This document shows, piece after piece, positions 1 to 64,000 of a DNA stretch of 64,000 bases (position 1 is its first letter; each line of letters starts with the position of its first letter). The notes below the pieces were generated by a model that did not search any database, had not been told where the DNA came from, and saw only the letters and a list, made by a program, of their open reading frames with translations. This stretch comes from Lingula anatina (Eukaryota; Animalia; Brachiopoda): NCBI GenBank assembly GCA_051362555.1, contig CM120640.1:12958001-13022000 (forward strand), read 5' to 3'. The translations under genes were made by a program, and so were the position numbers.

Positions 1-1378
1 CAAATATATGTTCAAATCTAGCTCACTTTACTGGTAAGTGACACTCTTTTAACTCTGACCATCTCTGTCTACTTCAGTTTGGACTTATCAGCAGTTGTGG
101 AAAATGTATGAATCTTTAATATCAGGTGCTTGAATACTTGGCTGCAAATTGTTCAGTTTAGGATGAGTCATGGTAGTCTATATGGAAAAATGACAGCAAC
201 TCCATTGAGTCATGGCCTTAAGTTTCTGTGTAAAGATATTATTCCCGCAAAGTAAGTTGGATTATCATTGTTCTTTAGTCACCTTGGTCCCTTGTGTAAG
301 AAATTGCAACTTCTGAACAGTGATTTTGAATTGATAGCTTTAGTCAGATCTGATGATGTTATCTGTGATGATTCTGTAATATAAGCATAGCAAGCAGTAT
401 ATTTGTTTAGTCATTCAGCAGTTTTTACTTTTTCAGTGAAACAAACACAATATCCCTATTTTCGCGGACTGTATCTTATTTATCCTAAATCAAACCACTC
501 TAATTTTCCTGGTCTTAAATAAGTTGAAACTACGTTTTTTCGTGAAATTGAGACTTGCACGTCTAAGAATGTTTCAGAAAGTATTCAAGATTGCACTCAA
601 GGATGGATGAGGATTACCTCTTCCACTAATTTAATTATTACACATGTTCCAACAGGGTGAAAACAGGAACCATGTTTACAGTTAGCATTGCTGATTTGGC
701 ATTTATGCGTCTTCACATTTTGGGGAAAGCCTTTCAAAAAAAAAAAAAACAAACAAACAAACAAAAAAAAACTTGTTAAGTATGCTGAAAAGAAGCTTGC
801 ACTGTGTACACATTTCAGCAAATCAATTGGTTTTTGTTTAACAAACATATCCTCTTTCTGTTTTTTCAATGCAATTTAAGTTTGATATATGCATTTATCA
901 TTGTATCTCCTGTTTTTCAGGGTAGCATATTCCACCAAGTATACTTGATGGTACATGAAATGCACACTTTAATGGATGTTTTCATAATTCTTTCTTTTGT
1001 TTGTTTATTTTCTGCAGGGAGGCTTCAAATTTTTTTTTTTTTTTTTTTTTTTTGCAATATGAGACAAAATTAGTGCTATGAGTTCCACTTTGTCACAAAT
1101 TGTTATCTTTGTCATTTCCTTGATCCGTTAGTTAGGTCTGTTGTATTGATTATTCTTATCCCTAATTTTAGTGAAATATCACTGCAGTCATTATAGGTCT
1201 ATCTAGAGTTATTTAATTGATATGTAGGTAAGCTAATATGTTTCAGCTGAGATTTAGTGTGGTTATAAAGCGTGATGTATCACATGTCAGTTGAAATAAG
1301 GAATTGCAGAACAAAATCTCGATCAGTGTTAATCATTGAAATTGTTTTGAATAAATGAATTTTGTTTATTTCTTGCAG

Positions 1379-4300
1379 GAAAAAAGAATGGCACTTTTAA
1401 AGAAGAATGTGGAAAGGGAAGCACGCATAGACTCTCTGAGATCTAAAAGTAGACATGGGATTTTTGGATTTGGCAGCGGCACTCCCAGGGATATATGTGA
1501 GACTCTAAATGCCTCAAAGCGTGCTCAATCTAGCCTTAATTTATCTGCTCATCGCATGACCCCATTTGAGTTCTCTGACTCCTCAGATAGTGAACGTGAG
1601 CGCATGCCCCGCCGAGCTGTGTCTGCATGGCATCTTTTACAACCTGCTAGCAATAGTAGCAAGGCGGTGACATCAACCTCTGCCTCTGAAAAGCGTGGTA
1701 TGCTGTGGCTTTATGAAGCTGTTTTATTTATTTTATTATTATTATTATTGACAGAAAATCATGTTGATATGCAAATTCCACACAAATCTGGTAAACTGCA
1801 TTGTCATGTTCTCTCGACTTTTTGACTAAATGCAATATGTGACAGGCTGATCTGAAAAGTGAAGGAAGCCTTATTTCAGCCCGTTGTTAGATGTTTTACT
1901 GGGAGAGAAAAGTTTTTGCATATTGGATTATATTTTGTCAAAAACCAAACCAGTATGATTTTCAAATAATTTTACTTGTATGTGTAATCATTTGAGTGGC
2001 TTTATGCTAGTGGTAAATGCATTTTAGTTTTGCTTTTCATAAATTGATAATTATTATGTATGTTTTAATTTTTTATTCCCTTTACTTTCTCATATTTTTA
2101 AGTAATAACAGATTGTTGTAGAAGCTTTCAAATTTTGTTCCAGATCATTATTGAAACACTTTGAGCAAAAAGATATGAAATTGCTTTGAATGTACCTTTC
2201 TTTCCTCTATACAAAATTGCTTTTTGCTTTAAATGTGTGTAGCATTATCGTACTAATGTCTTTCAGATACTTCATTAATGACAGTTCCAGAACATCTTGA
2301 CAAATGCTACTTTACAATTTACACATACTGCTAGTGATAAAAATATATACAAATATATCTCTATTAATATAGAGCTAAATACACAAAATTACTGATCTTC
2401 ATTTTTATATAAATTACTTGATTTGATAGCATGACATTGTTTTAGGTATGCCTTCCTTTTTTAGCTGCTTTAATTTTTTTATCTTTTTAAGACTAACTTA
2501 AAGATAGCCTGTAGATCATTCTGATAGTTCTGATGTTCTTGTCTGCTGCTCTTTTCTGCATTAGGTTTTCTCTGTAGAAGCCTTTTCTTTTCTTTTTTTT
2601 TTCACAGATGCATTTTTTATTTCTTTAAAATCTGCATGATATCTGTGTTTGATTGCATGTCTTCAGGCTCCAGCCCAGAATCAACCTCGCCTACGAAAAA
2701 CAAGCGTTTGGCTGGCTCTACTCACTTATCTGTCTCCACTTCTGCATTGTTTCGTAAGAAAAATGAGCTGTCCTTGGCTTCATCTGACAGTAGTAGTTCC
2801 AGAACCATGTCACCTGGTATGTAGACTAACTGGAATGGTGTGTAACATTACCTGTTGTACAGAGGGAATACAGGTTGACCGTTGCTGTAGGTCTTGTGCT
2901 GGCTCCCCTGAGGATGAAATATGTGCTGTGTGCATGCCAGTGAGAACTCTCAATAATGAGTGTGCATGTCTGATTATTTGCACAGTATCTAATGGGATAA
3001 GCATGATAGTTAGCATTTACACCCAGCATGATGGATAGATGATCAGAAAAAAAGATTATTGCTGCTTGTTTGACTGATTGATTAATATTCTCTTGAATGA
3101 TTTTGAATTAAGTAGAGTATGCTGTGTTTGCAATTTTATGATTATATTCTCAATGCTACCTTCAATTTGGCTGGAGAGCATGCAAATAAAAAACATACTC
3201 ATTTATGCATGTGCTTGATAAATTTCTACTTCATGGCTTTTTGAATGTGCATGTTTAACTTCAGTACTGATTTGGTTGGGAGACTGCACCACCATTTAGC
3301 AACCAGACACAAAAACCATATCACATGCTTATTGTTGTACTTAACCTGCTTTATGGCACTGCTTGGCGCAGTTTGAGGCGCAGTGAGCTGCACACATTAT
3401 TCTATGTCATTGAATCCATTTGTATCCTCACCCAGTAGAAACCAATGCAATAATAGGTGCCTTTTTCCTTTGCAATCTTGGCAATATAGCTTTGTAGCAT
3501 GCACGTCTTTTTTTTTCTCAGAGTTAAATAGCGTAGTCATTTTGTCATTGTTACCTCATGCAGCAATTTTCGTAACCATTGACATCCCTTTGTTTTATAA
3601 AAATCAACAGTTAGCATTTCTAGCATTACGTTTAAATAATTTGTTTTCAATTTAAATTTTGTCCATCTCTGAAATTGTAAATCTATTAAGATCATTGATA
3701 GAAGCAGTTAGTGAATAATTTAAAAAAAACTTTTTTTCCTCACATACATATTTAGAATTTTTTCAAAGTTGGAGATTATTTCATGGATTTGCTTTATTTT
3801 TGCTTCTTTTTTTTAGCAGTGTTCCCTTCAGTACACAATGATATCCCCATCAAGCGTAGTCCTTGATCACTGATATGCCTCTTGTGACTGCATCTCTGTA
3901 CAATTAGATAACATTTTAATACACATATTTTTAGGATTTGGTCACACTTGATTTTAAGATTATACAAGTTGCGTAATGAACTAGATACTTAATGAACCAC
4001 TGATTTTATTGTCTAAGGGAAAATGTGTTTATACATATTTACTGGACTGACAATAGCAGGTGCAGCAGTGAGCATTAAGTAAAACACAAAGTGATGCATG
4101 CCCTGTGAATAGAAGCTATTGACCACTTCTTTCCTTTATAAATCAGTCACACTTACAAATCTGCATGCCATACACTGGAGATCAGCTGGTGGCTGTCAGA
4201 CATTCATTTGTTTAATGTGTAGGTGGCCTACAGAGCAGTCACATATGGTTATTGAGTGATTAATCACAAATGCTTGGTTTCTCCCATCTCTGTGTTGGCT

Positions 4301-7300
4301 GGCTGGCTGACAAAAAGGGGCGGTACCCAAGTTGCTCATGCACGTTTTGTTCTTAATAAAAAATTTTATGGGAGCTTCTTTCACACATTTTTGTAATAGA
4401 AATGTATTCATAAAAATGTTGTTGCTTAAAAATTGAAAGTGAATAGTTATATCAGCCTATAATTTTCATATTTACCAATTTTTAAAAAGCTTTTCTGTCT
4501 AAAACATGTTTTTAGTGCATGAACACACAGGTACCTCAACAGCAGCTTAATTGCAATGGAAGTGGCATGGTGGAGGGAAATGAAAAAAATGTTGGTGTTG
4601 GGATTTGGCCTTTTTAAGGCAATAACATTATTAACAGGTCTATTTCACCATGCTGACTTCAGGTCTTAAGGCCATCTCGGAAATCCGCCTCAACTCTTTT
4701 CTAGCCCCTTATGTTTCTCATCAACGTCGTCGCCCTCACAGCACTACGCGCTTAGAGCAAAGAAGTACTGTCGAATGCAAATATCATGTCCCACAACATC
4801 GGCGGCCGCATAGCTGCACCCGTCTAGATCAGTATGGGCAACCTGAATGGATTCCTGTTATACGCAGGGTGGCTGAGCGTAAGGCACGCCCCCGTAGCTT
4901 TGCAGGCACCTCAGCTGGTGTGCCTCCATCGCCTGTCAGAGTGAGACAGAGCCGTAGTACAGAGAGAAAGGCCAGAGGTATATTAACCGTACTAACATAG
5001 GGTTACTGAAGGCATTTGGGTGTTATTGATCATTTGGGTTCTTTTGGTTGCAGGGCATAAAGCAGGTCAGAACACAATCAGAAATTATTCCCTTTTCTTC
5101 TACTGTTCTCTTTAATTCACATAAAAAAATACTTTCAAGTTTGTTAAAAAAAAAAAAAACCTGCTTCTAGTCCTGATATTATAAAACAAACATCAAAAAC
5201 ATGTCTTTAAATATTGGTGTCAGTCGAAACTCTGTGAGTGGTAATGGTTTCCTCCCTGTAACCTTTCTATCTATGTCTGAGTGAAATAGAGAGGAGTGTT
5301 TTGTGCCTGTGGTGCTGTTTATTGTGGAAGTGATTTGATTTTGATACATGAGAAGTCTGATTATTGGTGTTGTGGATATGTGTGAATATTTTTCATCACT
5401 TGATTTTGTCTTTTCTGGATGTTTTATCAAAATGGTAGGTGTTCCCAAGATATTAAGTTCTGTTTTAGCCTCTACTCTTGAGTTAATGTATTATTGATTT
5501 TTGTAGTGCTTTACTGAGCATATAAAACATTGAAAGAATAAAAAAGGCTTTATATTGTACTCTGATAAATATTTTAGAATTTGTATATTCTTAGGGCTTG
5601 AGTGTCAGTCTGACAGTTGATATGAAACTATATGTGTTCCTTAAGTCATATTGAATAATTATGCAGGTGACACTTCTCGCTCCCACCAAGATTTAAACAA
5701 GCCCTTGAAGCCAGAGATCCAGCGTGCTATGGAAAGGTTGTCTCAGCCAAGGACTCCCCCTAAGCCAACAGTGGAAGACAAGGGTGAAACATCAACACCT
5801 CCCTCACATACAAAGACAGAGATTAAAAAGACTGTAGAGAGACTGGCTCAGCCCAAGACCCCCTCAAAGCCACCTTCAGAAAGTAGTGATCACAAAGAGG
5901 AAGAGAAACATGCTACCCCTCTTAAGCCAGAGATTAAACGTAGTATAGACAGGCTAGCTCAGCCAAAAACTCCAGTGAAGGCAGAAGATAAAGTGAATCA
6001 TTCTACTCCCCCTCCCAGCAAGAAGACAGCTAGGGACAGGGCCTCCCCTGCTCCAAGGGAAAGAGCATCACCTGCTCCTGCTAAAGAGGGAGTGTCCCCA
6101 GGACCTACTGCAAAGAGAGGTAAAAAAGATGAAGAAAATTTAAAGATGAAAAAGAAGTCCATAGACAGCATGGTACCACCAGCAAGGAAAGCTGGCCCTG
6201 AAGAAGCATCCCCTGGTTCAGCAGCCAAAACAGGTTCCCCTGTTCATGTTAAAAGAGCAAGCAAGGAGAGAACTCCCCAAAAGGTAATGATGTTATTAAT
6301 TTATGTAGCTAGAACCACGCTCGGCTGTCACCTTGATTGGATAGTAAACGATTGTCGTAAAATCGCTAAATGATATTAAAACCGGGTGCATAAACTTGAA
6401 AACCACCTACAACAACCTTGGACTACCACATTAATCCAATACAATGCAAACATAAACTATAACAAGTGGTTAAAGCCTTCAAACCGAATGTCGTATAGTC
6501 CCCATATACCTCCATAGAGACAATAAAATAGAATGAGCTTGTGAAACAAGAAAAATCCAGTTCCAACATAATAATCGAAATAAAATACTGCCGGGCATCG
6601 GAGCCCCCTAAAACTTGGCATGCTTACCGCTAATACTGCAGGCTACATCATTCCGTCGCTCGTTTGTAAATTCCGTGCATGGCATACGCACAATCAAACC
6701 GTAAAAAACAAATTCTCGGGGTGTCGTTGGCTAGGTCCACTCAACAATCCAATTCAGGAAATGACGTAACCGCAGAGGTCGCATTGTCCAATGGCATGGC
6801 TTCTTTTTCGTAATGGTAGGTTAGAGTGGACCTGGCCAACGACACCCCGAGAATTTGTTTTTTACGGTTTGATTGTGCGTATGCCATGCACGGAATTTAC
6901 AAACGAGCGACGGAATGATGTAGCCTGCAGTATTAGCGGTAAGCGTGCCAAGTTTTAGGGGGCTCCGATGCCCGGCAGTATTTTATTTCGATTATTATGT
7001 TGGAACTGGATTTTTCTTGTTTCACAAGCTCATTCTATTTTATTGTCTCTATGGAGGTATATGGGGACTTTACGACATTCGGTTTGAAGGCTTTAACCAC
7101 TTGTTATAGTTTATGTTTGCATTGTATTGGATTAATGTGGTAGTCCAAGGTTGTTGCAGGTGGTTTTCAAGTTTATGCACCCGGTTTTAATATCATTTAG
7201 CGATTTTACGACAATCGTTTACTATCCAATCAAGGTGACAGCCGAGCGTGGCTAGAACTAACTTACCTCATTTGTGTGTTTCCAGCAAAGCACTTGCAGC

Positions 7301-10300
7301 TTTGAACCAAATGTCAACATCCCCTCCCTTGTGTTTGATTTCCTACTGCATGTTATTTAATTTAGAATTATTCTTTCTTTTTAGTCATGTATAGGAGTAC
7401 TGTTTAACTGATTTATTCAATTCCAAATTATCTCTGATATTATTTTTTTCAATGAGAAGGACATTTCCTTGTTTTCACTTGTTCAGTTTTAAGATGATCA
7501 TTTATGTAACCCTATTGTCCTGTAAAGAGCTTTTTGATGCTTTGTGCAATAATTTTGTCCTTCTAAAGCTGCTACAAATATGATCAAAATTGACGCTTTA
7601 TTGATTGTTTGTTATTAACACACATAAATTTATATATGAATAATTATGTAAATAAGTACAGAGTTATGACCTTCTCATTTCTATTGATATTGTGCATTAT
7701 GACTCGACTTGCATTCTCCCTCCAACTTGATTGTGCTTGTGCTTGTGTGCAATTTTCTTTTCTTGGCTATCAAATTGTGCCATGCTTACAGGGTCCTATG
7801 CGTGCTGTGAAAGTCCACAAAACGCCAGTTTCCATTCTCAAAAAGGTTGGTGTTCCTATCTTTCCTCACTTCATTTATCTTTTTATTATTATCATCACAT
7901 TTAGTTGTTGCAACAAAAAAAATTGACTTGATGTGCTATAGATTGCTTTAGTCTTGTATGTAATGCAAAATAGCCTAAATTTTCTATTTACTTTGTTTGT
8001 AATAGTAGATTAGCTTTATGTGAAAGTTAAATATTAAGGAATATTAGAAAGAATATCATGACTATCTGAAATACTGATTAATGTTTAGATACCTTTATGT
8101 TGACCTGTATGTTATATATGTTTCACTAAAATGTCGAGAAGTATTTTCTTATTTATATTTCTTGATGACATTTTGCTTGCAGCTTATAAGGGTTGATATG
8201 CAATGATAATCAATAGATATGAATGATAAATAGGTTAAATAATTGTGAATGTTTTTGCTTCATTTGATGAGCTCTGCAAATGATATTCTTCCTGCTTTGG
8301 TATATTTAAAAGTAGAGACTGCATTTAATGTCATGTCATTTTTGGACAATTTGATTAATCTTTTAGGCCTTTTTTTCACTAAGTGTAAGGTTTTTATTTG
8401 CTAAGTACTAGTTATTTTGTGTGTCATGAAGCTGGAAAGAAAAGCGGTATTTTCAGAGGCTTTCTTTATCTCTTACTCTCAGATTTGGAAGTGCTTCCAC
8501 ATTTAAAACTCATGGTAATGCCTTTATTTACATAATCACACGTTCCATACAGCGAAAAATCCAGCACAGTGAAAAAAATAAAATTGTCATCTTTAAAATC
8601 CTTAAAGAAACTGCTGTAGAAATGAAGTGCAGCCTTTGTTTTTGTGTCATTGTCTCAATATTCTTGTGAAATCGGAGTAGCTGTAAAGAAATATGATTAA
8701 CCCCATTGCAAATACTGCCAAGACTCCTTCTGACAGATTTTATTTCATTTGAACCCTAAAGACATTTGGTTGTATGGCAGTGTTTATATGTATTTTCTGC
8801 AGTATTTAAAACTAGATTAAAAGGCTCAAGGATTCTCTCAAACATACATGTTATACGTGTCTATTTTCTTTCAGTCAAGTGGAGATTCCCCAAGAGAACC
8901 CAAACCAGAAGAGTCTAAAACCATCAAGTTTGTGGATTCAGTACAAGGTGGGGCATCAGAAACTGCACTGTCCCCAGGGGCTGAGAAAGAAACCCAGGAG
9001 GAAAAGCCACTTGAAGTTGAAGGTAAGGTTTGAAAGAAGCTTGGTATGATATAAGGCATCCAACCTTACAGATTTATTTTTGTAATGAAGAGAAATTGAT
9101 ATTGAATTTCTTGTGAATACCACGTCTTGCCATAAAGTAAAGAGATATTGATTATAAATCATGCTATGCATCTCAGCTGAATGTTTTCAGGTCTTGCACT
9201 TAAACCTGAAGTGATTGTATCTAGGGGTGATGGAGATACAAATATATTTTTTAAATCATTTAATTCAAAATATTCCATTTCTTTACACAGAAAAGTTAAT
9301 AGTGAAAGAAGAGAAGCCTCTGCCCCCACCAGTTCCAGGAGCTGAAGTAGAAATAACAGTTAGTGCAGCATCTGAGGAACCTGAAGCACAGGGGATAGCA
9401 GTAGACAAAGGTGCAGCAGAACAACTAGCAGAGCATTTAGCACAGCAGCTGGAAGATACCACAGCACCTACACAGCTTGAAGTCACAGAAGAACAAGCTC
9501 ATCCAGAGGTTGAAGAACACCCAGTAGTACCAACAAAGAAGCCGGAGCCAGTGCTTCCTAAGCAGCCAGAAGTAGAGGCACCACTGCCAGCAGAGGTGAA
9601 AACAAAGACACCACCACAGAAAGAGTCACCACCATCAACACCAGAGAAGAAAGTGAAGGAGAGTAACAAGCCTGCTCAGTCCCCAGCCCTGCCAGCCAAG
9701 GAGAAACCTCTGACAGAGGAAGAGATTTACAAAGCTAAGCTGGCAGAGAAGAGACGTGAAGCCAGAGAGAAAGCTGAAAGAGAAGCAGAACTAGAGAGAC
9801 AGAGGCAGGAAGAACTGAGGTATCATCAATAGCTTGGCTGCATATACATACCAAGCAACAGCAACATTAAGTTCAGATAATGTGAACTCAAGAAACTCTG
9901 AGTTAATTCAGAGGAATTTGGCAAATGCAATTCAGAACCTTGAATCCATTGAATCTGTTTGGTAATTTCTTTCTTTTTAATGTCTTAATTTATGCCTCCT
10001 CATTGTCTAGTTCTAATTTCCGGTAGAGATATTTCTGAAATGATTCATATATTGATGCTGGCTCGAACAGAAAATGATTAGATTCTTGACTGTTCCAGTA
10101 ACTTCAATATATTGTCATGGTTATGATGATAAGTGTTTACCTTCAGACGCCAAGAGGAAGAAAAGCGCAGACGTGAGGAAGAAGAACAAAAACGTTTTGA
10201 GGAGGAAGAACTAAGAATGGCTGCAGAAGCAAAACGTATTGAAGAGGAAAGGTTAAGGAAAGCTATTGAAGAGGCTGACAGAAGGAGGAAAGAAGAAGAA

Positions 10301-13300
10301 GAGAGGATAGAGAGAGAGCAGAAAGAGGTATAATCAGTATGATACATTGTTTAATAAATAAAAAAATGAATGCTCAAACTTTTCATTTTGAAGCACTTTC
10401 CAATCATTAGTCAATTAGTCAAATTACAAAATAAAAGTGAAATAGCATCTCTTTTAAATGTATCAAGCACTAGCTATTAATGGGAAACATTTTGTTGTAT
10501 CTAGAAAGAAGAGGCAGAAGTCAGAGCCCGTGAAGAAGCAGAGCGCCTGGAAAAAGAACGTCTGGAGAGAATCAAGCGTGAGGAGGCGGAGAGACTGGAG
10601 AGAAAGAAGGTACTGTCAATTTAACAAGTTCAATGTTATTTGGTAATGGAAATTCTATTTGGTGTTAGCATATGTCATTGTTAGCCTCTAGTTAACTCCA
10701 TTGATGAGAGAAGTTTTATCTGTGGAAGCTGCATGACTTCATTAGACAGTTGCTTCAAATTCTGTATGTGACATAGGTGGACTGGTATCTTTTGCTTGTA
10801 CTTTCAGCGCTTAGAAATGATTATGAGAAGGGTGAAGACTGACAATTCTGATTCCTCTCCATCTAAGGTATTTATTTTCCTGGTCTGATATATGAAAGAA
10901 AAAATGTTTAATGGTGAACAATACCAGTCTTGTATTGGAAATTCATGAAACATGCGCTCCTCTCTAGAAACACATTCATAAATTCCAACTACAAATGCGC
11001 CATTAACTGTGACAGATTTGTGATGTGTTTGAAAATTAAATGTTGACATGCTAGAATGTAAACTCAAAGCACATATCTTTTCAAAATAATGTTTGAAATG
11101 GGTTGCATCCAATTTTTAATGTTTTTCAAATGTGCTTTCAACTTTTCTCATGCAATATCAGAGCAGCAACACTACTCCAGCTAGTAACAATACTCCAGTG
11201 AAAGCAGAGGAGCCAAAACCAGAACAAAAACAGGAGGAATCACAGCCAGAGGTGCAACAGACTACAGAAACACCTCAGCCACAGAAAGAGCAAACTCAAG
11301 AGGAACAAGTTGAACCTCCTGTACAAAAACAAGAACTAGGGTCCTCAGAGGAGAGCACTCCCACAGCAAGTCCACGCCCCTCCAGTCCTGCTTTAGCAGT
11401 GCGCCCTGCTAGTCCTGCACTCGCTGCTGATGGTGACAAGCCAAAATTCAAATCCCCACTTCTTCAAAATCTACTGGGACGGGGAAAGATTGGAAATCGT
11501 GCTCAGTCTCCTTCAAAAGAGTTACTGGCTGATAGAGAAGAGGCAAAGGAAGAGCAAAGGGGAGAAGCAAAAGAAAAAGTTTCTCAAGCAGATGAAGATA
11601 AGGATGTAGACACTAAGGAAAGCACAGAACATGATCACAAAAAAGATGACATTGTTTCGAAACCCGAGCCTTCAACTGAGTTGGCAAGCTTGGGTGTCAT
11701 GACATTAGACTTTTCGACACCTCTCAATCCAAGTGAAGAATCAACGGAGAGGGGAATCTCTGAATCTAGCCCTGATAAGCATACCCTCCAAGTTTCTTGT
11801 GATACAAAGAATGGACCTTTAATATCTGTGAATGATGATGCACAGGAAATAATCAGTGTGAATGAACAGGAGTCTGGCAGCTCAGAACAGACTGGTGATG
11901 TTAATGGGATGAATGAATCCAATCCTTTTGCTCAAGACTTGAGACAGATTGTTGCAGAAAGGTATGTATTGAAAGGAATTTGATGAAATGTTCATTAAAA
12001 GTGCACTAGTTTAGTATGATAAGATGGTTCTAACCATGTATATAGCCCTTAATTTTAAACAGTTCAAGATGGTTTTAGCTGGAATCATTTACAAATATTT
12101 TTAATAGACTGCGATATCCTTAACTCAGGGAGGGTAAAACAGAGGAAAACTGAACTTGATGATTTTCAGTTTGTTGTGTATATAATTCTCTTATAAAATG
12201 CCAATATAAAAAGTATAGACATGAGCAAATTACAGAACTTTGTAACTTAGAATTTCTTCATTGTATAGTGTGTAGAACCTAAATACAAGAAAGTCGTTGT
12301 GTATTGAATTTTTTATAAAACTATTCTCTATTCTAGCCTCCTATCATCTCAACAAGGGGCTTCTATGAGTAATGGTGGGGGAGATGCAGATCATCACCAA
12401 CCACCACCACAGCAGCAGTCCTCAGACTTTGAAGAACTAATCGATCTGTCATCAAAAACGAACAATAATATTCAGCAACAGAATGGGTCTCATCCTCATG
12501 ACCTGCCGAAGGGGCTAGGAGACCCTTTTATAGCATTTGAAGAACCCTCTCCCAAAACTCCCCCTAGTAAACAGGAGAATATAGCAGGTAGAATGCATGT
12601 CTGTGGAGACGGTGGTGGTGGTGGGGAGACTGGAGTGAGGGAGGAAAATGCATGTAAAACTAGGGCATGCAAATTAGGTCAAAGTCAAAGATGCAAAGGT
12701 GCAAAGATTAGTGCAGAAACTGGTCAGGTAACAATGAGATAGGCAGGCATTTTTAGGGGAAAAAGTTATTTTTCATTATTTGCAGTACACAAATATGTGA
12801 TCTTATCTTTAATTTCAGAAAAAGAATTAATGAAAGAAAAAAGTTTTATTTGCATAAAATGATTTATTGAGGTAAAAATGTAGTTTTTCATATTATTTCC
12901 TCTATTTAAATTATTTTTCTCCTTAATCTTCAATGAATAGTTAGGTTGGTACTTTGTGTGTCTGTTCTGTCATTTTAGTTGCACCATTTCTGCACTAAGG
13001 CTGTTCCTCCATCCCTCCAATTTCTCAATTTATAGTTTGCTGACGTCGTATGTATACACATGTATATGTATTATTGGTTTTAACAATTTGTTTGTACTTT
13101 AACAAGCTTCAAATGTAACATATTCTTATCATAGATAGTATAGATATAATGTATGTGCATTTTGGTAGGTAGCGATTGTTATATCATATTGACTCTCAGA
13201 AATAAACATAAGTATTTGTCTGTTATTGCTTTAAAGCTACATATGAAGCGAGGGTAAACATCCTGCAACTTATATGAATTATTAGTGCCAGTTCCTCACA

Positions 13301-13725
13301 CAACAGAAATAAAATCGATGAGTCAAAAAAAATTCTCATGGGCAGCAGAAAAGGGCTTTATAACTGCACCCTCTCCAAATTTCTGGTTTTAAGTTTGACC
13401 TACTTATTTCCCTTCCATTCCAAATGACACAATGTAAGGAAAAGGTATCTGTGTGAATACCATTTTTGGGGGAAATAATATAAGGAAACTAAGTTTATTA
13501 AAAGTTTCCTTTTAACTATTTGAAACTATATGGCAGCATTTGGTTTGTTTCACGGCAATAATTTGATATAAGTACTCGCTGAATATGCATCTTTTAAGTA
13601 TTTGTACTGTTTATATATTTTTATCATACAATATTAAAACCAAACTTCCTGCAATATATATGTGGAAATTTGACTTCTGTTCTTCACAAGAAACTAATTT
13701 TTACATTTCAGATCTCCTGTCATAA
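1379..13725 (+). CDS. MAP7/ensconsin-like microtubule-associated protein, 5'-partial (start lies upstream of the window)
   Basis: GT-AG exons with consistent phases: 1379-1697, 2667-2816, 4663-4977, 5667-6283, 8875-9022, 9291-9819, 10147-10327, 10505-10609, 10808-10867, 11162-11961, 12337-12587, 13712-13725 (DLLS*). MAP7-domain features: LAEKRREAREKAERE, an E/R/K-rich helix, and ERLERKKRLEMIMRRVK (cf. vertebrate ERKKRLEEIMKRTR). AATAAA at 15041 and 15716. Confidence 0.85.
6316..7250. mobile_element. Non-autonomous foldback/MITE-type DNA transposon, 935 bp, 427-bp inverted arms, 8-bp TSD GCTAGAAC
   Basis: 6316-6742 is the reverse complement of 6824-7250 with about 4 mismatches seen; 81-bp spacer; termini CACGCTCGGCTGTCACC...GGTGACAGCCGAGCGTG; GCTAGAAC at 6308-6315 and 7251-7258; CpG-rich relative to host; no ORF. 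Confidence 0.95.
7792..7845 (+). CDS. Candidate 54-nt cassette exon of the MAP7-like gene (GPMRAVKVHKTPVSILKK)
   Basis: ttacag acceptor after a pyrimidine-rich stretch; AAG|gttggt donor; phase 0-0 matches flanking junctions 6283/8875; no stop codon. Confidence 0.5.
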
Positions 13726-14032
13726 CACTTTGAATACAGATGTAAAAACTGACTTTCTGCCGTGCTACATTGATGTTGTTGATGGTTATTCAAGTACAAC
13801 CCCCTATGTAAATGTGCACCAGCAGAATGGTGACTGTGAAGAAGCAATGCATGAGGAAACTAGAGAAGCTTGGAAACTGGCTGAGACTGCCATGCAGTCC
13901 TGTGAGGAGGGCGTGATCCGAGAACTGATGCATCATGGGATAGGAGCAGGAGATGATGACAGTGAGAGTGAGGAGGGACAGATATGGAAAATGGTCCAGG
14001 GCGAGATACCATATACGCTAGATATGGTATAA
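13712..14032 (+). CDS. Alternative-frame C-terminal extension of the MAP7-like last exon (106 aa, ends YTLDMV)
   Basis: Open frame from the 13712 acceptor in phase 0. Reached by a distal donor CAG|gtaaca at 12727, which is phase 0 in the still-open frame of exon 12337. Acidic, protein-like composition. Confidence 0.5.
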   Translation: MSCHNTLNTDVKTDFLPCYIDVVDGYSSTTPYVNVHQQNGDCEEAMHEETREAWKLAETAMQSCEEGVIRELMHHGIGAGDDDSESEEGQIWKMVQGEIPYTLDMV

Positions 14033-16276
14033 ACCCCAGCCACCATGATAGAAGGATTGATGGAGGAGAAAAGCAGATATAATCAAATTGTGCTTTCTAA
14101 AGTAAAAAAAGAGTAGAGTTTTTGTCTGAACAGACCTAACCAAAAGCAGTAAAAAATGATGGAGAATGTATTTGGTGATTGTTATACTGATTACACATAT
14201 GAAGATGTCAGACTTCACCAGTGACTGCTAATTGTTCAATTATGCCTAGGTTACATTTGACATGCAATGTGCATATGGAGCTTGTATCATGCCAGTATAT
14301 TCCTTTCTCTGCAACCTCAGAAAGAAAGTTGTGCATCTTTGATTTTGCCAAGCCGCTGAAAATTATGACAATTTTTAAAATTGTAAATATGTTACCCATA
14401 GCTGTGTCAAAGGTTGCATTGCAAAAGCTCATATAGGACTAACACTGACTGTGAAGCAATGCAAAAACATGGAAGTGGCAAGAATTGTTAAGGAGGTTGA
14501 ATACAAGGCTCATCCTGCAAATAGATTTCTTTTGACCTAACCTCTAGGTCATGTACAAGTTAGGGCACTATGCTTGTATATAATGTAAACATGCTGTAGC
14601 CAGTAAGATGCCAACATAATTGCAAGTAAAATCATATACCATTTTGTTGCATGGCACACAAGGCAAATGTAACCTAGGCCTTAATCAAGATTTTTTTGTT
14701 CTGTTAATCTCGCCTTTTTAGGCTGTGAACCTAGTCAAGATGTTTCAAAACGTGTGAGCTTTTGGTGTAGGTAATGTGTGATATCACAATCTTCTGTGCC
14801 TCAGCTTACGTACTGCAGTGTGTTGGTTGGAGTGGAGCAGTGTGATAGGATTCCAGATGGATTTGTGTGCCAGGGTTTTCATCTAATCAGTCCCAACTCA
14901 GAACTACAAATATAGAGATGTCTTTATATATCTGTTCAGATACAGGTTTAATATATTTTTAAGCTGTTGCATAGAAAAAGTGGCATAGTACAATGATGTA
15001 CTGTATAAAATAGCCACTTGATTGAGGTGTACTAAAGATTAATAAATTGAAATAAGCCACCCAAGGATGGGATTACATTTAGTGAACCTGGCCCAAGCAT
15101 ATTTGGTTTCTTGTTTTGAGCTCATAATCCACGTGTTAAAATGGGGAAAATGAAACATTCCCTTGTGATGCTGATACTATCATAGGATATCTTATTAGAG
15201 ATGCTGGACTATTGTTTTTTTTTTTTGTTTTTTTTTTCTTATATACTACAACTATAATAGCTTGGAGATTTACAGGAATTATTCTTGTTGCCTAAGAAGG
15301 GCAAAGTTTCTATTCAGACAACCTGCCAATATCATCATCTGTACACTTCAACAATACTGAAATGTTCTTTGGCAATTTAAATAGGAATTGCGATACAAAT
15401 AAGAAAAGTACAAACATATTTAAAATGTCAATGCTTATTGGATTGACAAACTTGATTTAGAATGTACTAGTATTTGATTCCATGGCTATAACATGCCAAC
15501 GGTGACTCTGTTTAATTATCTAAAATACATGCCAATATTGATTTCAAGATAGCATCTAAAGATGTACTGGCATGGACAAAATGTTACTAACTACTGCATT
15601 ATAATTAATTTAATTCAAAGAAATCAGGTTACTTCTAACCAGTGCAATATATAAGGTACCACCTGTTGGATTCATAACATTACTTACTGTTATTTATTGT
15701 TATGGACTTCCAGCTAATAAATATTTACTTGTACTTAAATTAGTGTTAGATTGATTCTAATTGTTCATCTTTTTGGTGATGAAAGTATAACTCGACTTTC
15801 CTTAGTGCACATTTAACAGAAAAAAAAAGTTAATCAAAGTGAAAATGATTGTAAAGTGTATAAAGCATTGAATTTGTTTTTAGAAATTTCAAGTTTGGTT
15901 CATACTTGTGTATTTGAGAAGAATTTTGGCAGGAATTTAAGTCAGCAAACTAATCTAACAAAGTAAAAATACTTTTTGCGCTGGATCAGTTATTTTATTT
16001 CGTCCAAAACTGATATACAATACTTTTGAAACAAAAACAAACTATGTAAGGGAAAATAATAACACTGAAATCCCCCAAAGTATTCAGTGCTGCTATCAGT
16101 TCTGCACTGTCTTGAGCAAATACCGTTTTACGCATAATCGGTCTTGTATTAATCCCTTTTTAAGTCTACTTCCACGTAAACTTCAACTTTTTGTCACCTT
16201 TATTAAATTTTGTCAGAAATAATGCAAATGTAAGAATCACGATGGTGAGCTGATTGTTTGAGAATAAGAGGTGAAG

Positions 16277-19200
16277 ATGGCATATGCCAACCAGCTAAAG
16301 AATCTGTTGGCTAAGGTCAGAGAGGACCCACTGGCCGCGGATATGCACTGGAGTTTGTTTATGTCTGCGCTGCAAAGTTATAGACATGACACAGTGCTTA
16401 GACCTTTCCCACCTAAGTTCCAAGAAGAAAACTCTGACGAAAAAGATTATAAGGCGCTTGTGAGTAAACATATCAGTCTGCATGAATAATTAGTACTAGT
16501 ACCAAGTATGCATTTAGGAAGGATGGAAACAGGGAAAAAACAGAGGGGGTGGGGTCCGATGGCAGTGTTTAAAGCATTGTCTTTTAAATCAAACTTCAAA
16601 TTGATTCATTGAGCTTACAGAATAGTGAACCTTTTGGTGTTTAGAATGTTCTGTTTTTAAAAACGCTTGAATTATTTTTAATCTTTAAGTTAAAACTATT
16701 TTGGACCAATTTGAAAGCGAAAAGCAGAAACATTTACACTTAAATTTCTTAGTAATTTCAAGTAAGTAAATAAAGGTACCCTAGCAGCCTAAGGTTTTAT
16801 ATGTAACTATATAGAATGTGATTATGTATTTAATACATAAGCAAAATTGAACTCAAAAATAAATGCTTTCTTAACCATTTAAATTGAACAACATGTTTTG
16901 TTCTCCAAGACCAAACTTGCCAATCAAGTTCCCAACATTGAGGCATTAGCAGCTGAAAGTCAGGTTGATGATGATACTTTGCAACTCCTCAGTTGGGCAG
17001 TGTTGGAAAGAAACTTTCACCTCAAAACCTGTGATAAAACCATGGTAAGTGTTATTGTAAAAATCAGATATATTACTAAAAAAAGTAAAAAATGGATGAA
17101 GTTTTCACTTTGAATTATTATAATCTAGGGAGCAGGAAATACATGTCTTTCCTCTGGAATTTACAAAAATAATTTGTGAGAAAGTTTTCACTGTCACAAT
17201 ACAAATCTCAATCGCAGTTAAAGCAGTTTACGTAACCAACATAGGTTCCAGCTTTTTATTTTTCATTTTAAAGCATCTCTTTCCAGTATCAAACAATACA
17301 AACCAAGGCTGGCCAAATAGTTCCAGTGCCTGCCCCTAACTACATATTTGAAGTAGAGTACAACCAAATGTGCAATGAAAAATTTGAAAAGATTTGCCAA
17401 GGCAGGGATCTAATCTATGCATACCATGGGAGTAGGGTGGAAAACTTTCATTCCATATTAAATCTCGGGCTTCACTCACACATGAATAAGGTAAAAGTAA
17501 TATTGTTCTAGAAGGTAGGATTTTGGTTCCATACTTGTGATAGCAAACTAATCAAAGTGGTCATCTCTTAATGTCCCTGCAACATCACTTCGCTGCATCA
17601 TTAGTCAATTCAACATGCAAATCTTAACTCCCTCTAGCAAAATTAGGATATTACCCACAACATTGCAATATATCCCTGTAGTGTTTCTCCCCCTCCTTGA
17701 TTTTTGAATGATAATTTGAAAAAATTGTCACTTTTGGGTCCTGGGGTTTCCAATATGGTTTTAAAGTTATTTTTGATGTGTCTCATTTTCACTGGTTGTA
17801 AGTAACGGTGCAGGGAAGTAAAAGTTAAGGGATGTAACTGAATCAAACTTGTGTCAAAATGAGATGGTCATAGTGGGAAAGCTTAAAGCTTGCCAAAAAC
17901 CTTGTTTGGACCCATGCCTTCTGTTGGAAGATAGTATCAGCTGTTACTCTGTAAATTGATGCTAAAAATTTTGCTTTCACATTCTGAGTAGTGTCCTTTC
18001 TGGTGGCCTTACCCTCTGTTTTTATGAAATGATATTTACACTTATTTGACAAATTCATCATTCCCTATTCCAGACTTCTCTTTTTGGGGAAGGTACTTAT
18101 CTCTCCAGTGAATTGTCTGTGTCCATAGTCTACAGTCCTGCTGGGCAGCTGTGGGAGAGTAGTATGTTGGGGAGTGGTGCAAGCATTATAGCACTCTGTG
18201 AAATCATTGATGATCCCACTGTCAAATGTCAAGTGAAAGGCAAGATAGAAGAACGAAAATTTTTTTAAAGTTAAACATTTCTTACTAATTTAACTGAATG
18301 TTTAAAGTTAAATTTAGCTGTTTTATGAGGTACTTCACAAGACACAATCTTCTACATGCAAGTATCTGCAAAATGCTTAGATAGGATCATTCTGCTTACT
18401 AATTTTAAATGAAGGTTTAATAAAAGTTAATTATAGCTTTTTCATGCAGTATGTCACAAGACACAATCTTCTACAAACAAGTATGATCAACAAAATGCTT
18501 CATCTGTAGGATCATTCCCAAAACAAAAAGGTCAAAAGTATAAGTGTATTCTTAGTTTCTCTTCTTCACTGAAATGTTAACCACATTTATATGGTATAAA
18601 ATGTTTAGGAGACAAAGAGGAGTCTGGGAAGGCCAGGAGACGTGTCAAGGGCAGCATGGGTGGTGACGTGCCAGAGAAGTACTATGTTGTTCAAAACAAT
18701 GAGATGCTGAGAGTGAAATACTTGTTGGTCTATGTAAACAAACAATTCACCCGAACTGCTACAAGGTAGGCATATTGATTGATGTTTGTAGGGTCACTGT
18801 TCAATGTTGCAAAATGACCACTAGCTATAAATGAGAAACTTTCAAAGATAGAATGCTCTTAGGAAGGCAAAAAGGTATTTTAAATTGAAATTGTTGCATG
18901 AGATGGTGGGAAGCTAGGCTGCTGCAGTTTTTCCATTATTCATTTTATTGTGAAATTCACAATATTTTACTTGGATAGGAAACATTTGTAAGTGGCATTG
19001 ACATTATTCTCTTACACTTCTTAAAATTCCAGAATTGTTTTCTTTTAATTTATATGAGAAGTTTTAAAGTGGAAATGGAATTTTGTTCTGTTACATATAC
19101 CACTGTCACAGTGAAAAAATTCCATGTTCTTGTCTAGATAGTCTTTTGCACCACTGTTCTTAATCATTTCAAATTACGTTTAAATTTTTTTTCAGAAATT

Positions 19201-19334
19201 CCAGAATCTCTCAACCTTCCTGGTTGGCTGAACACAAATTCCTAATGATGGTGTTATGTTATGCCCTGTTACTGGTTGCCATAGGTCTTGCCAACTCTAA
19301 GTCTTTGCAGCAATACATGAGGAGGCTGAGATGA
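16277..19334 (+). CDS. PARP16: PARP16-like tail-anchored mono-ADP-ribosyltransferase (about 327 aa)
   Basis: Exons 16277-16459, 16910-17044, 17287-17490, 18074-18239, 18609-18765, 19196-19334 (984 nt). Motifs SALQSYRHDTVLRPFP, YAYHGSRVENFHSIL, SLFGEGTYLSSEL, PEKYYVVQNNEMLRVKYLLVY (H-Y-Y triad) and a C-terminal hydrophobic segment FLMMVLCYALLLVAIGLA. Confidence 0.93.
18281..18518. repeat. Two-copy diverged tandem duplication (about 115-120 bp unit) in PARP16 intron 4
   Basis: CTTACTAATTTTAA...AAAGTTAA...TCACAAGACACAATCTTCTACA...CAAAATGCTT...TAGGATCATTC occurs twice head-to-tail. Confidence 0.8.
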
Positions 19335-20480
19335 CTACAACCACATGGATCCATGGCACAGTTTTATATGATACAATGATCAGATATCAGAGAAGGAAGC
19401 ACAAAGAATTACTCAAAATTTCATGCTGACTTTCTCATTTCAGTCCCATTAAATGTGTTTGTCCTTACAAGAACTTAATGTTTTGCCTTCTGGGTTACGT
19501 ATTGAAATTCCCACTTCTACTGAGGCAGTCAACTATTTTCATGATCTGTTCTTATGAGTAGACCAAAATGACAATTACTTAAATTAGGTCAACCCAGGTA
19601 AATAAAAATATTATAGAAGAACAAAACTGTGTAGTATATAATATTAAAAATGGAACCATATTGTTGTTAGTTTAGCAGTACACAACAGAATGAGAAAGAT
19701 CACCTACCACATTCCAACTAAAAAACTTACAACAGTTTGATCAGCTTTAAAAAAAAAACAATCCCTCTTAGGACTTGAATGCAGTAAACAAGCAAGATAT
19801 AACAGGAAGCTTTCAAATGAGGGGAATAAATGACTGTAAAAAAAAAGATGGTCTACCACCCTTTTGTTATGTAAGACCAATATTGGATGTTCAATGAGAT
19901 ACGATTATATGCATAGGTCAAGTTACTTAACACCACCAAATAAATGGTGTTTGAGTGCAAAATCCTCCACAATAATTGTATTAAAAATAAATAACTAACA
20001 AATAAGTGTTCAATGTTTATTTGCTTTTGTTATGTCACTGAATAAGTGTGCAAAAGGATCCCTTTTAGAACCTACAAATAATACCTTGGAAGAGAATTTT
20101 ATAAAATTACATAAGTCGCATGACTTGTGTCTATGAAATGAATATAAAAATTGGATGATGAAACTTGGATGCTGCAGCAACCTGAATTCATTATGTAGTA
20201 AGTTTTACTGTTTGTATTATCATTCTTTTTCTGATAAAAGAAATTGATATTGAAAAAAAGAAATATTTTAAAGTCAAATAAAATCAAAAACATCATCTTG
20301 TATTGTTCTAAATTTGACTGAATTTCATGAGGAGAAACTATGGCACTGTACATCAAAATTTCTACTCCACAATACAGTTACACTTTGATGAATTTTTCCT
20401 AGTTTTCTTGAAGTGCAAGTTGTATGTGCAAGAGTATTCTCTTCTGTTTCATATTTTGCACTTTGGTAACAAGGGCATGT

Positions 20481-23400
20481 TTATTCACTAGAATGTCTAA
20501 CATGAAAGTTGACAATGTATTCTGCATTAGTTCTTTGCACACTTATTGCAAATGGCTGACATGGATGGAAGGTGAATGCTACAAGCCTTCTTGCTGCTGG
20601 TGGTGGATTACGACCAAGGACTCCTGCATAAATTTTGAATTTCAACAACCCCGAGTCTCTGGCATAGAATCTGTAAACAGTAAAATAACTCTCAATCAAC
20701 TGACATGTATATCCTTGCATGAAAATGATCCATAAACCTAAACCTTTCCTTTGTAAAAAAAATCCAAACTATTAAGAACATACAACTGTCCTAATCAAGC
20801 TTGTTTCTACAGAAATTATTATGTAATCAATTTAGTTACGTGGATGTAGTACATGCACACACACACAAAAGAAAAAAATCTAGGATTATTCAATAAGTGG
20901 GACCAGCTTTCCAAATTAATCCTATCACTGGATGGAATAACATCCTTAACAGGCAACAACTAGCTTCATTTCTCACAAATCATGTAATCCAACTGTGTAA
21001 TTTAGCCAACTTATGATAATAAATTGGTATGATTAAAACTGATGAGATTTTAGCATATTAGGTTTGATAACTGCAAACCTTTTGCGACATGTCACAATAT
21101 GGTAGATGTATAAAAAAATTCACTAAATAGTTCACAAACTGATCACAGAAATAAACACTATGTAGATCAGCCATAAACAAATGTTCCTTCTATCCCCCCT
21201 CCCCCCCCCCCCCCCCAAATAAAATGATAATAAGAAAACAAAATTACTAGTATAGTTTTAGGGTCCTTATGCACTGAACATCTGGTTTTGAGACTGTCAG
21301 CTTTTCAAATTACAATGGATATTTAAATAGAATTTTCTTGGAATTATTCCCTATTCAAGATAACCTAAAAAGGCTTATAAATCAACAAGAACTTAATCAG
21401 TTTATAAAATGACTTAAATGAATCATCCTGAATGTACCTTATAGGATAGTCTCCACATCCCTTGGGTCTTTCCATGACAGAGACCCACTTATCATCATAA
21501 CTGAAGAGAGCCAGGTCCAGGTAGGGACTGCTGCTGTAAGACTGGGCACTAATGGGGAGTTGAGCAAGGAGGCGTTTGATGGCCTCTGAAAGAGAAAGAT
21601 GTTCTTTGTTGACTGATGAAAATGTCATATCCAAATATAAAATTTGTACCTAATTTTGAAACTTGTCTCATATTTTATAAGAAACAACCTACCTTTTTTC
21701 AAAAATAATTTTATCCATCTCGAGAATAAAATTTAAAAAAAACTCAGAATTGAAATTTGGGCATTTTCAAAGTTATCATTCTGTGCAAAATGTAAGTATA
21801 ATTTAAAAAGGGACAATAACTCTTTGTATGAGATATTTCACAATAATAACATTGTAAACAACTCATAGAAATATAATATATTCTGTTTTACCACAAAAAC
21901 GGCAGTTATAGCTATTATTCTGATATCTGAGCTTGTCATCGGACCACGTTACTTCCATAGATGGCTATACTCTGTTATAATCTCTTAAGAGATTATTACA
22001 AAAAAATAAACTTTTTAGAAAAAAAAACAGGGACTAACTTTGAATGTACAAATGAATTCGTTATCAATTGGTAAATATGGGAAAATTGTTGTTTACTCCA
22101 GGAAAATTAATTTTTTGGCCAAAATGAACAGTATTTATCCCTTTAAATATTTCTTCACCTGTGTGTCCTCCAAATTTGGCATTTATGATTGTCTGCTTAA
22201 ATCTCTGCTGAATTTGCCTGGCATGAATGTTACTGCTGGCAGAGCATGTGAACTGAGCCTCGCAGTGCAATGTAGCATTGCGAAACATATCGCAAAAGTT
22301 TTCAAATAACTCCAACAGATCTTCTGACGTGTTTTCAAATACTGCCAGCACCTCTGTGCTCACCATGTTGTACACAACAAAGAAAGAAGGTTGAGAATTT
22401 GGATCAGAAATTCTGAGTGTCACAACCTCCTCACTGGCATATTTAATGAGTAAGTGATTTTCATCTAATAATTGCATTTTCCACATTCTGAGCATCTTGA
22501 ACTGGTCAAAATACTGGTAGAACTTTCTGAGAGACAATGCTGTACCTTCTTGTTCTGCCCTGCAATAGAGATACACCAGAAGTCTATGTTTCAAAGAGTT
22601 CAGTGTAACCTCACTAAAAGGTCTTTGTTGGTTACGCTGTTGAGCAGCTGACTGAGGATGGCGATGAGTCTGGGGGGTCAAAGCCGCTGACAGAACAAGT
22701 TCATCATCTTCATAACAGAACCTTCCTATAGATCTCACATCTACAAAACTGCCACTGGATGTTACTTGAAATATATGAATTGTTTGTTGCTGCACAGACA
22801 AAACTGCTAAGGTGTCCCTGTATAGGTAAAGACCCTGATTGTGGGAGAGAAATATCTTGTCACATTTAAAATGTCTGCTGTCACTCAACCTCCCTGACAC
22901 CATGTCTACAAGATGCAAGGAGTAATCTTCCAGTGGTGACCTGGGGTTTGGTGACACTGATTCGTTATTTCTGTAAATGTCAAAGAAATATGGATGTGGC
23001 TCCTCAGGGATGTATGCAGCAGATCCCACAACCACATACTGGCCATCATCTGTGAATAAGCTGCACTCTCGGTTTAAATGTTCCCCGTTTGAGGCTACAC
23101 TCACTACATTCTTGAGGCGAAAGAATTTTTCAAATAAACTGCTGCGAATATTAAGAGAATCTCTGTCTGTGCCACTTCCAGTGAAATCTCCTTTAATGTT
23201 CTGAAGCAAAGTTTCAGCAGCTGCTGGGCCTTGAAACTCATAGATTTCTAGTGATGTTTGATCTGAGGAAAAAGCAATAAAGTAGCGCCCATCTGGAGAA
23301 AATTTTCTCAAAAAACAAGGAGGTTTTTCTACATTCACCACTGTGAAATTTGGAAACACATTAGTATGAAATAATCTAGCAACATGAAACTGTGACCCTG

Positions 23401-23581
23401 GGCGACAGTTGTGAGTTTCTCTGTGATACAGCCTATACACAATATTTTGGTTAGGAATTCTCCGGGCTACTATCCTCTCATTGTTGTATACTGAAAATGT
23501 TCCACTATATTGATTTCTGAATGTGTCACCACTTGGAGAAAAATGTGTGCCACTGCAACCTTCCTTTTCTTTCTTTTCCAT
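20481..23581 (-). CDS. DET1: De-etiolated 1 homolog (CUL4-DDB1-COP1 adaptor), about 586 aa
   Basis: Coding exons 23581-22159, 21585-21438, 20670-20481 (1761 nt, phases consistent). DET1 motifs [74 protein letters not shown]. Probable first exon ends at donor 24261 and splices to 23592. Confidence 0.96.
21803..22146. mobile_element. TTAA-type MITE copy 1 (Kolobok/piggyBac-like termini), in a DET1 intron
   Basis: Left end TTAAAAAGGGACAATAACT, right end AACAGTATTTATCCCTTTAA; internal CCATAGATGGCTA...CAGGGACTAACTTTGAATGT...ATGGGAAAATTGTTGTTTA shared with the copies at about 25613 and 50153. Confidence 0.75.
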
Positions 23582-24260
23582 TGTCAACTTCCCTGAAAAA
23601 AATAAAGACTAGCTTGAATCAAACTGTTTTCTTCACAATATTATCTCTCTCCCATAAAGGGATTCATGGGTTCTTGTAGGGAGAAAGCACACCAAGTAAC
23701 CCCACCCCAAGTCTCCAGACAATTTTTTAATAAAAATAAATAATTAGCCTATGTGCTTCTGCATTGTGTATTGTGGACCCTTCACCCAAATCACATTTTA
23801 TCATTATTATTATTATTATTTAATGAATGAATGAATTAATTTATGTTATTTTTGTTTTATTTATTTATTTATTATTATTATTATTATTATTTTTTTTTTT
23901 TGGAGGGGTTCTTTTTCGTTGCAGGCAGAAAACATAGTTTGGCCTTTTGAATTAAATGTCTAAATTGGAGGAAAGTTGAGTGACCTTGCAGTATGTGTAT
24001 CAAGGAAAAACACAGCTTTGGGTCAGTCTCAAACGTGGATAATATATATTTTAGGCATTTTATGTGTGAATCTAACTAATCCGAGCCCCCTCCCCTATCC
24101 CCCATCTCACAGTCACAGACCTTCGCTGAATAATTTTTAATTAAAATTTTTTTAACCTAAACTTCTCAACTCGATCACTTAAAATATTGTTTTTGAAAAT
24201 TACCTTTTTAAACCAATTTACTTTTATGTGAATGAAATACATTCTCTTAAAAACACTTAC

Positions 24261-24580
24261 TAGAACTTTAATCCATTTCGCACATTTGCGCCATTTTCAG
24301 ACTTCTTTTTCAAAAGAGTGTAAGGCCGGTTACCGTGTTCTTTAAAATCGCATGTTCTTTTAAATTAAAAAGTGTTTAACTTAGAAGTTACAGACAATTT
24401 TATCAATAAATGAATATCAAGTTTATGTTTTTATACTTTCCATGTTTCATAAAATTTGTGATAAAAGATGTGTTGAATAAACGATTTTCAAATATCCTTT
24501 TTATTTCTTAGAGAGGTATATGGTAAGTTCCCACGCGGCGGCCATTTTGCGATATTCCGCAAGAACAAGCATTGTCTCAG
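24261..24580. promoter_or_regulatory. Probable bidirectional promoter with first exons of DET1 (-) and hnRNP K (+)
   Basis: Local CpG enrichment; divergent strong donors (minus CTA|GTAAGT at 24261, plus CAG|GTAAAG at 24580); YY1-type GCCATTTT motifs at 24290 and 24541. Confidence 0.6.
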
Positions 24581-25612
24581 GTAAAGTCTACACTATTTTT
24601 CCTCCAAAATACCAATAACACGCAGAAAAGAAACCATTAGACATTCTCGGTATACAATATGTATATTTTTGAAGCATTTAGGGATATTTTGATATCCTAA
24701 ATTTATTTTGATTTTTATTATATTTCTTTCAACCCCTTTCAAATTTGCAGTTCTTTTGTATTCCTTGGCTAAGGGGAAGGAGGTAGTCTCAGAAATTTAG
24801 TGTATCACTAAAAAATGGAGACCATTTTTATGTTCTATTTTGAATTTTTTGAACTGATGAAGCAGTTCATTTCTATCTAATTATGGTAAGAATTGTATGT
24901 TTTTCAATATACATGCCCCCCACCACTGGGCCCTTTTAAGCCTTTACAATCAATCAAGACATTTTCTTGTATTCCAAAGCCTTCCACTGCTATATATATT
25001 AGTAATTTGTAGTAATTTGGGTTTCATTTAATTTGTTTTATACCTTTAAGAAGAAATCTGCAGATAATTCATAGAAAAATAGTTTACATATAGAACAATA
25101 TATCATTGAATTGAATTCAAATCCATGTCGTTGTTTTTCCTTTTTAAGGTAATAAACTTCATTGAAAACTGGATTCATATTTCATTTTTACTGTTTAAAC
25201 TGGAAATCATAGAAATTTATGGTTATTGGCTACTAGTAAAAATTTGTTCTCATTTGTATACAAAAATTCTATTAGAAATAAATGATAAAGTCTTCAGTTT
25301 AATGATCACTTGATAGTTATTTTAAATTTAACAATATTGGTATCTGAATATACTTTGTTTATGTGCATATGTACGTGCAAGCTAAGTTATGCAACCAAGG
25401 CAAAAACATTTGGAAACAAGCCATGAAAGTTAAGATTCTTACACGCGTAATACTTGTGTAATACTGATATCATCTCACCTAAGCAATTAATATCACCAAA
25501 AAGTCATTCATCTTAACACGTTTTTCTTTTGTGTGTATTTAGAACAAGTCCATTGGTCTTATTTTAATAAAATACTACTGACTCATATCAAAGTTGAAAA
25601 ACATTTTCTGCC

Positions 25613-25924
25613 TTAAGATTGAGTTAAACTGCAGTTTTTATCATGAAACCAGCATCTTGTCCCTGTTTCACAAAATGGTGATAAAGTAATCACAGTTATT
25701 CTGGAATCCATGCTTGCCATCAGACCAAGTGACCTCCATAGATGGCTACCCTCTGTAACAATCTCATAACTTAAGTAAAAAAAAAAAACAACAGGGACTA
25801 GCTTTGAATGTTGGAACAGATTCATGAACCATTGGTTAGTATGGGAAAATTGTTGTTTAACCTGGGAAAATCCCTTTTTTTTTTTTTTTTTTTTTTCTAA
25901 AATGAACAGTTTTTATCCCTTTAA
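25613..25924. mobile_element. TTAA-type MITE copy 2 (left end uncertain), in hnRNP K intron 1
   Basis: CCATAGATGGCTA...CAGGGACTAGCTTTGAATGTTGGAA...ATGGGAAAATTGTTGTTTAA...AATGAACAGTTTTTATCCCTTTAA is colinear with copy 1. Confidence 0.7.
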
Positions 25925-28900
25925 GTAAGATTCTTTTAGTGAATGTATTTCCTAGGAACACTTTCAGAATAGAACTTTATACAAGATAAATCCATGATAT
26001 TTCACTTCAAAAGAATTAGCAATAGACTAATCTATTAGTCACATATTTTTTCTACATAAAATGGATACAATAATTCATTTAATTGGCCTAATTTTCAGGT
26101 TTTTGAGGAAAAGTTCTCTGATTCCCCCCTTCCCCCTTTTTGGGTATAAAATGAGGGTATCTCTGTTTTGAAATTGTTTATTATTGACAATATGTTGATA
26201 GGAATTTGGTGTACCCCTTTAAAAAAAAAAACTAATGTATGATATAAGTGTCTATGGAAAGTGTAAATGAATAAAATGAAGTCTGTGCGATGACAGAGTA
26301 TGAACCCTGTTACTCATTTTTGAAATTTTCATTGTATGAAGTTAAAGTTGAATGAATCATTGAATTTGATGAATGTTGGTGTCTCAGTTAGATTTTAGTA
26401 TGTTTTTCCTAGTGACAAGTTGAATCGGGGAAAAAATTATAGCTATTAATGAAATTATTTTTTTCCTGTGTTATTCATGTAAATGGTGTACATGTAAACC
26501 TGCTCGTTTTAACCCATTTTGTCAGGAGTTCCAAGTTTTTAGTTGATCTGCATGTACAATATTCGCATTAACATGTATTCCTGTACAATAACTGTTAGGG
26601 CTTTCAAAGGTTAGAAATTCAATATCTGATTTATTTTTATACATGATATAAGTGCAGGTTCAGATATGTTCATAATGGAAGTATTATATACAGAACTAAA
26701 ATGTACTAAGGTGTGCTTTAAATAGGCAATTTATTTTAGAGGTGGATGTATAGTAGATGATTAAGAATTAAAGTGTCACATGTTTAAGATATGTTTTGTA
26801 ATCAATATTGTCATTTGTGGTTAGCAAAATTTTTTCATGCAATTTTTCAAATAGAAATTGGAAGCATACTGAAAATTGATCAGGATCAGGGCTAAGGGTG
26901 ACCGTAACTTAGCAACAGTTAGCTTTTATATATAAATATACCTACACATATATATGCAATCTTCATTAAATGGAACTGTTGTGTGTGGGCATAAGGTATA
27001 TAATATTATTGTGAAGAAATTGCAAATGGAAAGGACTTGTTAATGTGTCATTCTCAGTTGACAATGTCATCAAGTATTGCCAGGTAGAGCATGTACACCT
27101 GCTGGGGGACTGGGAATTGATTTTTCCTCCCACCAAACAAGTGCAGACTGTATTCAATATGACAGAATAAATAATAAAAAAAGGATCAATGTATCTTATG
27201 GACTGCATTAATTAGCACACAGACTCTGTACTTGGAGTTTGTTTTAAATGTCACATTATACAGTTTTCATCTGTATATTGTATTGTCAGACCCATTGTTC
27301 AGGGATTGACAGAACAAGGAAGGTAACCAGAACATGATTATGTCCTCATTATTGCATTAGTTACTGCGTGTATTGGTGAAGGCACGGTGTAGCCACAGTC
27401 TCAACCCAATATTGAACAGATAATGTGGCCTTTTATGATTGGAGGGTTCTCAGGTGATTGGCAGCTGGGGAGCAGAGTGGTATCTCATGATGCAGATAAC
27501 ATTCTCTTATCAGCAAGATATGACTGTTGTGTAGCTTGATTTGCTGCATCCTGGCGCATGTCTCATTATGATTTATCTTGCCCTCTTTTGCATTTCTTGG
27601 CATTTTAAAGGAAAGGAAAAAATATATCCTAAATGATGTGACTTTCAGCTATTTACCTTTCTTTCCCTATGCAAGAAATTTTGTTGAATTCTAGCCATCT
27701 TCTTGATGTATTGAGGAATTGAATTTTTTTATGAAGTCTGGAAATCAATATGATTAAAAAAGGGACAAATCGTTGTCCAACTTTGGTTTTATTGACCCTG
27801 GTGACTGCACATTCATTTGAGTTCAAATGAATGAACATTCTATGTTTCACCATTCCTTTATGAGGATGGATGCAATTTCTGCTGTATGATACATGCACAT
27901 GCAGAAACTAATACACAGGAAAAATTTGAAGAAAAAATATGATTCCTTTCTTTTGTGAAAAAATATGTAATGATTTTCAAACTGTGATATTTCCCAGCAG
28001 TGCATTTTATTTATAAATGCAAATTTTTTTGTAACAGTTTTTTGTAACTCTGACAGATTCACCAGTGTTGGGGAAGGCTAACATACCCACAGATTCTGAG
28101 GGACGAGTTGAGCCTTGCATTTTAAAAGTAAGACCAGGCTTATTACAAGCTGTTAGTTGGAGTTGGTTTTGAATTTATGTCTGAATGATATCTGGTTTGC
28201 AGGCTTAAAAAACTGCACCAGTGGATGGCAAGATTGTAGAAGCTATCATGCAACATTGCACAGGTGGAGTTGTATCCAAAAATCTATCATTATTGACTGG
28301 CACTGCTATAGTTTTCTGTGGTTAGTCTCAGTTAAATGACCCGTGATGGCAGCTTCAGTTCCTTTGTTGCCCAACTATTTGATATTAACCAATTTTTGTG
28401 AATTTTTCATTAATGATATTGACCTCTGTCTGGAATTGTAGCTGAAGCATTTCTTTGATGTAGACTGGGGCATGTTTGTGGTTGTTTGTCGCCAGATGGA
28501 AAGGTATTGATATCCTATATTTCCCAGGTCACGGTGGGGCAGGGTACAGGTGAAAAAGGCTGAGGGCTTACCAGATACAAAATGGTTATTTCTTATATTG
28601 ATGAGAGGCGTAGAAAAAAATGGCCTCTGGCAAACCTGCTTCAAGTGCTTTTCCAATGTATTTTGCAACATTTTGGTGAATTTGTAGTGAAGAAAAGATA
28701 TTATGAATAAAACCTGAATATTTCTTACCTGCAGTGGTTTGTGTCAGTTGTGATAGGATTAAAACTAGGTGATTTATTTTAATTGTTTCCTAGCCTTATT
28801 TAAATCATGTCAGGTATCACTTAATTAGTCAAACAGTTGTATGTTAATAGAGGATACCTACTCTACAAACATTGTAAATGTGGATACCTGATAGACCCTC

Positions 28901-31439
28901 TGGACTTGATTACCATTTTTGTAACAGAGATTTTTCACTTTTTCTCCAAGATAAAATTGCAAGCACAGACTTCTGTTGCATAGAAAAGAATACTTGCTAT
29001 AATGGGCTTGTAACATTTAGTTGAATAAACAGGTTTCATGTTTTTAACATGTTCTAGTCTGCCTTTATGCAATAATCAAGAGCTGTCATATTTTTGTGCC
29101 ATTTATACTGTAGAAATGACATCCACACTGACGCTGTTCTTAATGTTGAACAATAGGAATTGTATCCTCCAGTCTAAAAATTGTTTCCATTTCATTTCTG
29201 AGAAAGCCTTGGGTGTAATCAATTTGAATTGTTTTTTATTATATTGTGAAAAGTAAGTGGCTTTCTTTGAATCATTAAAATGCCCTGAAGCTTGAGAAAA
29301 ATAACACATTGGTTTCTTGTTCAATGTATAAAAAAGGGTGCTGGGAACAGGCCCTTCTATTAAAAAAAAAAGAGTATTCAGACAGATGTGAAGAAATCAG
29401 TTCTAAGCATTTTGAGGGGACAAGGTAACATTTTTTCAACAAAAATGATCTTATTAATGTAGATCTCAGTCTGTTAGTTCAATACAAAACCTATGGAAAT
29501 CTCAAAATGCCTGCTGTATTGACCATACAGAAGATTCCCTGGAGTGGGTAATAAACTTTAGTGCTAGAACTGTTAATTTAGCAGGGGCTTCCTGAATAAT
29601 TTACACCTGGTCTTAATGAAAGCGATGCAGAGACTAATCTGCCTGGAATTGCAAGTGCAGAGGTTTCAGTTGTTTGCGTATTCTTATGTGATTATATGGT
29701 CACCCAACTGTCAGTGTGTCATGCATCATATTTTGTCATTGGAAGCTTAGAAATGTTGCAACATTTGTTTGCGCAAATGAACATTTTTTTAAGGTTTGAC
29801 TGAGCCAAGTCATTTTGATTTAGTCAAGATTGTGACTTAGGGGTCTGTAAATGTAGAAGTTGCTCAAACTTAATAGGAAAGTATTTGTTTCAAAATACTG
29901 CAATTCTGATTGACAATTATTATATATTTAAATATAAAGTTAAATTTGCACTCTGTAGGGAAACTCACCTTGAACTCAAGATGGAATACATAAGAGGTAA
30001 ATGATTTCGTATAGAAGGTAAAATCTTAAGTCATGGTTAATTGCTTCCCTGAATAATGGCCCTTTTTTTTTTTTTTGGATATGTATTTTTAACGTAGTTA
30101 GTGTGAAGTAATTATGCCTGTCTTAAACATATATAAGATATGCAAGTGATCTGATTAGTATATTAATGTCAAAAAGAAGGGCAAATCAGCTATAGGTTTT
30201 TTTAAATACCCATCATGACACAAGAAAAGGAAGTATCCTTGCCAACCACAGCATACTAAAACTTTCATGAATTGGAGACTGCTCACTCCAGTGTTAAAGG
30301 GAAGAGTGACAGTTGCTGGTTAATTAATGCAGGTTCCCAAGGTAGTGCACTTTGTCTCACACTCCTGAATTGCAGGAAGTAAAATGTTCAGTGGATGATG
30401 AATTGAAATGAGATTAAATAGTAAGAAAACATGATATTGACTTGGTTGTAGATTCTCATGTGCTTATATGGGTATTTTTGCAAAATAAGATTTTGCCTGG
30501 CCTAAGACAACACTTTTTTATTTTTATTTTTATTACTTTTTTTATGAAGTTAAGCATAGATATGCCAAGATTGGATTTAATATGACAGATATTAATACTT
30601 ATGACCGTAGCTGATCTTTCCGTCACTTAATATAGCTATTCTCCAGATATATTTTGTAAATAGGGCGTGGACCAAGAGCAGTATATTAAAGCACTCGACA
30701 CTTCTTCAGAGATGATAATATAAAATCCATTTATGATTTATGTCATTTTACGTGGTCATTGTAATGTCTTTTTCATGCAAATATTTGCCCATCTTTTGCT
30801 AGATGCACTTTGTTCTTGACTATAATCAATGTGTTTGGATAAGATTGGGGTTTTCTCATTAAAAGCAGTCGGAAATTTATATTGTGGATGCTAATTTGAA
30901 TACCAGTCAATAATCCCCTTTTGTCAAACTCTAGATATGTATTTGTGCCCTGAACTTAGTTTAAGTTCGCCGTTAAGAAATTATACTCGCACCAGAGGAG
31001 TGACTTGTGTTCTTCTGCATTGAAATGATGGATAGCAGAGTTGCTGGATATTTATTTTGCAAACAAGATGTTTTTCGCATGTTTACCTTTATCCTCGTCA
31101 TCCATCTGCCTTATTTGGAGTTCAGCATTGATGAAGCCATCATTATTATAATTAGACCGACTTGTGATAGCCTATGAGATGATTTGATTGTGGTCACATG
31201 GGGCTTGTTAATTTGCTAGACAATCACCTGCCTGCCTTGCACCTATTGGCTAACATGTGGCTTGTATTGTGTATTGTTCAGGTATAAAACCACAATCACC
31301 AGACCCAAGCCCCGGTCCTCAGAGGTCTCCAGCAGAAACAAAGGGCAGTCATTTGTGTGAAGACCCACAGAAAAAGACTGCTGCTGCCAGGTGAAATTCT
31401 TATTCAACCCCAGTTGTGTTTTTCTGAAGTGAAAGCAAG

Positions 31440-34400
31440 ATGGCTGATGATAGCAACATTCAGTCAGGTGAGAACTTTGATTTCCTACTGTTTTATTGTT
31501 GTGAATGAAACTTTCTGAAAGATAACATTTTAAGTTGCAGAATGGACTAGTGGCTTGTTCTCGGACAAGTTGCTGTCTAGAAACCTAAGAACTGTTGTGC
31601 TTAATACTGTGAATTAGAAATTTGAAAGTGGAAATATCTGCTCTTGAATGTGATTGGATATTATGCAAAGATAAAAAATAACTTTCAGTGCAGAACTATT
31701 TAAGTATTACTTTTGTGCATTTTCATAATCATTAATGCATTATGTCATGTTATTGCCTTGTGTTTTGTATTTGACAAAAATGTGGTAAGTCTTAATGGGG
31801 AAATGTGTTGAGCGTAATGCCCCATGGCAATGAGGGAGAAGGTAAGATAGAAGGCTGCAGCTGCCAGGTGTCAATGAAGATCATCAGGTGGATTCATAGA
31901 TGCAAGATGGAATTTTCCAAGAATACCAATTCATCAACATTTCAGGAAGATTTTTTTTATTGAAAAACATATATACATTTATTTCAAGAATCTGGTTTTG
32001 CTTTATGTTTGATTTCAGGTGCTGTGAAAGGAACACATTGAAGGAGATTTTTAGATTTCTTTTTAAGGTTAAGATTCGAAGAGTCCTTGAAATAGTTCTT
32101 GCCACTTAAAGCCAACTTTCATAGTTCATTTGGTATACTGCAGCAAAAGACCATGTTAGTAAAAAAACTATAACTCTGGGAGAAATCATAGTAAAGATCG
32201 CCCTTAAAAGTATTCTCTGTAGCCTTTCAGTATTAGAACATGTTGCCATAGGATAAATACCATGTTTGGATTGACTTCTTTGCCTGGCACATGTTGATGA
32301 GGTCTTTAGTCATAAATACAGGAAAACATTTCAGGTGTAAATGGCCAGAACAGGTTGTCTGAAGAACATAATTGCTGGAAAATGTGTCTTGATGAGTGGG
32401 GAAGGTTAATGGGAAGTGGTTCTAGCTAGTAGGGCTTCTTGTATTGTAAATTTGTAACCTTTTGAGCTGTGGAACTGACTTTTTAAAGAATGGTTAGTTG
32501 TGCTGCTTATACTCAGCATGTTTGCTTTTCTGCCATTCTGATAATGTTTGACACTGCAGCTCTACATATTTATGAAGGAAACTGACCACTTGGCTGACCA
32601 CTACTTTTAATTTGTTTCCAGCAGTTTGACTTGCTGTTTGCTAATATTTGTTTGAGGCCTCATTTCTGGTACTGCAGCGGTCACATTATGAGTTAATAGT
32701 AGGAATGAAAGTATTCTCCCTTTTTGTAAGTCCATCAGCCCAGTCTAATCAATTCTGCATACAGAACATGCAAAACACTTTTAGTGAATAGAATTTGAAT
32801 TTTTTTGTGTGGTGAAAATCAATGTCAGTTTCAGTTCTTTATTGAAAATTTTGTTTTCTATTAACAAAAAAATTGAGCAGTGCAAAGTTCTAGACTGCCT
32901 CAGCAATTTTTTTTACAGCAGGTGAGTTTCCTATGGATTTCCAATAGCTGATTAAGGTGGTGAAATGCCACACATCTGTTCCTAAAGAACTCCACCAAAG
33001 AAATTCCGCTGGGAATCAATTGGTTAAAGAATCTTAAAATATTTATAGGAATGATTTTATATCAATATAGTATGTCAAACGAGCTGAGGAGCCGTAGTAG
33101 TCGACGTGGCATAGAAATCAATAGCTATTCTTTTCCAATCCATTCTGCTGCAGAATAGCTACAGCTGTATTTGTTAGTCAAGTGGCTTGAGTGTAGGCTG
33201 AACGTCAGGGGATTGCAAGGCACTGTTAAAGAGAGCTGTTTTAATGTACATGGCATTGATTTCTGAAATTGTTCTGAAATGTGTATGCTATGCTAGGAAA
33301 TCGGGAGACTGAGAAATGTGATACAGCGCAAATTTGTTTCTATTCCATTTATTTGCCTTTGATACCTTGTCTGTTGTTGGTTGGTATTAGTAAACTTTGC
33401 CACCTCTGATTAAAAATAAACTATAACCTCCTGTTCCAATTTTCTTTTATGGATTTCTGTCTTTGTTCTTGATCAAAAGCCTTTCATTTACACGTGGAAA
33501 TTAGCAAAGTTATCCAGTAAATTAAGTTATTTTAATTTGCATTAAATAAAAAGAAATCCCTGCCTTTTTGTGTTCTGTATTTTGCTGGAGCTTTGGAAGT
33601 CGAGTGTGATTTGCCTGTTGCTGGAATGTTAAATGTTATAGTGATTTCAAGGGGGGGGGGGGGGGGGGATTTTCTAAATCATGTAATACAAATTTTACAC
33701 ACCAGCACCAGTTCATTTCATGGGGTGTATCAACCAACTGAATACTAAAAATTCAAGGAGGCAAGGGAAAACTAATTTTCCCAGAACACTCAATGATTGT
33801 TAAGTATTTAGAACTGATTGTATGTCAGGTAGCAGAAGAACATTGGGTCAGGTGTCTGCTGCAGCTGTGTGCATGTGGTTGGTAAGGAAATAATAGATGT
33901 GTCAGCGTATAGAGTGGTGCAGTGGAGTGAAAAATCCATGTTATCTGCTGCAAATTGAATGGTCTGGTCTCCAAAGGCTTGTTGCTACTCGTTGATGGAT
34001 TACAGCTATTGTTCTGCAGGAATTGAAGAAAATCAATTAGTGGAACTTGGGTTAGAGGATGTTGAAGATCTGCACTAACTTCAGGTGGCTCGGTTGGCTT
34101 GTTCAGATGATACGATAACATGGTTCGATCATCATAGTAATCTGGTAGTTTGCTTCAGTTGCTGTTCTCATTGTACACGGCATTTTAGTACAAAGTGCTG
34201 TTGTATTTGTCTTACAGTCTGGTACAGCAGTGGTCAAAAGCTTGCTTGGTTGAAGCTGGTCAAGAGAATAAGTCTTCATTGCTTGAGATTAGGGAAAGAT
34301 TATCGAACTAGATCATTTGGATTTATCTTTGTATTCATATTTCCTGACAGAGCTAATGCCTGTGACATTTATATTGACACAGTGTTGCTAGCTTTCATGA

Positions 34401-37400
34401 GCACAGGTAATTTGTTCAGACCTAATATTTCTCTTTAATGGAATAGGGGGGTTGCAGTAGCAATCAATATCATAAAGGCAGAAGTGGGGTGTTAATGGGT
34501 TTCTGATTAATCCGTTCTGATATTTTTTTCTGAGAAATGATTTGAACCATATGACGGTTTCAGGTAGAGAAATGAAACAGGAAACTATCTAGCGTTGCTT
34601 GGTCATGAGTGCACTGTCATTTTTTGTGGTTACAGAGGATGGTCTTAGGGAGCTGAAGGTTTTGCGGTATTTATCACACAAGGTATATGTGGTGATGTTT
34701 CAGTTTCAGCACCCATTTTTATTGCACAGGCATGGCTGTCAGAGAAGCTTTCACCCATTTGGCTATGGTGACTGCAATTGGTTATCAATATGTCCTAGTC
34801 TTTTACAATCAAACCTGTGCGTCACTTCCTATACTGCACATATAGCTTTGTCAATATTGAAAAGTGCCGCTTTCCATGGCAGATATTGATCTAATTAGTG
34901 GCATGGCCAAGAACAATGTGTTAGCTCTGTGAGCTTAGTGACAGGAAGATCTGATGGATATGCAATTAACTGTCCTTGCTACACATTCTTGTTGGTTTGT
35001 TGTAAAAAGGAAAATTGTAGTTTTTTTAATGTTTTTTTTATTAGAAAACGAGGAAATTGCAGAGAAATAAGTGACAGCATCCGCATCCTGAATACATATG
35101 ATATTTCCTTGGAAATTAAGACTTTTTTCTTTGATGTAAAGCAGAAATGCAATTTTTTCTTGGCTTTTTTTTTTTTTTTTTTTTTTTTTTTTGTAACTTA
35201 AGCAACCTGAGATCCCTGTCCATAAAGTAATTTCGACCTTAAATTTTTTTTACAACCAAAAAAAAAGGTCTGATGCCTGTAAAATGCCTTCAGTCAGGAC
35301 CTGCTTATCTAGTGTGTGTGGTTCTGTTCAGTGAATTCTTTGGATAGAATTAAGAGGCCTTTGAGAAATTGAAAATAATAATAATGACCGTCAGAGCAAG
35401 ACAAATGATATACAATCTTTTAGATAATACCAGTCTGATTATGCCAATGTGAGACATCTGAGTAGTTGAAAATGATATTGGTTTCTACCTAAGGAAAAAA
35501 AAGGTGAAGGATTTGTATTGGAAAGCCAACTGCACTGTGATATAAGCCTAGATTTAATAAATCTGTATGTTCTGTTGTCAGCTGGTGATAATAATGTCCT
35601 GGGTGTTTACAAGCAGCATCCTGTGCTAGGAAATGAAAGTTGTGGCTGAAAATCGGAGCTGGAGGATGAGGAAGATTTGTTACATCATCACGGAGTTGAT
35701 CATGCTAATTTGAAATTATCTTGTGCTGATACATATTTCTTAATGAGATGGCACAAAGACACGGAATTTGTGGAGATTTGTTGATTTTTCTTTTATTGTA
35801 ATTTTTATTTTTAACTATTTTGCAGCTGATGCATTTTTTATTTGCACCACCAACTTGTGGCTACTGTTGGTTGATATAACATGCTTAGCAGGAACTCTGA
35901 AGGCCTTCACCTTGTAGAGCTTTTGGTGTTATAAGTTTTCAGTTTTTGATTTTCTCTCCAGGAATTAAACGCAGTGCCAGCTCAGAAGACTTGGAAGAAG
36001 GTGGAGCAATCAAAAGGCCCAGGAGAGGGGATGGTCCAAGAACAGAATTGCGCTTGTTGTTAGCTAGCAAGGTAAGAAAATGTCTGTTTAGATTAACTAC
36101 ACTTTATTTTTAAGAGAAATGAAACAGAGAGACATTTTGCATTTAGTAATGTATTTGGTCTTTTCTAAGAAAATATATAGATATTTGTAATTATGTTAAA
36201 AATAATGATTTATCCTCCTTAATTGCAGAATGCTGGAGCCATCATCGGTAAAGGCGGTTCTAATATCAAGAGGCTGAGAAGTGATGTAAGTACATTATCA
36301 TACGTCAGCAAATTTGGTCCAGTCAGTGCCTTCTATTTTTAATCAGAGTAATTGGCCTAGGATCCCAAAGCTTGGGGCACCCAGTTTTCATCAAAAATTT
36401 ACACAAACCAGTTTCCACTTTAGTAGAATCTTGTAATTAATGACTTGTGAGATCACCTGTATATTTTCCAATAATTGGAAGCTGTGATCAATGAGAAGAG
36501 AGGTCTAATATAAGAAGCTGCATACACCATAAAGTAGATTATTATGTAGCCATTTCCATTCTTTGTAACAAAAAGGTCTCCAAATATTATGTGTATTATA
36601 TTCCACTGTTAGTTTTATTTATTGCCATTACATATGATAGCCTATAGTTGCAAATTTCTTTTTTTAAGAACTCCATATTTCCCTTTATGCTGAATTGAAA
36701 ACCTCTTTTTTAAAAAAGAAAAAAAATTGTGTGGTCTATTTTTGTAACATTGAGATTTTTCTCCTTTCCTTCTTTTTATTGAAGAAAAATTTAAAGAAAC
36801 ATGAAATTATTGCAATTTTTTAATGAACTGGTATTTGTTTTTCTATCTGATAGTTTAGTTGCCTTTCCTCCCAAGTTTTATAGGTCTTCTCCCACTTCAC
36901 AAAGAATACTGGTCGCCTTCTACTCCAGCCCGCCACAGAAGATCAGCCCTCCTGATGTTCATTCGCCAGGTCTGGTCTCCATCCCCAGGGTTCTCAGGTC
37001 CTACCCATGGGCCCAGGGTCACACAATGTGTTGCCCCACATGCTATTGAAGCTTGCACTCTGTGTTGATAACACCTCCATTTTTTCCCACTAGATTTAAA
37101 GCAGTTTTATGCCGAGTCACACTCAAGTACCGAACAGATTGAATTGCAAAAGTGTATACTTTGACCAGAAGATTAGACTTGAATATGCTAGTAATAAAGA
37201 GTTTAATTAACTTAATTTGTGTCCAAGCTATACAGGAAGTAATCATCTCCATCCTTTTCTCCCAGGACCCAACTGGTTTAATATAGCTTACCTTGGGGGA
37301 TCTTACATCCTTCTAAGTATTGTTTAATTAAGTCCATGTCTAATATTGTCCTTTTCTTTCTCCAGATTATGTACATGCAATAGCAGCTGCCCAGACTTGC

Positions 37401-40400
37401 AATTATATCATTTATGACCATCCAAATAGTTGGTTATTTTGTATATTTCATTCCACCACATTGAAATTTTAACAAATATTATTTTATTATGTGACCAAAT
37501 GATTATTGTTTATTCTCTCTTCTTTGTCTTCTCCCATATGGCCCTGCCCACCAATCTCCAACACATCCAATCTTGTTGTAATGTCCAACATCACATCATG
37601 ACCTTTGACATGTCCTTGACCTGACCTCGGATCATCTCCAACATGTCCGTCCTCGCTGCAGTACAATGCAAGTGTGACTGTCCCTGATAGCCACGGTCCA
37701 GAACGGTATGCCAGCCACAGGCCTTTATTCACCATGCTTATATTAGTAACTATGGTAACTCCTATATTGAATAAATAAAGAAAAAGGACCCCTCAGTGGC
37801 CGAAGTATAAAGCATGTGAAAAGCAAGAAGGAAAAGTGCAATTTCTTTAAAATCTGTTTAGCTGTATGGCAATTTTTTGGGGAAAATGCCATTGTTTTAG
37901 CCCGGTCCTTGCATTGTTTTCATAAATTTGAGATATTTACAGTCAGTATTTTCTTTCATTGCAATAACATTTTGTTAATAGTACCAAAGAAAAAAAATGG
38001 GAATCATTTGAGTGAATATAATTTCATGACTCAACATTTTAATGTTAACTTTGAGCATAAAGACACATTTTCCAAGTCATTAGAAATCACAGACATGTGG
38101 ATGTAAGTTGCCTGCCTGACATTTACACAAGTGACTCAATCTACTGTTACCTACCTATGAACAAGTTTTTTTTTCTTCCTTTTTATTTAGTATTCTCACA
38201 ATAGGAGCAGACTTGGGCACTGCATTGGAATGTCTTCTCGACATTATTCCAACCCTAGAAGATGTAAGTACACCTGGATTTTCCTAAAAGTTAGATTATG
38301 AACATTTGATAGCTTATATATATATATATATTCCTTTTTTGTCTTAACTCTCCTCATATGAGAGTACAAGGATATAAGACATAGCTAAAAGGTATATTTT
38401 GATATTAAATATCATTTTATAGATTAGAGACTGAATTTTTCGTCATGATGTGGAAGACTCTAAAATGTGGCTTAATTGACTGGCTTCAGGCAAATGTCAA
38501 AATCATGACTGAGCCTCATTTTGCTTTGTTACCCTGGCAACCACAAAAAAAAAGCCATGTGTAGGTGCTATTTTGCATGTTGTAGTGACTTTTATTTAGA
38601 TTTTTTTTGTTTGTTTGTTTTTCACTTTAATGGTGTGTGTTGGTATAGTTCGGGGGTGATGCTGGGATCTATTCATGTGTGTTGGAGTGCATGTTTGTTT
38701 TATGTGAAGATGTGAACATTGAGCTATAATCGTGGTTTTTCTTGAACATTTCCCCTTGTTATCAGATCACTACACTATCCATGTGGATGGATTCTAGTAA
38801 TAATTTCCAATTTTATCAGTCAAAAAACATACACTGCTGAAAATATAATTAATGTTTAGCAAATTCATCGTAGTTAATAGATAATGTGATCTCTCCCTAA
38901 AAACAAATAAATGGTTCAAGAAGGTTTCAGTTGTGATTATTTTCATTTGCAATTTGCTGGACATAGTTTTGGGTGTAACTGGGCATTTACGCACAGTTTT
39001 ATTAAGCTGAACTGAATGCATTGCCAGCACACAACTTTCTCATTACATTGTATAGTCCATGATTTTGGTTTTAGGGAACCCCAAGTTTATGCATGTTTGA
39101 AAGAGTATTGACATATCCAGTGGTTCTTGTATGACGTATTAATGAGCTACCTGACTTTGCCAAATTGACTATTGATATTTGATAATGGGTATTGTTGCAA
39201 TATTAGCTCAGCAAAGGTGGAGAATGAAACTGTAATGGGTTTATCATGAAATAATTATGCTCTGTACCCTGTTGCCTTTTGTTCCTTGTTCATTGGGATC
39301 TGCCGTTGCCATTGATTTTACCAACTGCTGTTGGTTCAAGCAGATGATTGTAACATATTCATTTTGTTTATTTTGTACTGAAGTGAGTGCAAGTCGAGAG
39401 TACAGTTGTGTTGTTGTATTGAAAAAGTTCCGTCTTCTCCAATACCTAATACCATGTTTATTGAAAATAAGTGTTCTTCATAGTTTTTCTAGTTCTACGT
39501 CTCCCCTTTTTTTTTTTTTAAGTTTGTTGTTTTGTCATTAGATTATCAGGTACAGAATGTTCTTTGGGCTAACATGCTGTCCTTGTATCAGTGACACGGC
39601 TATAAATGGAGGCTTTATTTAAATTATTCTTTGGAATTTGTTGAGCTGTATGATTGTATGACTGAACCATTAATGAGAGCACATGACACAGAACACATCT
39701 AGTGAAACCTGTCAGTTATTGAAGACACTTTAAAAAAAGACAGGCTTCATGATGACAATAATGAGAGCAGCATTTTTGTGACATGCTTAAAATCAATATG
39801 TTTTTAGCTTCTTGAAGTGTTTGTCATATAAAATTTACATCTAACAGTGAGTGATTTCTTCCTGTAGTTTCAGTTGTTTTTGTATTTCTCTTTGTCACTC
39901 TTTTACCTAACATTGATACTCAATACAGCAGATATTTTCCAGGACAATTTCTTCCTGGTAATTGGTAGATAGAAATGCTGTTTCCTGGGCAACCATGACT
40001 TAAGAAGGGATCATCATCCCTCCCTGTTGTGGAATAGGATTTCTTATGATTACACCTGTGACTGCTTATTTCTACATGTCACTTTATGACAAAAGTGAAA
40101 ATTATATAAGCCTGAATGATAATGTTTGTGTGTGTGTGTGTGTACATGTGTTTGTTTGTGTTTGCATGTGTATGACTTACATATATAAATGTATCCATTT
40201 CTTTAATTGAATGTGATTCAGATAGGGTTGGTACACTCAACATGTAAGATTTTTTTTCTGTGAATAGGATGTACCTCTGCTCCTTCAAAGTATGTTTCTG
40301 TGTGTGTATATTTGTAGTATTTATATTTCTTTTCTCAATGTAGTATCAGCAGTACAAAGGCTCAGATGACTTTGACTGTGAGATGCGCCTTCTTGTGCAC

Positions 40401-43400
40401 CAGAGTCAGGCTGGCTGCATCATTGGTAGAGCTGGATTCAAGATTAAGGAGCTGAGAGAGGTGAGTTTTATTACAAGCTCAGTCTACCTATACCTATTGA
40501 AAACACTGGTATCCAGACTTTGCATCCAGTCCTCTTTACATGTATTTATAAATGTGATCACAGATCTGTGTGATTTCCATTCAAGTAGAGTACTTGTTTT
40601 GTAATTCTGCTGTCATTGAATCTGTGGACCTGACTTACAAACATTTTGAATGCTCCCGTATACCTTTAATAGCATGGGAGTTTTTATTAGTAAAGTGTAT
40701 TATTTGTCTGTTCAGAAAACCAGCACCAGTATCAAGGTGTACTCCCAGTGCTGTCCCCAATCCACAGAGCGTGTGTGCGCCATTGCAGGCAAACCAGAAA
40801 AAGTGGCAGACTGCATTGCTACAATCATTGAGCTGCTGAAAACTGTAAGTAGAATCCTGGTCTGTCTGTCAACATCAAGGACATTTCTAAGTTTATTTGA
40901 TTTTTTTATATTGGTACATTACAATGGGTACATTACAATTTTTGTATTGGACAGTATATGTTATGCAAGTAGACATCTTTTTACTTAGGCGTGTGCCTTT
41001 TCCTCCTGAAATGCAAAGAAATTTTTGTATCCATTGATTGCTGTGTAGGACAAAGGATTTCCTTAATGATGTAAAAGAGGTTTCCGGTGCTTAAGCAGAT
41101 TTCCAGTATTAATATGGATAATAAGCTTCATCATATTCTTAAATTGATGCATTGGTGGTTGTGAAGAGGAGTTATGATTTCTGAGTCCCTAATTATTTGT
41201 TAAATAATGTGCCGTGTTCTTTTTTTTATTTTTGTCAGTTCGATTTATGATAAAGCATTTAGAGCTATTGGTGACTGATTGTTTTTATGTTGGTAGATCT
41301 GGTAAATTCTGAGACAATTTTTGTTCTGATTTAAGCTTAGTTTGATAGAAAAGATAATACAATGAAAAAAATATGTATCATACATCAGCAATCTTTAAGA
41401 ACCCTCACTTTGACAGAGCAACAGTTTAATCTTGTTTTTAAGACTGGATGCCTGAACTAATGATCCCATTAACAAGCTCAGAGCTGATTACTGCAGCACT
41501 GCACCTGCTGCCACCTGCAAATTAATCCTGGACCAAATATTTCCTGATTTGTATAATCTATACCTCATTTCTGCAACAGAGACGCTAATGACTTCCCATA
41601 TTTTTAGGCTCCACCTAAAGGTGCCAACAACCCATACAATCCACAAGACTATAATGAGTTCTATGTGGAGGATTATGGTGGCTTCACTAGTTTTGACAAC
41701 CAGAAAGGTGGAGGTGGTGGTGGCCGGGGAGGTGGACGTGGCGGAGGCCGTGGTGGACACCGTGGCGGTATGGGAGGAGGAAGGTAAGAGGATAGAATGC
41801 AACCCAAAGTGTTTTTGGATGTTTTCCCATTCACACTGTTTCTCCGCATTGACCTTGGAATGTTTTGTTTTTGGTTCTGGTTTTTTTGTGAAGGAGAATG
41901 AGATACTTTTGTCAATTTCTACTGCTTCCTTTGGAGCAGTTTAAAATTACATTTGTTTTTTGTAATAAAGAACATCTTTCTTCATTCAGTACACAAAAAA
42001 AATTCTATATTTCAGAATGGATGGTGGCCGTGACCGTGATCGCATGGGAATGGGTATGGGCGGTGGCGGCATGGACCGTGGTATGAGAGGAGGCAGGCCT
42101 GGCATGGGAGGACCAGGAGGATTTGGAGGAGGACGTGGTGGCCGAGGTGGTGGCATGGGGTGAGTTTGACTAGCGCCATATGACATACAGTGAAACAGCA
42201 AATATTTTGTGGCTGAGTTTCTTATCACTTGTATTATGCTGATGTTATATATTTCTAAATAGTTATTACATGTACTTATGCCATCTCCAGTTCATAAACA
42301 CATTGTGAGAACAGTAAGTTTCTGTTTTGCACTTTGTAAATCATTTGTTCATTATTTCACTTAATGGTTTTGTTTGTGATTTCAGTGGCGGTGGTATGAA
42401 TGGCAGTGGCTATGGAGGAGGTGGTGGCATGGGAGGTGGAATGAGATGTAAGTTTGACCAAGTTAAAACAGTAAAAGGATCAAATACAGAAAGATATACT
42501 TTATGCTCTAGGGAAACTGACAGTTCCATTATTTAACACATACCATTATCTGCACTACAAAACCTGTAAAATTTTACAATGGTAAAAACCTGATTTGCTG
42601 ATGAATTTTTTTTAATCATTTCAGCCATGGGTCGTGGAGGAATGGGTGGAGGTGGTATGGGCCGTGGTGGTATGGGCGGCGGAGGAGGCAGTGGAGGAAT
42701 GGGAGGTGGTATGGGCGGCGGCAGCGGAGGAGGAGGAGGAGGCATGGGCGGCGGCGGTGGTGGCATGAACCAGAATTTTGCCTCAGATAACATGGTAAGT
42801 AAGCAGCATACATTTTTAGCTTCTCTAAAGACTGTTGTACTTAGAGATTGCTTTATTTCTACTGTTCTAGATGCTAGAAGTCATCTGTTTGATATAAAGC
42901 CAAAAGACAGTTGTTATTTTACAAGAAATATAGGCAAAGCACAGTCTGTGTGAGCTTGAAACCTTTATGTTAAGAATTCTTTACCATGTTGTTTTAGGGA
43001 GATGTGGGCAACATGTTCTGCAATGCTACCACTACCACCCAAGTTAGCATTCCCAAAGATGTAAGTTCACCATATTTCAGTACTTTCAAGGTTATCATGG
43101 ATGAAGGCAGAATATATACCTGTGATAGCCTGAAGCTGTTCCTTATCATTGTTTTCTTTAGACCTTTATGCTGTTTTCTTTTCTAATCAGCTGTGCAAAA
43201 GACATTTTAATTATAATTTTAAAATTAGTGAAATATTTTGCAGAAAGTGTAATGGTTTTCAGTGTGATTCACGTTACTCATATTCCTTGTATCTGTTTGC
43301 AGTTGGCTGGAGCAATCATTGGTAAAGGTGGCTCCAGAATCCGCAATGTCCGCCAGAGATCCGGTGCCAGCATTACTATAGATGAAGCTCTTCCTGGGTC

Positions 43401-44573
43401 AACTGACCGTATTATCACCATCACTGGCACCCAGGACCACATACAGAATGCACAATACCTACTGCAAATGAGGTACACCAGTCCTTAATTGCTAGCTGCT
43501 TTTCTATTTAGTTGCCTATACTGGGTTGGGAATAATAACTCGCATAACATGTTGAGAAAACCAAAGACTGTATATTTGGGTTGGCATCAAAATGTGTGGC
43601 TGTGTACAGAGAAGGTGTGTATTACCTTTTTTTTTTACACTCTTCTGACACTGATTTTTGGAAACAAATTAAGATAAAAAATCTCAGACTGAAGAGATTT
43701 CAAAAGATACATTTGCTTCATATATTCTGCATTGAAATGGTTGAAGTGAAGTGAAGAGCCTTATGTGTGACAAGTCAAGTGGTTTTCTCAAGTGTTTTTT
43801 TGCACTGACAGCAAATTTGATAACTCCGAGTGACATTTTCCTCACATCAGTTCTATACCGTTCGATTAACAATATAATGACCTCTGGATGAACTTTTTTT
43901 TACTCCGGCATGCCAATTTAATTCTTTACCAGTGATGACAGTGTGAAGAGCTACTGATAGCTTGAACAATTAGTTAGAACTGGAGGCCCTTCTAACAGTA
44001 GAACCTTCAGTGCTATGTCTGTTGCTGCTGCTGAGACTGCTACTGCTGCATTTTAAATCCTAGCATGTCATGACTGGTTTGGAAGACTAGTGATTTTGTT
44101 GTTCTACATTTGCAAAACAATAAGTCACTATCTTCCCAAATCATGCATAGATTTAGCATCAAACTAACCTGCCTGCTACTAATACAGCTACACCAGTAGG
44201 ACAAAACTGAACCCTGGAGAAGGAAAATCTGGTGGAGAGCTGCATTCATGCACCCTAATGATAGCCATAGACTGCTTGCTGCAGAACTAATGTTTATAAA
44301 TTCTTACTCATATAGCAAGGTTGCTAATTAAGGAATTGACGCAACTGGGAAATGCCTGAATTCAAATAAAAAAGTATTATAAAGCTTCCAATTACCTCTA
44401 CCCATTTGAAGGAGCTTGCAATTTTAGGCTGCTTTCAAATACATTTAATTAAATTAATTTTTTTAATACTTAAGAAGTTTTTAATTGGAATTCAGTATGA
44501 AATTTTAATGTCCTATTTGAAATTATTTATTTTCAGTGTGAAGCAATACAGCAAAGGAGAGGCCAACTTTTAA
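31440..44573 (+). CDS. HNRNPK: Heterogeneous nuclear ribonucleoprotein K (3 KH domains, about 459 aa)
   Basis: Exons 31440-31467, 35962-36071, 36229-36285, 37662-37705, 38191-38263, 40344-40460, 40716-40844, 41608-41783, 42016-42159, 42386-42447, 42625-42794, 42998-43060, 43303-43472, 44537-44573 (1380 nt). Bipartite NLS KRSASS...KRPRR; KH1 [10 protein letters not shown]...[15 protein letters not shown]; KH2 [16 protein letters not shown]; KH3 [18 protein letters not shown]; RGG/GM linker. AATAAA at 44991. The first coding exon is the least certain. Confidence 0.95.
44064..44148 (+). ncRNA. MIR7: pre-miR-7 hairpin (mature 5p 44080-44103 TGGAAGACTAGTGATTTTGTTGTT)
   Basis: Matches the well-known miR-7-5p sequence; complementary 3p arm CAATAAGTCACTATCTTCCCAA (about 44118-44139); lies in the last intron of hnRNP K, the known conserved host location in vertebrates and Drosophila. 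Confidence 0.97.
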
Positions 44574-47413
44574 TCGCTACCATCAGAAAAAGATCTTTGA
44601 GTAGAATTTGACTGGGTGCTATGAACACAGTCAGAAGTGGAGAGATTTAGAGACTTCTGCTGAAATAATTGAAATGCTACCTGGAGAAACTTTTCTTATA
44701 AATACTGGATTTTTATTTGTATAAATACTTCTTTTTTAGAAAATAGACGAAGAAAAGAATATATGAAGACTGAGTTAGAGTTATTCAGAGATCACTGTGA
44801 AGATATTTTTGAAGTATGCCCAACTTTTTTTTTAATTAAATGCACAAGATGTTTGTTCTTATTTGAAAATTTGGACTAAAACTTCTGTGTGGTATTCAAC
44901 TGGTGAAATGTTAGAATCAGTAACTTCCAGAGTAACTTTAGATAAGCTTACTCAGATTATTTTGTATATGGTTTTATATACATACTGGGAAATAAAACTT
45001 TGTACATAGACTGATTTTGTTAGCCTTGTGTTATGATTTTAATCAGAAGTGTCACCAAAATGATTTTGTCTTGATTATTGGAAAAAAAAATTAAATGCAC
45101 AAATACACCTCTTGTATGTGCCAGAAGAAGACTAAATTTGCCTACTTTTGAAATGGACAATACATCTTAACTTGAACAACTTGGAAATAAAAAAATGTAA
45201 TCCCGTTCCGATTGTTTTTTATAAGTTTAAAAAAATTGAAATCCAATTTCTACTACAGATCTCCCATGACAACCTGTCCCAATGAGGATTCTTCATTCTC
45301 ACTATTGTCAGACAAATATTAGTAATATATAATAACTTAATAAGGTTTCTTCCTTTTTAATTTTTGGGGATCATGTTTTACAGTTATGCCATTGATGTCC
45401 TTTTCTGAGGGATTTTTAAAATGTACACTGGTAAAATATAAATCTTTTTGGCACAACGCAGTGAGACCGAGAAGCTTGTAGAGAAAGAATCAGACATGGT
45501 AGGTTATCTTTTTGTGAAACAATATTTGGAGTTTTGTCAGAGAAAAGATTTTTTGCAAATGATTTGAAGTGATACTTAAAAAGAGGGGGTATTTTAAATT
45601 TGCTTTATAAAATGCTTGGTGATGGACACAATTATATGCATAAAGATTAAAGTTGGGGCTGTTTAAAGGAGCTTTTGCACTTAAAGACAGGAAGAAAGAT
45701 ACATATATTTCTGGACACGTCGGTTATATTTCCTCAAAGACAGCTTGCTGCACATCTTAAATAACGAAGGGGTGTTTGTGTGTGTGTGGGGGGGGGGGGT
45801 AGGCAATATTGGGAAGTTACGCTATACGATCTTAGATGTTTCGTTCTTCAAAATTAGGCTCATTTACTGACTACAACATTTGAACACCTAATACCAAAAT
45901 TCACATGGTAGAAACACAATGGAACACTTTTGAGATTCAATTTATATTTGTAATATTGGTCCATTAAGAAGTTGTTCAGAGAAAATTAGCTCTTAATGCT
46001 CGTGTAACTTGGAATGCTAGTCTAAAATCCTGAAAAGAAACCTTTGCATATTTTCATTTAATCGATATGATAATCCCTGTCATCAGTCATCTTGTTGGTG
46101 TATTTTCCCTGAATAGTCTGCTACAATAATTGAAAAATGATACATAAAATGATAAGAAAGGATGAACGCGTGCGACCTCTGACTCATTTTTTCATTACTG
46201 TAATTATTTACACTGATAGAGAAAAAAAGCGTTGAAGATAACAGAAATTGCACTGCACAAAGGTACATGTAAATGTGTACTCGATAAAAACAAGGAGTAA
46301 CAACTTGTAACTCATTGATAAAAAGAAGTTGAAATATAAAGGAATATTTAGCGGAGTTGCATTTTGGTTTGCTCTTGATCATTCCCCGATCAGTTCCTTC
46401 TCACAACATGATAACCCACAAACAAAGGTACCCCGTCCCTCCTACCCTCTGATATCATGGCCCCCGAAAATACTACACTGTGATTTTCAACATTTTTGTA
46501 ACAGCTATTATCGCATCCTGTGGTCAGAGAATACGTCCCTCCCATGTACTGGGTCTCTTTGATTACTTTGAAATTATGTAGTAAGGGACGATGACGAGCC
46601 ATACAGGGCATTATCTGTATTCTAGTATGGCTTGACATGCAAAGTAAGACATGTATATTTAATAACGAGAATGTACCCTATTGAACTTTGACATGCAACT
46701 GCAATATACTTTTCCATTTAATAGAATAATAATAATTATTAATGATCATGACACCATAATCATGTCTGGTATCATTTCGTTAAATTTCAAATGCAGTTTG
46801 GAGTACAAATAATACTAAGGTTTACTGTCGTTAAAATTTAGATACGCAAAAAATACTTCAGCCGTTTATTTTCTAATACCATGTCTTGATTTGTACCAGA
46901 GCTTCTTTCGAGACGTTCACCCGAATTTTTTTGCTTTTAATAGCCAAGAAAAGGCGTGCTTTATCATTTTCCTCAGAATAGCTCTTAGAAGAAAACTATT
47001 CACATATAAGGAAGACCTGTTGGTTAAATCTATTAAACAATTTACTGTCGCCATGTTGCCATGAACTTTCCAAGATAGAACGTTATCTGTTCGTTTAATT
47101 TGTTTTCATAACCGTAATATTACATTGATATTACTCTTAATGGTTGAGGCTGGTTATAGAACGCAATAAAGGAACATTATTGGCAAAAGTACTGTTACAT
47201 GCGACTGAAAGGTGTTTCAGAGTGTTTCAAATACTACATGATTCGTGACTTAGCAGAATTTTTCGCATTTAATGGCAGTGTAAATGAAACATTTGAACAA
47301 TTACGCTAAAATGACAGGTTTTAACATTCAACTTTACTCTGCACGGCATATATAGCACGGCATTCCTCTTCATATGATTTCCGTCGTTTCAGATTTGATC
47401 ACGTAAGGTGAAC

Positions 47414-48081
47414 ATGGCTGCAATGTGGACTTCACTTCTCCGTCGAGTCTCACCTGCCGCAATGCCATTAAGAATCGGTCAGTTCTTTTCGGTTAAATTG
47501 GCCACATTCATGTAGAAAAAAAAAAAAAAACCCGATTAAATGTTGACTTACATATGAAAGATAACCGTATACAAATGATACATGGGAATTCTAAAATGGA
47601 CATTAGTGAAAGCTATTTAGCTACCCATGCGTTATAAATCTTTGAAAATTGTTCTGACAATTACTATCATCGTATTTTAGTTTTGTAAAATTGGGTGTTG
47701 ATCGCGCTAGTTGAAGTTCTATATATATTACAGCACTAAATGCGACAAACGTGTGCTCCTCGGATTCCTAGCAACTCATACAGCTATTTTCAAATTCAAA
47801 TGAGAGACAACGTAGCTACGCCGGGGTGCGTATATTTGGCATGAAAAGACAACTTTCGAATACTATTACACTAAATAAAGGCTTGTATATTAACGAGGGC
47901 CCATCATCTTCATTTAAGGACAACATATACAGATACTCCAATACACAGCTGCCTACAAAGCACCCACAAGTTTTGTAAGAACTGGTGCTTTTCTTAACGG
48001 TGCGCATATAAGGCGCTGGGCAAGTGGTTCAGATTCTATCGTTTTTCCCCCATTTCACGAAGAACTCAATTTTATCAAGTA
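47414..48081 (+). CDS. Tentative small two-exon ORF with mitochondrial-presequence-like N-terminus
   Basis: AACATGG start; exon 47414-47477 MAAMWTSLLRRVSPAAMPLRI with G|gtcagt donor; possible phase-1 exon 47919-48081 (...HIRRWASGSDSIVFPPFHEELNFIK*). No recognised homology and a weak AAG acceptor. Confidence 0.22.
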
Positions 48082-49477
48082 ACTTCTCTCAAATACAAGT
48101 TAATTTTCATGATAATGCTCTCCGTGTATCAATTTTCATCAACGAGATTGAATTAAGCAAATTATCAATGAAGATCCAAGTCGAAATAATAAGGCCTATG
48201 CGAAGACAATTTCACTCACTCGCACAATAAAACAAAACACAATTATCGGTTCCAGCAATTTATTCCAATAGGAAGCCTCCATTTGTCTCTATAAAATTTG
48301 TTTCACGTGATCTCTAGATAAATCTGCATAAACCTGCTCTTCAGATTACACTCAGGTAAATTTTATAGACGGTTAAACAAACTGGCAATATCCAATCGAA
48401 TTATAACTGTGTTAGCATAAAGTGCTAGTATATAATATAGAAAATAAGTAAATACATGATCGCTAAAAGCAGTAATCTAAGGATCGCCCGTTGAACATTT
48501 ATTCGATTTGAACAGGCTGGCTCTACAAGTTGCTGGGTTACTTATAAAGCATACTTACTAAGCCAGCTTTTTGCAAAGGGAGCGTTTCATTAACATAGCA
48601 GCAACCTATAACCAGTCTACTAGCCTTTTTTATATTTTCATAAACAAATGTATGGATGAAATATACACAAAACTACCTGCTACAGACACTAAAGTCAAGT
48701 CATTTCTACAGGACTATACAAAGCATGTAAACAATCACCTCAGTCTTATTCTAAGCCACTTTTGCATGATTTATCTGTACATAATGGTTTATCTGGGCTT
48801 GGGTTCAATCGGGCTAGTAAATACATCAAGGCAGTCCCGTGAAAGCTATCCAGTTGTTGGTTTGTGGATATTGCCCAGAGCTATCCATCCAATTATATAT
48901 CTCCTTGTTACTGAGATTTTCCATCGCATTTTAAATACATAATAATAAGTAGAAGGTACAAAGAACCAAAGTTTTTGGACCACTTGCAAAAATTGTCCTG
49001 TCTCTTAATGTAAAAGAAGAAGAGTTTCTTATGAGAGGAACCTGCTCAAAAACCCGGTTTGCCAGCCAAACCACGTTGAGGGTACTTGGGAAGTGCCCGC
49101 CAGGTGTACACTGTCAACACATACACATCTTCCTACTATCACGGCAGCCCTTCTTTCCAGATGGAAGCATCTAAAGATACATACTGCTATAAGCTCTATT
49201 ATGAAGAAGAAGACCTGTACACCATATAACAAGTACCCCCAGTTGCTTTGGCTAGCATATAGTTTGCTAAACCGCTATATTTGCCAAGAACAAGCTGAAA
49301 GGATTAGAAAATACAATATTCCCGAACTGGTTGTGAGAAATGTTACCACATTAAGTGGTCAAGTAGTCTTCCATGCCATCATTGTGCATAAAATATTCTT
49401 GTTGCCGTTCTTGTCACCAAGTTTTTCTTATATTAAATCTGGTATGAATGTTGACTTGTGTTAGAAATGTAAAACTT

Positions 49478-49560
49478 TTAATAACCAGCAAGTTCAGTAA
49501 AGGTTGCCTCAAGCTCTGCACTAAGGCTATTTAATTTCTCCTTCTCTGCTTCCAGTTCCC
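49478..49560 (-). CDS. Tropomyosin terminal coding exon 9 ([27 protein letters not shown])
   Basis: CAG acceptor, phase 1, typical invertebrate C-terminus; minus-strand AATAAA at 48498-48503. Confidence 0.93.
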
Positions 49561-52500
49561 CTGCAAAGTGGGAAAAAACAAAGAAATTATTAGTGATGAT
49601 ATAAATAAGTTAATTAACATTAAAGTTTATTTTTTTCTGTCATGAATTACAAAATTACTAAATTCTTTTTTGTATCACGTCTCGTTTACTGAATTTCCCA
49701 AAAATTCAAAATGACTCCAATCTTTTTACATACTTTCTACAAATTACATGACATAACTGCTACTTTTGACATAAAAAGGAATCTGTAGTAATATATGATA
49801 ATAATTTCTTTAAAAAGTATCACAATTATAAGACAGAAATGAAGGAGTGCAGGTGAGTTTGACAGTAACTGACACTTTGAAGAGGAATTGATAATGAGAC
49901 ACATGTCCACGTAAAAAATGTGAATTAAAGAAGAAAGCAACATGATGGAAAATAAAAACAAAATGACAATATAATAGAAAGTATGAGAAATGACAAAATA
50001 ACCTAACCTGAAAAATTGCCAAATAATATCTTGACAGATGAAAGAATTGGGTTGGTATGTACAAACCTTACATGTCCCTCCTTAAGGAAATATCATAACT
50101 TTTACAAACCTTTAATTTCTGGGTCAGCAAATTCAATACCAGGAATTCTTAAAGGGATAAGAACTGTTTGTATAAGATTCTCATTTCACAAACATCTTAT
50201 AGAAATATGATAAATTTCTTTTTTACCACCTAAACCATAGACGGCAATACTTCTGTAATAATCTCTTAAATGATTATTACATACACAAAAAACTTTTTGG
50301 AAATAAAAACAATGTACTGATTTTGAATGTTGGAATGGATTCATGAACTATTGGCACACATGGGAAATTTTCATTACGCCAGGAAAATGTTTTTTTTAAA
50401 CCAAACAGTTGATATCCCTTTCAGAGAGATGAAGTGTGACAAGAGGCATTCATTTTGAGATTAGAGGATCATTAATGCAGCATGCTGCAACAGGTTATGT
50501 AAAGACCAACACAAGTAAGAGATTTAAAATAAAGATTCAATGCCATGCAAGGTTCATGCAGTACCCAACATAACTTACAAATATGACAAAACCTGACCAT
50601 TGTTATCAAGTCCTTATGTGACTGAATGCAGCTTGAGGTGCCATAATAAAATTCGAACAAGAATATATACCTCTCCCCTCCTCCCATCTTAACTCCCAAT
50701 TGTATATATTGAGACTCGAGGTAGAAAATTTCACCACAATTCAATTGGCTCTATGAAATCTGGTTAGAACCAGTCAGATAAGATATGTGTATAGAATGGT
50801 TTATACCACTACCAAACCTTTCAAGGTAAGCTAATAGACCAAACCTTGAGCTCTGCCAAAAATAGCACAGAGAAGGCCAGGTGTATAATGCCCTACTAAT
50901 ATGGTGGTCGGATTCCTATTTTAGTAAATCAAAGGATGGCTTTGGCTGCCTAGCTGCATTCATGTAGTTGTGCACACCCGAAGCTGCAGAAAACTGGACA
51001 AAATATTTCTACTGCTTCGGTTGGACTTCATCTCTTACCCAACCCCTTATTGTTAGGTGAACCTTACATGGATTACAAAACTAACAAAAAACCATTTTAT
51101 AGCAATATCAGTTTGACTTATTGGTACCAACCATGTCATTCACTATGCAAGTTTCACATTGTCGCAATTTCTGCGAAATAGGCGTCCATTTCATTTCTAA
51201 GCAAGGCGGTTTGCTCCTTCTCTTTTAGCAATTGGTCTGAAGAAAACAACATGCAATAGGGTTCACGTCAAGTGAGATCACGCAGCAAACAACCCCCAGG
51301 ACCCTGCAACCTTTTCCAAAACATAGTCCAATGAAGTATAGGACCACTTATGTTTACACTCAGGTTCCAATTCTCAAAAGCATTAAGAATACCAATTGCA
51401 CGTATTCCCAAAATCAATTCTACACTAATAAATTTCCAGACTTCAATTTCATTAAATATGGATAAGTTGCAAGTTCTTGGGTTAACAACAGTAAAATCAT
51501 GCTTATAAGTTGCAAACAATTTCAATGTATCAAAATGCAAAAGTAACAGTATCAATCAACACTAATTGCAAATAACTACTAAGTTGAAAAGTGAACAATC
51601 TATATCAGAAAAGCATTCACTGTCCATGAACAAGTAGCCTGAGGTGAAAATGAAGAGCATGTGAAATCAACAGCTGTGGAAAAAATAACTGCAGTTGTGA
51701 AATCAACTACCATTACAGCATTTTCTCCCTCAACTTTCACCATCAGAGTATCAGAAATCACATGATAAACAATACAGCATCTCCATTCAAAGATGGATGT
51801 TCAAATTAGCAGAACAGGGGAAAAAAACTACAGGGTCATGGCTGCCATTTTGTTGCTCTTTCTGTCGAGGTAATGGTGGCTTTAGAGAAGGATATCTAAT
51901 TGTTAGTATCAGATGTTCTTATATGACCGAGCTCACTCTAACAATGTTTTGGCTCAAGTAAAATAGTTCAATTTTTATTCAGCAAGACAAAGTTCATGAA
52001 ATGAAAATTGCAGTTATGGTTACAGAATTCTATTACTTTTTATTTCATCCCAAAATATTATTTTCACCATTTGTGAAAACAATAGAAGCTAGTGTGACCT
52101 CGGCATACCTAATACTCTACTTTGTCAATTAAACTACCATACCATGTGTGTCTTCTATCACAATCCTGGGCACACCTCCTGCACACTGACCCACACAAAC
52201 TCCATACAATATAAACAGGCCACATTCATGTCAATATTAACCCACTTCACACAGGCCATGTCTACTGCATTGGGGAAGGCAAGAAGCTAAACCAAAGTCT
52301 TACTAGAGCAAATATGTCCAGTGTCTGGTACATTAGGCAAGGTATGGGAAACCATTCAACTGCTGAAGTCTAGACTTTCTTTCTTCTGAGCAAAGAGATA
52401 TCACAATTTCACAATCTTTTAAAGAGGATTAGCTTTTTTAGTGTCCATTCCCTTGTTAACTAAATGTTGCACAGTTGTGATGCTTTAAGGGAAATTGTCA

Positions 52501-55500
52501 CTTAACTCTAATGTCACAATGGGGAGCCACAATTAATGCTTGGTTTCAAATTTCAAGTTTTTATTTTGAGGGGTCATCTACTGTGCTTGCTTTCTTCCCT
52601 TATCTCTTACAACTTTTCCCGCCTTTTTCTATTTACCAGACTTGACCCTGCAATGGTAATGCAATGAATGATCTGAACCTACAGTAAATTTACCCTGGAC
52701 TTATACCTTTACAATGACAGGCAAATATTAAGGTGCTTCACTCACTCCTTTAATCTCTGTGTACGTAGTGTACACTAAAAACATTCCCAATCCTTAAGCA
52801 AACACAACCCAGACCAATACAATGGCTGGGACTACTTTCCTCTTTATGTGACCAAAACTGAATGAAGGCAAGTCAGCAGACTGTTATATGCAATCTGTAA
52901 CTGTAAAAGAGAGCTGGGAGATAAAAATCTTCAAGACTGGAGATGTAGAAATCTTAAAAGGCTTGCCGCAGCACTGAATTCAATATAGCCATTACCAAAA
53001 CCTAATCTGATCTTTGGGAGTTGCATCATAGAGAAAGTCCAATGCAGAACCTCCAAATTTAAGTACCACCTCACCATTTCTATAACATTTCTATCAGGCG
53101 ACACACCAAGGTTATCATTTATTTGTCAGATAATATGTACTTCCAAAAACATATCTTCTACACATCCTTGGCCTATGTTCATCATGATAAGATAGGGCCT
53201 AACCAGCAGCCTGCCCACACTGCTCTATCTAGGATATAACGGGCATTCTCTGAACACACGCAGGGCTATATAAGGAGGGGAAGTGGGACTGTAGGCTTAC
53301 ATCACATTTTAGCACAAATGAGACGGCAAATTCGAACTGTGAGCATAACAGTAAATCTAAAGCTAAACACAAGCCCTTTTCTGTCTTAATTTCTCCTGGT
53401 TCAAAAAGCCTTAACTAGATTTTCGCCGATGCAAATAACAGATGGTGTTCATTCAGAGACATGTTATATTTAAGACAGGATGGAAAGCAGGTTTACCCTT
53501 TCAACCTGCAGGTAAGACTGCCAAAATGTGGGCTTTTCCATTGCCTTTACTGCCTCCCTCTTCTCCAATCCACTGACTGACTCATCTTCCTGACCTTTCT
53601 TCTACCCCCAGCAGAGAGGCCGATAGACAGGCCTGTGTAAAAATACAGCCCACCTATGGTTCAAGAACCTGGAAGCCTGCCCACATAGCAAATTGAAGCA
53701 CAGGTTCCTGGTGCAGTTTAAGTGTCAGAGCAGTATGTGGAGTCTTAGAGTCAGACATCATCTGGCATAGCTGCCCCCATTCTTGTTCCCTTCTCCATAC
53801 ATAGCATTTATACAAACAGGCTCAGACTGTATGGGATTCAAAGCAGTGGGAAGAAACCAAAATGAATTTTTCTTTGCAGTTTCTGTGAGGGCTATCGAAA
53901 ATTGGAAATGGGAAAAGTCCAGGATACCTATCTGCATCTAAACTTCTACATTTGGGTTCATCCTCTAATTCAGACAAACATTCACACATTAACAAAATCA
54001 GCTCTCACAATTCTCTCAGTCCACAGCAATGTATAAAATACAATTCAAGAACCTGGAGTGAAAGTGGAACACATCTGGAATGTGAACAATTAGGCAATTT
54101 TCAAATTATCTTTCTCCAAACATGCCTTCGGAAGCAGTTACCAAAACATCAATTTCATTTTTTTCTTTAATCTTGCCAATTTTGGTTCTCTTCAAGTTCA
54201 TCATAACCTCAAAGGCTTCCAGATATGTTGTTTCACAGCAACTCCCGGCTTACCTTCTAAATTCTCACACTGTTCTTTCAACCATTTCACTTCTTTATCT
54301 AAATTCTCGGCCCGTTGATCAGCCTGCAAGAGACTTACTAGATCAGCAAAAAAACCATCACAATGCAATCCACATGCACATGCCAAACAGCTGATGTCCA
54401 CCCTGGCAACCAAAACAAAGCTATTGCCATGGCAGCAACAACAGCTTCTGAAACACCTGAAACTCATTAGGTCATTGTTCTTGTCCTTCATGGTCTTCAT
54501 CTGTTGCATGCTATCGAACCTGTCCTTGCTTTTCCCCATCAGCATCAACATACTAGGCTTCTAAATGGTGAATAATGAAAGGGCTGAGTGAAATTGGTAA
54601 CGGGGGAAGGAGGGGCATAATATGTGACCTGGAAATGGCAAAGTGTGATTTTTGCATGGCAACACACAGTTTTCATGCTCATACCTTCCAAATTATCAAC
54701 ATCTTTCTGGAGTTTTGCCACTGTCCTCTCAGCCTCACCAGCACGGTGTTCAGCCTACATAACAGAGATAAATACATGTATTATCATGAAAAGGTTACGT
54801 GTGGTGTACACATGGAAGGATGGAGACACAGGAAGCATGCTGTACATAAGGAAAAAAACATCCAAAACCACAACGCTAGGCTCACGCTAGAATGATTTTA
54901 GTTTCAGTTGAAACACAATAGCCATAGATTGATTTTTGAAATATCTATTGTACTTGGGTTAAAAAAATTAATTTCCCATCTTACTTCATCAATATGAATA
55001 ACTCTCATTAATAAGCAAACTAGAGTGAGCCTAGAAAACCCATGCAAATGTATAAGGCAAGTCATGAATCTGTGAAAATCTCCTCCCCACACTCTACTGC
55101 CTGCATGCACATAAGTTCCTCCATGCCTGCCCAGTAACTATGGGCGTAGCCCCTGTGCATTCACTTCTGTCTCATACTGCTGGTGGCGGGCAGTCTGCAG
55201 CACACACAAGACCCTGCCAAAACAACTAGGTTAAACTATATGTACATGTCAATTTGCATGCAATTTGCAAGGTAAATTAAACATTGTGCAAGACTTGATC
55301 AGGCCAGATTTTTGTATTTATTGGTTTTTTTCATTAGTGCTAAATGTAGCAGCAATTGTATTCATATTTGTAAACCTGAATCATTTTCATCTTTCAAATT
55401 ACAAATGCAATTTTTAATGTACTTGTAGTCTTAATAACTGGCTTGAACACAGACAATGAACTGGTGCATCCCAACACAAGTGTGAAATGACTAAATCAAA

Positions 55501-58500
55501 GTATAGGCAATTTTTCATCTAATTCTTCTCAAACTACACTGGTGTATAGACAATCAACAAAACAATACAAATAGGCACACAAACAGACAAACAAATAAAT
55601 ATACAACATAACTCCATTATTGCCTGCAAAAACATGTTATATATATTTTTTTAAAAATTCATCCACAACATTCTACATCAAAAATAATTTTTGAAAAGCA
55701 CAATATTCCAAGTAAGATAGCAACATTCTTTATTTTTTATCACAACCAAACAAGCTGTAGCATGCGGTGTTTCATCCTAGTCTTTTCACAATTTAAAATA
55801 ACACAACCAATTTTCCATCTACTTTTATGAGCTATCATCATGCTCTCTTTTCTGTCCATGTTTAATCCCCCTACCCCAATTACACCTCAATGACTTGTAG
55901 TCTGAAATTGTTGAAAAATTTTTATTCACCGATTTTAGTCATTACTTTAAAATGTCGATATTTTAGCCAATCCCATTATACTGTGCTACCCATACTGTAC
56001 TGTACTACCCATGTAGTCAGTTATGCACTAACATTGTTATATGAAGCATGCAGAGAGATCAGTTCTGATCACAAAAATTAGTGCTGCCAAATAGCAGTGT
56101 ACACATACCTCCTTTGACCTGGCAGTTAAGTCACGGATTGTCTCCTCATAGCTGTCTTCTCTCGCTGAAGCCTAGAAAGTGAAAAGGAAGCAAAAGAAAA
56201 TTACATTAATCATTTATCTCTTCTTTTTTCCTAAGAAAAATCTGTTAACTTCACTTTGAAAATTTATGTAAGAAATGATAATTTTACCCCAAGGCAATAT
56301 TTTTCTTCTTCTATTCTTTTTTGACATGTTCACCAACATAATCTTTTCCAAAAAAAGACAAAGTGATGCAGCCAAACATGGGAACATTGCATAATATCAG
56401 AGACAAAATACGGTATGCTGAACAATTAAATATATATGTACATCCATGTCAATATCTAGCTGAATATTATGATAATATAGGAATAAAAGCGGGGTAATAT
56501 TGCTAATAATCACTTTGGAATCTTTCATCTCAACAAAATGCCTTTGGCATTTGTGTCCTTTGTGATCTCCAAAGTGACAGAACCTAAAAAACTACCTGGA
56601 TTGAGAAGTAGACCAGATGGGGGAACTGCCCAAGCTGTGATAAGAGTAATGATAACAGCACTAATACAAACCAAAGAATAAAACATCATAATCATGTTAA
56701 TTTCTCAAGTACTACCTATATCCAGATAACAAACAGATGGGTTTTTGTTAGGGAGCGTGCACTTTGTTCAAGTATGAAGTCCAAAACACGAGGATGGTTT
56801 ATCCAACATTTGGAAATAGAGAAATAAAGTGCAGTTTTGACCAATGCTACAAGAGCATTGCAAAATCTAGTGGGATTTTTCTCTTTTCTTTTTTCTTGTA
56901 CTGCCATGCTAAACTTACCTGCAAAAAACTGAGCTTCTCCCACAATGACATAACAAGAGAAAACTAAGCTGCATATGTTTGTGTGTATTGTTGTCTTCAT
57001 GTGTTCATAACAGGAAACTACAAAGGTTCTTACTTTGCCAAATGTCTAAAATATGCAACACTAATGCAAGCACCATGCACTATACTGAAGATTAAGAGGC
57101 AATGTCTTCCCAAAGTTTTTAAGCAATATCAACATGCTGTGAACAGGTTGTATTGATTCTGTGTGTGCAGTAGAGACCGAGGTGTATGGTGCAAGAAGTA
57201 TACTGTGATAGTTTGACGTCTTTTCACTAGGATCTCCATATGTAACCACGAGATGTGCAGCATGGTTGGACTGTTGCCTTACTGGTCCAAGATCCATCAA
57301 CCAGATAAGACATGCTTTGTGATTGGCTGGTGCACCACTGTACGGTGACACCTTGCACGTGACATGCTTTGCGATTGGTTTGGACATCTCTGTACTGTGA
57401 TGCCCTGTATGTGACATGTTTTGTGATTGGCACTGTACTGTGACAGGCTTTGTGATTGGTATGAACGTCACTGTACTGTGATGCCCTGTATGTGACATGC
57501 TTTGTGATTGGTTCAGACACCACTGTGCTGTGATGTCCAGTATGTGACATGCTTTGTGATTGGTTCAGACACCACTGTACTGTGATGTCCAGAATGTGAC
57601 ATGCATAGTGACTGGATGGCACTCCATAATCACGCCATGCAAAGTCACAACTAGCTCAGAGAAATGTTTTTACCTCCTGTTCACTGATTTCAAGAGATTT
57701 CATGTTGTTGCCCACCACCTTAAGCTCCTCCTCCAGCTCAAGGATCTTACTGTAACAAAGCAATCAAGGAGAGAATGGAGAAATGAAACAAAAGAGAAGC
57801 AAGAGCAGTACTACAGCAGCAGTGACAATGCCGGACTAGAAGAAATGAATAAATTCTTGCCAGACAGCTAGTCACTTAGCTGTTAGCTGTTACTAAATAC
57901 ATATAGACAGGTATATAGCCAGGTATAGGACCTGGACACATAGGAAAGCTGGGGGTACACCATCTTTGCTACTATACAGCAGGGATGATGCACCCAGTCA
58001 GTATTTTTTCTCAAAACAAAAAAGTTTATTATCTGTTCAGTATCTAAAAATCATCAGTTTCTTCCTAGCATAGGAACCCTTCATCAGAAGGATTTTGGCC
58101 AACTGGGTTGTCAGTTTTGAAAATCTGTGGACGATAAAAAAAAAAAGGAGAAAGGGGGGATAACTTTTGTTTTGAGAAAAAAAAATACTTCATTTTCCTT
58201 TGTGGCTCCAGTTCACAGAGGACACATTCACTAAAACTACCTGCTCCTCATTATTCTCAAGCGACTTCAAGTTGGCACCAACGACGTGCAATTCTTCTTC
58301 CAGCTCCTTCAATTTGCTGTAATAATGTATATAAGAACACAGTGGGATCAAAAAGGCATGGCAGCACAATGCACAAAAAGCACACCCCCTAACAAACTCA
58401 CAGTTAATATGATAACTGCACTATACTACAACCTGGGTGGGGGTTGCCAGTGGCACAATAGCCTTACCTTCTCTTCATTAATTGACAAGGACTTAAGATT

Positions 58501-61500
58501 GTGAGAAACCACATGCAGTTCTTCTTCCAATGCTTTTATTTTGCTGTAAAATGCATAACAAACACTGTTGTCATCCAACAATGGTAAGCCAGGAAAGATC
58601 AAGCATGAAATCACAGCATCATTGTTATACCCCTCCCTTCCCAAAAATCTACCAATTTGACTTTTTTAACCTTTTCATGATATACTTGATTAAGTTAACT
58701 TTAGTTTCTTTTCTGTTTTCGATAATAAATATGAATTTTACTCAAAATCTTAAAACCAGAAACACTCGTTTTCAACAATAAACATGAATTTGATCCAAAA
58801 ATCCAGAACAAGACACTACTTATTCCACATTAGTAATTATAATCTGTATCCCTCACATTTTGGATAAAAAAAGTTCATTTTTTTTTCTTTTTTCTTTTTT
58901 AAACAGTAAACAGCATTTCAAGTTCAACTTAGGTAATGAAGACTAATCACATGCATAAAAAGAATAAGTCCCTAACCATGCAGTAATTAACTTTAACTGA
59001 AAGAAATAATGCCTCTAAGCTATCTCAACTACTAAGCAAACAAAATATTCTATAAAGACAAAAACAGCTAATTTCTACTAATAATGCAATTTAATGGTAA
59101 GACAAATCAAACTAAAATTCTGATTTTTACTGAGGTAAACATTTGTAAATTAAAATTGTAAATTGAATGACAGTTAACAGACATGCTCAAAGAGGGGATG
59201 ATCTACGTAAAAATTTGGTTCTCATTAATTGAATGGGAAAATACTTTAAAAATTATGAGGTTTTAAAACATGCAGCAGATGCAAAACAAAAACTCTACAT
59301 CCCACTGTGTTCAAATATTGGAAGAAGTAACTCACGCTTCTGCATTGTCTGCACGATCTTCAGCACGCTCTAAGTCTGCTTCTGTTATTGTTAATTTTCT
59401 CGTAACCTATGTAAAATCCATTAAAATTTAAATTAAGTATTGTTCTTTTTTAAGCTATAAATCCTTAACTAAAAGACAAAGTTCTTCAAAGGATAAAGCC
59501 CATATCTTTTCCATATGATTATGACCTCACAGGATAAAGAAGGCACATCCAATCATGAATGAAGGTAACAAGAAAGAATACCTTGAAGAACTTTGTCATG
59601 TTATTACAATGCTGCTGCTTCTCTTGGTGACATGATATGCCACCTAGTGCGTATTATACACATCAAAAGCAGCAACACTGTAAAGGGAGACCCAGGGGAC
59701 AAGCCTGGACTGTCCCAAACAGAGAAAACCAGACACTAGCTGGCTCCTCGCAAAAATTTCATTACTTACGCCTCAGCAGCTTCCAAGCGAGCCTCTGCAC
59801 GCTCCAGATCAACCTCTGTGATGGCCAGCTTACGAGCAGCCTGTGCACGAACAATAATAAGATGAAGATCAAAAATTCATTTCATTTTGTATAAAATAGT
59901 TGGTGCATTTTCATTGCACACAACTTGCATATTCTCTGGACATGCTGTGTAACTGTAGGTCTCATGCCAAAATTTTCATGCAATTTAATTTTGTTGTGTC
60001 GTTGACTGGGTGAAATTTCAAAAACAGTACAGGCTGAAAACCTGCGAACAGTCAGGCTGCTCTCATGCTGATGCAGTTTCACTCATATTTATCACATCAC
60101 TTCAAACAATGCCATTCTCTCTTCTCAAAGGCTGCTATCACTACATAACCATGATCCTGCAAAAGGTTTTGATATTAATCCCCAGTTACCCTCCCACCCC
60201 ATTTCCCTAGCACCTTTGAGCAGAGAGAGTACTTGAACTATTTACTCTTCACAAAGAGCAAATATAAGCTCAACCTCCCTGTAAACAATCTATATGTCTA
60301 TGCCAATTCTTAAGACAAACAATATAAATCTTCAATGCAGTCATTGAAAAGTGAAGAGTGAAGGTGAAGTCTAGTTCAATAACACTATTGAAATTTGGTG
60401 AAAAGGTATAATTACCCACAAATGATCATTTCCTTTTGACAAGTCTCAATATTTTAACAACATCACATCAGCAATTTAATTCAATATTTACCCGAGCCAA
60501 GAAACAATGACCATTTGTGTGTAAATTCACCCTTTTCTTTCTAAGTTCATCCTAATCTACATTTCAAATTCCCTACAGACAAGTCATTCTGATTTCCCTA
60601 ATAATGTCACCAAAGGTCAAGAGGTCACTATGACACTTCTCAGGGCCTGTAGTAACCCATATATATGGTGAGAATATGATAGGGCTGCTTGCTGTTTGTA
60701 CAGGGCCACTGATTAGGATGCTTGCCTTTACAAAGCGGTCCAGTCCGATTTGTGTGGTAACAATTCAAGTGAACTGTTGTAGAGATGTGTCTAGTAAATA
60801 TTGACATTTTGTTTATAAGCATTTTGAAATGTCCATTAATTTCATTTTCTTCAATGTCAAATTTGTTGCCAGTTAGTATAAATTTTGAGGTTATACTTTT
60901 AACCTCCTTAATAGCTTTAGAACGACACAGAAGTTATGATTACAAAAGGCCCCACAAAGCAGTTCAGAATGGTTTGTCTAGATGAAAGGAATTCAAATAA
61001 AAATGAGGCAATGTGACTTCTGTATCTACATAAGGTAATTCATCAGATTCAATTATCATGTTATAACCAAGCTACATGCTAAAGTCAAATAAAAAGCACT
61101 TCAAACAATGCCATATCATAGTTGCATAGGACATTATATGAAGTGCAGAATGAGAAATGAGGCTCATCATCATCAGCAGCATGGTGGCGTCCCCGAGGGG
61201 CATCTCAAATGGCTCTTGATGGGAAAGATGAACCTGTTTTAAGAAGTCAACATGCATGGTTAGTGAACACCGTAATGTATTTTGGGTTAAATCAAGTGCA
61301 CTTATGTTAATAAGAAAACAGTTGTATGTAGGTGTGGTGATAACAGCCTGGAAATGGCAGACTTCAAAGGCAATGCTATGTGGCTGAAATGGAATGAAAG
61401 GGAATTCAGGTTCCAGAAAAAAACACTGCAATTGTTCAAACCATAGCAGCATCCACATGCAGTATGCACAAAAGGAGGCAGAATACTTTTGTACTTCTTT

Positions 61501-63676
61501 GTACAGAAGAGAACAAATTTCTTCAAAGCTTTTTTTCAAAGTACTCTAACAAACAATCCAAATTATTACCAGTCTCTTGTAAAGATATGAATATCTTCAA
61601 CATGAAGCAAAAACTGGCTTCACTCAAGTATAAGCAATAGGTCTTAAGAATGAATGAACATGCTACTGTCATTCTATTTCACAAACCAGGGCGAAAAAAC
61701 AAATCTAGGCCAACAAAAAAAGGCAAACCACGCCAAACAAATATATTATCCAAAGTCATGCAACCAAGAATCATTATCTAGGCGAGATAGTACAAATGAT
61801 AGCTTATGCCTCATACTTTCAGCCAGTAAAAAAAAACTGCCATTAATCTCTAGAGAGACATTATGCACATTGAGAGGAAAGTGGCTACTTAGCTTAAAGA
61901 GGCATAGTAGATTAACAAGACTTTGTCATACAAGTACATTACAAATACTTCTGAAGAAAATGGGCACTTTACTTAGAAATTTATGTTTGAGAAATGAGAA
62001 AAACTGATTTCAATATAACTGTACAGATCATTGTCATGAAAATAAATCAGTTTCTGCCTAGATAACTTCTGAGAGTTTTTACTTATGGAAGGAGGGGTAA
62101 GGGATTCAGGGAAAGTTCACCTCATCATATTTTCTATCGGCATCTTCAGCAATGTACTTGGCCTCCTGAAGCTGCTTCTCCAGCTCAGCAATACGCTCAT
62201 CATCAGTCATGGTACGGTTTTCCAGGGCTTTGCGACCTCTAGCAACGCACACAAAGAAGTAGGAGGTAGAAGTAATAAAGAGCCAACCAAAATAACATAA
62301 TAGGTTGTACAATAACAATAACAGGAATGACAATTGCAAAATAATAAATAAAGACATAGATACACCCACTGAAACTAAAAAAGAAAGCACTTGTGTGTTG
62401 AGGAGCTGTCCAAATAAAAAAGTGCCATTGATCAAGCCACCTAAGTGACATTTAGTATGGAGAGGGCCTAAAGGGGCAGGGCCTATACCAGGTGTAAGGG
62501 GGGGGGGGGGGGGGGGGGGGGGGGAGAGACAGAGGATGAGCTACCAAGTCTCAACATGCCTAAAGAGTTGCCTTGGTGTTCACCTCATCAAATTTACGGT
62601 CAGCATCTTCAGCAATATATTTAGCCTCCTTCAGCTGGGCTTCTAGGGTCTCTATTCTTTCATCATCCTGCTGTGTCCTGCCCTCTAATGCTTTACGCCC
62701 TCTGGTGGGACACAAAAGAAAGAACTGTGAAAAACCCAAAGGCAGGAACAGACACTTGCCAGAACAGAAAGTGGCAGTTAATCAAGTTGGACAGAGTAGA
62801 GCCATTGTTGTTCTTAGATCAATAAAGGGGATTGGGGGGAAAGGAGGGTTGCCACTTGGGCATATTAAAATGACCCTTCCAGACATGTGCCTCCAAAGCT
62901 GTTAACCTAAAGTGAAAAAAAAACAAAAAACACCTGAAATACAGAAAAGTTTTATTAATAAAAACAAAATTGCTGAAAAAGATACCAGATGCTGTTAGTT
63001 GGAGTTACCTACAAACACAGGCACATACCTCGTCAAATTTGCGTTCAGCTTCATCTGCAGTTTCTGTGGCTTCTCGAACCATCTGCTCAAGCATTCCAAT
63101 TCTATCATCATCAATATTGTTTCGGTTCTCAAGCACTTTTCGCGCTCTAGTGTAAGAAAAGATGCAAGGCTGTATGAACACACAGCAAACGTGCTAACAC
63201 AACACATGCAAGACAGTTTGTGAACAGAGAGTTTAACTCTTCCAACACGAAAAAACATCATAAAACAGATCTCCCAACTGCAATACAGACATTAAATGAC
63301 AGGACTATAAATTTCCATAAACCCAGCCCAACGAAATATCTTTACACATTTAGTGAGTCTGCAGTTTCATGTTTACATACATTGCTTCAAGCAACCCTTG
63401 TTATGTATAGGCAGGAGTGGTGATGATAATATCGCCAGGAAGATATAAACTGCTTGGTTCACAAAACTATGTGCATAGACACAAAACAGCAAGACATAAA
63501 ACAATACAAAATGCCACACTTTTTCCAATTTAAAAAGATGGCCGCGTTTGATGCATACCTCTTCGAACATTCGCTCTCGCTCTTCAGCAATACTGCGGGC
63601 ATGCTTGAACTGTTGTTCTAACTGTGCTATCCTATCCTCATCCAAATTACTTCTATTTTGCAGTACCCTGCAGGAT
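49478..63676 (-). CDS. Tropomyosin, 5'-partial (exons 4-9 equivalents), with duplicated alternative exons
   Basis: Exon sizes 118/71/76/63/70/83 match the canonical tropomyosin exon 4-9 pattern. Muscle-type path: GRKALENR...[10 protein letters not shown] / [24 protein letters not shown] / [25 protein letters not shown] / [16 protein letters not shown] / [23 protein letters not shown] / [12 protein letters not shown]. Confidence 0.96.
50153..50419. mobile_element. TTAA-type MITE copy 3 with both TIRs, in the tropomyosin last intron
   Basis: TTAA|AGGGATAAGAACTGTTT ... AAACAGTTGATATCCCT|TTCA; interior similar to copies 1 and 2. Confidence 0.75.
54254..54323 (-). CDS. Tropomyosin alternative exon 8b ([23 protein letters not shown])
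   Basis: 70 nt, CAG acceptor, GTAAGC donor; same phase as 8a and aligns to it. Confidence 0.85.
54685..54754 (-). CDS. Tropomyosin alternative exon 8a ([23 protein letters not shown])
   Basis: 70 nt, TAG acceptor, GTATGA donor. Confidence 0.93.
56109..56171 (-). CDS. Tropomyosin exon 7 ([21 protein letters not shown])
   Basis: 63 nt, TAG acceptor, GTATGT donor; only copy found. Confidence 0.93.
57309..57604. repeat. Minisatellite, about 52-bp unit, about 6 copies (one truncated)
   Basis: Unit GACATGCTTTGTGATTGGTTCAGACACCACTGTACTGTGATGTCCAGTATGT starts at about 57309, 57361, 57413, 57442, 57494 and 57546. Confidence 0.92.
57674..57749 (-). CDS. Tropomyosin alternative exon 6c ([25 protein letters not shown])
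   Basis: 76 nt, CAG acceptor, GTAAAA donor. Confidence 0.93.
58000..58189. repeat. Inverted repeat (18-bp perfect core, about 27-bp arms) between tropomyosin exons 6b and 6c
   Basis: TTTTTTCTCAAAACAAAA (58004-58021) is the reverse complement of 58165-58182; arms extend to AGTA.../...TACT with homopolymer indels. Confidence 0.7.
58241..58316 (-). CDS. Tropomyosin alternative exon 6b ([25 protein letters not shown])
   Basis: 76 nt, CAG acceptor, GTAGTT donor. Confidence 0.9.
58468..58543 (-). CDS. Tropomyosin alternative exon 6a ([25 protein letters not shown])
   Basis: 76 nt, CAG acceptor, GTAAGG donor. Confidence 0.9.
59336..59406 (-). CDS. Tropomyosin alternative exon 5b ([24 protein letters not shown])
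   Basis: 71 nt, TAG acceptor, GTGAGT donor. Confidence 0.92.
59770..59840 (-). CDS. Tropomyosin alternative exon 5a ([24 protein letters not shown])
   Basis: 71 nt, CAG acceptor, GTAAGT donor. Confidence 0.94.
62121..62238 (-). CDS. Tropomyosin alternative exon 4d ([39 protein letters not shown])
   Basis: 118 nt, AG/GT bounded. Confidence 0.93.
62498..62524. repeat. G27 homopolymer (poly-C on the tropomyosin transcript)
   Basis: Run of 27 G between exons 4c and 4d. Confidence 0.9.
62584..62701 (-). CDS. Tropomyosin alternative exon 4c ([39 protein letters not shown])
   Basis: 118 nt, AG/GT bounded. Confidence 0.93.
63029..63146 (-). CDS. Tropomyosin alternative exon 4b ([39 protein letters not shown])
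   Basis: 118 nt, AG/GT bounded. Confidence 0.92.
63559..63676 (-). CDS. Tropomyosin alternative exon 4a ([39 protein letters not shown])
   Basis: 118 nt, AG/GT bounded, same phase as 4b-4d. Confidence 0.85.
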
Positions 63677-64000
63677 CTACACCAGGCATGCAAGAAAATG
63701 ATTGAAGCGCTACCTGTTAGTGGATTCTGTACATGGATTAACATATAAAAGAAACTGTTGCGGAAAAGATCTTGCATAAATTCAAAAACAAGAAAGGGTT
63801 GATAGAAAAAAATTAACTTTGGATACAAAAGTCATACCAATACAATAAAACAGGTAGCAAGATATTAAATAATAAATAGTAAATGTTACAAAAACTTCTC
63901 TCATGCTATCCCCCTTCTTTCCCATGGTATAAATAATATGAAAACCCCGTATCTATCCAAGATCTACATTGTAACAGACTCAATAAAAGACCACTTTCAC

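Follow-up and report, generated by a model that had tools for sequence, protein, structure and literature searches.

The DNA analysed here, a 64,000-nt stretch of the Lingula anatina genome (the window), encodes a tropomyosin gene on its minus strand. Ten of the 13 exon peptides matched the Pfam tropomyosin profile (PF00261) at E 0.1 or better and at the expected profile positions, and their agreement with the profile order places the locus, on its translated sequence, in this family; the peptides of exons 8b, 9a and 9b had no PF00261 match at E 0.1 or better. The exons relevant to this analysis are the following.

59770..59840, minus strand: exon 5a, 71 nt, spliced to 6c only
59336..59406, minus strand: exon 5b, 71 nt, joined either to 6a or to 6b
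58468..58543, minus strand: exon 6a, 76 nt, predicted to be looped out by helix D1
58241..58316, minus strand: exon 6b, 76 nt, predicted to be looped out by helices D2 and D3
57674..57749, minus strand: exon 6c, 76 nt, predicted to be looped out by D2 and D3
56109..56171, minus strand: exon 7, 63 nt, single copy

Exons 6a, 6b and 6c are tandem 76-nt homologues, the 5b-6a intron being 792 nt long and the 6a-6b intron 151 nt. The 6c acceptor region contains five UCUU/CUCU motifs, the most of the 14 acceptors (1-3 in the others), and UGCAUG is found 21 times on the sense strand of 49400-64000 and five times on the opposite strand; UGCAUG and UCUU/CUCU at this locus can be read as Rbfox and PTB sites.

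Splice junctions were collected from seven runs of bulk RNA with unlabelled tissues, one junction table being complete. In the complete table, the only junction of exon 5a to cluster 6 was 5a-6c (590 reads), whereas exon 5b was joined to 6a (235 reads) and to 6b (232 reads); among the junctions listed in a second table, 5b-6a had 342 reads and 5b-6b 556. The 5a-6a, 5a-6b and 5b-6c junctions were absent from the complete table, as were 6a-6b, 6b-6c and 6a-6c, the three tandem exons being mutually exclusive in it. Under independence, 23.6 reads for 5a-6a and 46.4 for 5a-6b would be expected in run X17, and 41.5 and 65.2 in run X19. Clusters 5 and 6 do not choose their exons independently, and the coupling is strict in the reads. 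Since all six combinations of these exons keep the frame (71 + 76 nt), decay of frameshifted forms cannot account for the missing junctions and was ruled out as their cause. The 4/5 and 8/9 choices look coupled too among the junctions listed, with no comparable stem near their splice sites. Protein searches with the exon 4b and 4d peptides gave no matches at the thresholds used; the natural 5b-6a peptide of L003, a partly spliced transcript of another species, brought eight matches, none of them a full-length invertebrate isoform, and a pattern scan of prokaryote genomes gave 504 matches with no locus among them.

The initial annotation of this region had reported a perfect 14-bp complement between the introns that follow exon 5b and precede exon 6b. 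This helix, D1, was confirmed, and its elements and neighbours are listed below.

59299..59312, minus strand: D1 5' arm at +24..+37 from the 5b donor, corresponding to an upstream docking site
58335..58348, minus strand: D1 3' arm at -32..-19 relative to the 6b acceptor, corresponding to a selector
59281..59293, minus strand: 5b +43..+55 segment, pairing at -12.3 kcal/mol (P 0.87 in folds), nested inside D1
56869..56892, minus strand: D1', a weaker alternative partner for the 5b arm, -15.8 kcal/mol (energy given without its own chance test), adjoining the D3 3' arm

The sequence at 58335-58348 is the exact reverse complement of that at 59299-59312, and in the RNA the 59312-59299 arm comes first. 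Each arm is single-copy in the window when up to two mismatches are allowed and neither lies in a tandem repeat, which led us to reject a repeat or transposon origin; a known RNA family was likewise rejected, with 0 Rfam matches at the arms. At -23.8 kcal/mol, D1 is the strongest of the 40 exact Watson-Crick stems of at least 11 bp in 49000-64000, it extends through two small internal loops to -30.0 kcal/mol, and its pairing probability is 0.99 in folds of both 59406-58241 and 59700-58000. The arms flank exon 6a, and D1 is predicted to be an upstream stem that joins the intron preceding the cluster with a selector ahead of the distal exon. Two further points of the annotation, that D1 loops out 6a and covers the 6b branch region, held in the folds and in motif predictions: of the 6b branch adenosines, placed by motif prediction only, that at -32 is the first base of the D1 3' arm and that at -16 falls in the D1 extension. 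For the adjoining segment 59281..59293, the predicted pairing partner is the 6a acceptor G together with the 12 nt that open exon 6a (58544-58532). No partner of comparable strength for the 5b arm was found before 6a or 6c, the next-best contiguous stems being -13.6 kcal/mol or weaker.

From this geometry the annotation had also suggested that the helix could coordinate the two clusters by bridging 5b to 6b. Non-independent exon choice in clusters 5 and 6, a linkage to which the helix may contribute, is borne out by the reads; the specific 5b-6b link is not. A model in which D1 makes 5b and 6b a fixed pair agrees with the geometry and with the listing of 6b after 5b only, yet we consider it highly improbable, as the 5b-6a reads refute exclusive pairing, 5b-6a matches 5b-6b in overall frequency and exceeds it three- to fourfold in two runs (143 vs 39 and 122 vs 43), and the L003 transcript likewise joins 5b to 6a.

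The annotation had rested its case on the position of the helix beside splice sites and not on its length, and shuffling upheld that choice. Across 27 splice-site flanks of 60 nt and 1000 dinucleotide shuffles, a 14-bp Watson-Crick stem was rare (P = 0.008), as was a stem with the energy of D1 (P = 0.001, or P = 0.005 with G-U allowed), whereas length 14 alone with G-U was common (P = 0.227). On the other hand, when the 5.9-kb region was shuffled 300 times, its best long-range stem came to -22.4 kcal/mol on average, and 6 of 18 control strand-segments held a stem at least as strong as -23.8 kcal/mol. D1 is thus unusual for splice-site flanks and ordinary in strength for a stem anywhere in 6 kb, and its significance lies in its position. 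The region as a whole is rich in such stems: on the sense strand of 54100-60000, seven long-range stems reach -22 kcal/mol or lower, where 300 shuffles averaged 0.71 such stems and never exceeded four; the antisense strand has two, and 17 of the 18 control strand-segments have 0-3.

Two further helices, D2 and D3, which the annotation had not described, begin in the 6a-6b intron just 5' of the D1 3' arm and end beyond 6c.

58370..58396, minus strand: D2 5' arm, +72..+98 after the 6a donor
56744..56770, minus strand: D2 3' arm, within the 6c-7 intron, corresponding to a downstream docking site
58356..58369, minus strand: D3 5' arm, at +99..+112 from the 6a donor and ending 7 nt short of the D1 3' arm
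56896..56909, minus strand: D3 3' arm, within the 6c-7 intron

D2 has 17 contiguous pairs plus six (-33.9 kcal/mol; P = 0.016 against 60 shuffles) and D3 has 14 contiguous pairs with G-U (-23.8 kcal/mol). Both flank 6b and 6c and cross D1, and together they are predicted to make up a downstream stem whose selector follows the proximal exon and whose partner lies in the intron past the cluster; the arms of D1, D2 and D3 tile 62 nt of the 151-nt 6a-6b intron. The minimum-energy fold of 3.3 kb contained 17 of 17 D2 pairs, 14 of 14 D3 pairs and 0 of 14 D1 pairs, a replacement expected of crossing helices under a nested model. No stem that would remove 6c after 6b was found (P 0.80). A T>C difference at 56744 was rejected as RNA editing that would point to a duplex: it is present in every read (18/18, 9/9 and 1/1), looks like an allele and retains a U-G pair.

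The annotation had pointed to orthologous introns as a test of conservation. Those of distant species gave no alignment to the window, and a pairing test between the 5b-proximal segment and the intron after 6a gave a weak signal at four distant orthologous loci (P 0.055, 0.189, 0.025 and 0.965; combined P 0.035, post hoc). In whole-region folds, which covered L001, L002 and L005 (the fourth locus being L033), this pairing had 0.0 expected pairs in L002 and L005, and L001 formed a different short helix. L005 has no 6b, and its 5b-proximal segment still finds its best partner in the intron after 6a (11 bp, P 0.025), a stem absent from its whole-region fold. The test for D2-type pairing fell below 0.05 in one of six orthologues. 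The signal from the four distant loci is weak and mostly gone in the folds. In a variant table of which 40 of 75 rows were listed, the rows listed place no variant in the D1 arms or inside the 6a-6b intron (Poisson P 0.027 for 0 in 151 nt), while they give run X19 at least 19 variants in the 792-nt 5b-6a intron. Sequence near splice sites is also conserved for reasons other than helices. DNA run X10 spans 57620-58158 only, with neither D1 arm inside.

These results bear on the view that D1 is a chance or minor helix and that cell-type RNA-binding proteins set every exon choice separately. It is consistent with the closeness of -23.8 kcal/mol to the expected best for 6 kb, with the weak orthologue support, with the strand bias of UGCAUG and the UCUU/CUCU-rich 6c acceptor, and with C. 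elegans unc-32, which in the available account has two clusters regulated independently by tissue. We nevertheless regard it as unlikely, given the position test, the more than sevenfold excess of long stems, seen on the sense strand alone, and the tiling of a short intron by three strong arms in the order of a known switch.

Our preferred explanation, held tentatively, is a two-way switch in transcripts that use exon 5b, in which D1 is the upstream stem and promotes 6b while D2 and D3, crossing it, promote 6a; whether 5a-6c or 5b is used would probably depend on tissue factors. With D1 formed, 6a would be looped out and its acceptor covered by the next stretch of the 5b intron, while the 5b donor would be kept next to the 6b acceptor, with 5b-6b as the product after the helix unwinds for branch-point use. 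With D2 and D3 formed instead, 6b and 6c would be looped out and 6a brought toward exon 7, giving 5b-6a. The choice between 5a-6c and 5b would come mainly from cell-type splicing factors, which would also need to silence 6c in the 6b isoform; the resulting forms would be a muscle-type 4d-5a-6c-8a-9b and a non-muscle-type 4b-5b-6a/6b-9a. The switch is supported by the distinctness of D1 among flanks and its stability in local folds, the excess of sense-strand stems, the occupation of the 3.3-kb fold by D2 and D3 in a four-element order matching that of Drosophila srp, the presence of both 6a and 6b after 5b in 7 of 7 runs with no 6a-6b junction, and the 0 variants listed in the D1 arms and 6a-6b intron. 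It is weakened by the orthologue results, D2-type pairing included, and by the failure to find a stem removing 6c after 6b. From what is established about the spliceosome, covering a branch region should inhibit an exon and not help it, and the burial of the predicted 6b branch region in the D1 3' arm counts against the switch. Moreover, the 6a share of 5b transcripts varies from 21% to 79% across runs, so helix strength alone cannot set the ratio.

That inhibition would be put to use if D1 were instead a default lock on 6a and 6b, opened only by use of 5b. D1 would form while the D2 and D3 partners, some 1.4 kb further on, are still to be transcribed; it would loop out 6a with its acceptor masked and bury the 6b branch region, so that a transcript skipping 5b would reach 6c alone; splicing factors assembling at the 5b donor, which lies 24 nt from the arm, would free 6a and 6b, and 5a-6c versus 5b-6a/6b would be enforced in cis on each molecule. 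One element would then account for the unlisted 5a-6a and 5a-6b junctions despite the reads expected under independence, gaps that decay cannot produce, and the fact that D1 or its extension takes in the two predicted 6b branch points, the predicted cover of the 6a acceptor and the L005 pairing in a locus without 6b point the same way. Still, we think the lock somewhat unlikely: bulk RNA mixes cell types, so regulation in trans would yield the same junction pattern; the L005 stem is missing from its whole-region fold; the missing 5b-6c junction is unexplained by a lock alone; the melting of a helix at +24..+37 by donor-bound factors is an assumption of the model; and the 4/5 and 8/9 choices look coupled although no flank stem of this kind accompanies them.

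The predicted arrangement of D1 and D2/D3 is that of a known within-cluster bidirectional switch, and because the 5b-6a intron is also the intron before cluster 6, any upstream docking site must lie there. In the available text of Yue et al. 2016 (PMC4691838), bidirectional RNA pairing is described for Drosophila srp exon 4 and the clusters of Dscam exons 4 and 9, and the upstream stem of srp promotes the distal exon; the layout of srp is also described in the accessible part of Ivanov and Pervouchine 2018. As there, four intronic elements are arranged one before the cluster, two between exons in crossing order and one after it, each stem surrounding one exon and joint formation needing a long-range pseudoknot. 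Unlike in srp, the exon before the cluster (5b) is itself alternative and the upstream arm only 24 nt from its donor, the downstream stem consists of two helices that also enclose a third exon (6c), and the selector overlaps the predicted branch region, the helices here being known from predicted structure. As far as the sources at hand describe it, Dscam1 exon 6 similarly uses an element just past the preceding exon that pairs before a variant and loops out the intervening one, but has one docking site with many competing selectors, whereas here the 5b arm has one strong partner, at 6b, and not a selector at each variant exon.

Pairings that hinder a 3' splice site, and a separate long-range module setting the ratio, are also found for human ATE1 exons 7a/7b with their competing R1R3 and R3R4 structures, in the portion of Kalinina et al. 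(PMC7797038) available; there one shared element has two partners around two exons of a single cluster, whereas the D1 and D2/D3 arms are adjacent and non-overlapping. The chicken beta-tropomyosin exon 6B hairpin (PMC9198270, in part) acts on a tropomyosin exon cluster likened to this one by numbering and not by sequence, and is a local structure around one vertebrate exon, unlike the 950-nt-range inter-intron helix predicted here. Non-random combination of alternative events in one transcript has been reported for fibronectin and C. elegans slo-1 (PMC3728142), for which the available text suggests RNA structure as a mechanism and calls the coordination of separate events largely unknown; here, unlike there, the candidate is a specific, mutable helix.

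Of the exon combinations open to them, tropomyosin genes produce few, and this locus offers a compact test of how, with 5/6 linkage strict in the reads, in-frame alternatives that leave decay unable to mask leaks, and three models that predict different outcomes from disruption of one 14-bp helix. If the lock were true, two different mutually exclusive exon clusters would be wired together in cis, and long stems from the intron before 6a to the 8a/8b flanks would extend the wiring to cluster 8. Even on a modest reading, srp-type pairing, described in arthropods in the sources available, would be extended to a tropomyosin of non-arthropod type.

The minus-strand gene is tropomyosin, whose 3' part falls inside the window, and PF00261 (Pfam) was matched by 10 of the 13 exon peptides scanned. 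By resemblance we take the gene to be of the lophotrochozoan type, its isoforms being presumably muscle-type and non-muscle-type, and exon numbers were assigned assuming the usual tropomyosin exon lengths. The exon copies are as follows:

Minus strand: four copies of exon 4, two of exon 5, three of exon 6, one of exon 7, two of exon 8 and two of exon 9

Exon 4c (62584-62701) appears intact; its bin depth of 3-7 in four RNA runs is near the intron level, and none of its joints was found among the 15 of 70 joints listed for these runs. Exon 9a (51236-51132) continues 22 nt beyond its stop codon to a donor that splices to exon 9b (49560), with 88, 452, 426 and 272 reads in four RNA runs, so that 9b forms shared 3' untranslated sequence.

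The two 14-mers described in the initial annotation as exact reverse complements, at 59299-59312 and 58335-58348, are indeed so, and the helix that they form (D1) is real. In the RNA its first arm lies at +24..+37 from the 5b donor and its second at -32..-19 from the 6b acceptor, as had been proposed. Each arm is single-copy within the window, overlaps no tandem repeat and has no Rfam match, and D1 ranks first in strength among the 40 exact stems of at least 11 bp in 15 kb. When the splice-site flanks were shuffled (27 flanks of 60 nt, 1000 shuffles), 0.8% of the shuffles attained the length of D1, and 0.1% attained its energy, or 0.5% once G-U pairs were allowed. The caution that such a match elsewhere in the gene could occur by chance was well placed, as without the positional condition the strength of D1 is unremarkable: shuffling 54100-60000 300 times gave a mean of -22.4 kcal/mol for the best long-range stem, and 6 of 18 control strand-segments contain a stem at least as strong as D1. 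That D1 is a chance or minor helix, with exon choice wholly under protein control, we consider unlikely. The stem content of 54100-60000 as a whole is unusual, with 7 stems at or below -22 kcal/mol on the sense strand (0.71 expected; shuffle maximum 4) and 2 on the antisense strand; 17 of the 18 control strand-segments have 0-3 and the remaining one has 6. The latter belongs to segment 5901-11800, in which inverted complements on one strand make a very long stem (-336.6 kcal/mol) unrelated to D1.

Two further predicted helices start in the 151-nt 6a-6b intron, directly 5' of the second arm of D1, and end in the intron following 6c, thereby enclosing 6b and 6c and crossing D1:

58396-58370 with 56770-56744, minus strand, helix D2, -33.9 kcal/mol
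58369-58356 with 56909-56896, minus strand, helix D3, -23.8 kcal/mol

Folds ending short of the D2 and D3 partners give D1 a probability of 0.99 and place the adjacent segment of the 5b intron over the 6a acceptor (probability 0.87), whereas in the 3.3-kb minimum-energy fold D1 is displaced by D2 and D3. The competition seen here is that of the model, whose nested algorithm excludes joint formation, rather than of the cell. Both motif-predicted 6b branch points fall inside D1 or its extension, which agrees with the suggested masking of the 6b branch region as far as position goes, the pairing itself being predicted. The D1-forming folds also contain a predicted pairing between exons 5b and 6b (59381-59350 with 58290-58259, 27 pairs, P 0.94). 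Exon 5a has a 10-bp complement (59805-59796; -18.8 kcal/mol) to the D2 3' arm (56761-56752) and a 15-bp one (-24.3 kcal/mol) in the intron after exon 7; retained 5a may compete with D2, but this may be due to chance. A tandem array of 52-nt period lies 3' of exon 6c (57309-57615), one copy of which has a predicted pairing of -16.2 kcal/mol with the D1 3' arm. Local hairpins of 15-19 bp occur in introns at three places, 59683-59604 and 59597-59475 (5a-5b) and 58182-58004 (6b-6c).

For Drosophila srp, Yue et al. 2016 (PMC4691838) describe four elements: the first follows exon 3, two lie between 4.1 and 4.2, and the last precedes exon 5. The upstream stem favors the distal exon, the downstream stem favors the proximal one, and compensatory rescue is reported; Ivanov and Pervouchine 2018 give an identical crossing order. 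The predicted helices D1 and D2/D3 reproduce the srp layout, whereas a single docking site with one selector per exon does not fit the window. ATE1 (Kalinina et al., PMC7797038) shows that such pairings can act through 3' splice site hindrance. In listings of mostly open-access literature, no report was found of such pairings in invertebrate tropomyosin or of a single helix coupling two exon clusters.

Seven of nine RNA runs, from three studies, were examined. The joint table for 57620-59900 is complete (5 rows, 3 runs; rows require 3 reads from 2 start points; a 1-in-100 setting may apply as well), its remaining two rows being one-off variants of the same joints.

Reads joining exons 5 and 6 (57620-59900, three runs; wider set, four runs)
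5a-6c: 3, 376, 211; wider set 0, 11641, 493, 12042
5b-6b: 43, 57, 132; wider set 39, 228, 167, 122
5b-6a: 122, 29, 84; wider set 143, 70, 96, 33

The wider set, with 15 of 70 joints listed, is consistent with the complete table, in which 5a-6a, 5a-6b and 5b-6c have no row, leaks below the row threshold being possible. Under independence 23.6, 46.4 and 70.0 reads would be expected for these joints in run X17, and 41.5, 65.2 and 106.7 in run X19. All six exon 5/6 combinations keep the reading frame. Clusters 5 and 6 are therefore strictly coupled in bulk RNA, in line with the initial annotation's idea of coordinated exon choice, but the reads joining 5b to 6a refute a 5b-6b bridge in exclusive form; 5b is joined to either 6a or 6b, 6a accounting for 21-79% depending on the run. 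A cis lock formed by D1 between the two clusters would be the more novel role; it agrees with the absent 5a-6a and 5a-6b junctions and with the predicted masking geometry, but bulk reads do not distinguish it from cell-type regulation, and we regard it as doubtful. All the coupling could arise from mixed cell types with differing splicing factors. Selective joints also occur between clusters 4/5 and 8/9 (4d-5a, 4b-5b, 8a-9b, 8a-9a and 8b-9a, with no 8b-9b, among the 15 of 70 listed), so coupling is not peculiar to the D1 region.

Three predicted stems join the intron preceding 6a (58682-58583) to the exon 8 cluster (54797-54242), and may link 6a to 8a/8b:

58682-58667 with 54797-54782, minus strand, 16 bp, -19.9 kcal/mol, over the predicted 8a branch point
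58642-58625 with 54620-54603, minus strand, -29.0 kcal/mol
58595-58583 with the 8b donor (54254-54242), minus strand, -22.1 kcal/mol, over a predicted 6a branch point

In X19 a variant at 58668 lies close to where the first arm of the first stem ends. As for variation within the species, the D1 arms and the 6a-6b intron contain no variant among the 40 of 75 listed; X19 has 19 in the 5b-6a intron, of which one lies in the helix extension, 4 nt beyond the first D1 arm.

Of 195 loci confirmed in a metagenome scan, 80 were retained. Four of these orthologues (L001, L002, L005 and L033) are genomic sequences that carry 5a, 5b, 6a and 6c, and exon 6 is present in three copies in L001 and L051; the exon layout is therefore an old one. 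L003, a partly spliced transcript, joins 5b to 6a, and a 5a-like exon, found in 22 of 44 rows listed, is followed by a 6c-like exon in all 22, a uniformity that may be explained by abundance of the major isoform. The orthologous introns, proposed as a check of conservation, gave no alignment to the window sequence. Pairing of the 5b-proximal segment with the intron after 6a gave P values of 0.055, 0.189, 0.025 and 0.965 in the four orthologues (combined P 0.035, computed after the fact), against 0.49-0.89 for the 5a-flank control. This signal was not upheld when three of the four loci were folded over the whole region: L002 and L005 gave 0.0 expected pairs, and L001 formed a different, short helix. 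In L001, at 2352-2370 (6a +131..+149) in the intron after 6a, the best partner site of the 5b segment overlaps by 3 nt the best arm for pairing with sequence beyond 6c (P 0.055 and 0.066), an echo of the D1/D2-D3 layout. The related loci L002 (1150-2620) and L005 (4990-6420) share conserved intron blocks that closely follow 5b and closely flank 6a on both sides, whereas the middle of the intron does not align.

Summed over the structural readings, D1 is probably functional. By analogy with srp, its best-supported role, which we hold tentatively, would be that of the upstream stem of a switch that selects 6a or 6b in transcripts containing 5b.
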